Below the pieces are notes generated by a model. It was given only the letters and a program-made list of their open reading frames with translations. It was not told where the DNA came from and did no database searches. This document shows, piece after piece, positions 1 through 64,000 of a stretch of DNA of 64,000 nt; positions within the stretch are counted from its first letter, which is position 1, and each line of letters begins with the position of its first letter. The translations under genes and the position numbers were made by a program. The stretch comes from Trichosphaerium sp. ATCC 40318. Taxonomy: Eukaryota > Protista > Tubulinea. Location of the stretch: positions 1 to 64,000 of the forward strand of contig JALMLS010000130.1 in NCBI GenBank assembly GCA_038496445.1, written 5' to 3'.

Positions 1-413
1 TGTGTATATGAGAAATGTGCATACATATTTTTACCAAAAAAAAAAAACCCAATTACAAACTCAAAATCGCTTGCATCTATATAACTCATCACTATGGATA
101 CCTACAAATCAATATTGCTTGTACCATGTTTATATGGCTTAATAACATATATGTACATACATAAAGTAATTAAAAATACATTTGTAAATGCAGCCTCCAA
201 ACGCAACTGCATGGTAAAAATATTTCAAAATTTGCAAAAAAAAAAAGTTCGCGCGTCGCTCACGGGCCATGTAGTGCACGAATATCATTTTCGATGCTGC
301 ACACCATAATAATATATGCCTGCCTAGCGGCACAGCCATGAAAGTAGCAAAATCTAATAAAATCAAAAAAGTAGAGGTTTAGGTAACCTTAACCCTAACT
401 AACAAAAATACAA

Positions 414-1080
414 ACACAGGTTTTTCGTGTTAAAAATATGACCGCGAGCTTGCGGTCGGAAACGAACACATTAAATACGTGTTACGTACACAACAGCAAG
501 CGTGCAATCAGTTATAAAGCAAGACCTTCAAAAAAAAAAACGGTTTTTAAAAAAGTACACACTTTTTATGTGTACAAAAACCGACCGCAAGCTCGAAGTC
601 AGGTACAAACACAATAAACATGTGTTGTATACTGTATACCAAGCGTGCAGTCAGTTATAAAGCAAGACTTTCAAAAAAAACGGTTTTTAAAAAAGTACAC
701 ACTTTTATGTGTACGAAAACCGACCGCAAGCTCGCAGTCATGTACGAACACATAAAAAGCGTGTTAAAAATCATACTGCAAGCTCGTGGTCTGTAAAAAA
801 AGCAAAACAACAAAAAAATATTTTAAAAAAAGTACACAATTTAATTGTGTACCAAAACCAACCGCCAACTAACGCGACTTTTGTACACGCGATATACATG
901 TTCTAATGTCGCAGTGAGCTCGTTGTTGTAAATTGAAGCAAAATAAAACAGTGTGAACCAAAACCAAACGAAAAAACAACGCACACGCGTTCTGCGTGTT
1001 ACGAAACCCCGTTTGAGTTTGGTTCTACCATGAAAAAAAACCGTATGGTAACGGAAAAATCGTACACATGAAAACCGTGT
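414..1080. repeat. Degenerate ~140-bp tandem array of ACAC-N9-GTGT dyads flanking a GACCGC-N6-GCGGTC quasi-palindrome
   Basis: Near-identical blocks caagcgtgca..cagttataaagcaagac..aaaacggtttttaaaaaagtacacac at ~498 and ~640. Unit starts at 414, 557, 697, 834 and probably 983. Eight exact ACAC-N9-GTGT dyads plus one with N8. Confidence 0.9.
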
Positions 1081-1166
1081 ACAAAAACTGTCATTTTTTT
1101 TTGAAAAATTTACTTGAAAAATTAACAAATTTAGGGTTTTAAAAAAACCATTTAAAAGCAAAAAAC

Positions 1167-1211
1167 CCCCTTTATTAGTCTTTAAAAATTAAAATAAGAC
1201 TAATAAAGGGG
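1167..1211. other. Perfect 16-bp inverted repeat (hairpin, 13-nt loop)
   Basis: cccctttattagtctt (1167-1182) is the reverse complement of aagactaataaagggg (1196-1211). Confidence 0.9.
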
Positions 1212-1213
1212 TT

Positions 1214-1357
1214 TTAAAAAAAAAAGAGTAAAAAAAAGAGGTTAGTACCTAGTTTTTTCTTCTTTCTGAGCTTAAGCTTGCCATCAGCTTCTTTGGAAGG
1301 CTCATCCTCATCAGAAAACTCAATGTTTATGAGAGAGAGGTCTTCATCTGAGCTCAT
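1214..1357 (-). CDS. Short acidic-then-basic orphan ORF or stranded first exon (MSSDEDLSLINIEFSDEDEPSKEADGKLKLRKKKKL...)
   Basis: Protein-like composition, NLS-like RKKKK, possible donor G|GTACTA. No downstream exons found. Confidence 0.3.
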   Translation of the reverse strand: MSSDEDLSLINIEFSDEDEPSKEADGKLKLRKKKKLGTNLFFLLFFF

Positions 1358-1673
1358 CCTTGATTTATGAAAAGTTAAAAAAGTAAAATGAGGCTTTTTT
1401 TCCCCCAATAATCGTGTTGAGAAATAGACAGAAAAATTTCGTGTTTCGAAATGTGAATTGGAAATTTCACTTGTTTAAAAAAAGTAAGAAAAAAATGAGA
1501 ATTTGACAGTTTGCAAGATTGTTGATGAGGTTCTGGGTTGTAAAAAACCCTATCTTGCTGTAACCCTACAGGGAGATTGTATGTGCAAAAAACATAAAAA
1601 AAAGCCAAAAAAATCGAAAAAATTTTACAACAGGGTAGAGTAGTGTACAAAAAAATACGGTTGGTACATACTC

Positions 1674-1870
1674 CTAAACCCTAACCCTAAACCCTAATTG
1701 GCTTCTAGGGTATAACCCTAATTGCTATTATTGTTGACTAGGGTTAGGGTTGAATGTTAAACTCCCAATTAGGCTAGGGTTAGGTTTACAACCCTATGGC
1801 AGATTAGGGTTAGGTTATTAAATGTTAGGATTAAGCTTTTTACAACCCTAATTACTATTAGGGTTAGGGC
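1674..1870. repeat. Interstitial telomere-like cluster, CCCTAA and TTAGGG in both orientations
   Basis: ctaaaccctaaccctaaaccctaa, tagggttagggtt and similar runs, arranged as ACCCTA-N(8/9/18)-TAGGGT dyads. Confidence 0.8.
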
Positions 1871-2166
1871 TAGTACCTTTACTTATGTTATACACATTTT
1901 TAATTATTTCCACTTATTAACATTGGTACTTGGTTATAGCTTTAATTGTAACACTTTTTCTTTTTAGAACATTATTTATGGATGTTAATAAGTTGTTTTT
2001 GTATACATTGAAGAGAGCAGAGTTTGGGGGATATTTATTTAAATATTAGTTTATTTTTAGATCTAGTATACTATTAGGGTAACTGCAACACTTTAGTTTA
2101 TTAGTTTCAACAAATACAACATTACAATTCTACAAACAATTAGTTTAAAACTACAAATTAATGGGA

Positions 2167-2743
2167 TTATTTACCATCTTTAACACGTAATGGAATACAT
2201 TGATACTGTGGAGTGCCATCTGCTGCAGGCTTAACAACTGTACAATGGGTACCAGGTGCACATTGAGGATTTTCAGGGATGCATTTAGTGTATGCCTTAC
2301 ACGGACACTTTCCTAAACATGACTGGTTTCTTGTATTAGCAAAACAACAAATACAATAACAGCGCATGTACTATCAACGTACCTGGTAAACAGCGTTTGC
2401 TTTGACTAAGCCGTTTTCACAATTATGGATCAAGATTTTACACCTATAAACCTCGTTAACAATGCGATGTCATTTTGCGAAAAACCGAACGTACGGGTTA
2501 GAGTACGTGTTACCGTCGGTACCGCAAACCGGGTTGTAGTCATCTGTACACATTGGGCACTTTTTCTTTCTGCGCTTGCCTTCTCCAGTGTCTGCGGCCA
2601 AGGTACCCTTAGCGGCGGGTAAGTAACGAAGATACATGGCGAGAAACAGGTCAAAAAACAAAAAAAGAGACACGTGGATACAAAATAAAGGTGTAGCGTA
2701 CCAATACCATTACGACTACCAACAATACCAATAACGTGTTCAT
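2167..2743 (-). CDS. Secreted Kazal-type protease inhibitor-like protein (4 exons)
   Basis: Signal peptide MNTLLVLLVVVMVL, Kazal motif CPMCTDDYNPVCGTDGNTYSNPC..., Cys-rich tail. GT-AG introns keep the frame. Confidence 0.85.
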
Positions 2744-2900
2744 ATCTTCCGTATCTGCGCCACAAGATATACTTGGAGAGTTTTGCTTACAAAGAACGTT
2801 GACCGTTTTTTACAACAAAATATTCTCCAACGAAATATTGGCCACACGATTCAAATTTCTCTTTGACGTTTCCATTTTCAGCAGCTAATACACTCGCAAC

Positions 2901-3471
2901 ATGTCGTCGAAACACAGTATCCTTTTTTTCTGCGCTTTAAAGGTTTTTTTTGTTCCAATGTTACAATAACAACCAGTTATTACGCCTTCACATTAATAGA
3001 CCCCGATTTAATCATGTGTGGTAAGATCTCAGGCATTGCTATTGCGCGGTACGCGTTTTGAACAGAAAACACTTTCACGCTCGTTTTACATACCCCCTAC
3101 TCCCTACTGACGTTACTATATAGCGTAGGAGACAAATACGACGGACAATGTGTTGGTTGGCAATGCGATAGCTTTGTAAACCCCCACACCATTGCCAGAG
3201 TGTGCGATGAATGCAATTACGGCGCCAACGAAGGAAGGTACGTTGTCGTTTAAATTTCAAAACAACATGTGCCAAAAAGAATTATTATAAGTACTAACGC
3301 GAGCGCAGGTGTATCATCACTGGCGAGCCGGGTGTGTCGGATGCTTACTTCTGCTCTGAATGCGTCAAATTAGAAAAGGACCGCGATGGGTGCCCTAAGA
3401 TCATCAACATTGGTTCCTCAAAAAAAGATATGTTCTACGAGAGGAAAAAGTATGGCTTTCAGCGCCGTTAA
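2901..3471 (+). CDS. PHF5A: PHF5A/Rds3 (SF3b splicing factor subunit), divergent, 4 exons
   Basis: Spliced product [113 protein letters not shown]. Confidence 0.95.
2917..2999 (+). other. Probable U12-type (minor spliceosome) GT-AG intron
   Basis: 5' site GTATCCTTT, branch-like GCCTTCAC about 10 nt from the AG, no pyrimidine tract. Removing it restores KHNPDLI. Confidence 0.75.
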
Positions 3472-3592
3472 GAGGTATCCAATAAAAAAAAGCACAAAAA
3501 ATATGAACAATAAAGCTGGTACACTTGTAAATTTAACTGTGTTTGTTTTACTAATTACAGAAAAAAAGAGTGTCAACGCTTTGTTTACGGTA

Positions 3593-4867
3593 CTATAATA
3601 TCTGTATTTTAGCACCCCTGTGATAAGGTGACACTGCAAATCTATATGAACTGTCTGAAAGTGACACGCTTTTGGATGTATGACCGTTATTGACAGAAAA
3701 TGCTACAGTTCGCATGTCCATGTCGAGTATGACTGAAACTACATCACCTACACATGCATTTTAGTAACTGTGGCGACTAAAACCTTTGCATACCCTTGGA
3801 GAATGATGGTAATCCACTAGCGCCATGTCCATCATTTGAATACAGCAAAGCGCTTGTACCATTTACAGCAGCTCCAGTTTTATAAACGCCACTACCAGGG
3901 AACGATCTAGCGTTACCACTATTGGTAGGAACTACACCAAACATGACATTTCTACTGCTATCGCATTGTAGTATCCTTTACAGAAAAAACAAACATGAGA
4001 TAGGTGGCCACTAAATATTTTCACGCACTTGAACTTGGCCACATGTTTGCCCGCTGAAATAGAACCCTGAATAAAAGCACAATCCCAACCTACACGCAAA
4101 AATTACATGTGTCATAAAATATGGATGATACAAAAAAAAGCCTTACCATTGCCATTATCCCTCCTCAACAAAGTGTTGTTATTGTGTAATGTAAAACAGC
4201 GTGATGGGTTACAATCGAAGCACATTGAAGAAGCACTAGGCACCTGGTCCGTTGGAGCGCATTTACTGTTACTTAACACAAGCTTGGTTAGCATTTCCAC
4301 CTTTTGGGTCAATTCTGTGACACGGCCTTCCAGTATTCCAACCTATACTTGGTATCAACAACCACGCACAGAGACATGTCAATACATACTGCTCGCTTAA
4401 GTATTTCAGTTTCACCTTTTTGAGCAAGCTTAGGTAGTTTTAGCGTGTAAGTGTTTGCTATGTTGAATCTATCGACTTCTGTAACCACGAGCTCAACAGA
4501 TTCTTCTGACTTTTCTACACGCAAGGAACAACCGAAATTCTAAGTTGAAAGTTAACCCTACCCTTCATCAAACACCCGAGCTTCACAGAAAAGAAGAAAA
4601 GCCAAAACAAATCTTAATACATACCTCTGCAATAGCATCCTTTAGAAGGAGTAGCACTTGAGACACTTTGTGGCATCTGTCGTTTGTAACAGCCTTCCCA
4701 GCTTTGTCGCCAACCAAATCGAGTAAATATAATTCCATCAATGATTTAGCTTCAATGCGCAGAGTGTTATCACTTTCATGAAACGTTAGCGTGAATGTAA
4801 CAGAATCCTTTGTAAAATTAACTTCTGTATCCAGCAAGGATGCTCCTGGCGTTCCTGTACAGTTCAT
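3593..4867 (-). CDS. SPRY/B30.2 domain protein (multi-exon)
   Basis: C-terminal exons SAGKHVAKF..NVMFGVVP..GDVVSVILDMDMRTVAFSVN..YRFAVS, typical of SPRY domains. Confidence 0.75.
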
Positions 4868-5060
4868 GACGTAACTACCATAAAATTAAAACCTCTAACA
4901 ACTGGTAATTGAACAAACACAAAAAAACATAAATAATAGTTGCGTACTTGTTTTTCGACTGAGGTGCGCGAGTGGGCGTTAAAATAAGGTCAAACAATAA
5001 CACAGAAATAGTTTTACCAAAAACGTGCCTAAACAGCGAAAAATAACTTCATAACACCTG

Positions 5061-5401
5061 ATGGGCAAGCGAGTCCTACGTCCGATTCCCCTTCGCAACT
5101 TTGGGGTGCTTGCAATTGGTGCGTTACAATTGTATTGAACAATAATTAAAAACGACACGCTAACGTTGTTTTAACTAATAGTAACCACCGCTGCGTATTT
5201 TACAATACACACTATGTTTACAGAGGGATGGTACGAACTCACCTTTACAAAACATCACCACACGACTCCCTTTACTAAATTTTATCCTGCAGGGAACCGA
5301 AAATTGGACAATACAACCTATTTGGCCCACCCAAAGGTGCTGTGTCTCCTGGGCCATCACTAAAGCGTAACACTGCGCCACCGACGCCACCAAGCGAATA
5401 A
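5061..5401 (+). CDS. Small single-pass membrane protein (~71 aa, 3 exons)
   Basis: MGKRVLRPIPLRNFGVLAIVTTAAYFTIHTMFTEGWEPKIGQYNLFGPPKG...PPSE*. Two clean GT-AG introns keep the frame. Confidence 0.7.
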
Positions 5402-5558
5402 TAAGGCATTATACCGCTCCTAGGATTCGTAACTGTTTTTTTTCTTTTTCCTAGTGTCACATTTTTCAAAGATGTCAGCTGTGGAACATGTAAATCATAA
5501 AACTCGATCATTTGTAAACAAGGTTTTTATTATTGGTTTCGCTCAGTACTGAGCGACA

Positions 5559-7363
5559 TTAAAGCGGCTTCTGTTCCGCAAACATTGCCTTCATATCGAG
5601 TCTGACATATGGTCTATCATATGCCAGTGTAGTATTCTTTCCAGGTACATTGACACCTGCGTTTGACACGTACATGTGCATCTTGCTCCAGTCATAGAAC
5701 TAATAGTATGAGTTAAGCATTGATATCTTGGCAAAAGGGCTAAGCGTACCACAACGTGCATGTCACCAGTCTCAAATTCAGCGGTAATGTGCTGTAATGT
5801 TACTTCTGCATTGTAATTACCATAATACTTTCTCATGAGCTTACTAAGTGAAACAGGTCAGAAAATGTAACGACAGTACCAAACCTTACGTCAAGCAAGT
5901 ATCGTTAGTTGAAGGTTGAGGGTTTTTGTCAAGGAAAACCAATCCATCCATTTGCGGATGATCTGTTACCCCCTTTAGTAAGAAAGCCAAGCAAATTAAA
6001 AATTTAACAAAAGGACGTACTTCCATAAAAAGGAAAGTTTTGATCATCAAAAACTACAAGAGATTAACCTACAGGGGACTTTTTTTTCTTTTTTTGAAAA
6101 CTCACCTTTCGTGTAATCATGAGCGTACTCTACGGCACGGAATTCGTTGGTGGCATCACCTAAACCAACAAAAATCGAACACGTTCTTCTTGCGTTGTTG
6201 ATACGGTTTAATGCATCATCTGTAGATTTGTCAAATTGCAAGATGTCACGTAGCAAGAAATGCCATGGGTATCCTCTACGAGAACTAGAACCCTTGTAAT
6301 GTATCCAAACCTTTTCACATACTGCAACAGGAGCAGATGACCAACCAGAGACAGCACCGATAAAACCAGCCCATGATACAATAGAATAGTCGTGCCCACC
6401 ATTACTTGGGTGATAAAACACTACAGTTGGAAATTGCTGAAGCGGACCTGAAGTGTCCCAGTCCAATGCACGCAATTGGTATAATGTGCCCTTGTGCCAG
6501 CGTAAATAAAACACTACTTTAATAACCGTACTGTTGTGTTAGCAATTGCTGGACCCCACGCGCCAAACATTGAACAAGCAGCCTATATTGGTTAATTAGA
6601 AATAAACATTTCAAAAAGATAGAGCCACACAGGTCACGTTCGTTCACTTTTTTTTTAAAGAAACCCGTACCTTAATGAGTTCTGGGAACATCATGGTACG
6701 GACTAATTCCATGTATTCCATTCCTGTAGCATCAGCAATACCATGCATTTCTTCCTATCGACAAGGTGAGGATGTGGATAATAATAATTGCAGAAATTGG
6801 TTGTTTACCAAAAAGTGTTTAGGCGTATAAGCGTTTGTTAAATAGAACGTTATGTCAAGCGCAGCAACAGAACCTCCTTTTTCTATGGCTGTTCGCATCC
6901 ACTTTGGTAAAAAGTGGATATACTTGTCAATAGTTGCATCAAGATAATTCATAAAATCACCAATGTTCTTCTTAATCTCATCCTTCAATAACTCTCCTTG
7001 GGCGTATCCCATCTCGTACGGCGTTCCTAGCATATGGTTACTTGGAAAGATGACGAGATGTGAAAGGGTCTCACTCGATAAAACAAAAAACGTAATAATT
7101 TTTTCGATTAGTTGCGCACCATAAACGTGTGGGATAAGCAAAGGCGGGTTGGCATGAGTGTGGCGGTACAATTTTCCGTTTTTTACTGTTTTAACCTACA
7201 CTTTATTACAAAAGGTACAATGACGAATTATACACAATCGTACAAGCTCAGGAGGGTCAGTTCCAACTGGTAACATGTTCGGTTTGCCAAGGCACCCGGA
7301 AGGTATAGAATCACCTGCGACGACGCACGCGAAAGCCACCAGTACTAAAATCTTAACTAGCAT
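5559..7363 (-). CDS. Secreted/lysosomal Ntn-hydrolase, acid-ceramidase-like (Dictyostelium Dcd1-like)
   Basis: Signal peptide, GTPYEMGYAQGELL, KAA-CSMFGAWG nucleophile motif, QLRALDWD, RTCSIFVGLGD. Confidence 0.85.
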
Positions 7364-7558
7364 GGCTTTTTCGCTGTACTATTCTGTAATCAAAATTGAA
7401 ACGAACAAGTTTTTATTTTGCGTTATTTTTTGCTACCCACAGTCAACGCTGGAAAACATTAACCACGCACTCTACCGGCTCTGTAAGCTCTAGGTAATAC
7501 TACCACATAGAAGGTTAATACAACCCCAGCGCAACTATCGCTTTAAATATCAAGCAAC

Positions 7559-8484
7559 ATGTATTACAAAGTATTGCAAGAACAGATGGGTCCAGACCAC
7601 GGTACTGATTTACTAGACGTCTACGAACAGCGCCTACAAGAAATCAAGGATCAAGGGAACCCATACTACGATATGGTGTTTATGGACCCACCAGCTGATG
7701 CCGGTTGGTTTACTAGGCTCCAACACAACTTCTCACAGTGGCAGTGGAAAAATACTATGCCTGATAGGAACGCTGGCATCGTTCGCTTCTGTTTGGGCAT
7801 ACAAAACAGCGACAAGGCAGCAAGAGCTCGGTACGTACAAGACTAAAATCGACAACTTCGAACTTGCTGCGTACTTTTTGCTTGGCAACTAACGAAATGC
7901 ACCAATGGCGTTAGTGGCAGTTTTTTTTGACAAAATGGCTGTGATTTTGTTGAAAGCTCAAATAATCGCTAAAACCTTACTCTTTAGCGTTTATTACCGA
8001 ACTATGATGCGATTTACTACGACACTTGGTGAAGGCAATTTCTGGGAGTCTCAGCGCAATGTGTTTTATGGAAAGACAGGAACAGCTCACTCCTTTGATG
8101 CGGCTAACGTAATGAATGACCGTTACTACCAGATGTACCAATTCAAAAAAGGTACAAACAAGAAAAAAGAGAAAGACAGGCCTGCCTTATTAGTTTTATT
8201 ACAACAAGCTTTGAAATAAGGCTAACCTTGTAAAACAACATAAATTTCGTGTTTGCTGATATCACTACTAGGTGCTCTCTCACCAGCAACTTACTTGCAA
8301 GACATGGAATTGCCTGTCAGACGTGAAACTATGTGGGTAAAATGGAAGCGTGAGGTACTGTTACAATCGAACTACCTGGTTCCCGAACTGTTTGTTGACA
8401 AACTAATAGGCTCTCGCTAATGGTACAAGCGACAAATTTCACTATAAATACGAACCAAATCGCGCTACAACTTCATCCCAATAG
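7559..8484 (+). CDS. Hypothetical protein (~190 aa, 4 exons)
   Basis: Exons join in frame via GT-AG introns (..KAARAR|VYYRTMM..QFKK|GALSP..WKRE|ALANG..SSQ*). No recognisable domain. Confidence 0.65.
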
Positions 8485-8816
8485 TTGTAAATTTTTGCGT
8501 TTAAAATGTACATTATTACTACCCCTACGTACCTACACCATCTCGCCATAAACTCTGGTATTCCTTTTACTCAACAATCGAACAAAAATACAAGTAAATA
8601 AATAAAAAAAAAAACGTGGACAATATTTGCAGTTATTTTTTTTGCTGTAACGACAATACCATGTGGCTGTTTATTGTTGGCATTGTTTGGATTTTTGGAG
8701 CATCATGCACAGATAGACGTTCACGAAGTTTATGGATACCAAACCGAAACAACAACTTTTTTGACTTTTCGAATTAACAATTTATTGCTTCTCAAAAAAA
8801 ATAAGGCACACACAAC

Positions 8817-10205
8817 ATGTCTTCACAGGTTGAGTTCAGGTTGGTGGCCGTCGGTGCTGGTGGAGTAGGTTAGTTTTGTACCCAATAGTGGGCCCAAATG
8901 CTCACTTGCTATTATTTGCAGGTAAATCCGCTCTTACAATACAGTTGGTGAAACAGCACTTCGTACGTTTAATTTACAACCCGCTACATTTATTTACCAA
9001 AAACCAACACAAATCAACACGGCTTTTACTAGCGAGGTTTTTTTTACGTTGCACCTGCCGTTTTGAACACTTGTGTTCCTTACGGGTTTCCTTGTGCACT
9101 CCAAAAGAAATTTTAGACGCCCCATATCGGAAATACGACACGCCGTTACTTTATTGTACGCGTTGTTATAGCTATGTGTAGGGTTTGATTGGTTAACTAC
9201 ATTTGTTTCTTTATTCTTTTTCGTGCAAATGGTTGTTTTGCCTAACTCCCTTCATTTAGGTCGATGAATACGATCCAACTATCGGTACACAATAAAACAA
9301 ACCTCCCTTTTACCAAACAGCTTGTAACCAGATTTACTGCAGAGGATTGTTACCGCAAACAAGCTGTGATAGATGAACAAGTAGCTATTTTAGACATACT
9401 GGACACAGGTAAGTTGGAATTACACCGTAGTGAACCTTTTTGGCAGCTTTTTTACAAATAACAAAACCGAAACAAACTCTAGATAGTTGTTAACGCTTTA
9501 TAGCTGGTCAAGAAGAATATTCTGCATTGCGTGAACAATATTTACGAGATGGGGAGGTAAATACCAATTTGGTTTTCTATTTTCGTAACAAACTAGCGTG
9601 GTTATCGTTTGTACTCACCGCAACAACTGTCTTTTCGGTTTTTTTTTATTTCCGAATTGAACTTAACACTAATCGGGCAGGGTTTTTTGGTTGTTTATTC
9701 AATCACCTCTAAAGCTAGTTTTGATGAACTAGATGATATTTGCGAGCAAATATGTCGCGTAAGGGATGTTGACGAGCTTACAGGTGTGCCAGTACGTTAA
9801 AATAAATTATTTATGACTTTTATTCATGCAACACGTACAGATCGTTATGATTGGTAATAAATGTGACTTGGAGAACCAACGTGAAGTTACAACAGCTGAA
9901 GGCAAAGAATATGCCACATCAATTGGAGCACATTTTTTCGAGTCTAGTGCAAAGCTCAGATTAAATGTTGAAGAAGCATTTTATCAGTTGGTTAGAGTAA
10001 TACGAAAGAATGTTGAGCCTGATACGGGCGCAAACAAAAAGCGTATGTGCAGTTCCTGCAAGGGACTATTTTTTTTTGCGAATCGCACTTTTCTTCAAAA
10101 CAAAAAAAAACGCGTTTCTGACTTTTTATAGAAGGCAAATTGCGCAAGTTCTCTCTTAGTTTTAGAGGTAAATCATCGCCGTTATCTAGATGCACACTAG
10201 TGTAA
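8817..10205 (+). CDS. Ras-family small GTPase
   Basis: GAGGVGKS, YDPTIED, DTAGQEE, NKCD, ESSAK and C-terminal CAAX CTLV. Confidence 0.95.
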
Positions 10206-10483
10206 ACAAAGCACGAAAAAAACCAGAATAAGTTACCAACCAGTGCCAAGGAGAAGCATTACAACGAAAATGTACTTCGTCAACCGTATATTTGTCTCTA
10301 TTGAGACAAATCAAAAAAGATCTTGTCTTGCATATTTAGCAAGTGTATTTTAGTATTTGTAAAAGTAAAAGGGGTCGTTACCAGCTTTGTGTTGCTTGTA
10401 TTTTAAGTTGCAAAAGTCGTTTCAGTTCTGTGGAATTCTGCCTCAAATTGCGGCTGAAAAACTTTTAAACTACCGCAAAAACG

Positions 10484-12234
10484 ATGAGTACAGCAAAAGC
10501 TGCGACCGTTGAGGTTCCAAAAACGATGAAAGCCTTATATAAAGCAAAAGCCGTAGAGGGCTACGAATTAGTAACTATGGATGTGCCTACGCCCACAGGT
10601 AACGTGATTACGGATTGTTGTTGCGTTTTTAATTGGCTGTAGGCGCTCAAGCTTTAATTCGCGTTGAAAAAGTTGGGATATGCGGCTCAGATATTCCGCT
10701 ATACAAGGTACTAAAATGCGCTTGTAGGCTCAAGTTAGACATTAATTCTTTTCTCATTTACACTTTCTTAACATTTTGTTTTTTGGCAAAGGGGGACATT
10801 AATCTGGAATATTTGGTGTTAGGGGTACTCACGTGCTAATAGTGGGATGCAGTTGGGCAAAGTATTGCCGACTTACCTTTTGTACCAGGGCATGAAGCTG
10901 TAGGTACGCCCTGAGTCCACAAGAGCATCGCCCAGCTAGGCGCTTATTTTGCCAAAATAGTCCAAAAACATGTCACGTGACATTTCGTAGGTATTGTCGT
11001 AGCACACGGTCCTGACGTAGATAGAAAAGACATCGCTATAGGGACGCGTGTTTGTGTAGAAAATCACTACTATTGCGGTACCCTGAGACTTCAAGTTTAA
11101 TTTTCTCTAATATTAAAAAGGCGACTGTTACCAATGTGGGCATGATTTGCGTCATATTTGCCAAAAGATGGGTCAGTTCGGTCATGGTATGGGAACGGAT
11201 AGGAGTATTGCGGAACAGGGAGGGTAAGCATCCTATAGAAATATGTCGTAACTAACCTTAATAGTTGTGCTCAATACGCTGTTGTTCCATCACGAAACTT
11301 GTACCCAATTACAAGGTACGATCTTGCTTTGTTTCAAGAACCTGAGTTGCTTACTCATAAACAGTTCTATATCTATCAATGATGCCTGCTTACTTGAGCC
11401 TTTTGGCGTTGCTCACCAAGCCTGTGAAGCAGCTGAAGTGCGTAAAGGAGATGATTTAGTTGTGCTTGGATGTGGTACTGTTGGCCTCTTCGTTGTACAA
11501 ATAGCAAAAGGTTCGAACAAAAAAGTTATGTGACATTTTAGTAATAATATTCGTGTTAGCTTGGGGAGCATCAAAGATCGTTGTTGTTGATATCGATACC
11601 AAGAAGCTTGAGCTAGGTGAGACATCATTAAGTTATCGTAGATCTAACAACTAGATAGCCAAGAGCCTGGGCGCTGATGTTTGTGTCAATGGTAGAGAAG
11701 AAAAAGATCTTAAAGCTCGCATCATGGCGGAGACTGAAGGTAATGGTATCGGCCACTTGGTAGAAGCTACAGGTTTGATATTATAGTTGCTACTTTACAA
11801 TCGCTTATGTGCACAAGGTGCACCGCCACTTGTTAACAAGTGTTTTGAGATGGTCCGTAAAGGTGGCAATGTGTGTCTTGTTGGTATTCCAAAGAAGCAA
11901 ATCACCATTGAAGGAAATGCAAAGGATTTCGTTTTCAGGTAAACTTCAGGTTCATTACTCTATTGCATGTGAACTGATATCATTGAAGGAATCTTACTGT
12001 ACGTGGTATTCATGGAAGGAAGCTTTTCCATACTTGGATTGAGTCTGAAAAGTTGATGGCATCCAAAGTGGTATGTAACCCTAACTCCACCTTGATTTTT
12101 TGTCATAACTTTTTTTGAAGGTGACACCAGAAGCTGTTGTATCACATGATATTCCGTTATCTGATTATAAGAAAGCATTTGATGCCTTGCTTAGTGGCAA
12201 GTGTATGAAAATTTTGTTAAACCCACAAGAGTAA
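10484..12234 (+). CDS. tdh: Zinc-dependent (MDR-type) L-threonine 3-dehydrogenase-like protein, 12 exons
   Basis: MKALYKAKAVEG, GICGSD..Y.WD, GHE, structural Zn CGDCYQC..HIC, GCGTVG, RGIHGRKLFHTW, all resembling bacterial Tdh. Confidence 0.85.
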
Positions 12235-12464
12235 ATAAACATTTTCCCATTTTACATCAGAACTTGGACGATTTTAAAGGTATTATAAGAAACAAACTGT
12301 ACTTTGTTTTTTGAATAGGTTGAAAAATGTGGCCACAGTGAGTTACCCTCAATTTAAACTCATATTTCAAACTAGGTATACAAAAGGAGTGCAACAACCT
12401 CTTTGTTGTTAAAGATTTTCTGCTGCAAAATTTTTTTGTTTTTTTTTTTTTTGTTTTTTTTTTT

Positions 12465-12734
12465 TTACATTCTTGGGCTTCCGCCTTCGAATGCCATTTT
12501 TGCTAGATCTGTGTCATAGCTGGATATCATTATGATATTTGATACGCCTGTAGGTGGGTAGTAGAGGTCTTCTACCTGTGGGTCCCAAGTCAGAGCGTAG
12601 GTGTAGTTTGGTCTGGTATTAACCAGGATGCTTTTAGGGACTGTGACCGTGACTTTAATCACTAATGGTCTGCCCAGTAGAGAATTGTATTTTTTACGAG
12701 CGTACTTTCGCACTGCTCGGAGTAGTCTTGACAT
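12465..12734 (-). CDS. Intronless orphan ORF (89 aa) directly followed by a poly(A) tract
   Basis: ATG..TAA, with the stop running into ~35 nt of A (T-tract 12431-12466 on +). Confidence 0.5.
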   Translation of the reverse strand: MSRLLRAVRKYARKKYNSLLGRPLVIKVTVTVPKSILVNTRPNYTYALTWDPQVEDLYYPPTGVSNIIMISSYDTDLAKMAFEGGSPRM

Positions 12735-13034
12735 GTCAAGCAGAAGTATAGATATTATAGTTGTATTATTCGTATGCTTCCACTAGATAAAAAAATCATT
12801 TTTCTTTTAACCAAGTAATTTCTTGTTGCAAAAAAATTGTGGTTTGCTATGGTTTTTGAGAAAACCTCTCCAATGTGTTGTACACGGTAATATAAGCATA
12901 TCAAGTCCAATCGATAGTAGATACACGGATTTCGATGTTTGGGTTTTAAGATGTAGAGTTATGAAGTAAATCGGGATTGCAATGTTGAGAAACAAATATG
13001 AAAAAGTGAAATTCGAAAAAGACTTAAATGCAAC

Positions 13035-13610
13035 TTACACCTGTTTCTGCGTTCCTGTGTGGTATCTTCCAGGCGTATTTTGAGACTCATCTATATTTAA
13101 AAGGGAATGCAAAATAATAAGAACACGAAGAACCGAGAATTTGCGTAATCAACCTTTATTTACTGGTGGTATGTTATTAATATAAAGTACGGTGTTTCCG
13201 TGTTGTTTTGACCCAAAAAAAAAGGAGATCTTTCTGTTGTAGCTTCCATCAAGCGCTTGTCGCTCAAAACTTGCCTCGACGTTATAACGTAAATATATCA
13301 TAGCGTTGGTGACGGTTTGAACTTGTAACTTGCCTTTTCGGTTTCAAAAACGTGATCGTACCGTTACCGATTTTCTGTTGACTTTTGCTCTCAAACGACC
13401 TTGTATGTAATATGAGAGATAGTCGCATAACTATGAAGCCACTGTAACCTTTTTGGCGCTTTTGGCGCTTTTTCAGTTCAAAATAGCGTTAGCCTTCCTC
13501 TTTTGTATTAGCGAGAGTCATATCGTGTATTCCTTACATTCGCGATGCGTTAAAGCTCTTTTGAGCTGGTTCTGCGCCAACTGCCTATGAACGACTCTAT
13601 CTCTCCATCT
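13035..13610 (-). CDS. Possible spliced hypothetical protein, model incomplete
   Basis: Open segments WRDRVVHRQLAQNQLKRALTHRE, GRLRAKVNRKSVT, ASFERQALDG..PPVNK|DESQNTPG..QV*. The 5' end is unresolved. Confidence 0.3.
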
Positions 13611-13734
13611 GTACTACACCCGACCCACACAAGTAACAGAACCAATTTCGAATGAACCTGAAGTACACAACAACTTAACTGTTTCACAAAAAAACGTAAG
13701 TGGTAGACTAAACAGCAAAAAGAGACCATAAAAC

Positions 13735-16700
13735 TTAATTGTTTATTGATACTTTTGGACTTGGACCAGATACATTTACAGGCAAGGCTTTGCCTAGGAG
13801 GTTTTTCCCATTTAGGAATATATTCACCTCGTATTTGCCTGGATATAACGCCAGGTACTCTATTTTGTAATATCCAGCAGACTCACGGAATACTGAGTGC
13901 TTAACTGGAGACACACCAGTAATGTCAAACTAAACAAAAACATAAGAACACACAACCCTGATTCTAACAAAAAGATAAAAAAACTCGTACTGCCAAGAAG
14001 TTAGCCTCGACATCCAATGGTTCTCCGTTTTCTCTTAATAGTGTAACAAAGAAAAAGTTGGTGCTATCAGTCTTTCCGACTTTAAGTGCTCTACCTTTAA
14101 GCTTGCATTTTGCCTTTGGAAAGCTTGGTGCTAATAAAGAGTACAAAATAAGTTTCACAAAAGAACAAAGGGACAAGTATTCAGACGTACGTGGATGTGG
14201 TGCAGCAATGACTTCAACGACTTGCCTGTATACTTCCTTACGGAACAATCTAACAACAAGGGTGTATTGTCCAGGTGTAGTAGGTTTGCAGCCTGCTTTG
14301 TACTTACCTAAGTAATCAGTTAAACAGTTTGTCTAATGAATTGTATGGGTAACATACCAATACCATGTTGGATGATTCTAGGTTGTAGCTTATCTGTTGA
14401 ACTCTCCATGGTGATATCAAAACCAATGGTACCAACATGTACAGGTTCTCCTGTTTGTGTTTTTGCGCCAATGTTGATGTTGAATGGATGGTTGCTGTAT
14501 GCTTTGCGAATACGATCTACAGCCAGTTTTTTTACTGGTTGAGCTTTTGAAAACTGTTAGCAAAACAAAGAGTCTTGTAAAGAACAAAAACTGCCTACCT
14601 GTTGTCACAAATACAGAGAAAGAACCACCTTCAATAACTGTATCACTGAGGGTAACTTTGAAGTCGTAATGTCCTAATCAAGGGAGTCAACATAGCGTAC
14701 ATTGAGTAGCAGTTGTTTATGCTTTTGGAGATAGTTGTTGTTGCTTACCTGGTTGTTGAGGCAAGAAGCTAACGATGTATGTGCCATCGCTGTTATCTTT
14801 TATACGTGGCTTCAATAAACCAGGTCCTGAGCCTTCAACAATGAAGTCATCTCCACCAGTTGATAACTATTGTTTTCTTTGTAAATACAATAACTAAATC
14901 GAATACGGGCGTACTTGAACTCCAGCATCGCTTTTTGCGATGATTGTGAATGAGCAGGATGTTGACACTTTACCACGAACAATGTTGGATACTTGACATT
15001 TTGCAGGAGATGCCTTTGCATTTGCTTGTTGGGCTGCTTTGTCAGCAGCTTCCTTGGCTTCTCTGTCAGCTTGTTCCTTAGCTTCTCTATCAGCTTGCTC
15101 TTTGGCTTCTTTGTCAGCTTGTTCTTTAGCTTCTCTATCAGCTTGCTCTTTAGCTTCTCTGTCGGCTTGCTCTTTGGCCTCTCTATCAGCTTTTTCTTTT
15201 GCCTCACGCTCTGCTTGTTCTCTGGCTTCTTTATCAGCTTGCTCTTTGGCTTCTCTGTCAGCTTGTTCCTTAGCTTCTCTATCAGCTTGCTCTTTGGCTT
15301 CTCTGTCGGCTTGTTCCTTGGCTTCCTTATCAGCTTGCTCTTGGGCTTCTTTGTCAGCAGCTTCTTTGGCTTCTTTGTCAGCTTGTTCCTTGGCTTCTTT
15401 GTCAGCTTGTTCCTTGGCTTCCCGTTCAGCTTGTTCTTGGGCTTCTTTGTCAGCTTGTTCTTTGGCTTCTCTATCAGCTTTCTCTTTCGCTTCACGCTCA
15501 GCGGCTTCGTTAGCTTCTCTTTCAGCATTATCCTTCTCCTCTTGTTCCAATCTTTCTTTATCAGCAGCTTCCTTCTCAAGACGGTCTGCTTCAGCTTTTT
15601 CAGCTGCAAGTTTGTTTGCATTTTCAGCAACATCCATTGTCATTGTGTGAATGACATCTCCGTACAAAGAAATACTAAAACACATATTAACAAAGTAATG
15701 TACTAATAGCAGAAGTAATCTTACGTTACTTCAAGAGAACCTGTCTCTGCAGGTGTTACATCAACATTAACAGAGGTAGACCGTTTTGTAATACTCTTTT
15801 CAGCTTGTGCGCTGAACGTAATATCAAAGTCTTCTTCCTTGAACTCTGCAGAAAGACCACTACAAACGATGTTAGGTATTGCATGTAACTGCCTTTTTCA
15901 AGGGTATATACCTGCTGTCCTTTATGCGTATTGAAAGTGTTGTGCTTTCACCAACCATAACATCTCTGTCACCGCCTGTAACAGTAACACTGAGAGTACT
16001 AGGATCTAAGAAATGTCAAAAAAATAAAGAAATCTTGAGACTTAGTTTTTCCTGGCGTACCATATTTACAAGGTACAGTAAATGGACTGCCTTTGATGGC
16101 TTTGCGTTGGCACTTAATTTCAAGGTCGCATGGTCCTGGACTACGTGGATTAAGGACCACAGTGTAGGTACCGTCATCTAAAAAGAAATCAGCCAATAGC
16201 ACGTCATCACTATTGCTATGCGTACTGTTGTCTGTGACATTGGCACGTCCGCATCCGGAGACTCTAATTGAGTCTCCTCCTTTCGTTTTCGCTTCACCAG
16301 ATTTATCCCTTTAGATACAAAGTTAGAGTGCTATTATTTTTCTTTTTTTTTGTTATTGTAGAAGGTATACCTGGCAGTAACGACTAGTGTACAATCTTGC
16401 CCAACCAGTAAGACATCTGGTATCTCAGCAGTACATTCAGCAGGTTCAGTAGCTAAAATAAAGCATTAATGTCCTGCAGTAATAAGAATTGTATATCTTA
16501 CGTGGTGCAAAAGTGGCGCTTTTTGATGTTGATACTCCTTTGATAGTAACTTCAAAGGAATGTTCACCGCCTTCTTCTGGGGTAAAAGTAACAGATATAG
16601 CACCTCTTGTAGTACGGAAGCTAAATAATAGTCAGTTTGCTGACAAGGAAAGGTGCAAGAGCGTACGTGTTTTGTACATCTTTTCCTCCGCATTTGACAG

Positions 16701-19481
16701 CAACAGATACGTCTTCATCAGACATGCTGTAGCGGTCTCCATTATCTGAAACTCGTACCTTGAAAGAAGCGCGTTCACTGGGAAACATTAGCACGCACAA
16801 TAGTATATAGACTATTGAAACTTACCCAACATCACCACCTTCAAGTGCTTCACCTTCCCATTCGAAGCTGAGTTCTGGTGCCTCTGGCTCTGGCTCAGGT
16901 TCAGGTTCAGGTTCAGGCTCTGCTTTAACTGGTTCAGGCTCTGGTTCGGGTTCAGGTTCAGGCTCTGCTTTAACTGGTTCAGGCTCAGGTTCAGGTTCAG
17001 GTTCAGGCTCTTGTTTTGGCTCTTCCTTTGCTTCTAAATGCCATGTTAGGATAAGTTATGCAGTGATATTACTGTACCTCCTGCTACAGTGAGTGAATAA
17101 GGACACCCTTCAAGGAGTTGCCCAGATATTGTGATATCAACGGTATGTTTGCCAGGCTCAGCAGTCTCCCACTCAACGTCAAATGTACCATCTTCATTAT
17201 CAAACGCCTGAGCAACAGTACGACCTCCTGGAGCCATAACCTAAATATATGTTGGAGTGTGAACGATAGCATGTAAAAGGAAACGAACCTTTACATCAAT
17301 ATCAGATTCGCTGACATTAAAAATCTCGCCGTCATCATCTGTTTGCTAATCTCAGCTTTTAACGTATATAAAATTCGTACCTTTAGGTTCAATGGTGAAT
17401 ACCATAGGTATACCAGAACCACTTGCATCACTAATACCAGACCCAATAACTTCTGTCTTTGAAAGAGATAATTTCTTTGCAGCAGGTTCAGGTTGTTTTT
17501 CTTTTTCTTCAAATAAAATCGATTAAATTTCGCGAAGGAGAAGTATAAACAAGGTATGTAGGGTACCTCCAATAAAAACTTTCCATGGGCTACCAGGAAT
17601 AGGACCATCTTTTACAGATACATCAATAGTATACTCTCCATCTTGGGAAGGCGTATACTCTACATCAAACATGCCAGGCTCATCATCATTTTCGAATACA
17701 AGAACATCCGCATGTGGTGTTACAGTGACAGTAATAGCTTCTTTTGTGGCTGCTACTTGCTCGTTCTTACTGTTTCGCAAATAAATTGTAAAGAATGCAA
17801 CTTCATCTTTCTTAAGAGACTCACTACATCACAATTAGAAATAAGGCTACTCACTAACTTTTTTGCAAAGTAGTTACCTCGATACGCCACAACCTTCAGC
17901 GCCACACTTGCTTCTATCAATCACAACCTTTTCTTGGCGTGGAGAACTCACTGGTTCAGGTTCTACAGCTATATTCTTCTTCTTACCACCGCTTACTTTA
18001 AGAGCGAAAGGTGAGTTTTTAATTGGTTGACCCTGAACAAAGACTTCGATTTTATATGTGCCAGGTGCTCCTGTTTTGTACTCAACATCGAATGAACCTA
18101 AAAAAAGCAATCAGATAATACCATTTAAACACCAAAAATGGGATTTACCGTCGTCATTGTCAAAGCACTCATTCTCCATTTCATTGCCTTCTGTATCAAT
18201 AATAGTAACTTTGATATGTTCCTAATTTTTTTCGAAAGAGTTAGTGACTTTTTGTGTATGTAATTGTGTTTGTGATAATGTCTATCGTACAGCTGTGATT
18301 GCACCTTTAGCGTAAACAGTAAAGTATGCAGTGTCATTGGCTTTAGCTTTTTCTGTGCCTGGACCTTCTGCATAGACGTTTGGATTTGGCTCTGTCGAGA
18401 TTGAAGAGGTCGCTTTAGAAGCAGGTGCTGCGTTTGGATCGGTTTTTTCAATTGTGAATGGCGAACCCTGCAACAACGAGTTAGTGCCTGTGAGTTATTG
18501 CGAAACTGCTAATTTACCTTGATAGGTGTTGTGCCAACAATAACAGATACTACATATTCTCCAGGAGTAGCGAGAGTGTACTCAATGTCGAAGGACTTAT
18601 CTTCGTTATCGAACACTTCAGCAACAGGAGTTTCAGGCCCTGTAATACTGACCTAATACGCCACGTTTAACAAATAAGGCCACGGGAGTATGCTACTAGT
18701 AGTAACACGTACTTTGAAATCGTCGGCGCTAACTGGAGATAAAGCAGTTTCACAGTAAACTGTCAACACTTGTGGTGCATCTGTGATAGGTCCACTTTCT
18801 ATTCCGTTACCCTCGACTGTAAATACTTCTTGACTACTCGGTTCGTCACCAGCTATTAAAACATTTATAAGCTTATTAGAGAGAACAGGAAACATTGGTT
18901 TTGGCTCAAACTCGGCGTTCAGATTTTCGGCTAAAATGCATTTTTAACATGTACTCACCGTCTTCTTCAGAACCTAATCTAAGCATCCATGGGCTTCCTT
19001 TTACAGGCCTTCTTTTGATCTTTACGCTAAGCGTGTAATTGTTTTTCTCTTTTAGTTCGTATTCGACATCAAAGGTACCGTCAGCGTTATCGAATACCTC
19101 TGCTTGTATATTTCCTTCAAAGCGTTAACCAAAAAAGAGAAAAACTTTTTGTTATCTAATTCAAACCTGGATTAATGGTCACTGAGACATCTTCATCCGT
19201 TATGCCGTCTCCTGCGTACAGCGTAAAGTAGGAAATTTCTCCTGTTGAAACGAGTGTCAGGTTAAAGATCCTTTTGCCCATTTTGGATAACTGTCGAAAC
19301 AATAACGACACTGTTATAAAACGTACCGACTTTTACTTCGGAACCCAGACCTGGACCTTCACAATACTAGCGTAATGTTAATAAAGAAACTGCGTAACGG
19401 GGCGTGAAAGAGCTAAGCCAAGCATAGAGAGATGTTTGTAGTTGTACATCTCCCGTTTTCGTTGTGTTAATAACGTACCAT
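13735..19481 (-). CDS. Large filamin/ABP280 Ig-repeat protein with EP-rich and charged helical spacers, no CH domain seen
   Basis: Many repeats of type [22 protein letters not shown]...G.PI.GSPF. The ATG is followed directly by an intron and a filamin repeat. Confidence 0.85.
15040..15520 (-). repeat. Coding 24-bp tandem repeat encoding (EAKEQAD[KR])n, about 19-20 copies
   Basis: Seen directly in ORF 14894..15685. Confidence 0.95.
16880..17012 (-). repeat. Coding Glu-Pro repeat ([13 protein letters not shown])
   Basis: (ggttca/ggctct)n on the + strand. Confidence 0.9.
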
Positions 19482-20066
19482 GTTGGAATACTTCTTTTCT
19501 GTTGTTTAGAGTGATCTTCGTGAGTGGTGCCAAATAGCGTTGAATTGGCTGATGGTGCTATATTTTGACTACAGTACTATTAAACGATATTCATTGTACT
19601 CGGGAGCGCTATTAGCCAGACTACGCAAGCGATCTGCCTGTGCGTCGTTTTGAGGCGTCAAAACTATCCCAAGATATCGCTGGTGCATTTGCCTACCTGT
19701 GGCGCTTTTACAAGTGGCACGTTTCAAACCCGTCAGAGTTGGGCCAAAATAATCTGTTAATTAATAGAACTTAATCCGACACTAAATCAAGTTCTTCTAC
19801 GGACTTACCTACGCGTGTATACGATTGCCAAGGCTTTCACTTTACACAAGTACGGAATCGAGTTGGCAGAGTAGTCAGAATAGTGTACTATTGATAGCCG
19901 CGGATATTTTAAGCGTGCAAATTCACCAAGCTGGCTAATTAAACGTCACAAACACGTCCCAAAACAAAAATAGGAGCGATTAGGTTGGTTTTTTTTGCAA
20001 ACACGTGACAAGATGACGCCAGCAATCTACCCAATGACCTTTTTTTTTCGTATTTTTACAGGATAT

Positions 20067-22919
20067 TTACACAACAGCCGCGTCATACACTGCCGACCAC
20101 AAATACTTGAGCTGTTGTAAGCTTGCGTGACGTAACTCAACTTCCAGCAAGAAATGTGCTTTCTGTTCCAAAGTGATAGCTCTTTAAAAAAAACTGTGAG
20201 TAAAACGCATGGATTCAAAAAGAAAAAAAAAAGGATTGTGGATGTACCCTAAAATCATCTCCATAGCCTCACTCCACAGAGATGCCTCCGCTTGTAAATT
20301 TTTACGTAGCAACTCAATCGTTGCGGTCTTTTCCAATAACTTAAAGAATTAATCAGCATTTAATTGAGAATTGATGACATACTTTCTGAACGTCTGGCCT
20401 TTGAGAGCCTTGGGCTTCTGCTAACGCTTTTTGTTGCTGTTGGAACATGCGGTCTATCTCAGCGTTTATATCCATACGTTCAGACTCAACAGTTTTCATA
20501 GCTGCGTAATGATTCTTTACAATATCCTCGATTGCTGTTGTTTGTTGTTTGCTCAAGTTAGGACTAAAGTCCATAACTTTTTTGGCAAAGTCAGCAATAC
20601 CACCATTGCAAGCCTCTAATTCGCTAATTCTAATGACATTGGAGAAGAATCCACTTGTGACAAGGTGAGAAACCGTGGTAGGGCTTATAAGTTCCTGAAT
20701 TTAAAGCGTAAGTACAACACAATCAAAATCGAAAAAAAAAAAAAAAAGGTGACATACATCAAGATGGTTGCTACCAAGTTGAGACAAAGTCATGTTGATA
20801 GCATCAATCTGTGATAATAAATCTTTCAATTCAGTTTGTGGCATTCCACCTTTAAAAGAAGTCAGCGGAATGAAAATACAGCTTTTTTTTTAGCACGAAC
20901 CATTCTTCATTTTAGTTCGTAATTTAGTTAACAACACGCGTCTTTGTTGCTCCAACTACCGTCGCTGTTAGCAAATGCAAATATAATAAGGTGTAAGCAA
21001 CTTGACATACCTCTGTCGAGTTATTTACGCGTGTATTTTTAAGGTAAGTGTTTTCTTCTGCTAACTTACGAAGTAACTCTTGCTGTTGTTGGAAATCTTG
21101 CATGAGTTTGTTATTTTCATTTGTTAATGATTCCATTTTATTATTTAGTTGCTCTACGAACGCCTTGGGGGGAGATAAAATTAGATTTCGTTGTTTTTCA
21201 TGATATGGCAATAGGCATACCTTTTTACGTTGACGGTATAGTCTTGAAGCATTACGACTCTTAGCAGCCCTGATAGGATTAATCAATACTCGAATTACCG
21301 TATGCGGAAACGAGAAGTGTAAAAGGTAATTAAAAAAAAAAATACAATAAAAGAACAAATTTAATCTCACCGTTGTTCTAGTTTCTCTTCGGCTGATTTG
21401 GTTGCGTTTTTTCTTTTTTTGCCACGTTTGGCTTTAGAAGAAGGGGGCGCACTGGTACTAACATCTGCTTGTGCGGTTCGTTTTTGCCTCTAATTAAAAA
21501 AAGAAGTGAGTTAATTCACAATCTTTTTTAAACACTTTCTCTTCCAAACAGGAAAAAATAATAAAGCACGTGGTTGTACCTTTGATGGATTTGGTTCTTT
21601 GGTGTCGTTCAAGTTTAATGATGCATTTAATTGGTCAGAGATGGTATTGCCACCTGATTTCGAGCGCGTAAGTAACGACTTGAGGCGGTTCTTTTTCCGA
21701 CGCTTTAAACGCGTACTCGTTAGAAAGCCATCCATAAAAGTTGAGTCTTGTGGTTCAAGATTAGTTGAGAATATATCACTTTTGCCAATAGACCGCGTGA
21801 TTGGCCCTCCAGTGACTTGAGGCACAGGCTGCTCGATTGGCGGGAATAAATCAGCACCTTGAGAGGTGAGGACGGGTCCAGATGTAAACGTAGAAGGGGG
21901 TTGTATAATTTGCTGAGGTAGAGCAGGTTGTAGGTTTACATCGGGATAAAAATCTGCCAATCCCATCAAAAAGTCTCTCTCCGCTAATGTTCCACGGCGA
22001 GAATCAGCAGTAAGCTAACAAGGCGTAAGTTGAAACCGAAACGGGTGATAACAAGTAAAAACCGTAATACACATTGAATTAGTAAATTGTTAATAATAAA
22101 TACGAATAATGTACCTGCTGTGGTGCAGCACCAGGGTCGTATGATGCCTACGAAAGGGTAAAAAAAAATACACACTAGAAATGGTGGTTGTAATTGGATT
22201 TTTGGTGTGGACAAAAAAGGAAAAAAAAATTTGATCAAGTCTAGCCTTTTACCTCAAAAGCAGCCTCAGACGCTTTAAAGTTATTTGTAATCCAGTAATC
22301 TGAGAAAGAATAATAGTATTGCTTATCTTCAAACTGTAAAGAGTGTCAGATATCTATTAAAAATATAATACGCGGCGCCATACAGCGTGGTCGTGAGTAA
22401 CGTGAAAGATGATGCCTTTGTCAAGCACTTGCTGGCCAATAAATCTTGCTTCCTCTCTGGAAGAAAGCTGCATTGATCCTACCATCCAATCTATAGCTTG
22501 CTTACCTTTTACGTAGACAGTTAAAAGATTGGCGTGGTCTGAGATAAAAAAAAACCACCAGGGGACGAATAAGAGAGGTTTTTTAACGTGGTTTTGCTCC
22601 GAAAACCGTTCAGTTTAGTTTAAAACCTTACCAACGAAGCAGTCTTTGTACACTCGTAATCTGTACGTGCGATCCTTTCTTACCACGCCAATGTACATAT
22701 TCATAGCAATGGTCTCAATCTGAGCATTATTAGATTACTGTGAGATGAAAGAACGCTCAACGGGCTTGTTGGCGTATTTTTCCCTCGTTGTGTTTGCCAA
22801 ATACGAAGGTAAGGACTCTTTACACCTACCTCTTCGACCGAGAGTAGCCTATTAAATTTGAAGCCTGGATCAAATTCATTCAAGCCCATTTGTAGTGGTA
22901 TGTTGTTGTCTTCAGCCAT
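20067..22919 (-). CDS. DEP-domain + bZIP transcription factor (DimA/DimB-like basic region) with a helical C-terminal domain
   Basis: DEP: KDRTYRLRVYKDCFVGKQAIDWM..SREEARFIGQQVLDKGIIFHVTHDHAFEDKQYYYSF. bZIP: KSRNASRLYRQRKKAFVEQL..L..L. The exons join in frame. Confidence 0.85.
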
Positions 22920-23598
22920 TTGATGTTGTGGAAGGATTGGGGGGGTTTATGGCGAAAAGGTGGAGGATAATTGTTAAAAACACTGACTAAAGGACCATGT
23001 GAAAAAAAAAAAACCCTTGTACAGAAATGAATAGTACTATAGCGACATTGGTTCTGTTACGCCCCAGCAGCATGACAACAGAATTGGAAGTTTTTGTCGT
23101 CACTATCGCGTTGTGTTGTGCGAAAATTGAATTTCAAACACACTTCGAGTAGGCACGAAAGTTGTTGGGCGAACGCTTACACAGGAAGTTGCTTGAGTTA
23201 TCAGAAAATGTTGCACTTTTCGCATTTTGACATGTTTAGTGGTATGAAATTAGTAGCGTAATAACTCGACTTTTCAGCTTGGCCAAGGCAACAAAAATGC
23301 ACTGTGTGGGTGTTAAACTTACGCAGTCCTGCTCACTATCGCAATACTGTGCTGGAATATGCTGTTGCAAGTATTACAACAGTATATACATCGTATTTTA
23401 AGCCAGAGTAAATTGCCAAAAAGTTTGAGTTTTCTGCCAAAAGTTGACGAGAAGCCATAGGTTATAAATGAGAAATTTATTGAGCCGATAAGCTGGATAA
23501 GTCAAAAAGTCGGTCGGACAGATTTCGCAAATGTTTACTGACTGGCCGTTTATGTACAATCGCTAGCACATGTTCAAAATGTACAGTGAGGTATGCCT

Positions 23599-23679
23599 GT
23601 ACAACAATAAACATGTGCTTGCTTTCTGTATGCCAAGATTCTCAGCCAGTGACAGGCAAAGGTAGCTCATGTTTATTGT
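23599..23679. repeat. Dispersed relic of the 0.4-1.1 kb satellite unit, bounded by a 16-bp inverted repeat
   Basis: caataaacatgtgcttgctttctgtatgccaag..cagccagtgaca aligns with 612-665. acaataaacatgtgct and agctcatgtttattgt are 15/16 complementary. Confidence 0.65.
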
Positions 23680-23870
23680 GACCAAATGTTAAAGTAACGG
23701 CTCGAACGGTATGTAGCAAAAACGGAATCGCGGAATGTGCAATGATTCACGACGTTTACCTAAAAAGGCCATTAATTACGCCTGTCAGGTATCAAAAACT
23801 TTGTGTCAAACTGGCTGAATTTCGCCCAATTTCTTTACAATTAAGGCAGTTAACGAAATAAACTACCACT

Positions 23871-24528
23871 ATGGCCTTATCTCACGGAGCAGTGTCATCT
23901 TCTCGGTGCGTTTTACCTTGTACCAACAAGTTGTGCTCACAGTGCATCTCTAAAGCTCCAAACTCAATATTTTTTTGTAAATCTACTAATACTCTTCATG
24001 CGAGCACTAAAACACCTAAAACAAAAACTTTGCTTTGATCTGTCGATAACTTTGTCAGTTTGCATGAATATGCTTGCGAGTACATTCTAACACTTAAACT
24101 AGCGCAGACGGAGCACCAGAAATCCGTCTACAAATTGAATGTGGTTGGAACCAAGGTTTCAGCGCCAACAAACAATGGAAGGTACGTACACTACAAAAAA
24201 ACCTTGGCAAAGAGTTTGAACTAAATTATTACGCATAGGCTTCTTCCACCTACACAATCACCGTTCCAGACCAAGATCCGTTCCAAGTCGTAATTGACAA
24301 GCTCAGAGAACAAGCCGGTACGTAATTTTAAATATCATCGATAATAAAATAACTCTCAACACCTCCAACTCACCCATTTTAGGCCCAAATGCAAAAGTTG
24401 ATAAGATCTACGGTATTGACAAACACGGTACCAAACACAAGATTGACCCAGCCCAAACAGTTCGGGCGAACGTTGTATTCGCTAGTGGCACTACCTTGTC
24501 ACTTCGCTTTCCAAACATGTTTGGTTAA
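23871..24528 (+). CDS. Small putative ubiquitin-like (beta-grasp) protein, 112 aa, 4 exons, ends ..PNMFG*
   Basis: In-frame splicing. Pattern IRLQI / YTITV..DPFQVVIDKL / KIYG / IDPAQTV / TLSL fits the UBL layout. Confidence 0.65.
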
Positions 24529-24678
24529 GCTTATGTAGCGTGTTACGAATACTTTTTAGTGTCTATTGACACCTTGATGTAGCGAATAAAAATTTAAATT
24601 GAACAAATCAATGAACATTTACATTCATCCAACGCGTAGATACCAAGAATACTTGTCAATAAGTGACAGCTATTTATT

Positions 24679-26497
24679 TTAAGACATGTCATAGTCTTCT
24701 TGTGTATCCTCCGGATGTGGTTCGTAGTAATCCAACCGTAGTAGTACATGTGGACACTGAGTCTTAAAGCGCTCTGCACATTGAGTACTTGGTTGAGTTT
24801 GTTTGTCACAGACTAGTGTGATCTCTTGAATTTGTTCGAATGATGTCAATCTATAGGTATTTTAATTGATATCCTTGTACTCTCTTGGCGTACGTGTCAA
24901 CCATTTCGTCAGATATGTAAGTGTTACTAATAGACAGGCGATTCAACCTCGTGTTTTTTTTGGCAATTAGCGCAAGCGCATCAGGTTCAATGTTTGTTTC
25001 CTAAAAGTAACAAGTAAATACTGGTTGTTTTTATAAGTCTTTGATTGCTTAAAACCCCCGTACCTCTAATCCTAGTGACACCAAGTTCGTTAATAGAACA
25101 GCTTGTTCTGTCATATACTTTAGTGGACCTTCTATAGATAAATACGTCAAAGAATCACAAAGCTTGCTAATGTTCTTGTAATTCAGAGAACCCCACGAGC
25201 CTACAGATAATCCTGATATTTCTAAACTCGATAAATGTCCAAGGTCAACTAACATTTCACCCTCCTCGTTCCTAGTTGTCCAAATATGAAGACCCTTAGC
25301 GAGTAATTAAAACCAACAACAAAACTGTTTATGTACCGTTAATGATGTCATCAAACTGAGTTCTTCTGTTGGAATAGTAAAAGGCACTGCAAATTCACCT
25401 GATTGAACAGCAATCACGTCTCCAAAACCAATATCAGGATCAGCAATATGCAATCCAACCAAGTTTGGAAAGTTACTTAAAAATTTATCATAAAATCCTT
25501 CGCCACAAGTTGATAGATCGAGATGATAGTGATTAAGGTACAGTAACCGAAGTGTAGTCATATGTGTTATTTGAGAGTACGCAAAGTTACCACATATAGA
25601 GAGGTTCTCAAGGCATGGTAATACCAACTGCGACAATTCAACATCATCGTACCAAGAGCACAATCCAAGTACTTTTAAGTTCTGTAATTTTCTCAAATTG
25701 TCAAGTTGCACGGTAGTTTGTGATACTCTGAGGTCCAAGAAGAGGTTAGATAGTTGAGTGAGATTGCAAATATGGTCAAGATGATCTATACGGAGGTTTG
25801 TGGAAAGCTGTGTCAAGTTGGATAAGAGGTTGAAGTGCTCAACCAAAAGTGCAGCGCAATGTTCGCTCCGATAAAATTTGAGCGATCTGAGACTCGTCAG
25901 GTTCGATAGCATCATTCCAATCACATTAAAGGCGTCAGGTGATGCTTTTGTACGTATTTGGGCGTTTTCAATACATGTGCAAGAAGTAAGGGTATGCTGT
26001 AGCGCTGCTTCAGCCTTTTTCCCAAAAGTGAACGCGTCATTCTCGTGCCATCCGTCATTTGATCGAACAGTTACGTTAATGGTCTTCAAATTACGTAAGG
26101 ATCGCCTAGGGAGTCTACAGCGTGTGCTTAAAATCAAGTCAATCCGTTTTACGATTTTGTTGACAAGGCGATTCCAGCGGTGTCTAACAATACGATAGCG
26201 GCCAAGGGTTGATGCATTTGGGTATGCAAGTGTCATCTTAAGAATCTCTTCGATTAATTCGTTCGGCAGCGATGAAAATACATCCTCAGATACGACTAGA
26301 AGCTATTTAGGCAAGATTTACGTGTTCAATGTAAATAGAACGGCATTTGTTTCCACAGCTTTACAATTTTGGCCAAGAGGGTAAGAAAGCTGTTTTAGAC
26401 GTAGAGGTAGTATCTATAGTCTATTTTGAATCGTACCTGATGTACTGGGCCTTGTTCGTTGTCGTTTCGCAGGGTTAATGCTCCCAAACGCTGCCAT
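24679..26497 (-). CDS. F-box/LRR protein
   Basis: FSSLPNELIEEIL..RIVRHRWNRLV F-box, followed by many LxxLxxLxL repeats. Confidence 0.85.
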
Positions 26498-26778
26498 TAG
26501 TATTATGTGAAAATTATGTAACGAGAGTGAGAATGATTGACACTCAAGTACTTTTCGCGTGACAGACTAAAAAAAAGACCGCCAAGTTTGAAAATTAGAA
26601 TGAGAAAAGACTTTGATTTTATCAACTTTAAGTCGCTATACGCTCAATTAGAACACATCCATCCGCATGCCGACTACCTGTTTTGCATTATGTGGTCTAG
26701 CAGAAGCGTCAAAAGGTGGTGTTTAAGCCGTTTTTCTTTTAGTTTATTTTTTACACTAGTCTTCTATTTTTTTTTGAT

Positions 26779-28633
26779 TTATGAAATTGTACAAGTTTTA
26801 TTCAATTGTGTTGGCTTCTCTGGCTCTGTAAACGCCAAAAATACTTCCTTATGACCTTCTTGTTGTGCTATCTCTACAGGTGTTTTACCTTCATTATCTG
26901 TAGAGTACAAAGGAATGCCTGCTGCCATTAAAACCTTTGCAGTTTCTAAAACAAGAAAATTGTCACGTGGGGTTGTTAAAATAGTAGTAAAGATCTTATT
27001 TCGATTGTTTTCGTTTCTGCTTACCTGTTGAGTTATGAAGTGAAACATAATGCATTGCTGTTCTTCCTTTGTTATCTGTTGCGTGTAAATCAACTCTTGG
27101 TTTATTTTTACTATCAAAACCAACCAAGAATGATGCAATATCAGGTGCGTTATGTTGAGATGCTAGCATCAATAAAGTGACACCGTTGTTGTCAGCTTAA
27201 GAATCATTAGAAAGTGAGTAAGCGTAAGCGAATCAACAAAGTAGTTTACCTAGCTGTAATTTTGCGCCACGTTTGATAAGCTCTGTTGTTATTTCTGGAT
27301 GTTTCCTCATTGTAGAATCAAAGATAGGAGTCCTTCCTATGCAAGTTGAGAACGTGTTATGAAGAAAAAAAAGCTGCTTTTTACGAAGAGAGGAAAACAA
27401 TGTTTGGACTATCACCGATTTGTTGGTGTAATTCTAAATTTGATATGTGCTATATTGATTAGTAAAGCTGGGTACCTAGTGTGTTTTTTGTATTTACATC
27501 AGCGCCATGAAACAGTAAAAATCGAACAACTTTAGGGATGCACTTTGTACAAGCAATATGAAGTGGTGTTGTCCCATCTGACGAAGAAGCAATATTGACG
27601 CTAGCGCCTTTCTCCCGAAGGCAAGTGAGTAGAGTTAGATTTCTGTAATCAGCATAGTGTATAGCTAAATTAAACAGTTAAGAGTGTTCATGACTTTGTA
27701 ACTTAATAACACATACCTGTTCGCCCTTTTTTATCTCTGCCATTTACTTTAGCTCCATTATCTAGTTTTAAAAGTTAGAAATATAAAGCGTGAGTACTTG
27801 AACTCGAAGCAAAACATGTGACGTCATTAGACATTTCGAAAAAAAAAAACCAGAAAAGTTCAAAGGTGAACTCTTCACAAAACTTCTCTATACCAATTAG
27901 AAATGTAGTTATTTCCGGGTATGACAAGGCACATGCTCTGTTTGTTGCGTTAGATACTACAATTTAATAATTATTATCAACCTGTGAAGTGGCATCAGAC
28001 CAGTTTCTTCTGCTGCAATATTAACATCTGCACCAGCTATTCAAGTGTTAGTACTGGTTTGATACACGTGATAGTTAGTAATTACCTTTTAATAGTCTCG
28101 CTATTACACTTTTACGATTATACTCTACAGCCCAATGCATTGCCGACCTTTAAAGGAGTGTCAGCTTAAAAAAGTTTTTTGATTGTACCATCCTTTTTGG
28201 CCGTCAACTTGATTTATTTCTTCTTGTGTTAGATTGTCTAGCAATAAGTCGATGATAGCTGAGTCCTAGAGGCTGTTTCAGTAAAAGGCTTTATGAAAGC
28301 AAAATGCTGTAAAATGTTGTATTTTGAGTTGGTTTTTTGATGTGGTTGCTTTTTTCAGCGTTTTGACGAAGTAAAGAACAGTTATGTCAGTTTGTAAGCG
28401 CAAACTGTTTGGAAAATTCGTAGTGTTATCTTGAACGCGTACGCCTTTGATACACGCGTAGTGCAGCGTTGTTTGTTCTGTTTTTGGATCTATCGCAAAT
28501 AAACTACTACCTAATGACATAAATACCCGTGGATGTAGTGTACTCTACCTTCAGAGATAATTTGTCTCAATTCTGCCTCATTTTGAGTCTCAATGTGGTG
28601 CCATAAGCGAGAGCTCATTGTTTCGGTACTCAT
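26779..28633 (-). CDS. Ankyrin-repeat protein
   Basis: QTTLHYAC, GTTPLHIAC..VVRFLLFHGADVN, GRTPIF, GVTLLMLA, GKTPVEIA. Confidence 0.9.
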
Positions 28634-28882
28634 TGATAATGCGAAAGTATTTTAGTGACTCTGGTGTACATTTCAAATTGTTTGGCTTGAGCTGGCCTTA
28701 ACTCAAAACGCATGAAAATTGTAAACTGACACGTGCCAAGTGCAACATTGTGGCTTCAAGAGTTGTAATCTTTTAAACCTTGACACTGATCAAATCTTTG
28801 TGATGGTTTCGTTACAAGGTTTGAGTTTTGAAAGCCAACTAAGACTATGTACACGTGCTAATTATTCTGTTTTTTTTCACCC

Positions 28883-30105
28883 TTAGCGTATTCTACACTC
28901 ACAGCGCACGCCTCTACGCTCTATAGTTACTACATCTATGTCTACAAACAAGCTACATCTTCTAGCTGCATTGGGACAGTCATACGTAAGAGGACCAGTC
29001 ATGTGACAAGGTGCAACTACACATCTAGTAAAGTGTTAACAATGCCACAAAAAACTAGTACTTACACTTCTTCATCACAACTCGTAAATTCAGTAGATCT
29101 GACACATACTCTATTACTTTCGAAGAAAGATCCTAGAGCAACAAAACGTGGCATATCTGTTGCAAATGGCATCGCTTCAAACGACATCGTTTCAGTGTCA
29201 AAAAGATACACATTTCCTGCGATATTTTCTCCAAAAGCATTTCCACATAAGAATAACAAACGCGTTTCATCGAACTGTGCCAGTCCTATCAGTGTTGTTT
29301 AAAAAGGGAATTTCCTTGCTAAAACCAGAATATGTACCTGTTCCTGATACACATCCTTCAGGAAATTCGACTTGCTGTGTTATAGTACAGTCTCCGCTTT
29401 CAAAGTTAGGGATAATATCTAGCATCAATGATGCGTGGTAGAGTACTCCATCTAATACTTCAACTAAAGGATGTTACATGTTTGTTTTGAAATCACTTAA
29501 GCACATACTCGCAGCAGCGACAAGGCCTTCACATTTTACGGATGTGTCACATGTGACAGGATCTATGATTGCTACTTGATTTTCTGAGTTTATCCCGTAT
29601 AACTCATCAGTTTGCATATCAATCGTGAGCCCGAAATACTCAGAAGATAGAGTACACTGATTTTTCTAGATACAAATCACTTGATTAGGCTTGAAAGATT
29701 AGTTGATGCTTCTTACAATTTCGCAATCGACTGGATCCACAGTGGATAGTGTACGCGATAGCGCTTCCAGAACAGCAACATTCCTATCTGGTAAGAAAGT
29801 AAGGCCATTTGGTGGACGTGTTCCAACACTACAAGCTATAAAAATACATGTTAGTACAAAATGTGTTAAAAACACGTGATTAAGTGTACTTACCCCTTAG
29901 TGTGTTGTTTGGCGCTGTGAACGGGCGGATTTCGAATCCAGAACCAAAAAGCCCAGCTCCTGAAAGTATTTTTCGCTAAGAAGAAAAATATCTTTTTGTA
30001 AGCTGTATAAAACGCACGTGGACCAGTAATAAAGTGGTTTGGTAACTGTCCGTTTATTGTAGCCGTAAATAAACAAAGGCTTATTAAAAGGGCAACCAAC
30101 GTCAT
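28883..30105 (-). CDS. Secreted Cys-containing protein, probable beta-propeller
   Basis: Signal peptide MTLVALLISLCLF and repeated blade-like segments (NGLTF..LSTVDPVDC, FGLTID..LYG..IIDPVTC). Confidence 0.6.
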
Positions 30106-30750
30106 GATTGACCCAGTTTACGCTTAAAGTGTTGTATATGAGATGATCTGGGCAACTGTATCTGGTAGGGTGATTTAAATTATTAACTTTGTTTGACTTG
30201 TATTGGAATATCTTGGCAATCCATTCCTACAAAGATACATAAGTTATAGGAAGTGGCGAAAGCAGTACTGCCAGTTTAGGGCAATCAAGTTTCCTGAATG
30301 CCGTTAATTTTAATAAGGATAAGAAAATAGTCTTTTACCACCATACCAAAATCAATCTTGAATCATGTCTAATATTGCATACAGGTATCACTCCTTTTAA
30401 GGAAACCATTAGCCATTGTCGACCTTGCCGTAAACGGCTTTTTGATTGAATTACAATACGGAATAACTGCACACTCAAAGAAAAGCTTGAATCGACAATT
30501 TTACTGAAATGCCAACCAAACAACCCTCCCAGACCCATAAAGTGATGCATCAAATTGCTCAAGTGTTGACACCTCTAATACTTTCAAGTTGTTCGCTAAG
30601 TTGTCTGAGGAAATTACATAACATGCCGCGAAGTTTGTTCATATTACTACAATACGTTAGAGTAGATATATATGTTTTTAAAACAGAAGCGATTGATCAC
30701 CTTAAAAAAAGCTGAAAGTCTAAATGTATCAACACAAACAAGATTTCACA

Positions 30751-30884
30751 TAGAGGTGGCCGCAAAAAAAAAGTAAAAATGGTTTGAGTTTTCCCTTATT
30801 TTTCTTAGACAGCTAAAGCCGGTCCTAAAAACTTAAACTGCTAAGAAAAAGCTAGCGGCTATAGCCGTTTAGCGACCACCTCTA
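30751..30884. mobile_element. 134-bp non-autonomous hAT-type MITE
   Basis: TIRs tagaggtggccgc / gcgaccacctcta (12/13 match) and 8-bp TSD atttcaca / atttcgca. Confidence 0.85.
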
Positions 30885-31143
30885 ATTTCGCACTGTTCTA
30901 TGAAATGTGTACAGCATTCTTTAAACTGCTGACTGAAAGGTGCCACAACCAGCAAAACCAAACTTGTTTATACCTTACTTTATTGTAGTTACGTACATTA
31001 CTTATTTAGATATGACCCAACACAAAAATAATTTCTACATATTTTTACCTAGTGATCCCTTTAGGATACCTTAGATTCATGCCTCCTTGTTTGATCTGTC
31101 AGCTTCGATCCCCTGGATCGTGTAGCTAAGAAGAAACACAGTT

Positions 31144-31750
31144 TCAAACGTCATATAATTCTATGCTCACAAGTGTGCCATCAGCGTAATTGCCCTCTGC
31201 TGTCAATCGACCAGTACGCGACCAACATTTATAATCACCTTCCCTCTTGCCTTTTACTAAGTAGTACCGGCAGTACAATTGTCCACTAGGATGCCAGTGT
31301 TTGTACTCTCCTTCAAGTTCATCATTTCTGTACTGACATTGTTGCTGCAATTGACCACTCTGAAACCATGCCATGTACTCTCCTTCTCTTTTGTCGTTAA
31401 TGTAATTAATCTTCTGAAGCAATTTTCCATTTGAGTAATACTCTTTGTACATTCCATGACGTTTTCCATGTATCCAGTAACATTCACTTGACACAGTGTT
31501 ATTCTTCGAATATTTAACCCACTTTCTATGTTTTTCAAGTTCATCATTAAATCTAGTTGTCTTTGCAGTGTGATTTGATAACAACGGCCACTTTATGTAT
31601 GATTCTCTATCTATCTCCATAATTACAAGCTGTAACTCAATTGGTAGGTTTAACAGGTCGCATACATCAGGTTTCGAAGTATTTATCTACTTTTGATTAA
31701 ACAGACGCCAAATAACTTGTAACAGGCACCTTGCGTTTGTTTATGCTCAT
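31144..31750 (-). CDS. F-box-like + MORN-variant (YwqK-type) repeat protein, one 43-nt intron
   Basis: MSINKRK|INTSKPDVCDLLNLPIELQLVIMEID..WPLLS, then G..K.YY.NG.L....Y.N.K.EG repeats. Intron 31687-31729. Confidence 0.85.
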
Positions 31751-31948
31751 CTAGTGTCACGATACTTGTAACATCACGTGCTTGGATCTAAAACAACTTA
31801 ACTAGTACCTCGCATTTTTTTCGTAATATCTAGGCGCTTGGGTTTAGGGTAAACAGGTGAAAGGAAGTACAGCATATTTTTGATGTGTGATTTTGTTTAT
31901 TGAATAAATTTTACAATAAACGTGATGTTTTTTAGGCGAATATTGATC

Positions 31949-32397
31949 TCATTCCAATTTGGGTTGGATCTTAGCAAACTCTGCCGACCACATTGCTCTC
32001 TTCATAGCGCTTTCAAAAGCGGCTTTACCTTCATGGCAGTACTTGGCGCATTTTTTGGCAACCTCGTATTGATTGTCTTTCCATGCCGCTCTTACAATAG
32101 CTACAGACAAAACAATAAGCAATGGAATAAAAACAGAATTGTTAAAAAAATAATGATCCTTCAATTCACAAGCTCAGGACCCTTTTCTACACCAAAAAAC
32201 TATTACAAATTGTTTTCTACAAACGTACTATCGCATTGTTTGGCTGAAAGGCTAACTTTTTGTTGAGCAAGAGCTTGCTTGGCAAAGTCCTTTTGTTGTG
32301 CTTTCCAAGCCTTCTTAAAGTGGGTAAGTATGGCTTTAAGGTCAGCAGCGCTTGCTTTCCTCATGCCAGGTTCTATTTTCTTTCCTACGCGTGTCAT
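31949..32397 (-). CDS. Small basic helical protein (~106 aa, 2 exons), possibly DUF4476-like
   Basis: A GTACGT..TAG intron joins ..SAKQCD|TIVRAAWKDNQYEVAKK in frame. The domain call is tentative. Confidence 0.65.
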
Positions 32398-33271
32398 GTT
32401 GCTTGAGTTGTTTTATGCTGGTTGTTATGATGAAAATGAAGTTTATTCAATGGACAGAATTCGCGTTGACTTCTCATCTTCTTAAATGTTTACGGTAACG
32501 CATTCTTATCTTTAGAGGTGGTACGCTTATGCACAAATTGAGTCATTGTACTACGTGTTTAAAAAAGGCGGTTCAATTGGAAGTCTTGAAGAGGAAAGCA
32601 GGCTGTGCGGTAATTATCTGAACGAAAAACAATACTGCTGAAAAATATTTAGCGAATTAACTGCCTTCCCGTAGGAAGCTATACTAACAACACATCGCAC
32701 AGAAGGTATGTTCCCTTTATCAATTACTGTTCGGGTCCGCTATATCCATTCACATATTTCACGTGATAAACAACAACAAAATCACGTGAAACTACGGGAC
32801 AGTTCAACGCCAACGTTATGAACTTTTTAGCGAACTACTGTAAGGATGGACCAATAGTGCCACCTTTATGCCCAACAAAAGCTATAAATTTAGGCGTCCA
32901 CCCGAACAGTATAAGTAAATAATTGAGAAAGTAAAACCTACAATGCTGCAACCACAATTTGATATCTATCACAACGAAAATGCCTAGAGCATGTGTACAA
33001 ATTTGCGAGCTTTTGCCTTGGCTGTTTTATTACTGGGGTAATGCTAGGTTAACAGCCACGGTTACTACCTAAAGTACAGATGTAGTAAATATCTATTTGA
33101 AACATGACCACTAAATATGCCACTAGGACGAAGCAAAAACAGTTGTAGTAGATTGGTAGTTTTTAATCTTCAGCTGAATCATTCCAAGTTATCCTTCCTA
33201 ACGCATCAGAATATGTTCTTGAAATTCTACAGTTTAGGCCAACATTGATACGTTTGAGTGACTTCATTTGT

Positions 33272-33740
33272 TTAAAGCTGTAAACAATCCTTTGTAATTC
33301 TACTACAAGAATGAAGATTGAGGTATGCAAAGTTGACCAATTTCTTGATACCTGCATCTGTTACATCACAACAAAAATTTAAGACCTGTTTGTCGTTGAT
33401 CAAAACTGGGATTCAATCGCCTGTTATATAGGTACCAGGAGCAATACAAACTGTAGCATTACCAAGTTGTCTGAGCCACGTTCGTTTGGATTTGCCAGGG
33501 TAAGGCACATTTTTAAGTGCTTTTATCCCTTCAACAGTGATCTTGTTGCAATAACCAAGACATGCTGCGTACACTGCAGAGCCTTTAACGAAGCGTCTGA
33601 TATTATGTTGTAATGGTGTTGCCCAGTGTTGCAATAACGTTACTATTCCTTCGTCTGTAACTGCATAATTTTTGAACATCAGCAAGGCAAGACATGTCGC
33701 TCACTGAAGAGGTATATACCAAGAACAGGTGTATTATAAC
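33272..33740 (-). pseudogene. Degenerate Cys-containing LRR gene fragment
   Basis: LRR pieces in different frames: VSDMSCLADVQKL, VTDEGI, CLGYCNKITVEGIKAL, DAGIKKLVNFAYLNLHSCSRIT. Joining them needs frameshifts or GC donors. Confidence 0.45.
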
Positions 33741-33906
33741 AGTAAAACGGTCTTTATGTGATTTGACCTTATGTATTTTAAATAGTAGTAATTTTACCAC
33801 AGGCTTGCAAGGACAGAAAACGATTTCTACCGATAAAGAGTATTGCATTTATTTACACAGCAAACCATCCATCGTGCAATTCGGAGATACTACATTGGTC
33901 CATCCC

Positions 33907-34487
33907 CTACAGTAATGGTTGGCATACAAGAAGTATCGAAACCGCGTCCGTACCTTGTCCCTCATTTACAGTGATATTAACATGTTGTCCTGATGCACTT
34001 GTAATGATACCGAGAAATCCATATGTGTTAGCATGTTTGCAAGTTGATACCCAAGTGTACACGTTTGTAGCAAAACCTTGACAAAAAATTTCAACATTTT
34101 TAGACATGTTAGACAAGTCGCGTACCATTACAATCTTTCCAATAGTTAAAAGGGTCACGACCATAATAGACGCTAAAAGTCATGTTTGAGGTTATCGATA
34201 CATCGCTTTGAGCAAGTATAATCGTAAATATATACGTCTTTGTTTACGTTAATAAAAATCACGTGATAGTGTTTTAAATAGCGTGCCTTCGTTATTGATG
34301 CCGTATCTATGAACTGGCATGGATTCGTAAAGTTACAAAACACATTGTAACTAAGCACTGACGCGTTTTTAAGGCTCGCCAAGCGATTGTTATGTGTAGT
34401 ACTAAAGGTTGAAATATTTCCAATGAAAATCGCTAAAAAGATCAAGGAGAACGCTAAAATTAGAGAATGAGGTATCGGGTACATCAT
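33907..34487 (-). CDS. Hypothetical protein with an N-terminal membrane anchor
   Basis: MMYPIPHSLILAFSLIFLAIFIG plus a downstream open exon. The 3' end is uncertain. Confidence 0.4.
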
Positions 34488-34834
34488 CGCAACATTGAAT
34501 GTTCTGTTGAGCACTTAAACAAGAGATTAAGTATTGTTGATACAGAAAACCAACTAGAGATGTCGCTCTTGGTTTCGTTGAGTATACTAGTGCTTAAAGT
34601 ATGTTTGGTAGGTACGCTTCCAATACCGTGTAAGTTCAAGTGAACAGACGTAATTACAATCAATCGGTTGCTGTTTATTAGCCCACTTATGCTGTAGAAG
34701 CATTGTTTCCAATACGCTTGGTTCTAATGGTTCTACAACGGAAAACCGCTACAAGGCACGTGGTACTAATTTCAAACGTGAACGGGTGTTGTGAATACCG
34801 CAAAACCCACTACTAGCGATTTCCAATAGCGTAT

Positions 34835-36091
34835 CTAGCTTTCCAGTATTTTGACTCCATGAAAGTATTTAACCTTCTCTTTTATTTGTCCTAAATCATT
34901 CCACTTTATGCTCTCCCCTTCACATAAACCGTTAGTATAATAACACTTAATCTCCAATTGTCCATTCGCATGCCAACTCTTGTACTCTCCTTCTTTTTTT
35001 CCTTTAATGTAGTAGCATTGGTCCAATAAAGTACCATTTTCATACCACCTCTTGCTCTCTCCAACAGCAATATCATCTACAAACCAATAATGTGCTGACA
35101 GATGTCCATTCTTATGCCATTGCTTGCACTCTGCATTTAATTTACCACTGGTAAGGTGACAATGCTCTTCAAGTACACCATTATCGTACCAGCATTTTCT
35201 TTCTCCTTCCCACTTATTATTGACATAGTATTCATGTAAGTGCAATTGACCGTTCTTGTGCCATGACTTGCTCTCCCCATCTTTAATGCCATTAATATGA
35301 AAACATAATTCTCCATCATTGTTGAATCTTGCAGCACTATTAATCTTTGAGTAAACTGTACATTCTTCTTGCTCTCCATTTTCATACCACTTCCTTTCTA
35401 ATACTCTACATTCTTCGCCACCTATACTTTGTGTCCCATCACTAACAGGAGATAAAAGTTGATGCAATTGACCATTCTCATGCCAAACTTTTCTTTCTCC
35501 TGTTCTTACACCATTAACAAAAACAGTTCGAGATCGTAGTTGTCCACTTCTATACCAAGATTTTTCAATACCATTTTTCTTCTTATTTTTAAAGGTACAA
35601 GAAATCTCCTTTACTCCATTATCATAAAACCTATGCTCTTCATTTTCTTTGCCATTAATGCAATGACTCATTGCTTGTAATTTCCCAGTTTTATCAGAAA
35701 ACAGCTTCCACATTCCATGTTTTCTTCCTTTTTTGTAATCTATTGATTCCTTCAAAAGACCATTCAAACGCCACAATTTCAAGTCTCCATCAAGTTTGTT
35801 ATTAACATAATAACATTCTTTTATAAGTGTACCTCCTCTACGCCATGTACTAAGTCTTCCTTCCTTAAGGCCGTTTACATAGAATCTTTGACCTACTTTT
35901 CGATTTTTATTAAACCTCATCCATTTCCCTTGTTTTTTCAATTTGTTGTTAAACCTTGAACAATATGCAGCTTGTTTTGATAAAAGAGGCCATAAGAGAT
36001 AAATATTAACGTCTAAATCCATCATTTCGAGCTGTATTTCAGGTGGAAGCTGCAAGACACTTATACAAGCTTGTTTTTGTGTATGTGACAT
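34835..36091 (-). CDS. Intronless F-box-like + MORN-variant repeat protein (418 aa)
   Basis: VLQLPPEIQLEMMDLD..WPLLS, then more than 10 GE.K.W..NG.L repeats. Confidence 0.9.
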   Translation of the reverse strand: MSHTQKQACISVLQLPPEIQLEMMDLDVNIYLLWPLLSKQAAYCSRFNNKLKKQGKWMRFNKNRKVGQRFYVNGLKEGRLSTWRRGGTLIKECYYVNNKLDGDLKLWRLNGLLKESIDYKKGRKHGMWKLFSDKTGKLQAMSHCINGKENEEHRFYDNGVKEISCTFKNKKKNGIEKSWYRSGQLRSRTVFVNGVRTGERKVWHENGQLHQLLSPVSDGTQSIGGEECRVLERKWYENGEQEECTVYSKINSAARFNNDGELCFHINGIKDGESKSWHKNGQLHLHEYYVNNKWEGERKCWYDNGVLEEHCHLTSGKLNAECKQWHKNGHLSAHYWFVDDIAVGESKRWYENGTLLDQCYYIKGKKEGEYKSWHANGQLEIKCYYTNGLCEGESIKWNDLGQIKEKVKYFHGVKILES

Positions 36092-36137
36092 GAGAGATGT
36101 GTATCAGCTGCTACGTGGCTAATGTGGCAACGTTGTA

Positions 36138-37006
36138 ATGACTTTGGCGGGTATGCAAAACAATGTTTGTACACACGTTTGTTTCTGCGCAAATCAGAAG
36201 GTACTTGACTTTACACAGTCTTATCGAGCCTATTATAGTTCTTACACATGTCACAGTTTTTTTTAACAGTAGGATCGTTACGTACGCTGTTTTAACAAAG
36301 TACAACGAGAACTAACAACATTAGCTCTAAAAAGCACTACACATGTTGTTTTGTACCCTTTTAACGCCGATCAAACTATTCTAGACGCAGCAAACTACTT
36401 TATCGACAAACTATTTAAATTATCAGGCAGACGCCTTATGTACGCGTAGAAACTCTGGAAAACCATATTTATAAATCCACAATCACTTTTTAACGAAATT
36501 CCAGCAGTATTTCACCGAAATATGTTTTACGCTAAATCTTGTTTATAGGAGTATGCCAGACGTTCGGTATTCTGACACCACTTGAACATACAGTATCCTA
36601 ACGGGTTATATAGATGGAACATGAACACTGGGTTTCATGCAACTGGTGGTCAAGCAGCAAAGACAACATCAAGAATTCCGATCCTCGTGAGTTAGAAAAG
36701 AAACAACAGCTTGTAATTTATGTTATTTGTGTAGATTGGTAACAGCAAGATAGTGCTTGAAAAGTACGAGATTGACGAACCGTTAAAAGATGCAGAAACC
36801 TCTTTTTTTGTACATTGTCAGGGTCCTTACTTGATGGTACTTTACTTCAATTGTAGAGATTCAATTATCTTACTTGTCATTAGTTTGTTAGTAATACTGG
36901 AGATGGCGTAAGAAAATCTATTGATTGGTTTTGGACCAATCACGTGATTGACACAAACGCAGTTGATGGAGAAATTGCAATACCAGAATTCAAAGAACAA
37001 AGCTAA
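36138..37006 (+). CDS. Hypothetical protein (~130 aa, many tiny exons; start uncertain)
   Basis: In-frame join ..AANYFIDKLFKLSGRRLM|SMPDVR|WNMNTGFH..IPIL|IGNSK..PYLM|FVSNTG..KEQS*. Confidence 0.55.
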
Positions 37007-37150
37007 TGAGCATTGAAAAGAAAGAACATAAACTTGATTTTTTATTATTCCATAAGCATATGGACTTATCATTACGCGTTCTATAACAGTTATTTAGCAA
37101 AAAAAAAAAAAGAGAAGAAGTCTGCTTACATTCCAAAAGCTGACGCTTAT

Positions 37151-37627
37151 TCAAAAATTGCAAACTTGATAGAGAATTATCGCCATAAATGCATACAGTT
37201 CAGGATGTTCTTCATCTGGATTAACAATGGAGACGTGGTAGTTCTCAGCCACTCCACGTAGTCTTTGTATTCTAGCAACTTCTTCTTTTTGAAGTGTTTG
37301 AAGAATATACTTATAGGCCCCTTCTTCTATATGTATTTCAAGCTTGATACCATACTTCTGTTCTCCTATCATTACTTTCCAATCATAACCTCTATCTGCT
37401 TTGTGATGCATTGAAGCGACAAAGGAACCATCTTTCTTGTTTATGATATATTTTGGATACATTGACAACGCTCTTCTTTCAGCCTTCAGTAATGTCTTGC
37501 CTTCGGTGGTTTGAATTTTAACATCGTTACCTAAGACCTTTCCTTGTGCTTTGAAAAGAAGCTTCTCTTCTTTTGTTTCAACCTTGTATTTTGGCGCCCA
37601 CTCGTTTTTCTTTATGTATAGTTCCAT
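37151..37627 (-). CDS. Intronless LURP-one/Tubby-C-like (YxjI/scramblase family) protein
   Basis: MELYIKK..KYKV...LFKAQGK..I....G..LL...R..LS.YPKY.I..; ends in the hydrophobic helix ELYAFMAIIL. Confidence 0.75.
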   Translation of the reverse strand: MELYIKKNEWAPKYKVETKEEKLLFKAQGKVLGNDVKIQTTEGKTLLKAERRALSMYPKYIINKKDGSFVASMHHKADRGYDWKVMIGEQKYGIKLEIHIEEGAYKYILQTLQKEEVARIQRLRGVAENYHVSIVNPDEEHPELYAFMAIILYQVCNF

Positions 37628-38012
37628 TTTTCCTTGCCAATTGCTGTTGTTGTGTATGTTATGTATCACGTGTGATTATGGGCCTTTCTTAGTATTCCAT
37701 GAATACCCACTCTAAGTCCCCACTATTCCCTAAACCTCCAGCCAGTTCCGTAAAAAGATGGCGACCAAAGAGGGTGAAATATACAATTGACATATTTTAC
37801 CGTTTTGGGCAACACAAAAGATTGTGGTGACTAAACATCGACCCTATTGTAAGCAAGTAATACCTTAATGCGCGACATACCGAAACAGCTACAGTGTGTT
37901 TTAAAACGAACATAGTAGATAAATCCCTGCCATATTACACTGCAGTCAAATACTAAAGCGTATACCAATCAAAAAACTAACACAGGTTTTTAAATCATAT
38001 GCTGCACGTGAT

Positions 38013-38900
38013 ATGTCGGAGCTATATTTCTTAGATCCAACCAAAAACATCAACGATGACGATCGCTTGAGAAAGCGAACTAATCCGGCTGAGCACCCAA
38101 CTTGTGATTTGTACAAACAATAAAATTCGAACTGTACATACAGCCCGTGGCGTGTAAAAAGAAGGCTACACTGCTAGCTTTATTTTTCGGACCCTTTAAA
38201 GCTAATTTATTGGCATTCAGGATATAACGTCTTTGTACAATAGTTGAATGGATGCAAAACTAATGCGAAATACAAGACCTGTTTCTCCGAGATTCCAAGT
38301 GATTGCTGTATCCAAATCTAGCGTACTAACATATCACCTTGGTAATACATACCTTATTGATTACTATGAACCACAACATAACTCAGAACTAACAATAATA
38401 AAACAGAATCTAAAAGAACAGACTGTTGATTTATTGAGTTTGTGAGATTTGCGCTATGTTTCCACTTATTCTTTGTAGCTGAAACAGCATCAATACCTTC
38501 TTCAAGATAATCTTGATAGCAAGCGTAGCATCAGCAGCAGTAAATCCCAACAATGAAGTTTGGAGACGGCTTGAAGAAGGTCATGAAGCGGCTTTCCATA
38601 TATTTCAGTAGCTTCCTTATTTAAACACTTAGGTGCTTGCACACAAACAAGATAATTGAAGGCATCATCAGAAAGAAGGCTTGCCTAGATGGCTTCATAC
38701 GAGTGCTACATAATAAAGTAAGAATCCTCTTGATTTAAGATCTTGGGTCGTACAAAGAAGCACAAGTCTATCAACCAAGCGTTTTACTTTTTTGTATTTC
38801 GTAATCTCGGTGACACTCTGTCTTTAGAATACCAAATTGTCGTTTGCTCTGTTGTCACTTGTTCTGCCAGCAATGTTTGTTACATGACTTAAAGTTTCCG
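38013..38900 (+). pseudogene. Possible degenerate spliced gene with a RING-like remnant
   Basis: First exon MSELYFLDPTK.., later CRLLCCHLFCQQCL. No stop-free model found. Confidence 0.3.
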
Positions 38901-38972
38901 TGAATGGAATGAAAAATCCAAATTATATTTAACTGTTTTGACTTGAAAGATACGGCTAATACAGCTCCTTTC

Positions 38973-41129
38973 ATGTGGCAAGTAGTAGCTATAGTACTTG
39001 TAATTATAGTTGGCTGTGATGCACTTGTTTTAATTGATGCCAATAATACAGAACGTACTAGATTTTACTCTTTTAGTATCTTATATGTTAAATGCACTCA
39101 TGCCTATGTCTCTAGACTTTTTCGACACTCCAGACATCACGTGGCTTTCAAAAAATATTTGGGAACAGCACCAATCAATATCAGGTATTAATTTCTACGT
39201 AATCGTAGTATTACGTCATGGTGGTATTAAACATGCAGAAGCGTTTAAAAAAAACCACAAAAAAAGGGAACTATAGTGCTGTCTAGCGCGGACGCTCTAG
39301 CCGCTGTACCCTTCACGTGACACATTTTATTAAATATTTTATTCTGTTCAAGGTTCAAGGGCGCTGACTTTCTGTTACAGGAACTCTTGTTGGTTATACA
39401 CATCCTAATATTTCTGGAAAGATCGTGTTGTTGCCTGTTGAGAGAGCGAACTGGGGCAATAGCATTGTAGAAATTGCGGAAAGTGGTGCCATTGCTATCG
39501 TATTCTTTATCGTGGATGTTAAAGGTAGGTAGAGCAAAATTAGAACTGCACATTTTACAAGTACTGCAAAAAAGTGAAAAATAAGCCCGTAACAATTCTT
39601 TGAACATATTTTGTTGTCAGTTCTGGTTAGCGTACCAATCTGACACGTGAGGCGCTGTCTAATTAATTATTTTTTCAAATACTACTGCGTATTCTTTGTA
39701 CCTGTACAGAAAAGATTTGATTTTGCTCGTTGTCGCTTTTGCGCCAAGGTTGCCTTCTCATTTGTAACATAGTTGAGCATGGTTCACTAAACTATTTGCG
39801 TTTAAACACAGTAAAAAAAATGCCATGTATTCCCAGCGTAGAAGCAGGAATAGACCTTGCAGAGATATTGAGAAGTACACTAATACCGGACAATAATGGA
39901 ACTTTCTTAACTTTCGATGTCACCTTATTTCCTAATGGTATCTAAAATATTTCAATTTTTTTTTGATCAACACGTTTTTTTCTTCACTCTTGTTGGTTGT
40001 TCTCACGTCTTTATTTTAGATCACAACCCTTGGAAAATCACAAATGAAATCGTTCTAGTGCGTGTATAACTCTATTTGCATGAACTAAGACTGTCAATAT
40101 AGGTTTTCTTCTCTATTCTATTTGGTGGTCTGTGTTTTGGTGTTGTGTTTCTAGGTACACAAAAGCTATACTATATCTTCAAAAAACAGAAGCATTTCGA
40201 GTTATCTTTCCCTATCTTATGCCTTGTCGGTGAAGTTTTTGCAAATACTTGTACGTTTTATAATCCCATTTCATAATTGCTAACTCAACAACTCAGTACG
40301 AGGGACTTATGTCGTTATTGATCCTCTGTACTCTCGAAGGATATTCCCTTGCGTTGTTCATGATATCTTCTTATTTGGGATGCCTTCACTCTCGTTTGCA
40401 ACCACTATCCTTGCTTCAATGTATTGGTGCGTAACAACGGCACCTACTTGAGTTCATTCAATCTTGTTGTTTACTTGAGTAGGCACAGCATGTTGCACAA
40501 TATTAGAAAAGGGCAATTCAGAGTTGAAAATTATTTAACTAGGAAGGTTCTGATTGCATGGGCATTTGCGATTTTAGTAGTTGTAGTTGCGGACTTGACC
40601 CTTGCTATTTTAACTGGACTTTACAACTCACCATTGTTGAATATACTGTCTGTTGTCATAGTTGTGTCTATTACACTGGCTGGAGGTATTTATATGGTAG
40701 TTACTGGATCTTTTGTAATATATATGGTTAATCGAGAGGAACAGAATGAACTAACTAGAGTACTCACAAAGGTAACGTTTTTGTAAAGCACTTCTATGTT
40801 TAATGTAAACTTGTCACTTTCAGGTTTATTTCACGTTTTTTTTTTCACGTGTTTTACAGAGGTTTTTTTTGACACTTTTTTAGATCTCTATACAGCTGAT
40901 GATAAGTGCTGTGCTATTTACCTTATCTCCTTTAATTCCAGCTTTAGTGACAAATGTAATTGATACTATAAATTCTCTAAACATTGCTATGTTTGCTTTT
41001 TGGCTACAACTTGCTTGTATAAGCTTTCTGCATGTCACGGCAATAAGAAAAAAGAGAAATAAGAAAGAAAAGACAATAGCAATGCTTGAGTCAAAAACGG
41101 AATCATCAATAAAGACATTAAACTTGTGA
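38973..41129 (+). CDS. Signal peptide + PA-like ectodomain + ~7TM (TOM1/THH1 or GPCR-like) protein
   Basis: MWQVVAIVLVIIVGCDA, ISGKIVLL..IAESGAIAIVF, then seven hydrophobic segments including IDPL..R and MYWH. Confidence 0.75.
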
Positions 41130-41468
41130 AGCAACAAACAAACTCACATAAATAAAGCTAGCTTGAACATCAATTAATTGTTATTTATCTTGTTTTATTT
41201 TCTTATGTACAAAATTGAATTGCGCTTATTTTTTTCTAATATTGCAACAAGCAGCCATTGCGCACAAAGCCACTATTCAGATACATATGTCAATAATATA
41301 GAAAAAGAGACTGTACATACTACACACATAAACACAGATTGAAAACTATTTTATCCAAGCTCTCTAGGTGTATACAAGTATGTACAACATGCGCTCCTTC
41401 TTTCTTTCTTTTTCTTTTTTTTTTCTGGTTATTTTCTTGCTTTTTTTCTTTTCGTTGTGTTTTTTGGC

Positions 41469-44400
41469 TTATTTTGTTTTGTAAAATTTCAGTATAGCAT
41501 CATTAGCACCAGATAGCTTCAAATGAGCCTGAGGAAGAACGCTATCTGAACTTCTCTTATCGACAACACGGAAACTTCCCAAAAAGTGATTATAATTGAT
41601 CATACCACCAACATCCCTGAAGACGTTGAGTTTAGTTTCAAAGAAAAAAAAGTATGCAAAATAAAATAAAATTTTAGTGTTCCCTATGAGACTTGAACTC
41701 ACAACCTTCTGTGTATTAGACAGATGCTCTGACCGATTGAGCTAAGAGAACTTGCTTGTGTTTAAAGTATCTCTAAACAGCAACCCAGCCAAAAAAGCAG
41801 GTATATACAGGAGCACAAAAAGCAGAAAAAAATCCGAAAAGCTCCGAACAAAAAAAAAGGAAGCAGCAAAGAACCGTACTTTGGTAGACTAGATAAAAGC
41901 AAATCAATCTCCCTCTCTGTTAGCCGCTTAGAAGGATCACGATGTTTTTCTTCAAAAGCCATTATTGTAGCTTTAATTTCAGTTATCGTAAGCCTTTCTT
42001 GATTATCTACGTCCAAATGGCGAAAAATATTACGAAGCTGAAAAAAAAAAAGGAGTAAGGCACAAACCAAAAATACTACGTTTGTAAGTCTTACTTGAAA
42101 TCGTAGTTTATGAATCTTGTTAATCAAGTTATTATCTACAAAGTTGAGCATAGACTGTCCTCGTTGCAACTTTGGTCTTGACGCAGCAAGTGGCTAAACA
42201 AGAAGTGAGTATACAAAAAACTAGACAAATAATTGAAAACAAAAACATACGACTGATTTCTTCGTAAAGAACGCATGATTGAACTCATCTTGTGATATAT
42301 GGCCATTTTCACCCTTATTAATATAGGAGAATATCTTATGACGCTCTGCTTTACTATAGTCGTTCTTGATACGCAAATAGCTCAAACCGATACCAAACTT
42401 CTTATACGATATCCCAGAGGTTGGCTAGAGCGTAAATAAGTACAATTATAACCTTTTGATAGTAACGGATCATGTCACAACGTAATGATATCAAAAAAAA
42501 CCCGAGGAAGTTAAGTCAGCGTACACTCATCGCAAACTTAATGTACATCTTTTGAGGATCTAATTTAGAGTGCTGCATGCGTTTAGCCATGACTTCAATA
42601 GCTTCTTCAATCCAAGGAACATCTTGTGTAGATACTGTACGATGCCATTCTGTTTTGAATCGAGCTTTAATTTCACGCACTGTAAAGTGCCCTACAGAGG
42701 CTGCATCTATACCACGAACAAAGTCCTAGGATGCATATTTAAAAACTCATCAAACAAGCAAAAATATTCCTCAAGATTGGTCGCGACACACCAAACAAGT
42801 GTAGGAAAAAACTGAGAAAAAAGGTGTTTTACACCTACAAAACTACGCACCCATAGCTGATCTTTTGAAAGATCTAAATCCAATTTATATAAAGCATCAA
42901 TGAATCGATCATAATACAGCTTGCCTGTTATTTAAAAAGCACGTGAGTAAAATGGTTTAAGGAACGAATATGTACCAGTATTGTTTTGATCCCATGCTGA
43001 AAATGCAGCATCTAGATTACCATACTGTCTCATAATACGAGTACAAATCTTTTTAATTGTCATTCGCTCGAATTTAAAGTATAACGCACTAAATAGAATT
43101 AAGACATGTACTGTCAAGGACACAAGAGATGAGAAGGAAAAAAAAATAAAACGTACTCATCAACTTTAATTTCATAGCGATCAAGGAACTCAAGATATCG
43201 TAATTCCTGGTCTCCAGAAGTATAAGCCAAGTAAGGTTGCAATTGAATCCACTGAATTGGTAACCGCAAGACATTTTTCATACACTCTGCCCATTGAGTT
43301 ACAGTTATAACACCATCATCGTCCTAAGTTGGTAAAAGTTAGAGTTTAGTAACAAGCAAAAAAACTTTCTTCCGTACATTATCACAACTTTTAAACGCAG
43401 TTGTGAGTTGCCTACGCATATGAAAAATATGTTCTCTAAGTTTCTTCAACGTCTGTGTTTTTTGTATTTGTTTGTGGTTCTCTTTGTCAAAATGACCGAT
43501 ATCAATTGCAGCAGTGTATGTCTTAAATATCGGTCGGGTGAGCTTACCACCAAATTCAAAAATTGCAACAGCACCTAAAGGTACAGATGAGCCAACCAAC
43601 GGTATGGTAGCAACTTGAAAGTTGCAAAATGTTTTATAGTCGGAGGGGGGTTCGAACCCCCGACCTTCTGCGTGTGAAGCAGATGTGATAACCAACTACA
43701 CCATCCGACTAGCTTATTGACATAGAAAGCAAACAATAAAAAAACCGGCCAGAAGACCATCCAACAAGAAGTAAAGATTCCTGCGTAAGTAATTGACTAG
43801 AGGGTTAAAACGTACCCTTATTATCATTTAATCCACAATAGCAAGACGCAGAAAATATTGTAAGCACTCTATCATCATGACAAAACTCGTAACCTGACAT
43901 CTTTCATTAGTACATCAAAACAAGTATTCAGCTCGCACCTAAAGCGCATACTTCATGAGAACGCACTAGTAACTCAATACCACTATCTTTAAAGAAGCTC
44001 TTAGTAATATCTTTACCAAAGTATACACCTGCACCACGCTGACTTTTTTCAGTGCCTAAATGATGATAAATTTCAGTTTGTTCACAACAAACAACCCACC
44101 GGCGTTACTAACCTTGTATGTGTCTTGGATCACTCCACAATGTAGCTTCAAGCAACTTTAATTCTTGAGTATGGCAAAACTTTGACTTCGGAATATCCAC
44201 GTGACGATTAGCCCTTTGTGAGGTATAAACACAAGGTGGACAAAAATAAAATCACTAAATTCACAACATTCAAAAAAAAAGATCCGTACGATGCATAATC
44301 CTTAAGCTTCGGAATAAATGCTGGTAAACCACCATGAAGTATGAAAACTTTACCTTCTATTAAGCTAGCAATAGGTAGTTCCATAAACGTCGCTTGAACG

Positions 44401-46185
44401 CTCTCAAATCTACATAAAAAAATCAACTCCGAGACCATTACTGAAAAGAAAAAAAAAACTGTTATGTACAATTTAGTATCGTAATGTTTTCTCATTTGCG
44501 TCTCAAAATTATAACGCATATTCAATCGCCTCAGTTCATGGTTACCACGATGCAAATTAACGTATTTAGGATACGCAATTTTAAGAGCATATAGAATCCA
44601 TAACACCTCTGGTCCTTGAGGTCCACGATCAACAAAATCTACGCAAAAAATATAAGCAACTTTACACAAATGAGATAAAAACAAAATGTGTCAAAAAGCA
44701 AATTGTTCAATTTGACACATTTTGACATTTACTTTTTTTTTTCTTTCGAAATACAAACGCACCTCCATTAAAAATGTAGTGTTGAGTGGGAGAAGGTAAT
44801 CCGTTTTTCTTAATTACTGTATCCAAGTCAATAAGTTGTCCATGAATATCACCCACAACGATAACTCGTCCATTTTTTGGAACAGTAACACGTAAAACAT
44901 TAGGTTCCTTTTTTATTCTTAGTTTCAAAATGAGAATCTCTACTTACCTTCTCAAGGATCTTCTTGACTACTACTGTCAAATACCATGCATACTTATAAT
45001 GCAGCGGCTTGCTATTGACAAAAGCATGAAGCATATCTTTAATAGATGATGCAGTGATCTTTTCTGGTACAACAGGACCTTTTGAGAAGCATAAGCGTAT
45101 TTAATGTTCGTATTTTCTTCTAAAAAGTTTTCTGATGTGAACTTGATCTTCTTCGTACCATCATAACTTTTTGGTATTTGGAATCGATCAAGCATAGATG
45201 GGCGACGCGGTAAAAAGGAAGCGCTTCGTAATTTTTTATGTACAAGTTCCAATAACTGTTCCCCACTAAAATCATCTGTGCCTTGAAGTAACCTCTCTAC
45301 AAAACAAACTTCCGTAAGCTCTATTTTAAACAAATACACAAACAAAATCACAAATTCCACGTGATAAAAAATCATACCTTCAAGATCTTCTAATTGGAGC
45401 CACGCATGGTTAAACGCTGCATACTCAGTCTCACCTACAGAGAAATTATTAGATTATTGAGAAAAAACATGAACAGGCTATGTACACAAAAAAAATCGTA
45501 ATTTCGTTTGAGACCATGGTGACGCTATATCATAGAATAAAGAACGCACCTGGTTCTGTCGCCATTATTTCCTTTTCTGTGACAGGCTCACTTTGAGCTA
45601 TAGGACTCGGTCTCACTTTAGACCGTTTCCGCCTTGCAATAGATGCGTTTGGCGTGCTATGAGCAAGTTTCTTTGTGCCAACCTTCTCCTTGACACGAGC
45701 ATTAGTGAAAACTACTTTAAAACAACAGTAATCGCGTGGTGCTGTGTACTTATGACACTTTGTACAATAGCGGTTACACAAATGCTCGAAAAACAAATTA
45801 GAAACAATAAACCGTACCCGTTTGTTTATACTGGTCAGTGTACTCTTATGCGATTGCGATTTGGTGTGTCTTTTTATGTTTCGATTACTGCCGTTCTTTT
45901 TGGCGTCTGTAACGTTCGTTCCTGCCCTCGCAGTTATACCAAGAGCCTCAGCAACAGAGAACGTTCGTTGCTCTTTGCCTACTACAAACCCATCTAAGGC
46001 TGTAGAGAGATTACGATGCCCTACCGCTCGCCTAACGTAAACGTCAATACAATAAACTCCGTGTTTGGTTTTTACCTCGGCTTTTTGCTCTTATCTTCTC
46101 CAATACTACCTACATATGCGTTGAGCACAATAATCCAGCGTTGTAACTAACCAGTTGATTTGTTTAAATCAGGCTCCTTAGACAT
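41469..46185 (-). CDS. PPEF: PPEF/RdgC-type Ser/Thr phosphatase with EF-hands
   Basis: GDIHG, DFVDRG, RGNHE, LHGG, LLWSDP, VRSHE, TIFSASCY, and several C-terminal EF-hand loops (WDQNNTG, LDVDNQE). Confidence 0.9.
41678..41751 (-). tRNA. tRNA-Ile(AAT), intronic
   Basis: GTTCTCT..TAGCTCAATCGGTCAGAGC A TCTGT-CTAATAC-ACAGA AGGTT GTGAG-TTCAAGT-CTCAT AGGGAAC A; full cloverleaf with TTTT downstream. Confidence 0.95.
43637..43710 (-). tRNA. tRNA-Val(CAC), intronic
   Basis: AGTCGGA TGGTGTAGTTGGTTATCAC A TCTGC-TTCACAC-GCAGA AGGTC GGGGG-TTCGAAC-CCCCC TCCGACT A. Confidence 0.95.
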
Positions 46186-46318
46186 TGGCTACCAATACTA
46201 CGTATAACGCAGTGTTCGTATTTTTCTAACGTGGTAACGATTATGCGGTTTTTGTTGCCTCGATTTTTACACTTAACACTTAAACCGGCTTATTTTCTAA
46301 CATTGCTACGCACCAAGC

Positions 46319-46769
46319 ATGACGACACTGGAGGTTACAGTTGTAGAAGGCATAAACCTGCCACAAAGACAAGGCTTTCGCAAATTGCCTGTAATCACTG
46401 GGATAATTGTAGGAGACAAAGAGGAAGTATTAACAGAGCCTGCATCTGATAGTCTGTGCCCCACATGGTCCGAATTTAGTTGATACTTTTAGCTCACTAG
46501 CTCAGGAACCATACAATGAAGATACCGGACGTATCAGAAGACATTAAAGAGCTAACCGTAAAATTATACGCTAAACATGTCATCCACAACCGAGAACTCG
46601 TGTACGTGCATCAAATTGCATGTTGACACCCGCTAAGCAATAAACTAGAGACGAAACTAATGTAAATATCACTCGAGCGACAGACGGAGTTATTGCAGAC
46701 TTGTGGGGTGACTTTGCAAAGGGAGGAAGACTAAGATTGCGTGTACAGCGTGTAACGTCGCCTTCCTAA
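46319..46769 (+). CDS. Small stand-alone C2-domain protein (3 exons)
   Basis: TLEVTVVEGINLP..SLCPTWNHTM..LTVKLY..W...GGRLRLRVQ. Confidence 0.75.
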
Positions 46770-47005
46770 ACTTTAAACAATTGTATCTCGGCAATAGATC
46801 TAAAACTGCTAAAACCCACTTTAACACAACTACAAAGCGTCGTAGATTTTTTCGCGTGTTTATACGACACGTGGGGATGGTTACAGGAAAACTAAGTGAC
46901 GTCTAGAAACAATAGAAACTTCAAAAGATTTACAATATCACGTTGTAAAGCCTTGTTTCGTTTAGTTTCGACGTAATTAAGAATCACGTGCTAAAAGTGC
47001 TGTTT

Positions 47006-50000
47006 TTATTCTTCAAAGCCTTCTGGGAATGCCTCAAGAACACGGACGTCTCCTTTTACAGTAACAACCGAGTGGATAGTTTGATCAACACCATTTGTGA
47101 ATTCGATCTGGTACTCACCTGGTGAGCTAACAATGTTTCCTTTTAAACGGTTAATACTAAGCAAACTGAAATTTCAAGTGTACCTTTCTCATCACCTACG
47201 CGTAGTGTTGTGTCCTTCATTGTGAATTTAACAGTTGTGCTATCTTTGGGTGCAAACGTCAGTATAAATTTATAAATAGATTCAGAGTGTACCTCCTGCT
47301 CCTAGATGAACACGTTGGAAACCAAATAATTGTTTTATGAGTGGATCAGCTGTAGATGTTCCCTTAGGGTAGTAGTACGCTTGAACTACTTCGTCACCTT
47401 CTCTTTTACCTATTAAACGGTCAAAAAAGCGTTTATCGTTCAATGAAAATAAGTGATTTGTTAAGAGACGTACCTGTGTTGGTTACTTTGACCTCATACT
47501 CAAGTTCAAATGCCTTGTCGTTCTCAACAATATGTGGCTCACCAGTGGTGGTATTATGCCATTCCATCTTGAACGTTGTGTATGAAAGACCATGACCAAA
47601 AGTCCATAAAGGTGTTCCGGTGTAATAACGGTATGAACGACCAGGTGGATTAGTCATACTCATATCCTGAAAAGTAAAAATGAGCAGAGCGCAAATGAGG
47701 CATTTGTACCAAGAAATTGCTTTCGTTGACGAATTTAGAGTCATAGATTGTGTAAGCAAGTTTACCACCTGGATTGTAGTCACTAAAGGTAAGGTTAAAA
47801 TAGAAGATTCAACTAAGATGCTCAACATACCCGAGCAGTGTCATGGCTAAAGCTTTACCACCTTGGTAACCTGGGTAGTATGCCTCTACAATAGCTGGCG
47901 CTTTGTCCTTCAATGCATCTATAGCAACAGCACCTCTAAATAGAGTTCGGAGTTAGCTGCTTGCATGAATAGCAGAAAGTTGTGTTTCAACAGTTCTCAT
48001 TTTTTTAACTTACCCGTTGAATAGTACCACGGCTGTTGGTTTACCAATACCCAAAATCATTTCAGCAAACTCGTTCTGTACGCCAGGTAATGATATTTCG
48101 TGTCTATCTTCTCCTTCTCTTTCAACAGTTGTGTCAATTCCAAGCATCATAATAACCTTAGAAAACAAACATTAGCATTGAAAAACCACAAACCAATACA
48201 TACATAATCAGCTTGCTCAACTGCTTGCTTAGCGGCTGCAAATCCACTTGTGCTCGTTCCAGAAACGGTACAACCCTCACTGAGGCTCTAAGATTGAATT
48301 TAACAAAGGAAAAAATAGTCTCTTGAAAAACCGTACTGTTTGTCCACCGACGTTAGCTGCTTTAATTTGAGCGTGTGGAGATAGTATGCAATTATATGTA
48401 TCATCTATAAGAATGTTAAAAACCTATCAAATGTTCAAGACTACAGACCTTTGCAAATTCTAAAGTTACACGTAAGTTGGGTGTATAAAAATCACGTGAT
48501 TTTTTTTAACGTACTGTCCTAAATAATTTCCAAGCAAAGCACCTGTGGCGTTTGCATGTGGACCTACAACAGCAATATTTTTTCCTTTTGGGAAAGGAAG
48601 TGTATTGTCGTCGTTCTTCAGTAAAACCATGGATTGAAGTGTTGTAAACAAGTTAATCTCTTGATGTGCAGCTGTTCCGACTACTGTTGGAGGAACATGC
48701 CAGTAAGGCTTTAAAGGGATAAGTTCGTTGAAACTAGAAAATGGCTGCGTACTTGATCGTCAATAGGATCAAACAAACCCAAATCGATACGAAGGCCAAG
48801 GGTGCGGTAAAGAGCAAGATCAACATCTGATTCCTTGATCAAACCTTGAGTGACTGCATTGTTCAAGTGGCTCAAGTATACGCTGCCACTACAAAGAGTT
48901 AGAAAAAGCACAAGTCACGTGATTATTGAGCAATTTCTTCAAAAAGGAAAAGGAAGAGAAAAAAAAAGAAAGTAACCTGTTGATATCGGTACCACCCAAG
49001 ATGCCGTCTGCGGCAGCTTCCTAATGAAAAAAATTAATATTCTGCATCTCCAGATGAACGCTTACTTCGTATGTCTTTGCGTAGTGATGAGCTCCATAGA
49101 TATCGAAAATAGCGCCAGAGTCACTTGTAACGTATCCAGTAAATCCCCAATCACCGCGAAGAGTAGAATTAAGAAATTTAGAGGCACAAGTAGGAACACC
49201 ATTAAGCGCGTTGTAAGAACACATTACACCTTTAGCATTGGCTTGTTGTACAGTGTCTTTAAACGCAGGAAAATAGGTATTGGCGAGATCATACTGCGAC
49301 ACCTTAGACAACAGTTTAGTACACTATACACGTGGACATTTGATTGTACCTTAGCATTAAAATTGTGGCGAGTCGCGCCATTGTAACTCTCAAGAGAGTA
49401 TGCGTCCCAGTGCTTCAATGTAACTACACCTTGTAGAAATCTCTTATCTTCGCCTTCTTGAAGCCCTCTGGTGTACGCAATACCGTATTGTCCGTTAATG
49501 AACGGATCTTCGCTTGCTACTTCTAAATTACGGCCCCAGCGAGGGTCACGGTTAATATTTATGTTTGGAGACCAACAATCCAAACCTAAATGTTGTGAGT
49601 CACATTTCGGAAACGTAGGCCCGAGAGAACAGTACCCATGTGCGGTAAGTTGTTTGCGTGGTTTTCACCAACACCTTCTAACCAAAGAGCACGCATTTCG
49701 ATACCAATAATTTGGCCCATAACCTACAATGAAAAGTTTTAGTATTTTTTTCATCAAATCACGTGATTGATACTAGCGTTCGTACCAATACGTTAGTCAT
49801 GTTCCATGAGGCACCAAGTGCGTTTGGATTTGGAAAAGACGTTGGACAATTCGTTCCACAGCGCGATTGAACACCGTGAACACAGTTAAGACCCCAATCG
49901 TATTCAGGAAGGCCAATTCTGTAAGTTGGTGAGGAAAATAAGGAAAATAAGTGACACTCCCCATTTCACACTCTTACCTTGATATGTTACCACGAGGCGA

Positions 50001-50314
50001 TTCGCGGGCTGTAAGAAGTGGTGGTTTTTCGTCTGTTTGTATTAGGGAAATGAGATTCTTCAATCGCTCATCTCGTGATAGTTTTGGATTACAGAAAGCT
50101 AAATGTATAGTTTGAGTAGGTTTATACACTTTTTGGATCAGAAACGTGTGAAAAAAGTTGTTTGTTAAAGATAGTGGTTTATCTAAACTGTGTGGATCGT
50201 GTACGTACGATATCTGTTAGTGGTGGGCGTTGAGCACGCTCTTGGTATTTTAATGGACTGAGCAGCGCAAAAAGCCACAAAACCCAGTACGAGCACTAAA
50301 TAGAAAGAGTGCAT
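47006..50314 (-). CDS. Secreted GH3 beta-xylosidase/arabinofuranosidase with Fn3-like domain
   Basis: WSPNININRDPRWGR..EDP, TLKHW, VMCSYN, YVTSD, GRSYRYY, FGHGLSYT. Confidence 0.95.
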
Positions 50315-50515
50315 TCCTATGACGTGCTACAGAATAGATTAGCTGGAGTACTACTTAAGGAAAGTCGCTTAAACCAACAGACATTCAAATAGCGTACTAG
50401 TGAGATGCCCTGACTTATTTGAAGGGTATCTAACGTAATAAAGTACATATCAAACCATTATTCCAATTGGTACAATTTCAAGTGGTTTAATAAGTGCTCC
50501 CAAGCGTCACATCGC

Positions 50516-53500
50516 ATGGAAAATATTTTGCGAGCGATTATAGCGTCTGAGCACCCCGAACAACGAAAATTGCTTCTATTGGCGTCAATCCTCAATAAAG
50601 TAACAAATACAAATATAAGCAACGGTGTCCTATGGAATATCGGACAAGAACTCGCTACAGCTGTAAGTACGAAATCAATCTTCGTTTAAAGCATTACAAT
50701 CGCAATAACTCATTGTGCCTGTTGCGTACAAATAATTTGTGCTAACAGGCAGATTCAGGGAAACTCAGCATTGGCTGTACTGGTCCTACGTAAATATGCA
50801 GCCATAGAGCCAGAACAATACAAGCAAAAGATCAATCCTACGTACATTTCAAAGCAAATATTCGAAAAACGCCTTGATACGAAGCAAATACATATACCAT
50901 TGGATATAACCAAGGCACTACTAACTTGCAAGCGAGGTAAAAATTGTGACAGCCAATCAGAAAACGAGTTCTAGCAAATTCTTTTTTTTCCCTCGTTTTC
51001 TTCTTCTGACTTTATTCGCACCCTAGAACACGGAGGTGATCCAACAAGTGAATTAAACTTTGTGTCTAAGATTATACAGTTGATATTCAACAGAAAAGGG
51101 ATACCTCCTATACGTGCTCAAGTAGGTGTGCTTAGTTTATTACAAACTTGTTTTTGTAACAATAACTTGTTAGATTGCGATGGTGTCATTCATTAATGAA
51201 TTTTATATCTTTCCTGTTAAGTACATCCTTGGCACAAGTGTCGCTGTGGTACGTTAACATACCTGGTATCCCAGAAATACTTTGATTCTTTGTATGCGAA
51301 TGGAGCTGACACTTATCTTTTTAAAAGAGTCTTATTAAATTAATGAATCAAACACCAGTGACATCAAAGAAAGAATGGCATTCTTATGTTGTACCTTGTT
51401 TAACAATGTTGAAGAAAATGGAGAACGAACACCCAACGTAAAGCAATACAAACTTACTAATGGATAGTATGATTAACTCGTTATCTAGATTACCAAGTCT
51501 CGTTTTTAATGAGCTTGTTAGCTTGGTTTGTGGATTATCGGCGATAAGAAAAGGTGTTATTGGTGTACTTGGCCTTCCTTTCTTAAGATCAGCTATACCA
51601 GATCAACTTCCGTGCCCACCTGAACCAGGTTGGCCTTTAGCCAAGTTACTACTTTTGCCATGCTTCCCAGAGGTGATGGTTTGGGTTGAGAAGCTCTTGG
51701 AAGCCATTATATCAACAAACAATACACCAAAAATTATAAAATTAGTACCTGAGCTTGCTTCTTGGGGTACGTTATTATACAAGCTTTTGGACTATTTCTA
51801 CTGGTTTATCATTAATTATTTGTTAGTTAGCAAACAGTTATTGATAGTTGGCCTCAGAGAGAATGCTGTCAAGGTTTTGAGACGTCTTTTATTAGGATAT
51901 CAAGTATCTCCCAATGCGTTCCATAAATGTTTACCTCTTATTGAAATAGCCTTGGAGCGACTTATACAAGAGAAGGTATATACATACTTGTAATATAGAT
52001 TTGTTTTGCTAGGTAATGATAAAATACAGGAAAGTACAGATACAAGTGGGTTAGAAGAAAAGAAGCCGGTTGGTATGCAATATGAGATTATTGAAGAATT
52101 GCAAGCTTTTTCTGAAAAAAGCCAGCCACCACCTGCTAGAACTAAGCCACAACATGATACTGCCTCTACTTTATATAGTCTAGTACAATTGCTATACATC
52201 CAAGGTATGTACATTTCAGACACGCTGCTGGTTTTTCGTTTTGTTGATTGGCTTATTTTTTACACAGCGTTTAAACATCCTGGTCCACAATGCCAGAAAC
52301 TTGGTGAGTTACTTCAAAAGACTGGTATACCGGAACCTTCGGAAGATATTACTATTAGCACGCTCAAGTTAAACTTATGGACAATGCAGATGCCTGGAGT
52401 ATCGAGGTACGAAAGAAACTGCTGGTTTTTTTTTCTTCTTCTTTTTTGGCACAGAAATTCATTGATTTTAGTGGCGGCGGTGATTATGTAGATGTTGAAG
52501 AAGCCGAAGGCTTGGGTAGGTCCGTTGATATGCAACCAGGACTTTTTAACCTTGGAAACACTTGCTACATGAATAGGTATACACGTGATAACTTAGTGGC
52601 TATAGATGTGTAATTAATGTTTTTTTTTTAAAGCGTTCTTCAGGCACTTTTTATGAGTGATGCTCTTACGTTTGCTGCATTCACAGGAAAGGGTCCAAAG
52701 GATGCAAAGAAATCTAAAATATTTAATGCGTATCGCTCACTTATGGCGCATATGATGCTTTCTGACAGAAAGGCCTTAGTTCCGAAGGGTTTTAGAAGTG
52801 TACTAGCTCCTCATTGTTTGAACTTCTTTCACCTTTTTCTCTTTCGGAAACCCCATTTTCTGATTCTTGGTTATAGACGCTTTCTACTCAATGGCAATCT
52901 TCCAGACAACAAGATGCTGCAGAATTCGGAAAGTAAGCATTTTTCTTTTTTGCAGATTTACAAATGATGACGTTTTAAGGTATTTGCTTGATGGATTAGA
53001 GGAAGAAGGAGACAAAGATGATATTTTGCATCAAGTTTTTTGTGGTGGAAAAATGTCTACCACTACAGAATGTAAATCTTGTTCACATTGCTCTGAAGCA
53101 AAGGTACCCTTCAAAGAGATAGTAATTCCTATTTTTTGGGCTGAACTTGGATGTGATGTCTCCTCCTGTCAATGCTGCAGTTTTCTGGCCATAGCTTCCA
53201 AGGAATGTATTAAGAGTTTTGTTAGGAAGACTTTATTGACTTGATGCTGTCATTCCCAGAAAAGAGCAATGGAAGCATTAGTCTTGAGGAGCTTATAATT
53301 AATTTTTTTCAACCTGAGGAGTTATGTGGTGATAACCAATTCAGATGTTCTCAATGCGATAATCTCGTTGATGCAACACGTGTACGTAGATAATATATAA
53401 GCACCTAATGGCATCATAAGTAATACTGCCTTACACAACTATAGAGACAGCAAATTATCGAAGCACCAGCACATATGATGATTACCTTGAATCGGTTCAC

Positions 53501-54492
53501 TTTTGATTTCAAAACACAGAAAGGTGGAAAGATATTACAGGAAGTAAGCGATTTTTTGTTATTCTTTTCTATGCAGTCTATGGTTTAAATAATAAAATAC
53601 TAGGTATTGTACCCTGAGCAGTTTGTTTTACCTTCAGGAAAAGATGGCAAGAATTTAGTTGGTACGACTTTTTCAGGTTCTCTTTCCAGCAGAAAAAACT
53701 CGTTGGAAGTAAAATTCTACAGACATGAAAAGGTCTGTGTTTTGTTTGAATTTCAGAAGTTTTTGGGAGTTTGTAATAATGACGCAAACAATTCTTTTAT
53801 GATTTTGCAAAAAGAAGTTGAGCTGTCATAACGCTTTAACTTACTTGATGTTTAATTAATTACGTTTGTAGAGTATACACTATACGCTGTTGTTATGCAT
53901 TCAGGTGCATCAACTGAATATGGTCATTATTACTCCTATGCAAGGCACTCATCTAAAAAAGGTAACAAAGAAAATTGAAGTAAAGTTTTAACTTTGCTTG
54001 TTGAGTAGGAAGTCAGTGGTTTAGGTTCAATGATTCTTCTGTTGATACAACAACCTACAGTAGCTTTAGTAGATTATCAAAGTCTTTTAGCAAGGATGTA
54101 CCTTACATGTTATTCTATTCAGACAACAATCGAATACCTCGTAAGTCTTTTGTGTAAAAAAAAAGGATAAAAAATGAAGAAAAAAGAAGGCCTCAGAAAC
54201 TGACTCTTTTCTCTAGATGTGAACCTTATTGTACCACCAAATCTTATCATGGATGTTACACAAGATAATAAAAAGCTTATGGAAGAAAAGAAGCGACGCA
54301 CAAAGCGTAGAGTACGTACAAGGAAAACCTCAAATACCATTCTCTTGTTTTTTTAATTAAATCTTGTTTTAGAAGACAACTGCGTCCTCCTTTCCAGGAG
54401 TAAACAATTTTCGTGGTCCACCTGGGCCTGATAGTTTTGGTGGTCCACCACCAGGATTTGGAGGAGGAGGTGGAGGACGTCTTATATTCTAG
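50516..54492 (+). CDS. USP38: Ubiquitin-specific protease, USP35/USP38 family
   Basis: N-terminus MENILRAIIASEHP, GLFNLGNTCYMN, QQDAAEF, HSG..GHYYSY, WFRFNDS, C-terminus GGGGRLIF as in USP38. Confidence 0.88.
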
Positions 54493-55300
54493 GTGCTAAA
54501 AACTGAATAAGGAAAAATGTAAAAAAAAAGTATAAATATTCACACTTTTTTTTGTACTTCTCGTGACACTTGTCGTTTTATTTTTTTGTTACAACTTTTT
54601 CTTAGTGAGTTTACTAAAATCAATAAATTGAAAAAGAAATTTTTATTTAATTTCGTTTGGTGAAGGGAATTATAGGCAAACTCCAAAAAAACATCAGTAA
54701 TAAAATCATCGATTGTTTTTTATTTTTACTGTCGTGTTATAATGCTATACGTTACATGTTACGTTACAAATATTTGGTAAAACTAACTTTCCCTTCAATC
54801 AAAGAAAAGAAATGCAGGAGGAATAATAAAAAAACTGTGTGTGACGATTTGCTGACGTTTTATTTTTACTTGTTTTTTTCTCAGTTTTTTCGGGGTTTTT
54901 TTGGTAGTTTTTTTCTCGTTCCGTAAATACTAACAATATCCTAGAACTTATCTATACTACGCTTCACTAGTGCGGCTCATGACACTTTACGTAAAAAGAC
55001 GACTCCCAAGTTTTTGAGACGTTAAAATTTTCTCGGATGTAACTTATGACGAAAAAGGCAAAAACGTAAAAAAACTAGCCTCAAGTTTAATAACTTTTAT
55101 CAAATGTAACTGGTGAGTACGCACCGTATTATATTACGTGTCCTAAAGGTGTTTATATTCCAATTAGCTCCCGAGGTGATGTCATTGAGAGTTCTTATTT
55201 CTCCGTCTACGTTGAATTTGACAGTCAAATTCTGTGGTCGTACACAAATGTCCTAAGCGCCAAATGCCTAAGCAACGCGTATATCGTTATATAAATATAC

Positions 55301-55972
55301 ATGGAAGATAATGATGGCAACTATAGGAAGATACAAGACGAAAAGATAAAAAAACTCGAGGCGTTTGAAGACGCTAAAGAAGAGATGTATGATTGCTTGG
55401 AAAGGTTGAAGGATATGTATAGTCAGTGTTTCCGAGGTTCAAACGAATCAGTAAGAAGTGATGGGGCTATATTTACGCTGAGAGAATATGAGAGTTTACA
55501 TAAAATATTAAGAGTTAAAGAGAACTCAGATAATGAAAAGAGACAGTCTGAAGCAAAGGCAGTAGCTGAAGGCAAGAAACCTAATAATGACTTCTATATT
55601 GTACATCCTTCAGTTAGTGTAAAAGAAGCAAAGGAACCAACTGACGAAGACTTTTTTGTTCTTCCTCCAAAAAACACTGAAAAAAATGTCATAGAAGACA
55701 AAAATGATGGGTCGTCTTTGACAACAGGTGTTCAACTTTGTAGCGACGGAAATAATGATCTTCCAATTTCTGTACATACAATGATAGCACCTGTAATGAG
55801 TACATGGTCTTCTGAAGGGATGGAAGTACAAGAAGGAGTAGATTCAATGCAGATGTTTTTCTCGTCTACCATGGAATCTAATTTGATAAATACTGGCGTA
55901 CGAATGGATAGTGTTGTGGAGACCTTTATACAAAGTGAAGATGATGAAAGTCATGAGTGTAGTAGAGAATAA
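55301..55972 (+). CDS. Intronless acidic orphan protein (223 aa)
   Basis: Long purine-rich ORF with TATATAAATA just upstream of the ATG and an N-terminal coiled-coil-like segment. Confidence 0.7.
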   Translation: MEDNDGNYRKIQDEKIKKLEAFEDAKEEMYDCLERLKDMYSQCFRGSNESVRSDGAIFTLREYESLHKILRVKENSDNEKRQSEAKAVAEGKKPNNDFYIVHPSVSVKEAKEPTDEDFFVLPPKNTEKNVIEDKNDGSSLTTGVQLCSDGNNDLPISVHTMIAPVMSTWSSEGMEVQEGVDSMQMFFSSTMESNLINTGVRMDSVVETFIQSEDDESHECSRE

Positions 55973-56809
55973 AGCGATAATTTTAGAATCGTTTTTGGTA
56001 AAATAATCAAAAACCCAAACAAAAGACACTGCCGTGTCATTGACATGGACCAAAAAAAATCACGTCAACTTCCTTTTTAGTAATAGTGTTTTTTTTCTTT
56101 TTTTTTTGAGAAAAGGAGAGCGTTGAAGATAGTGTGGCGTTGTTTTACATAGGGAAAAGTCCACGTTCGTATGTTTATACGCGTTTTTATAGTGTTGCTA
56201 TTCTGTTTGCTGAAGAAAGCGTACTCGGGTGTTTTGATAATGCGAAAAGTACCAGGTCAGCACAGGGCTCTTTGTTTGTGGTTTGCTATAATTAGTATTA
56301 AAAAAAATGAACATCACAAAATAAAACTACGTTCAAGATGCAGAAAACTGAAAAAATTTAACTTTGAACAGAAGAAAAATTATGTATGTTCAAACTTTGA
56401 CGTCATATATAATGTTCGAGAACGTGCAACAGAATATTTTTTCAAGAATTATAATTATAAATTGTGTGCACGTGATACACGAGACTTTCTGTTCAGAAGC
56501 GTGTTTTACTTCAATGAACGAACGAATATTGTTTCTGTGGGATCGGTATAGTACGATCTCTCCGCGACTGGTATACTATTGGCACTTGGACCTCCCAAGT
56601 TGCTTAATTACCTTAAAAAGAAGTTCAAAAAAAGACTATAAATACCACAGGTTATTTGTACAAGATACCACGACTTTCCATTGATTAGGCTGAAACACTT
56701 GTACCAAATAAGCTGTATAGTAATTTTCTGGCATGCTTACAATCAGACACAGAGATTGCTCTAGGATAAGATATGCAATGTATAGGCTGATTTTGTGAAA
56801 AAATAAATT

Positions 56810-59800
56810 TTATTTACAAATCTTATGCAGCTTATTTTCTGCAGATTTTAACTGAGATCTTGTTTCTTTTAGAGCTTCTCTTGTATCTGCAAGCTGTCTT
56901 TTAAGATCATCAATATCTTCTTCACTATGTTGCGAGCTCACAGTTTTGACACTATTCCTTTTTGACATTCTTGATCCTCTAGTAAAGTATTGTCAATAAG
57001 AAGCACCTCTGATAGCTTACCGCTTTGAATCCTCCTCAGTGTGAGTATAGACTGACCAAAATTTAGGAATAAACATCGCTCCCAGTGTAACTAGTAAAGA
57101 ATTAGTAACATACCACGTGAGGTTGAAACAGATGATGGGATCATCGGCTCTGTGATTCGTTTGGTGTATATATCACTGTACCTGATGCAATGAACCATAT
57201 TCCGAGGGATACAACTATACTTACAGTTGCCAAAGACGAAACAGAAGTTACAGTGAACCCGAATATCATGATAAGTGTTGCCCAAACCATATCATTATAT
57301 ATGATTGCAGCCATCCATCTTGACTCATTGTATAAACTTGGTACATTCCTAACTGCAAAAGCAAAATAACAGCCAGCTATAAGAATAATACCCTAACCAA
57401 TAAGTCAGACAAGATGAACTACAACGTAAGACAAAGCAAAAAAAAAGACATACATCGAAAACAATAGTAAGAATCAAAAAGACTTGACCATGTTTGCTTG
57501 AGCATTGTTTCAACATAAAGTTGTCGTTATCTTTATCTATTGATAGTGATATTGTGTTTCTTGATGTAGCTGTCCAAACAATTAGGATTATCTGGTTTAA
57601 TGTTAAGATAAATAACACGTGGATGAGTTTTAAAAGAAAAAAGTAGGGGTAGCTTGGATACGAGTTGCAGTACTATTGGTACAAGTGTTATTTGTATCAA
57701 CTTTGGGGCTGTAATAACAGTTAATGACAAATTTTTGCGATCAAATATGCGCTTAATCCTGAAAGTTTTTGATAGTATTGGTCTATAATCAAGTAAGTTA
57801 ACCTCGTACAAATAAATCGAAACATACGCCAACATAGCAATAAAACCTAGCAATGGCAACCAAACTCTCAACTCACAGAATGTATCAGATACAGGCGCTA
57901 TCCTAAACAAGCGAAGAGTAAGAAAAGATGAACAACCAAGTATTAACAGCAACGTACCAAGCAAAAGCACCACCATATGCCAAAGCTATACCGACAAGTA
58001 TTACAATCAGAAACTCTTTTGTTGATGCAACAATTACTGTTGCAGTCCTTAACACAACATTGTCAACATTCATTTTCAAAACACGTGTTTTTTGTATTAT
58101 CCGCGTGGACGTACCAATTTAAGACTACCAACACAGCTGCAATTATAGTCGCTATTAACCCAACGCTTATCAGACATAGCGCAACAATAGTAGGTACATC
58201 GCTCCAATCACTCCATTCTCTTATTATTCGTATCTTATCTTCAATAATAATACTCAATACATGATCCTGAAATACAGTTCTGAAGGGTATTGTGACATTT
58301 CCTTCAGCCTTTATGACCATACTAGATATCATGGATGAAACAGGTGCGATAGTATCATTTGTAAAACGCATCAATAAGATCTGTTGTCCAACTGTTTCAG
58401 ATCCAGAACTTCGAAGTTCTATTACACTATTGTCTACAAAAGTATAAGCCGAAATTGTTATAGATTTACGCTTACTGAAGTCAGGGTTCAAAAGCCAATT
58501 AATAAAAGAAGGGCCAATTGTCATAAAGATAGAGCTGTTGTTAAACGAACATTTAATAGCAACATCAAGCTCGCCCTTAAAAATAGCGTTAGATTAGCAA
58601 TAAAATATCTTTGAACAACTTACTTTCGCAGTTAGGCTTGAGTTCTCAAAATTGAAGGAAGAGTCAGAACCACTGAGTACTACGTTGTCATCAATAGATA
58701 ACCTAGAACCAGAGTAATAGTTAATAATACTATTCTCCATGTGCAATGAGATTCTTGAATCCCTGTAAATGTCAATAGCACCTATCGGTTAATAAGTATT
58801 GATATGCCCTATCACGTGTTCATGTCCTTTGCTTACCGTGATTATCAACAAGTATGTCAGTCAGGGTCAATGCTCCGATGTTGAACATAGTACCACATCC
58901 TTCTTCAAGTATAATTTCTGCACTGTCACGTTCTACCCACGTGTCGTTTACATAACGATTTCCCTATTTTTAAACGAGTCAGAGTTTGGTACTACTAGTA
59001 GTGTATGAAGTTGTGCAACATACTACTATGTGTCCTCCAGAATACGTAAGGGAGCTAGAAATACGAAGTGTGCTTTCATGATGTATAATAATTTCACCGT
59101 CCTCTACTGAGAACGAAGGTACTGTTAATGGTTCGAGCAAGTCCCATGAACCTAACAAAGGTACCGTCAAGTGCGTGTAGTTCGTTCCTATTACGGGTAT
59201 GTAAGCTTATTTTAGGTGAATACCACCAACCTCTACTTCCTTGAGGCAGAAAGCCAGATATTTCTTCAAGAACAGTGTTTTCAATTATTACGACTTCTGT
59301 TCCAGAGATACCTCAAGATAACGTAAACAAATACAAGACTAAAAAAGTCACGTGTACTTACTATGTTTGGTGTTGGATTCAAAGAAACAATCTTGAATTG
59401 TGTTTGCAATAGTATACACTCCACCTCCATTTTCTGCTTTGTTTTCAACAAAACTACAGTTTCTGATGACTGCATTGTCATCAGATTCATAAGCGATTGC
59501 TCCACCGGTTATAGGCGCTGTATTAAGTCTGAAATTCGAATCAACAATAAGAGTGTTAGGGTTGTTGTTCATATACAAAGCACCTCCCTTAAATCACATT
59601 ACATCAGTACTTAAGTCCAAACAACTCACTTAGTTTCAACGTACAGATCCTTTTGCGGTATTTTGAATGAAGGTTAGGTTGCGCAATACTGAGTTTTCGT
59701 TATTATTAGTATAGTGCATACCGCCACCATCACCAACGGCAGTATTGTTCTCAAAAATCGAATATTCAATCGACATATCAACATTGTTGTTTGTAAAGGC

Positions 59801-62158
59801 AACAGCTCCTAAAATAACTCTGTTAAATACTATAAAAGCCCTAAGGACACTTCTTACCACCATTAACACGTGCTTGGTTATCTAAAAAGTATATATAACG
59901 CATTGTAACGTTGGTATTTGGGCCATAAAAATAGGCAGCTGCACCAGAAGATGCATAGTTGTTTATAAATTGCATATGCTCCATTGTTATGTTTTCGTTG
60001 AGGTATTCAACATAAAGCCCTCCACCGTTACTAGTCGAATTATTGTCCTGTAACAGGACGTGTCTTACATGTACGTTTTTAGATATATATATGAACATAG
60101 CACACCATCTTTGAAGGTTTGATCTAAGTAAGAAGTTATATTAGAAACATGGTGAGTATGTTAGCTAGCGATTCTTCCAAATCACCTTGTGCAGGTCGTT
60201 AGTTAACTTGGTAAATTACCTGAGGTTGATATGTTCAATAAGACCTCCTAGCACATGCCCAATATATAAAGCACCTATTTATAGAATAATTGGGATTGTG
60301 TAGGGTAGTTATAAAGCTATGATCACGTGTACTTACCAACTCCGCCAGCAATGTTGTTATCAAAGTCAAGGTATCTCATTGTAATGTTTCTAATTTCACT
60401 CCCCATAAAAATACCAGGACCGCTTGTTTCGCAGTAGTTGTGCGTAAATACTCCATTTTGTACAATGACATTTTCATTGCCATCAGCGAAGTATATACCT
60501 GCTCCATCAGATGCATTATTTCTGTCGAACATAAAATGTTCAATTATAAAGTCCTTAGTCACTCTCATATGTAAAGCACTATGTATATTGTTCCTAGAAC
60601 CTTGTTACAATGGAACCCAGTTTAAGCTATAGTGGGACAAGAATGACTTCAGTCTTTAAACGCCTTTTAAACCGAACTGATTGGGCAAGTTTTGAACATT
60701 TCCAGAAAAAAACGGGAAAATTGATACTACGTCACGCACGTGAAGTTGCTATTAGAAATGCCACCTGAAACTCCATCAAGACGAATAGCTATTGTAGTTA
60801 AGCCAGTATATAACTGAAGAAGGTAAGTACCTCCATCACTATTGCTATCAAAAGAACAATAATCCACGTTCACTACAGTGTTTGTAGAATCTCCTTTGAC
60901 GCCTAAACTATAAGCCAAACAAACTAAACACAAAAAAGACACGTACTAATTGCAGTCGATCCTCTTGTAAATACAGAGCCGTATACTTCAAGACCCACTT
61001 CACCTTCGGCGTAAACAACTCCTGTATACAATATAAGACTTTAACCTTGCACCAAAAACGAAGGGCATACCTGCAGACACCGTATTATTATCAAGTGTAC
61101 AATTCACAATCTTAGCTACAACGTTTTTCATGTGCACGACACCTAAACCACTGTTCCCCGTGAACGTCACCCTTTGTAATACATACGTGAGTATACCAAC
61201 CTGGAGCCAATACACGTACCTCGTTAAGTTCAGACTACTGTCTCTCACGTTCAATACACCATAGTTTTGAGTGTCTGAACCTTCAATTGCGACTTCGCCG
61301 CAGGTATTCGCTGTAAACGTGCAATCCCTAGAATAGCAATTAGCATCACAAAGAATCAACTTGTTTTTGTGTCAGTACGTGAAAGAAATGCCACATCCAC
61401 CGGAGGCAAAAAGGACTGAAGCTCCTTGATCGGGTACCTAAAGTGCTTGTTAAAATATATTGTATATGTTCAATGACGTACTACTTGTGTTCCGTTTGAC
61501 AGAACCTAGAAAACAAAAAAACAGTTAACAGAATTGAAGAGATAAAAACCAAAAAAGTATACGTACCTCGACAATTGGTGGATAAGTATCCACACAAATA
61601 GCATTTGTAAATATGATATTAGAAAAACTTATAAGTGACAAGTGTTCATCGTTAAAAGTTCTATTGCAACTTGGAATAAAAAACATGTAGTCTGTTTGGG
61701 AGCCGTCAATAACCGTTTCGCCTGATTCCGCTCCTTAACAATACCTTTATTCAGAAAATGGCGCTATACACGAAATTTAAGCAAATACCTCTTATTTCAA
61801 CGTCATGAAGCTCTACAGGCGTAGGCCAGTCCAATCGTGTATTATTAACGCCTTAAAATAGAATAAGCACGAAAAGGCATCAAAGATCATGTCATCGCTT
61901 TTAATTACCTGTATATACGCCACTGGCCATGTTAATAATGTCTCCTGGTTGTGATGACGTAAATAGAACGTATTCAAGGCTACGACAAGGTGCGTTTGCC
62001 ACAAGACATGTCCCGGAATCTTGTCCTAAACGCTTGTTAAACGCTAAACAAAAGGCCAAATTCAGCCTCATCATACCTGTTGGCGCGATGAACCTTGTAA
62101 TGCTTAACACAGCGCCAACCAACAGAGCAACTACTAAACCTTGCAGCGCCTGTTTCAT
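56810..62158 (-). CDS. Class C (GABA-B-like) GPCR with a pectin-lyase-like/Pmp beta-helix ectodomain
   Basis: Signal peptide, many F..N.A..GGA/GGG repeats, 7TM motifs ILSKTFRI.RIF, NVPSLYNESRW, MFIPKF, coiled-coil tail. Confidence 0.88.
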
Positions 62159-62231
62159 TATTGATTTTGGAGTTTTTAAACTTTTAGTTTGTAACTTAAC
62201 AAATTTTTTGAAAATTTTTGCCAGTGTTGTC

Positions 62232-62260
62232 TAGAGGTGGGCGTTTAACGGCTGTACCCG
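62232..62260. mobile_element. Solo end related to the 30.75-kb MITE
   Basis: tagaggtgggcgtttaacggctgtacccg versus the MITE right end (reverse complement) tagaggtggtcgctaaacggctatagccg, 24/29 identical. Confidence 0.5.
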
Positions 62261-62869
62261 GATAAATGTCTGCAGTAGGAACTGTTTACGTGTTTGTAAG
62301 GAGAAACTGTCAGAAAGTACAAATGTGACGTGTGAGACAAGTTAGCCAAAATTCGTATTTTGGTACGAGCTACTGTTCGTAGCTGGAGCTAGATTATCTA
62401 ATATTGCTATCGACATAGGCTTAAGAGTTTTATTTAACACTGTAACCCAAGTGAAATATGTACTTTCAAAAATTGCAATATTTTAAAAAGAAAAGTACCA
62501 ACCTCCTCTTTTTTTATTGCTCTACAAGGAGCATAGAGTCTGAAAAAGGGTTCAAAATTTTGCTGTGCTTCTAGGCATAACCTCACGTTCCAACAATATA
62601 ATCGACTATTAGAGCTAGTTAAAGGTAGAGAACTGAAACAAATAGTCAACGGTGGTGCCATTCAGTAAAGTGCAGTCAATGACTCTCGAATTCACAACAC
62701 AGCGAGTCCACTGCAGGCGGTGTTGGGTCTTCTATTTTAGAAATAAAGGTTATGTAAATTTTGGGTTGAGGTGATTTTTGATTTATTTTGTACAGGTAGG
62801 AGCCATAGAAGTACTTGACTAGTATGGCTTCATTTTTTTTCTTTTATGCGTTTTTACTTTCTGGTTTTT

Positions 62870-64000
62870 TTATGATACATCTTGTGCTAATGAAAGTGTA
62901 TCATCAGATGTTTGTGTTATACTTAGACACTTCTCATTAGCAAGATGCAATAAGCATATAAAGCAATATTGTACAGAAGCATCTTTATGCTTCTTTTGCA
63001 TCTTATCACTGAATCCAGCAAGAACATTCTTAAAATCAACAGGGTTTTCATTTTCTTCATCCTCATCGCTTTCATCAGTATCTTTATCCTAAAGCAAGAA
63101 AATATTGAGAATCATTAAAAGAACAAGCAGTTTAAACGTTAAAATGTGCAACAAGAAGAAAAGGGAACTGCAGTTGTAGAAATTAAAAAAAAACCAAAAA
63201 ATAAAGACTCTCGACTTTTTTCTTCAAGCTTGTGACGGCGTTTCTATACCTGTATTGATAGCTTGGTAAAACTCTTCCATATATCGCTTTTCAAAGCTTT
63301 AACATCTACACGCTTAGCAACAGTAGCATAGCTAATTGTATTCTCTCCTTTTGGTAAATCAGCAGCCTTTGGAAATAGTTAGAAAAAAATTATCCAAAAA
63401 ACAAAAAAAAGACTTGGCTAAAGTGTCGATCCAAAAAATAATATATAACACTGTACAAAATAATAGAGAAAAATCTGTAAATAAACACCATTGATCATGT
63501 GAATGATCAAGTAAGTTACTGCATAATGCAGAACGGGATTTTTTTTGAAACAAAAAAGTGACACAAAGAACGTTTTCGCCGAAAGCTACCTCTTCAAAAG
63601 CGAGCTGTGCTGTGAAATCTACTTGTGGACCATCAACATCGTCCATATCTAATCCACCAACACCACTATCTTGTTGTACAATATCCATCCACTCTTCAGG
63701 CTCAGCATCAACAGCACCATCAGGTGCTTCAGCAGCAGCTGTTAACTTTTTTCTTTTTTTGTGAGATGATATACGCCAATTGGGCTTATTAAATAATTGT
63801 GATAGCATAGAAATATCGTATTTAACATCAGGAGGTAGTAAAAGTTTTGACGATTCTCTTTCATTTTTTTCAAGAATTGACTTTGACAAGACAGTTGAGT
63901 AATTACCAGCCTTCTGGAACATCTTCTCGAACTCCTACAAGCGGGAAAATGTGTTAAAGAGTAAACCAAACATCAATACATAGAAAGCCACAACGAAAAA
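62870..64000 (-). CDS. NCAPH: Condensin I kleisin subunit H (Brn1/Barren), 3' part
   Basis: LLLPPDVKY..LSQLFNKP, ISYATVAKRVDVKALKSDIW, SVQYCFICLLHLANE. Confidence 0.92.

Follow-up and report, generated by a model that had tools for sequence, protein, structure and literature searches.

The ACAC-N9-GTGT dyads clustered near the beginning of the window (by which we mean the whole 64-kb stretch of DNA that was analysed) were shown by alignment to be homologous copies of one module and not independent sites. The constraint on the eight letters of their core looks real, and at the level of sequence it is fitted better by a folded hairpin than by a row of duplex sites, since bases next to the core covary and the dyads lie within or beside longer conserved pairings. 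Most plausibly, the array that they form is a short, local, satellite-like repeat that originated from a small mobile element or a hairpin RNA. Our preferred reading, held tentatively and with less than even confidence, is that the two-hairpin unit is constrained and may act or be propagated in its folded form, the ACAC/GTGT stem being the candidate point of recognition.

Dyads as copies of one alternating module

The first-pass annotation had listed eight exact ACAC-N9-GTGT sites, an N8 copy at 697 and a one-mismatch copy at 885, and all of them are present. The exact copies start at 414, 466, 557, 609, 748, 834, 983 and 1064, so that 414-1080 holds eight compared to two in the remaining 63 kb of the window (42786 and 48468), which have no flanks in common with the array and are unrelated to it. 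Shuffles of the window contained on average 1.35 such dyads and at most 4. When spacings from k=0 to k=24 were counted, k=9 gave 8 matches within 380-1150 and every other k gave 0 or 1, while 0 to 3 matches were found at each k in the rest of the window. The pairing of dyads 51-52 bp apart, the period of 137-149 bp and the palindrome lying between the two dyads of a pair (at 440-457, with further copies) were likewise found as the annotation had described them. The dyad pattern is thus confirmed, and we regard it as a real, non-random and locally constrained feature.

Direct-repeat families D1-D5 and the unit alignment stretch the array to about 400-1090 (~690 bp), and Tandem Repeats Finder (TRF) reported a period of 139 across 496-865. 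The units, listed in the table together with the predicted hairpins, are 60-90% identical, with a mean column identity of 59% in the unit alignment (alignment A1); identity is highest at the centre of the array, where units 2 and 3 reach ~90%, and lower toward the edges.

All ten dyads align as one module of ~40 nt once every second one is reverse-complemented. Read from one end, the module has a short flank followed by ACAC, then a loop whose centre is T-rich and conserved, then GTGT; an A-rich stretch and, after it, a block of the ACCGC type complete it. Its orientation alternates between A(+) and B(-) with two alternating linkers. The spacers, taken in the first-pass annotation as free and widely differing, appear so because half of them were read on the wrong strand; after correction of the orientation the loops align and have the T-rich centre in common. 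The module at 1064 combines A-type flanks with an inverted loop (D5, I10). A decayed eleventh module, with two mismatches in its left half, lies at ~936-956, and an identity of 89% links its right flank (952-970) to that of module A4 (846-864). In unit 5, a newly made inverted duplication joins 955-970 and 1010-1025. As all modules derive from one ancestral module, the N9 spacing was inherited and is not independent evidence; no other spacing is enriched in the window.

Table. Positions of the array, its units and predicted hairpins, and of adjacent features (strand left empty where none applies)
Feature	Positions	Strand	Remarks
Whole tandem array	400-1090		~five units of 137-149 bp, decaying rightwards
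Unit 1	400-542		modules A1 (414) and B1 (466)
Unit 2	543-682		modules A2 (557) and B2 (609); TRF, unit alignment
Unit 3	683-820		modules A3 (697, N8 copy) and B3 (748); TRF, unit alignment
Unit 4	821-928		modules A4 (834) and B4 (885, one CpG-type mismatch)
Unit 5	929-1045		decayed A5 (~936-956) and B5 (983), which tips a new long hairpin
Terminal half-unit	1046-1090		module A6 (1064), loop inverted relative to the other A modules
Short hairpin A1	413-431	-	5-bp stem
Short hairpin A2	555-575	-	7-8 bp stem, followed by T6 on the minus strand
Short hairpin A3	695-714	-	followed by T6 on the minus strand
Short hairpin A4	832-852	-	9-10 bp stem, followed by T7 on the minus strand
Short hairpin A6	1062-1082	-	followed by a T-rich tail on the minus strand
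Long hairpin 1	439-510	-	tip B1 (466-482); RNA fold -35.9 kcal/mol, z -3.9; alifold
Long hairpin 2	579-656	-	tip B2 (609-625); -43.5 kcal/mol, z -6.0
Long hairpin 3	719-794	-	tip B3 (748-764); -41.8 kcal/mol, z -6.0
Long hairpin 4	859-928	-	tip B4 (885-901); z -3.6; arms altered yet pairing
Long hairpin 5	955-1025	-	tip B5 (983-999); z -4.2; arms unlike those of units 1-4
Separate hairpin	1163-1215		20-bp stem, 95% complementary (I9); sequence unrelated to the array
Telomere-type heptamer cluster (AACCCTA/TAGGGTT)	1546-1865		both orientations, often as short dyads
Small ORF	1214-1357	-	47 aa, acidic and lysine-rich; upstream of the array on the minus strand; donor-like GT near 1250

A neutral, decaying tandem repeat could account for much of this anatomy. 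Under that account a small palindromic sequence, possibly left over from a miniature inverted-repeat element, would have multiplied by unequal exchange, with template switching at replication making and repairing its hairpins, so that neither the conservation nor the apparently compensatory changes would call for a function. We regard it as a serious rival, if a somewhat unlikely one. The drop in identity from the central units to the edges is typical of homogenisation by unequal exchange, one module (~938) has decayed, and the mismatches at 885 and in the arms of the central palindrome are CpG-type transitions. Arrays that are homogenised centrally and decay at their edges are usual. Furthermore, the loop inversion at 1064 and the new inverted duplication in unit 5 are signatures of template switching, a process by which hairpins can arise and be repaired at replication in the absence of selection (PMC8794818), and palindromic arrays of up to five repeats are known from miniature elements (PMC3879986) and as Helentron-borne arrays (PMC7492417). 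Against this account, however, no terminal inverted repeats with a target-site duplication were found, the best inverted pair (385-410/1726-1751) being 81% complementary with no duplication at its flanks, and the 64-kb window holds no second copy of the array, even when searched using a covariance model of the unit with filters off (best E 0.16). Were the array neutral, it would be an amplified palindromic module whose loop inversions and new inverted duplications mimic protein sites, and a caution for motif-based scans.

Conservation of the core and folding of the units

In the ten-module alignment, for which the modules were found through the motif and the aligner anchors on conserved blocks, departures from the consensus occupy 1 of 80 core cells, compared to 33 of 90 in the loops and 94 of 240 in the flanks; coming from one locus with about five related units, these counts are not independent events. 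The single core departure is the CpG-type transition at 885, and inclusion of the decayed eleventh module raises the count to 3 of 88. When each module's departures were scattered at random, no two blocks of four columns, taken 5-13 columns apart, came out equally clean in any of 50,000 randomisations. Even in the most decayed units, where the flanks are 40-50% diverged, the core is kept. The first-pass annotation had named poor conservation of the half-sites relative to the rest of the unit as a result that would speak against it; the half-sites were found to be far better conserved, and the proposal was not refuted on this point. Template switching, invoked by the neutral account, restores complementarity without accounting for the same eight letters in ten modules. 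The invariance of the core letters exceeds what pairing needs, which suggests that the stem may be recognised in a sequence-specific manner.

Each unit is predicted to fold as two elements, a long imperfect hairpin of 70-78 nt and a short free-standing hairpin. The first dyad of each pair forms the short hairpin and the second one the tip of the long hairpin, while the inter-dyad palindrome of the first-pass annotation represents one arm of the latter. Unit 5 retains this plan of a dyad-tipped long hairpin (inverted repeat I20, 16 nt, 88%) in spite of different arm sequences. Minus-strand RNA folds reached -35 to -43.5 kcal/mol in the four full units and -48.1 kcal/mol in the 145-nt segment 948-1092, all of them far better than shuffles (z -3.6 to -6.0).

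In the named structure 93.8% of the cells are paired. Changes on both sides of a pair were found in 7 of 28 pairs, counted on the same four sequences from which the structure was derived; column shuffles gave 2.8 +/- 1.3 (1 of 500 reaching the observed value) and slid partners gave 0 to 2. The double changes in helix 1 come mostly from unit 4. The stems around the dyads comprise 5-10 bp, extending beyond the core outward in 8 of the 10 modules and inward in 6. Immediately outside the core, four modules have a T-A pair and another four an A-T pair; only U4B and U5A, which are among the most diverged modules, are unpaired there.

These pairings bear on the view, favoured in the first-pass annotation, that the dyads are duplex sites for a dimeric sequence-specific protein contacting the outer four bases of the 17-bp dyad, with the array serving as an origin, insulator, centromere-like or boundary element. 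To judge from the motif, a dimeric duplex-binding protein is a possible reader of the dyads, and we consider it an unlikely explanation of the array. Such a dimer would likewise leave the core invariant and the spacing constant. The core keeps its letters and not only its complementarity, N9 is kept in 8 of the 10 modules, the G+C content of the array region is among the lowest within the window, operator-like dyads of the same form occur in unrelated phage contigs, and a 17-bp dyad is of ordinary size and geometry for helix-turn-helix dimers. However, spacing and spacers alike go back to a single ancestral module, the outer flanking pair shows a symmetric covariation that independent contacts with each half-site would not call for, and the long-range pairing around every second dyad is kept with changed sequence. 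Moreover, the motif is unused elsewhere in 63 kb (2 copies versus ~1.3 expected), no initiator, integrase or polymerase gene lies nearby, and five units at one locus are far from a centromeric satellite. The earlier proposal of a cis-element under selection, as opposed to a neutral satellite, is therefore supported in part: the constraint on the core (0/50,000) looks real, but the covarying pairing fits a hairpin better than duplex sites.

Folding was strand-dependent. Plus-strand folds were weaker in every unit (z -2.0 to -5.8), the consensus fold amounted to -26.5 kcal/mol on the minus strand versus -17.9 on the plus strand, and G-U pairs occupied 14 cells of the minus-strand fold versus ~3 of the plus-strand fold. 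The AT skew is +0.25 to +0.31 over the array, and both the fold advantage of the minus strand and its G-U excess could stem from an A-rich plus strand via mutation bias alone. In a scan for hairpins followed by a T-run, using a bacterial-type consensus although the host is an intron-bearing eukaryote, 12 sites were detected in 1-2400 compared to 1.7 expected, 11 of these 12 on the minus strand, and the remaining ~60 kb were at chance level.

Such sites could mark a zone where minus-strand transcription ends, or else small genes of the RNA polymerase III type arranged in a row, in which each unit gives or stops an RNA of ~120 nt with a terminal hairpin and a U-run. The 11 minus-strand sites exceed the 1.7 expected for both strands, the T-runs are ~120 nt apart, and just upstream on the same strand lies the strong hairpin at 1215-1163 (z -5.1 as DNA and -4.7 as RNA), which is again followed by a T-run on the minus strand. 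We nevertheless judge this explanation very unlikely: the consensus scanned is of the bacterial type and the host is a eukaryote with introns, promoter elements of polymerase III, whether internal or upstream, were not recognised by eye, units diverged to 60-90% identity are too different for a working multigene family, Rfam gave no match, and such sites are not enriched at other gene ends of the window. The upstream ORF at 1214-1357 (-) does not help either. It had no Pfam match, no word-search candidate, no entry in the protein collection and no match among 1.84 billion representatives, and its status as a gene is not supported. A weak test for a transcript of the region came out negative as well, ten ORF-sized products (1-1408; 3386-3598) being absent from a protein collection that does contain the transcript from 54929-55988.

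To return to the two-hairpin unit, the alignments show that one short hairpin module, with ACAC and GTGT on either side of a T-rich loop of ~9 nt, was copied in alternating orientation and then amplified as a tandem unit of ~140 bp to about five units. The unit may act or propagate as a folded single strand, either as hairpins of a minus-strand transcript or as hairpins extruded from DNA, with the minus strand as the better candidate for the active strand. The ACAC/GTGT stem would be the point read by a factor that senses both structure and sequence. If so, the invariant stem would constitute a compact, testable signal that combines structure and sequence, in a marine protist that has been little studied, and would help to show how short satellite-like arrays originate from hairpin modules. 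A further step, which goes well beyond the alignment and which we think doubtful, is that the array is the eukaryotic counterpart of hairpin-recognised repeats and that a dedicated hairpin-binding protein reads the invariant apical stem. Such a protein might be an RNA-processing factor acting on the minus-strand transcript or a single-strand DNA-binding enzyme, and the array would then function as a small-RNA locus, or as an element of the BIME type, in a marine protist.

Comparison with known repeat and hairpin systems

Searches for relatives covered RNA families, viral contigs, metagenomes and prokaryote genomes. Rfam gave no usable match at gathering or permissive thresholds, the best being a plant MIR family with 32 bits versus a cut-off of 140. 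A pattern of two dyads retrieved only coding repeats and phage operator-like dyads from the viral contigs, in which two longer unit-specific patterns had no match. The pattern dyad-ACCGC-dyad found only a CA-rich 50-bp satellite in metagenomes and two single chance matches in prokaryote genomes.

The operator-like dyads lie on related phage contigs (L001 49-117, L009 7658-7726 and L012 7654-7722), each with two near-identical ACAC-N9-GTGT dyads. These are 51 bp apart, equal to the spacing in the array, and within each pair they have the same 9-nt spacer bar one base and different outer flanks. They look like operator pairs and are unrelated to the array in sequence, so that the likeness appears to be one of chance.

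A histone-type 3' stem-loop, H/ACA or C/D snoRNAs, nonamer loops of rolling-circle origins and Helitron termini were all rejected on inspection, as the boxes or termini that define them are lacking. Spacer repeats of rDNA were dismissed since the window contains no rRNA.

Among described repeats, DTC84/pearl-type elements of bivalves and Helentron-borne arrays consist of up to five core repeats of ~140-170 bp with a palindrome, situated in gene-rich DNA (PMC3879986, PMC7492417). The array resembles both in its few palindromic repeats of similar length and its gene-rich setting. However, neither a flanking cassette nor inverted repeats at the termini, a target-site duplication or ends of the Helitron type could be demonstrated for it, inspection of the unit borders having revealed no Helitron-type termini. 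It also comes from a protist instead of a mollusc and has no sequence likeness to these arrays.

REP/BIME elements are regularly spaced imperfect palindromes in alternating orientation, arranged in intergenic tandems with a conserved stem tetranucleotide, and REP elements are recognised as a folded single strand (PMC2817692, PMC3479197). The array has the regularly spaced palindromes in tandem, their alternating orientation and a conserved tetranucleotide in the stem, a likeness in form only. REP/BIME elements are found in bacteria, number in the hundreds and are linked to a RAYT transposase gene, whereas the array is a single one in the window, belongs to a eukaryotic genome, and no RAYT gene was found.

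Tandem imperfect hairpins of 70-80 nt with strongly negative z on one strand are also reminiscent of microRNA-type clusters, from which the array differs by the lack of an Rfam match above threshold and by a second short hairpin and T-runs in each unit. With iterons and papillomavirus E2-type sites it shares fixed half-sites, fixed spacing and adjoining A+T-rich DNA, but it has no initiator gene and no replicon context, its spacers are homologous, and pairing beyond the half-sites covaries. For several of these systems the array lacks a defining feature. We think that it is best filed as a further case among the short hairpin-bearing tandem repeats.

Chromosomal setting and neighbouring genes

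The first-pass annotation had gone on to suggest a centromere or subtelomere element, a replication origin or the end of a large integrated element, and had pointed to inverted telomere-type motifs bracketing the array. The motifs at 391 and 1131/1132 are present. However, telomere-type heptamers number 19 in the window versus 6.7 expected, 15 of them in 391-1865 and 13 in 1546-1865, and those flanking the array (391-397 and 1132-1138) are outliers of this 15-heptamer cluster and not specific to the array. The cluster is a separate feature, with the array on one side of it and the 3' end of a Kazal-like gene on the other. No telomere tract adjoins the array, the longest heptamer run comprising ~3.5 units (1673-1697), and the first 390 bases of the window are not telomeric. 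About five diverged units in one place, with ordinary genes as neighbours and no telomere tract, do not support a centromere or subtelomere element. As to a replication origin or the end of an integrated element, Pfam scanning of ~40 ORFs in the window detected no integrase, polymerase, Rep or initiator protein and only cellular families; neither proposal found support.

The window represents nuclear DNA of an intron-bearing eukaryote with few long ORFs and two tRNA genes. Multi-exon neighbours were searched exon by exon, and exon-sized Pfam matches identified PHF5, Kazal, C45-type peptidase, Ras, condensin subunit 2, metallophosphoesterase and MORN_2 repeats. The last exon of the PHF5-like gene (~2950-3471, +) scored 75 bits to PF03660. 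In its upstream exon-like stretches, several positions at which we presume cysteines to be expected (not aligned) carry other residues, and the gene may represent a paralogue that has diverged or a copy in decay.

Two ORFs with MORN_2 (YwqK-like) repeats, 34835-36091 (-) and 31144-31620 (-), have relatives of at most 44% identity, and the few of these with an organism name are bacterial. They may reflect an old gene transfer or a lineage-specific expansion.

Exact look-ups of the ORF products of the window returned a single match, P0121. The 223-aa product of ORF 55301-55972 (+) is identical to this protein, which is held under JGI and MMETSP labels, and had no relatives in 5.8 billion clusters. 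Its polyadenylated and unspliced transcript of 1,069 nt (L020; JGI sample containing Ga0186627_106946) corresponds to 54929-55988 of the window with 100% identity and no gap, which indicates that the DNA comes from a marine microbial eukaryote kept in culture. Further tandem repeats were observed at 15032-15526 (24/48 bp) and 16884-17011 (45 bp). The former underlies long ORFs on both strands (14812-15706), and this region may encode a low-complexity repeat protein.
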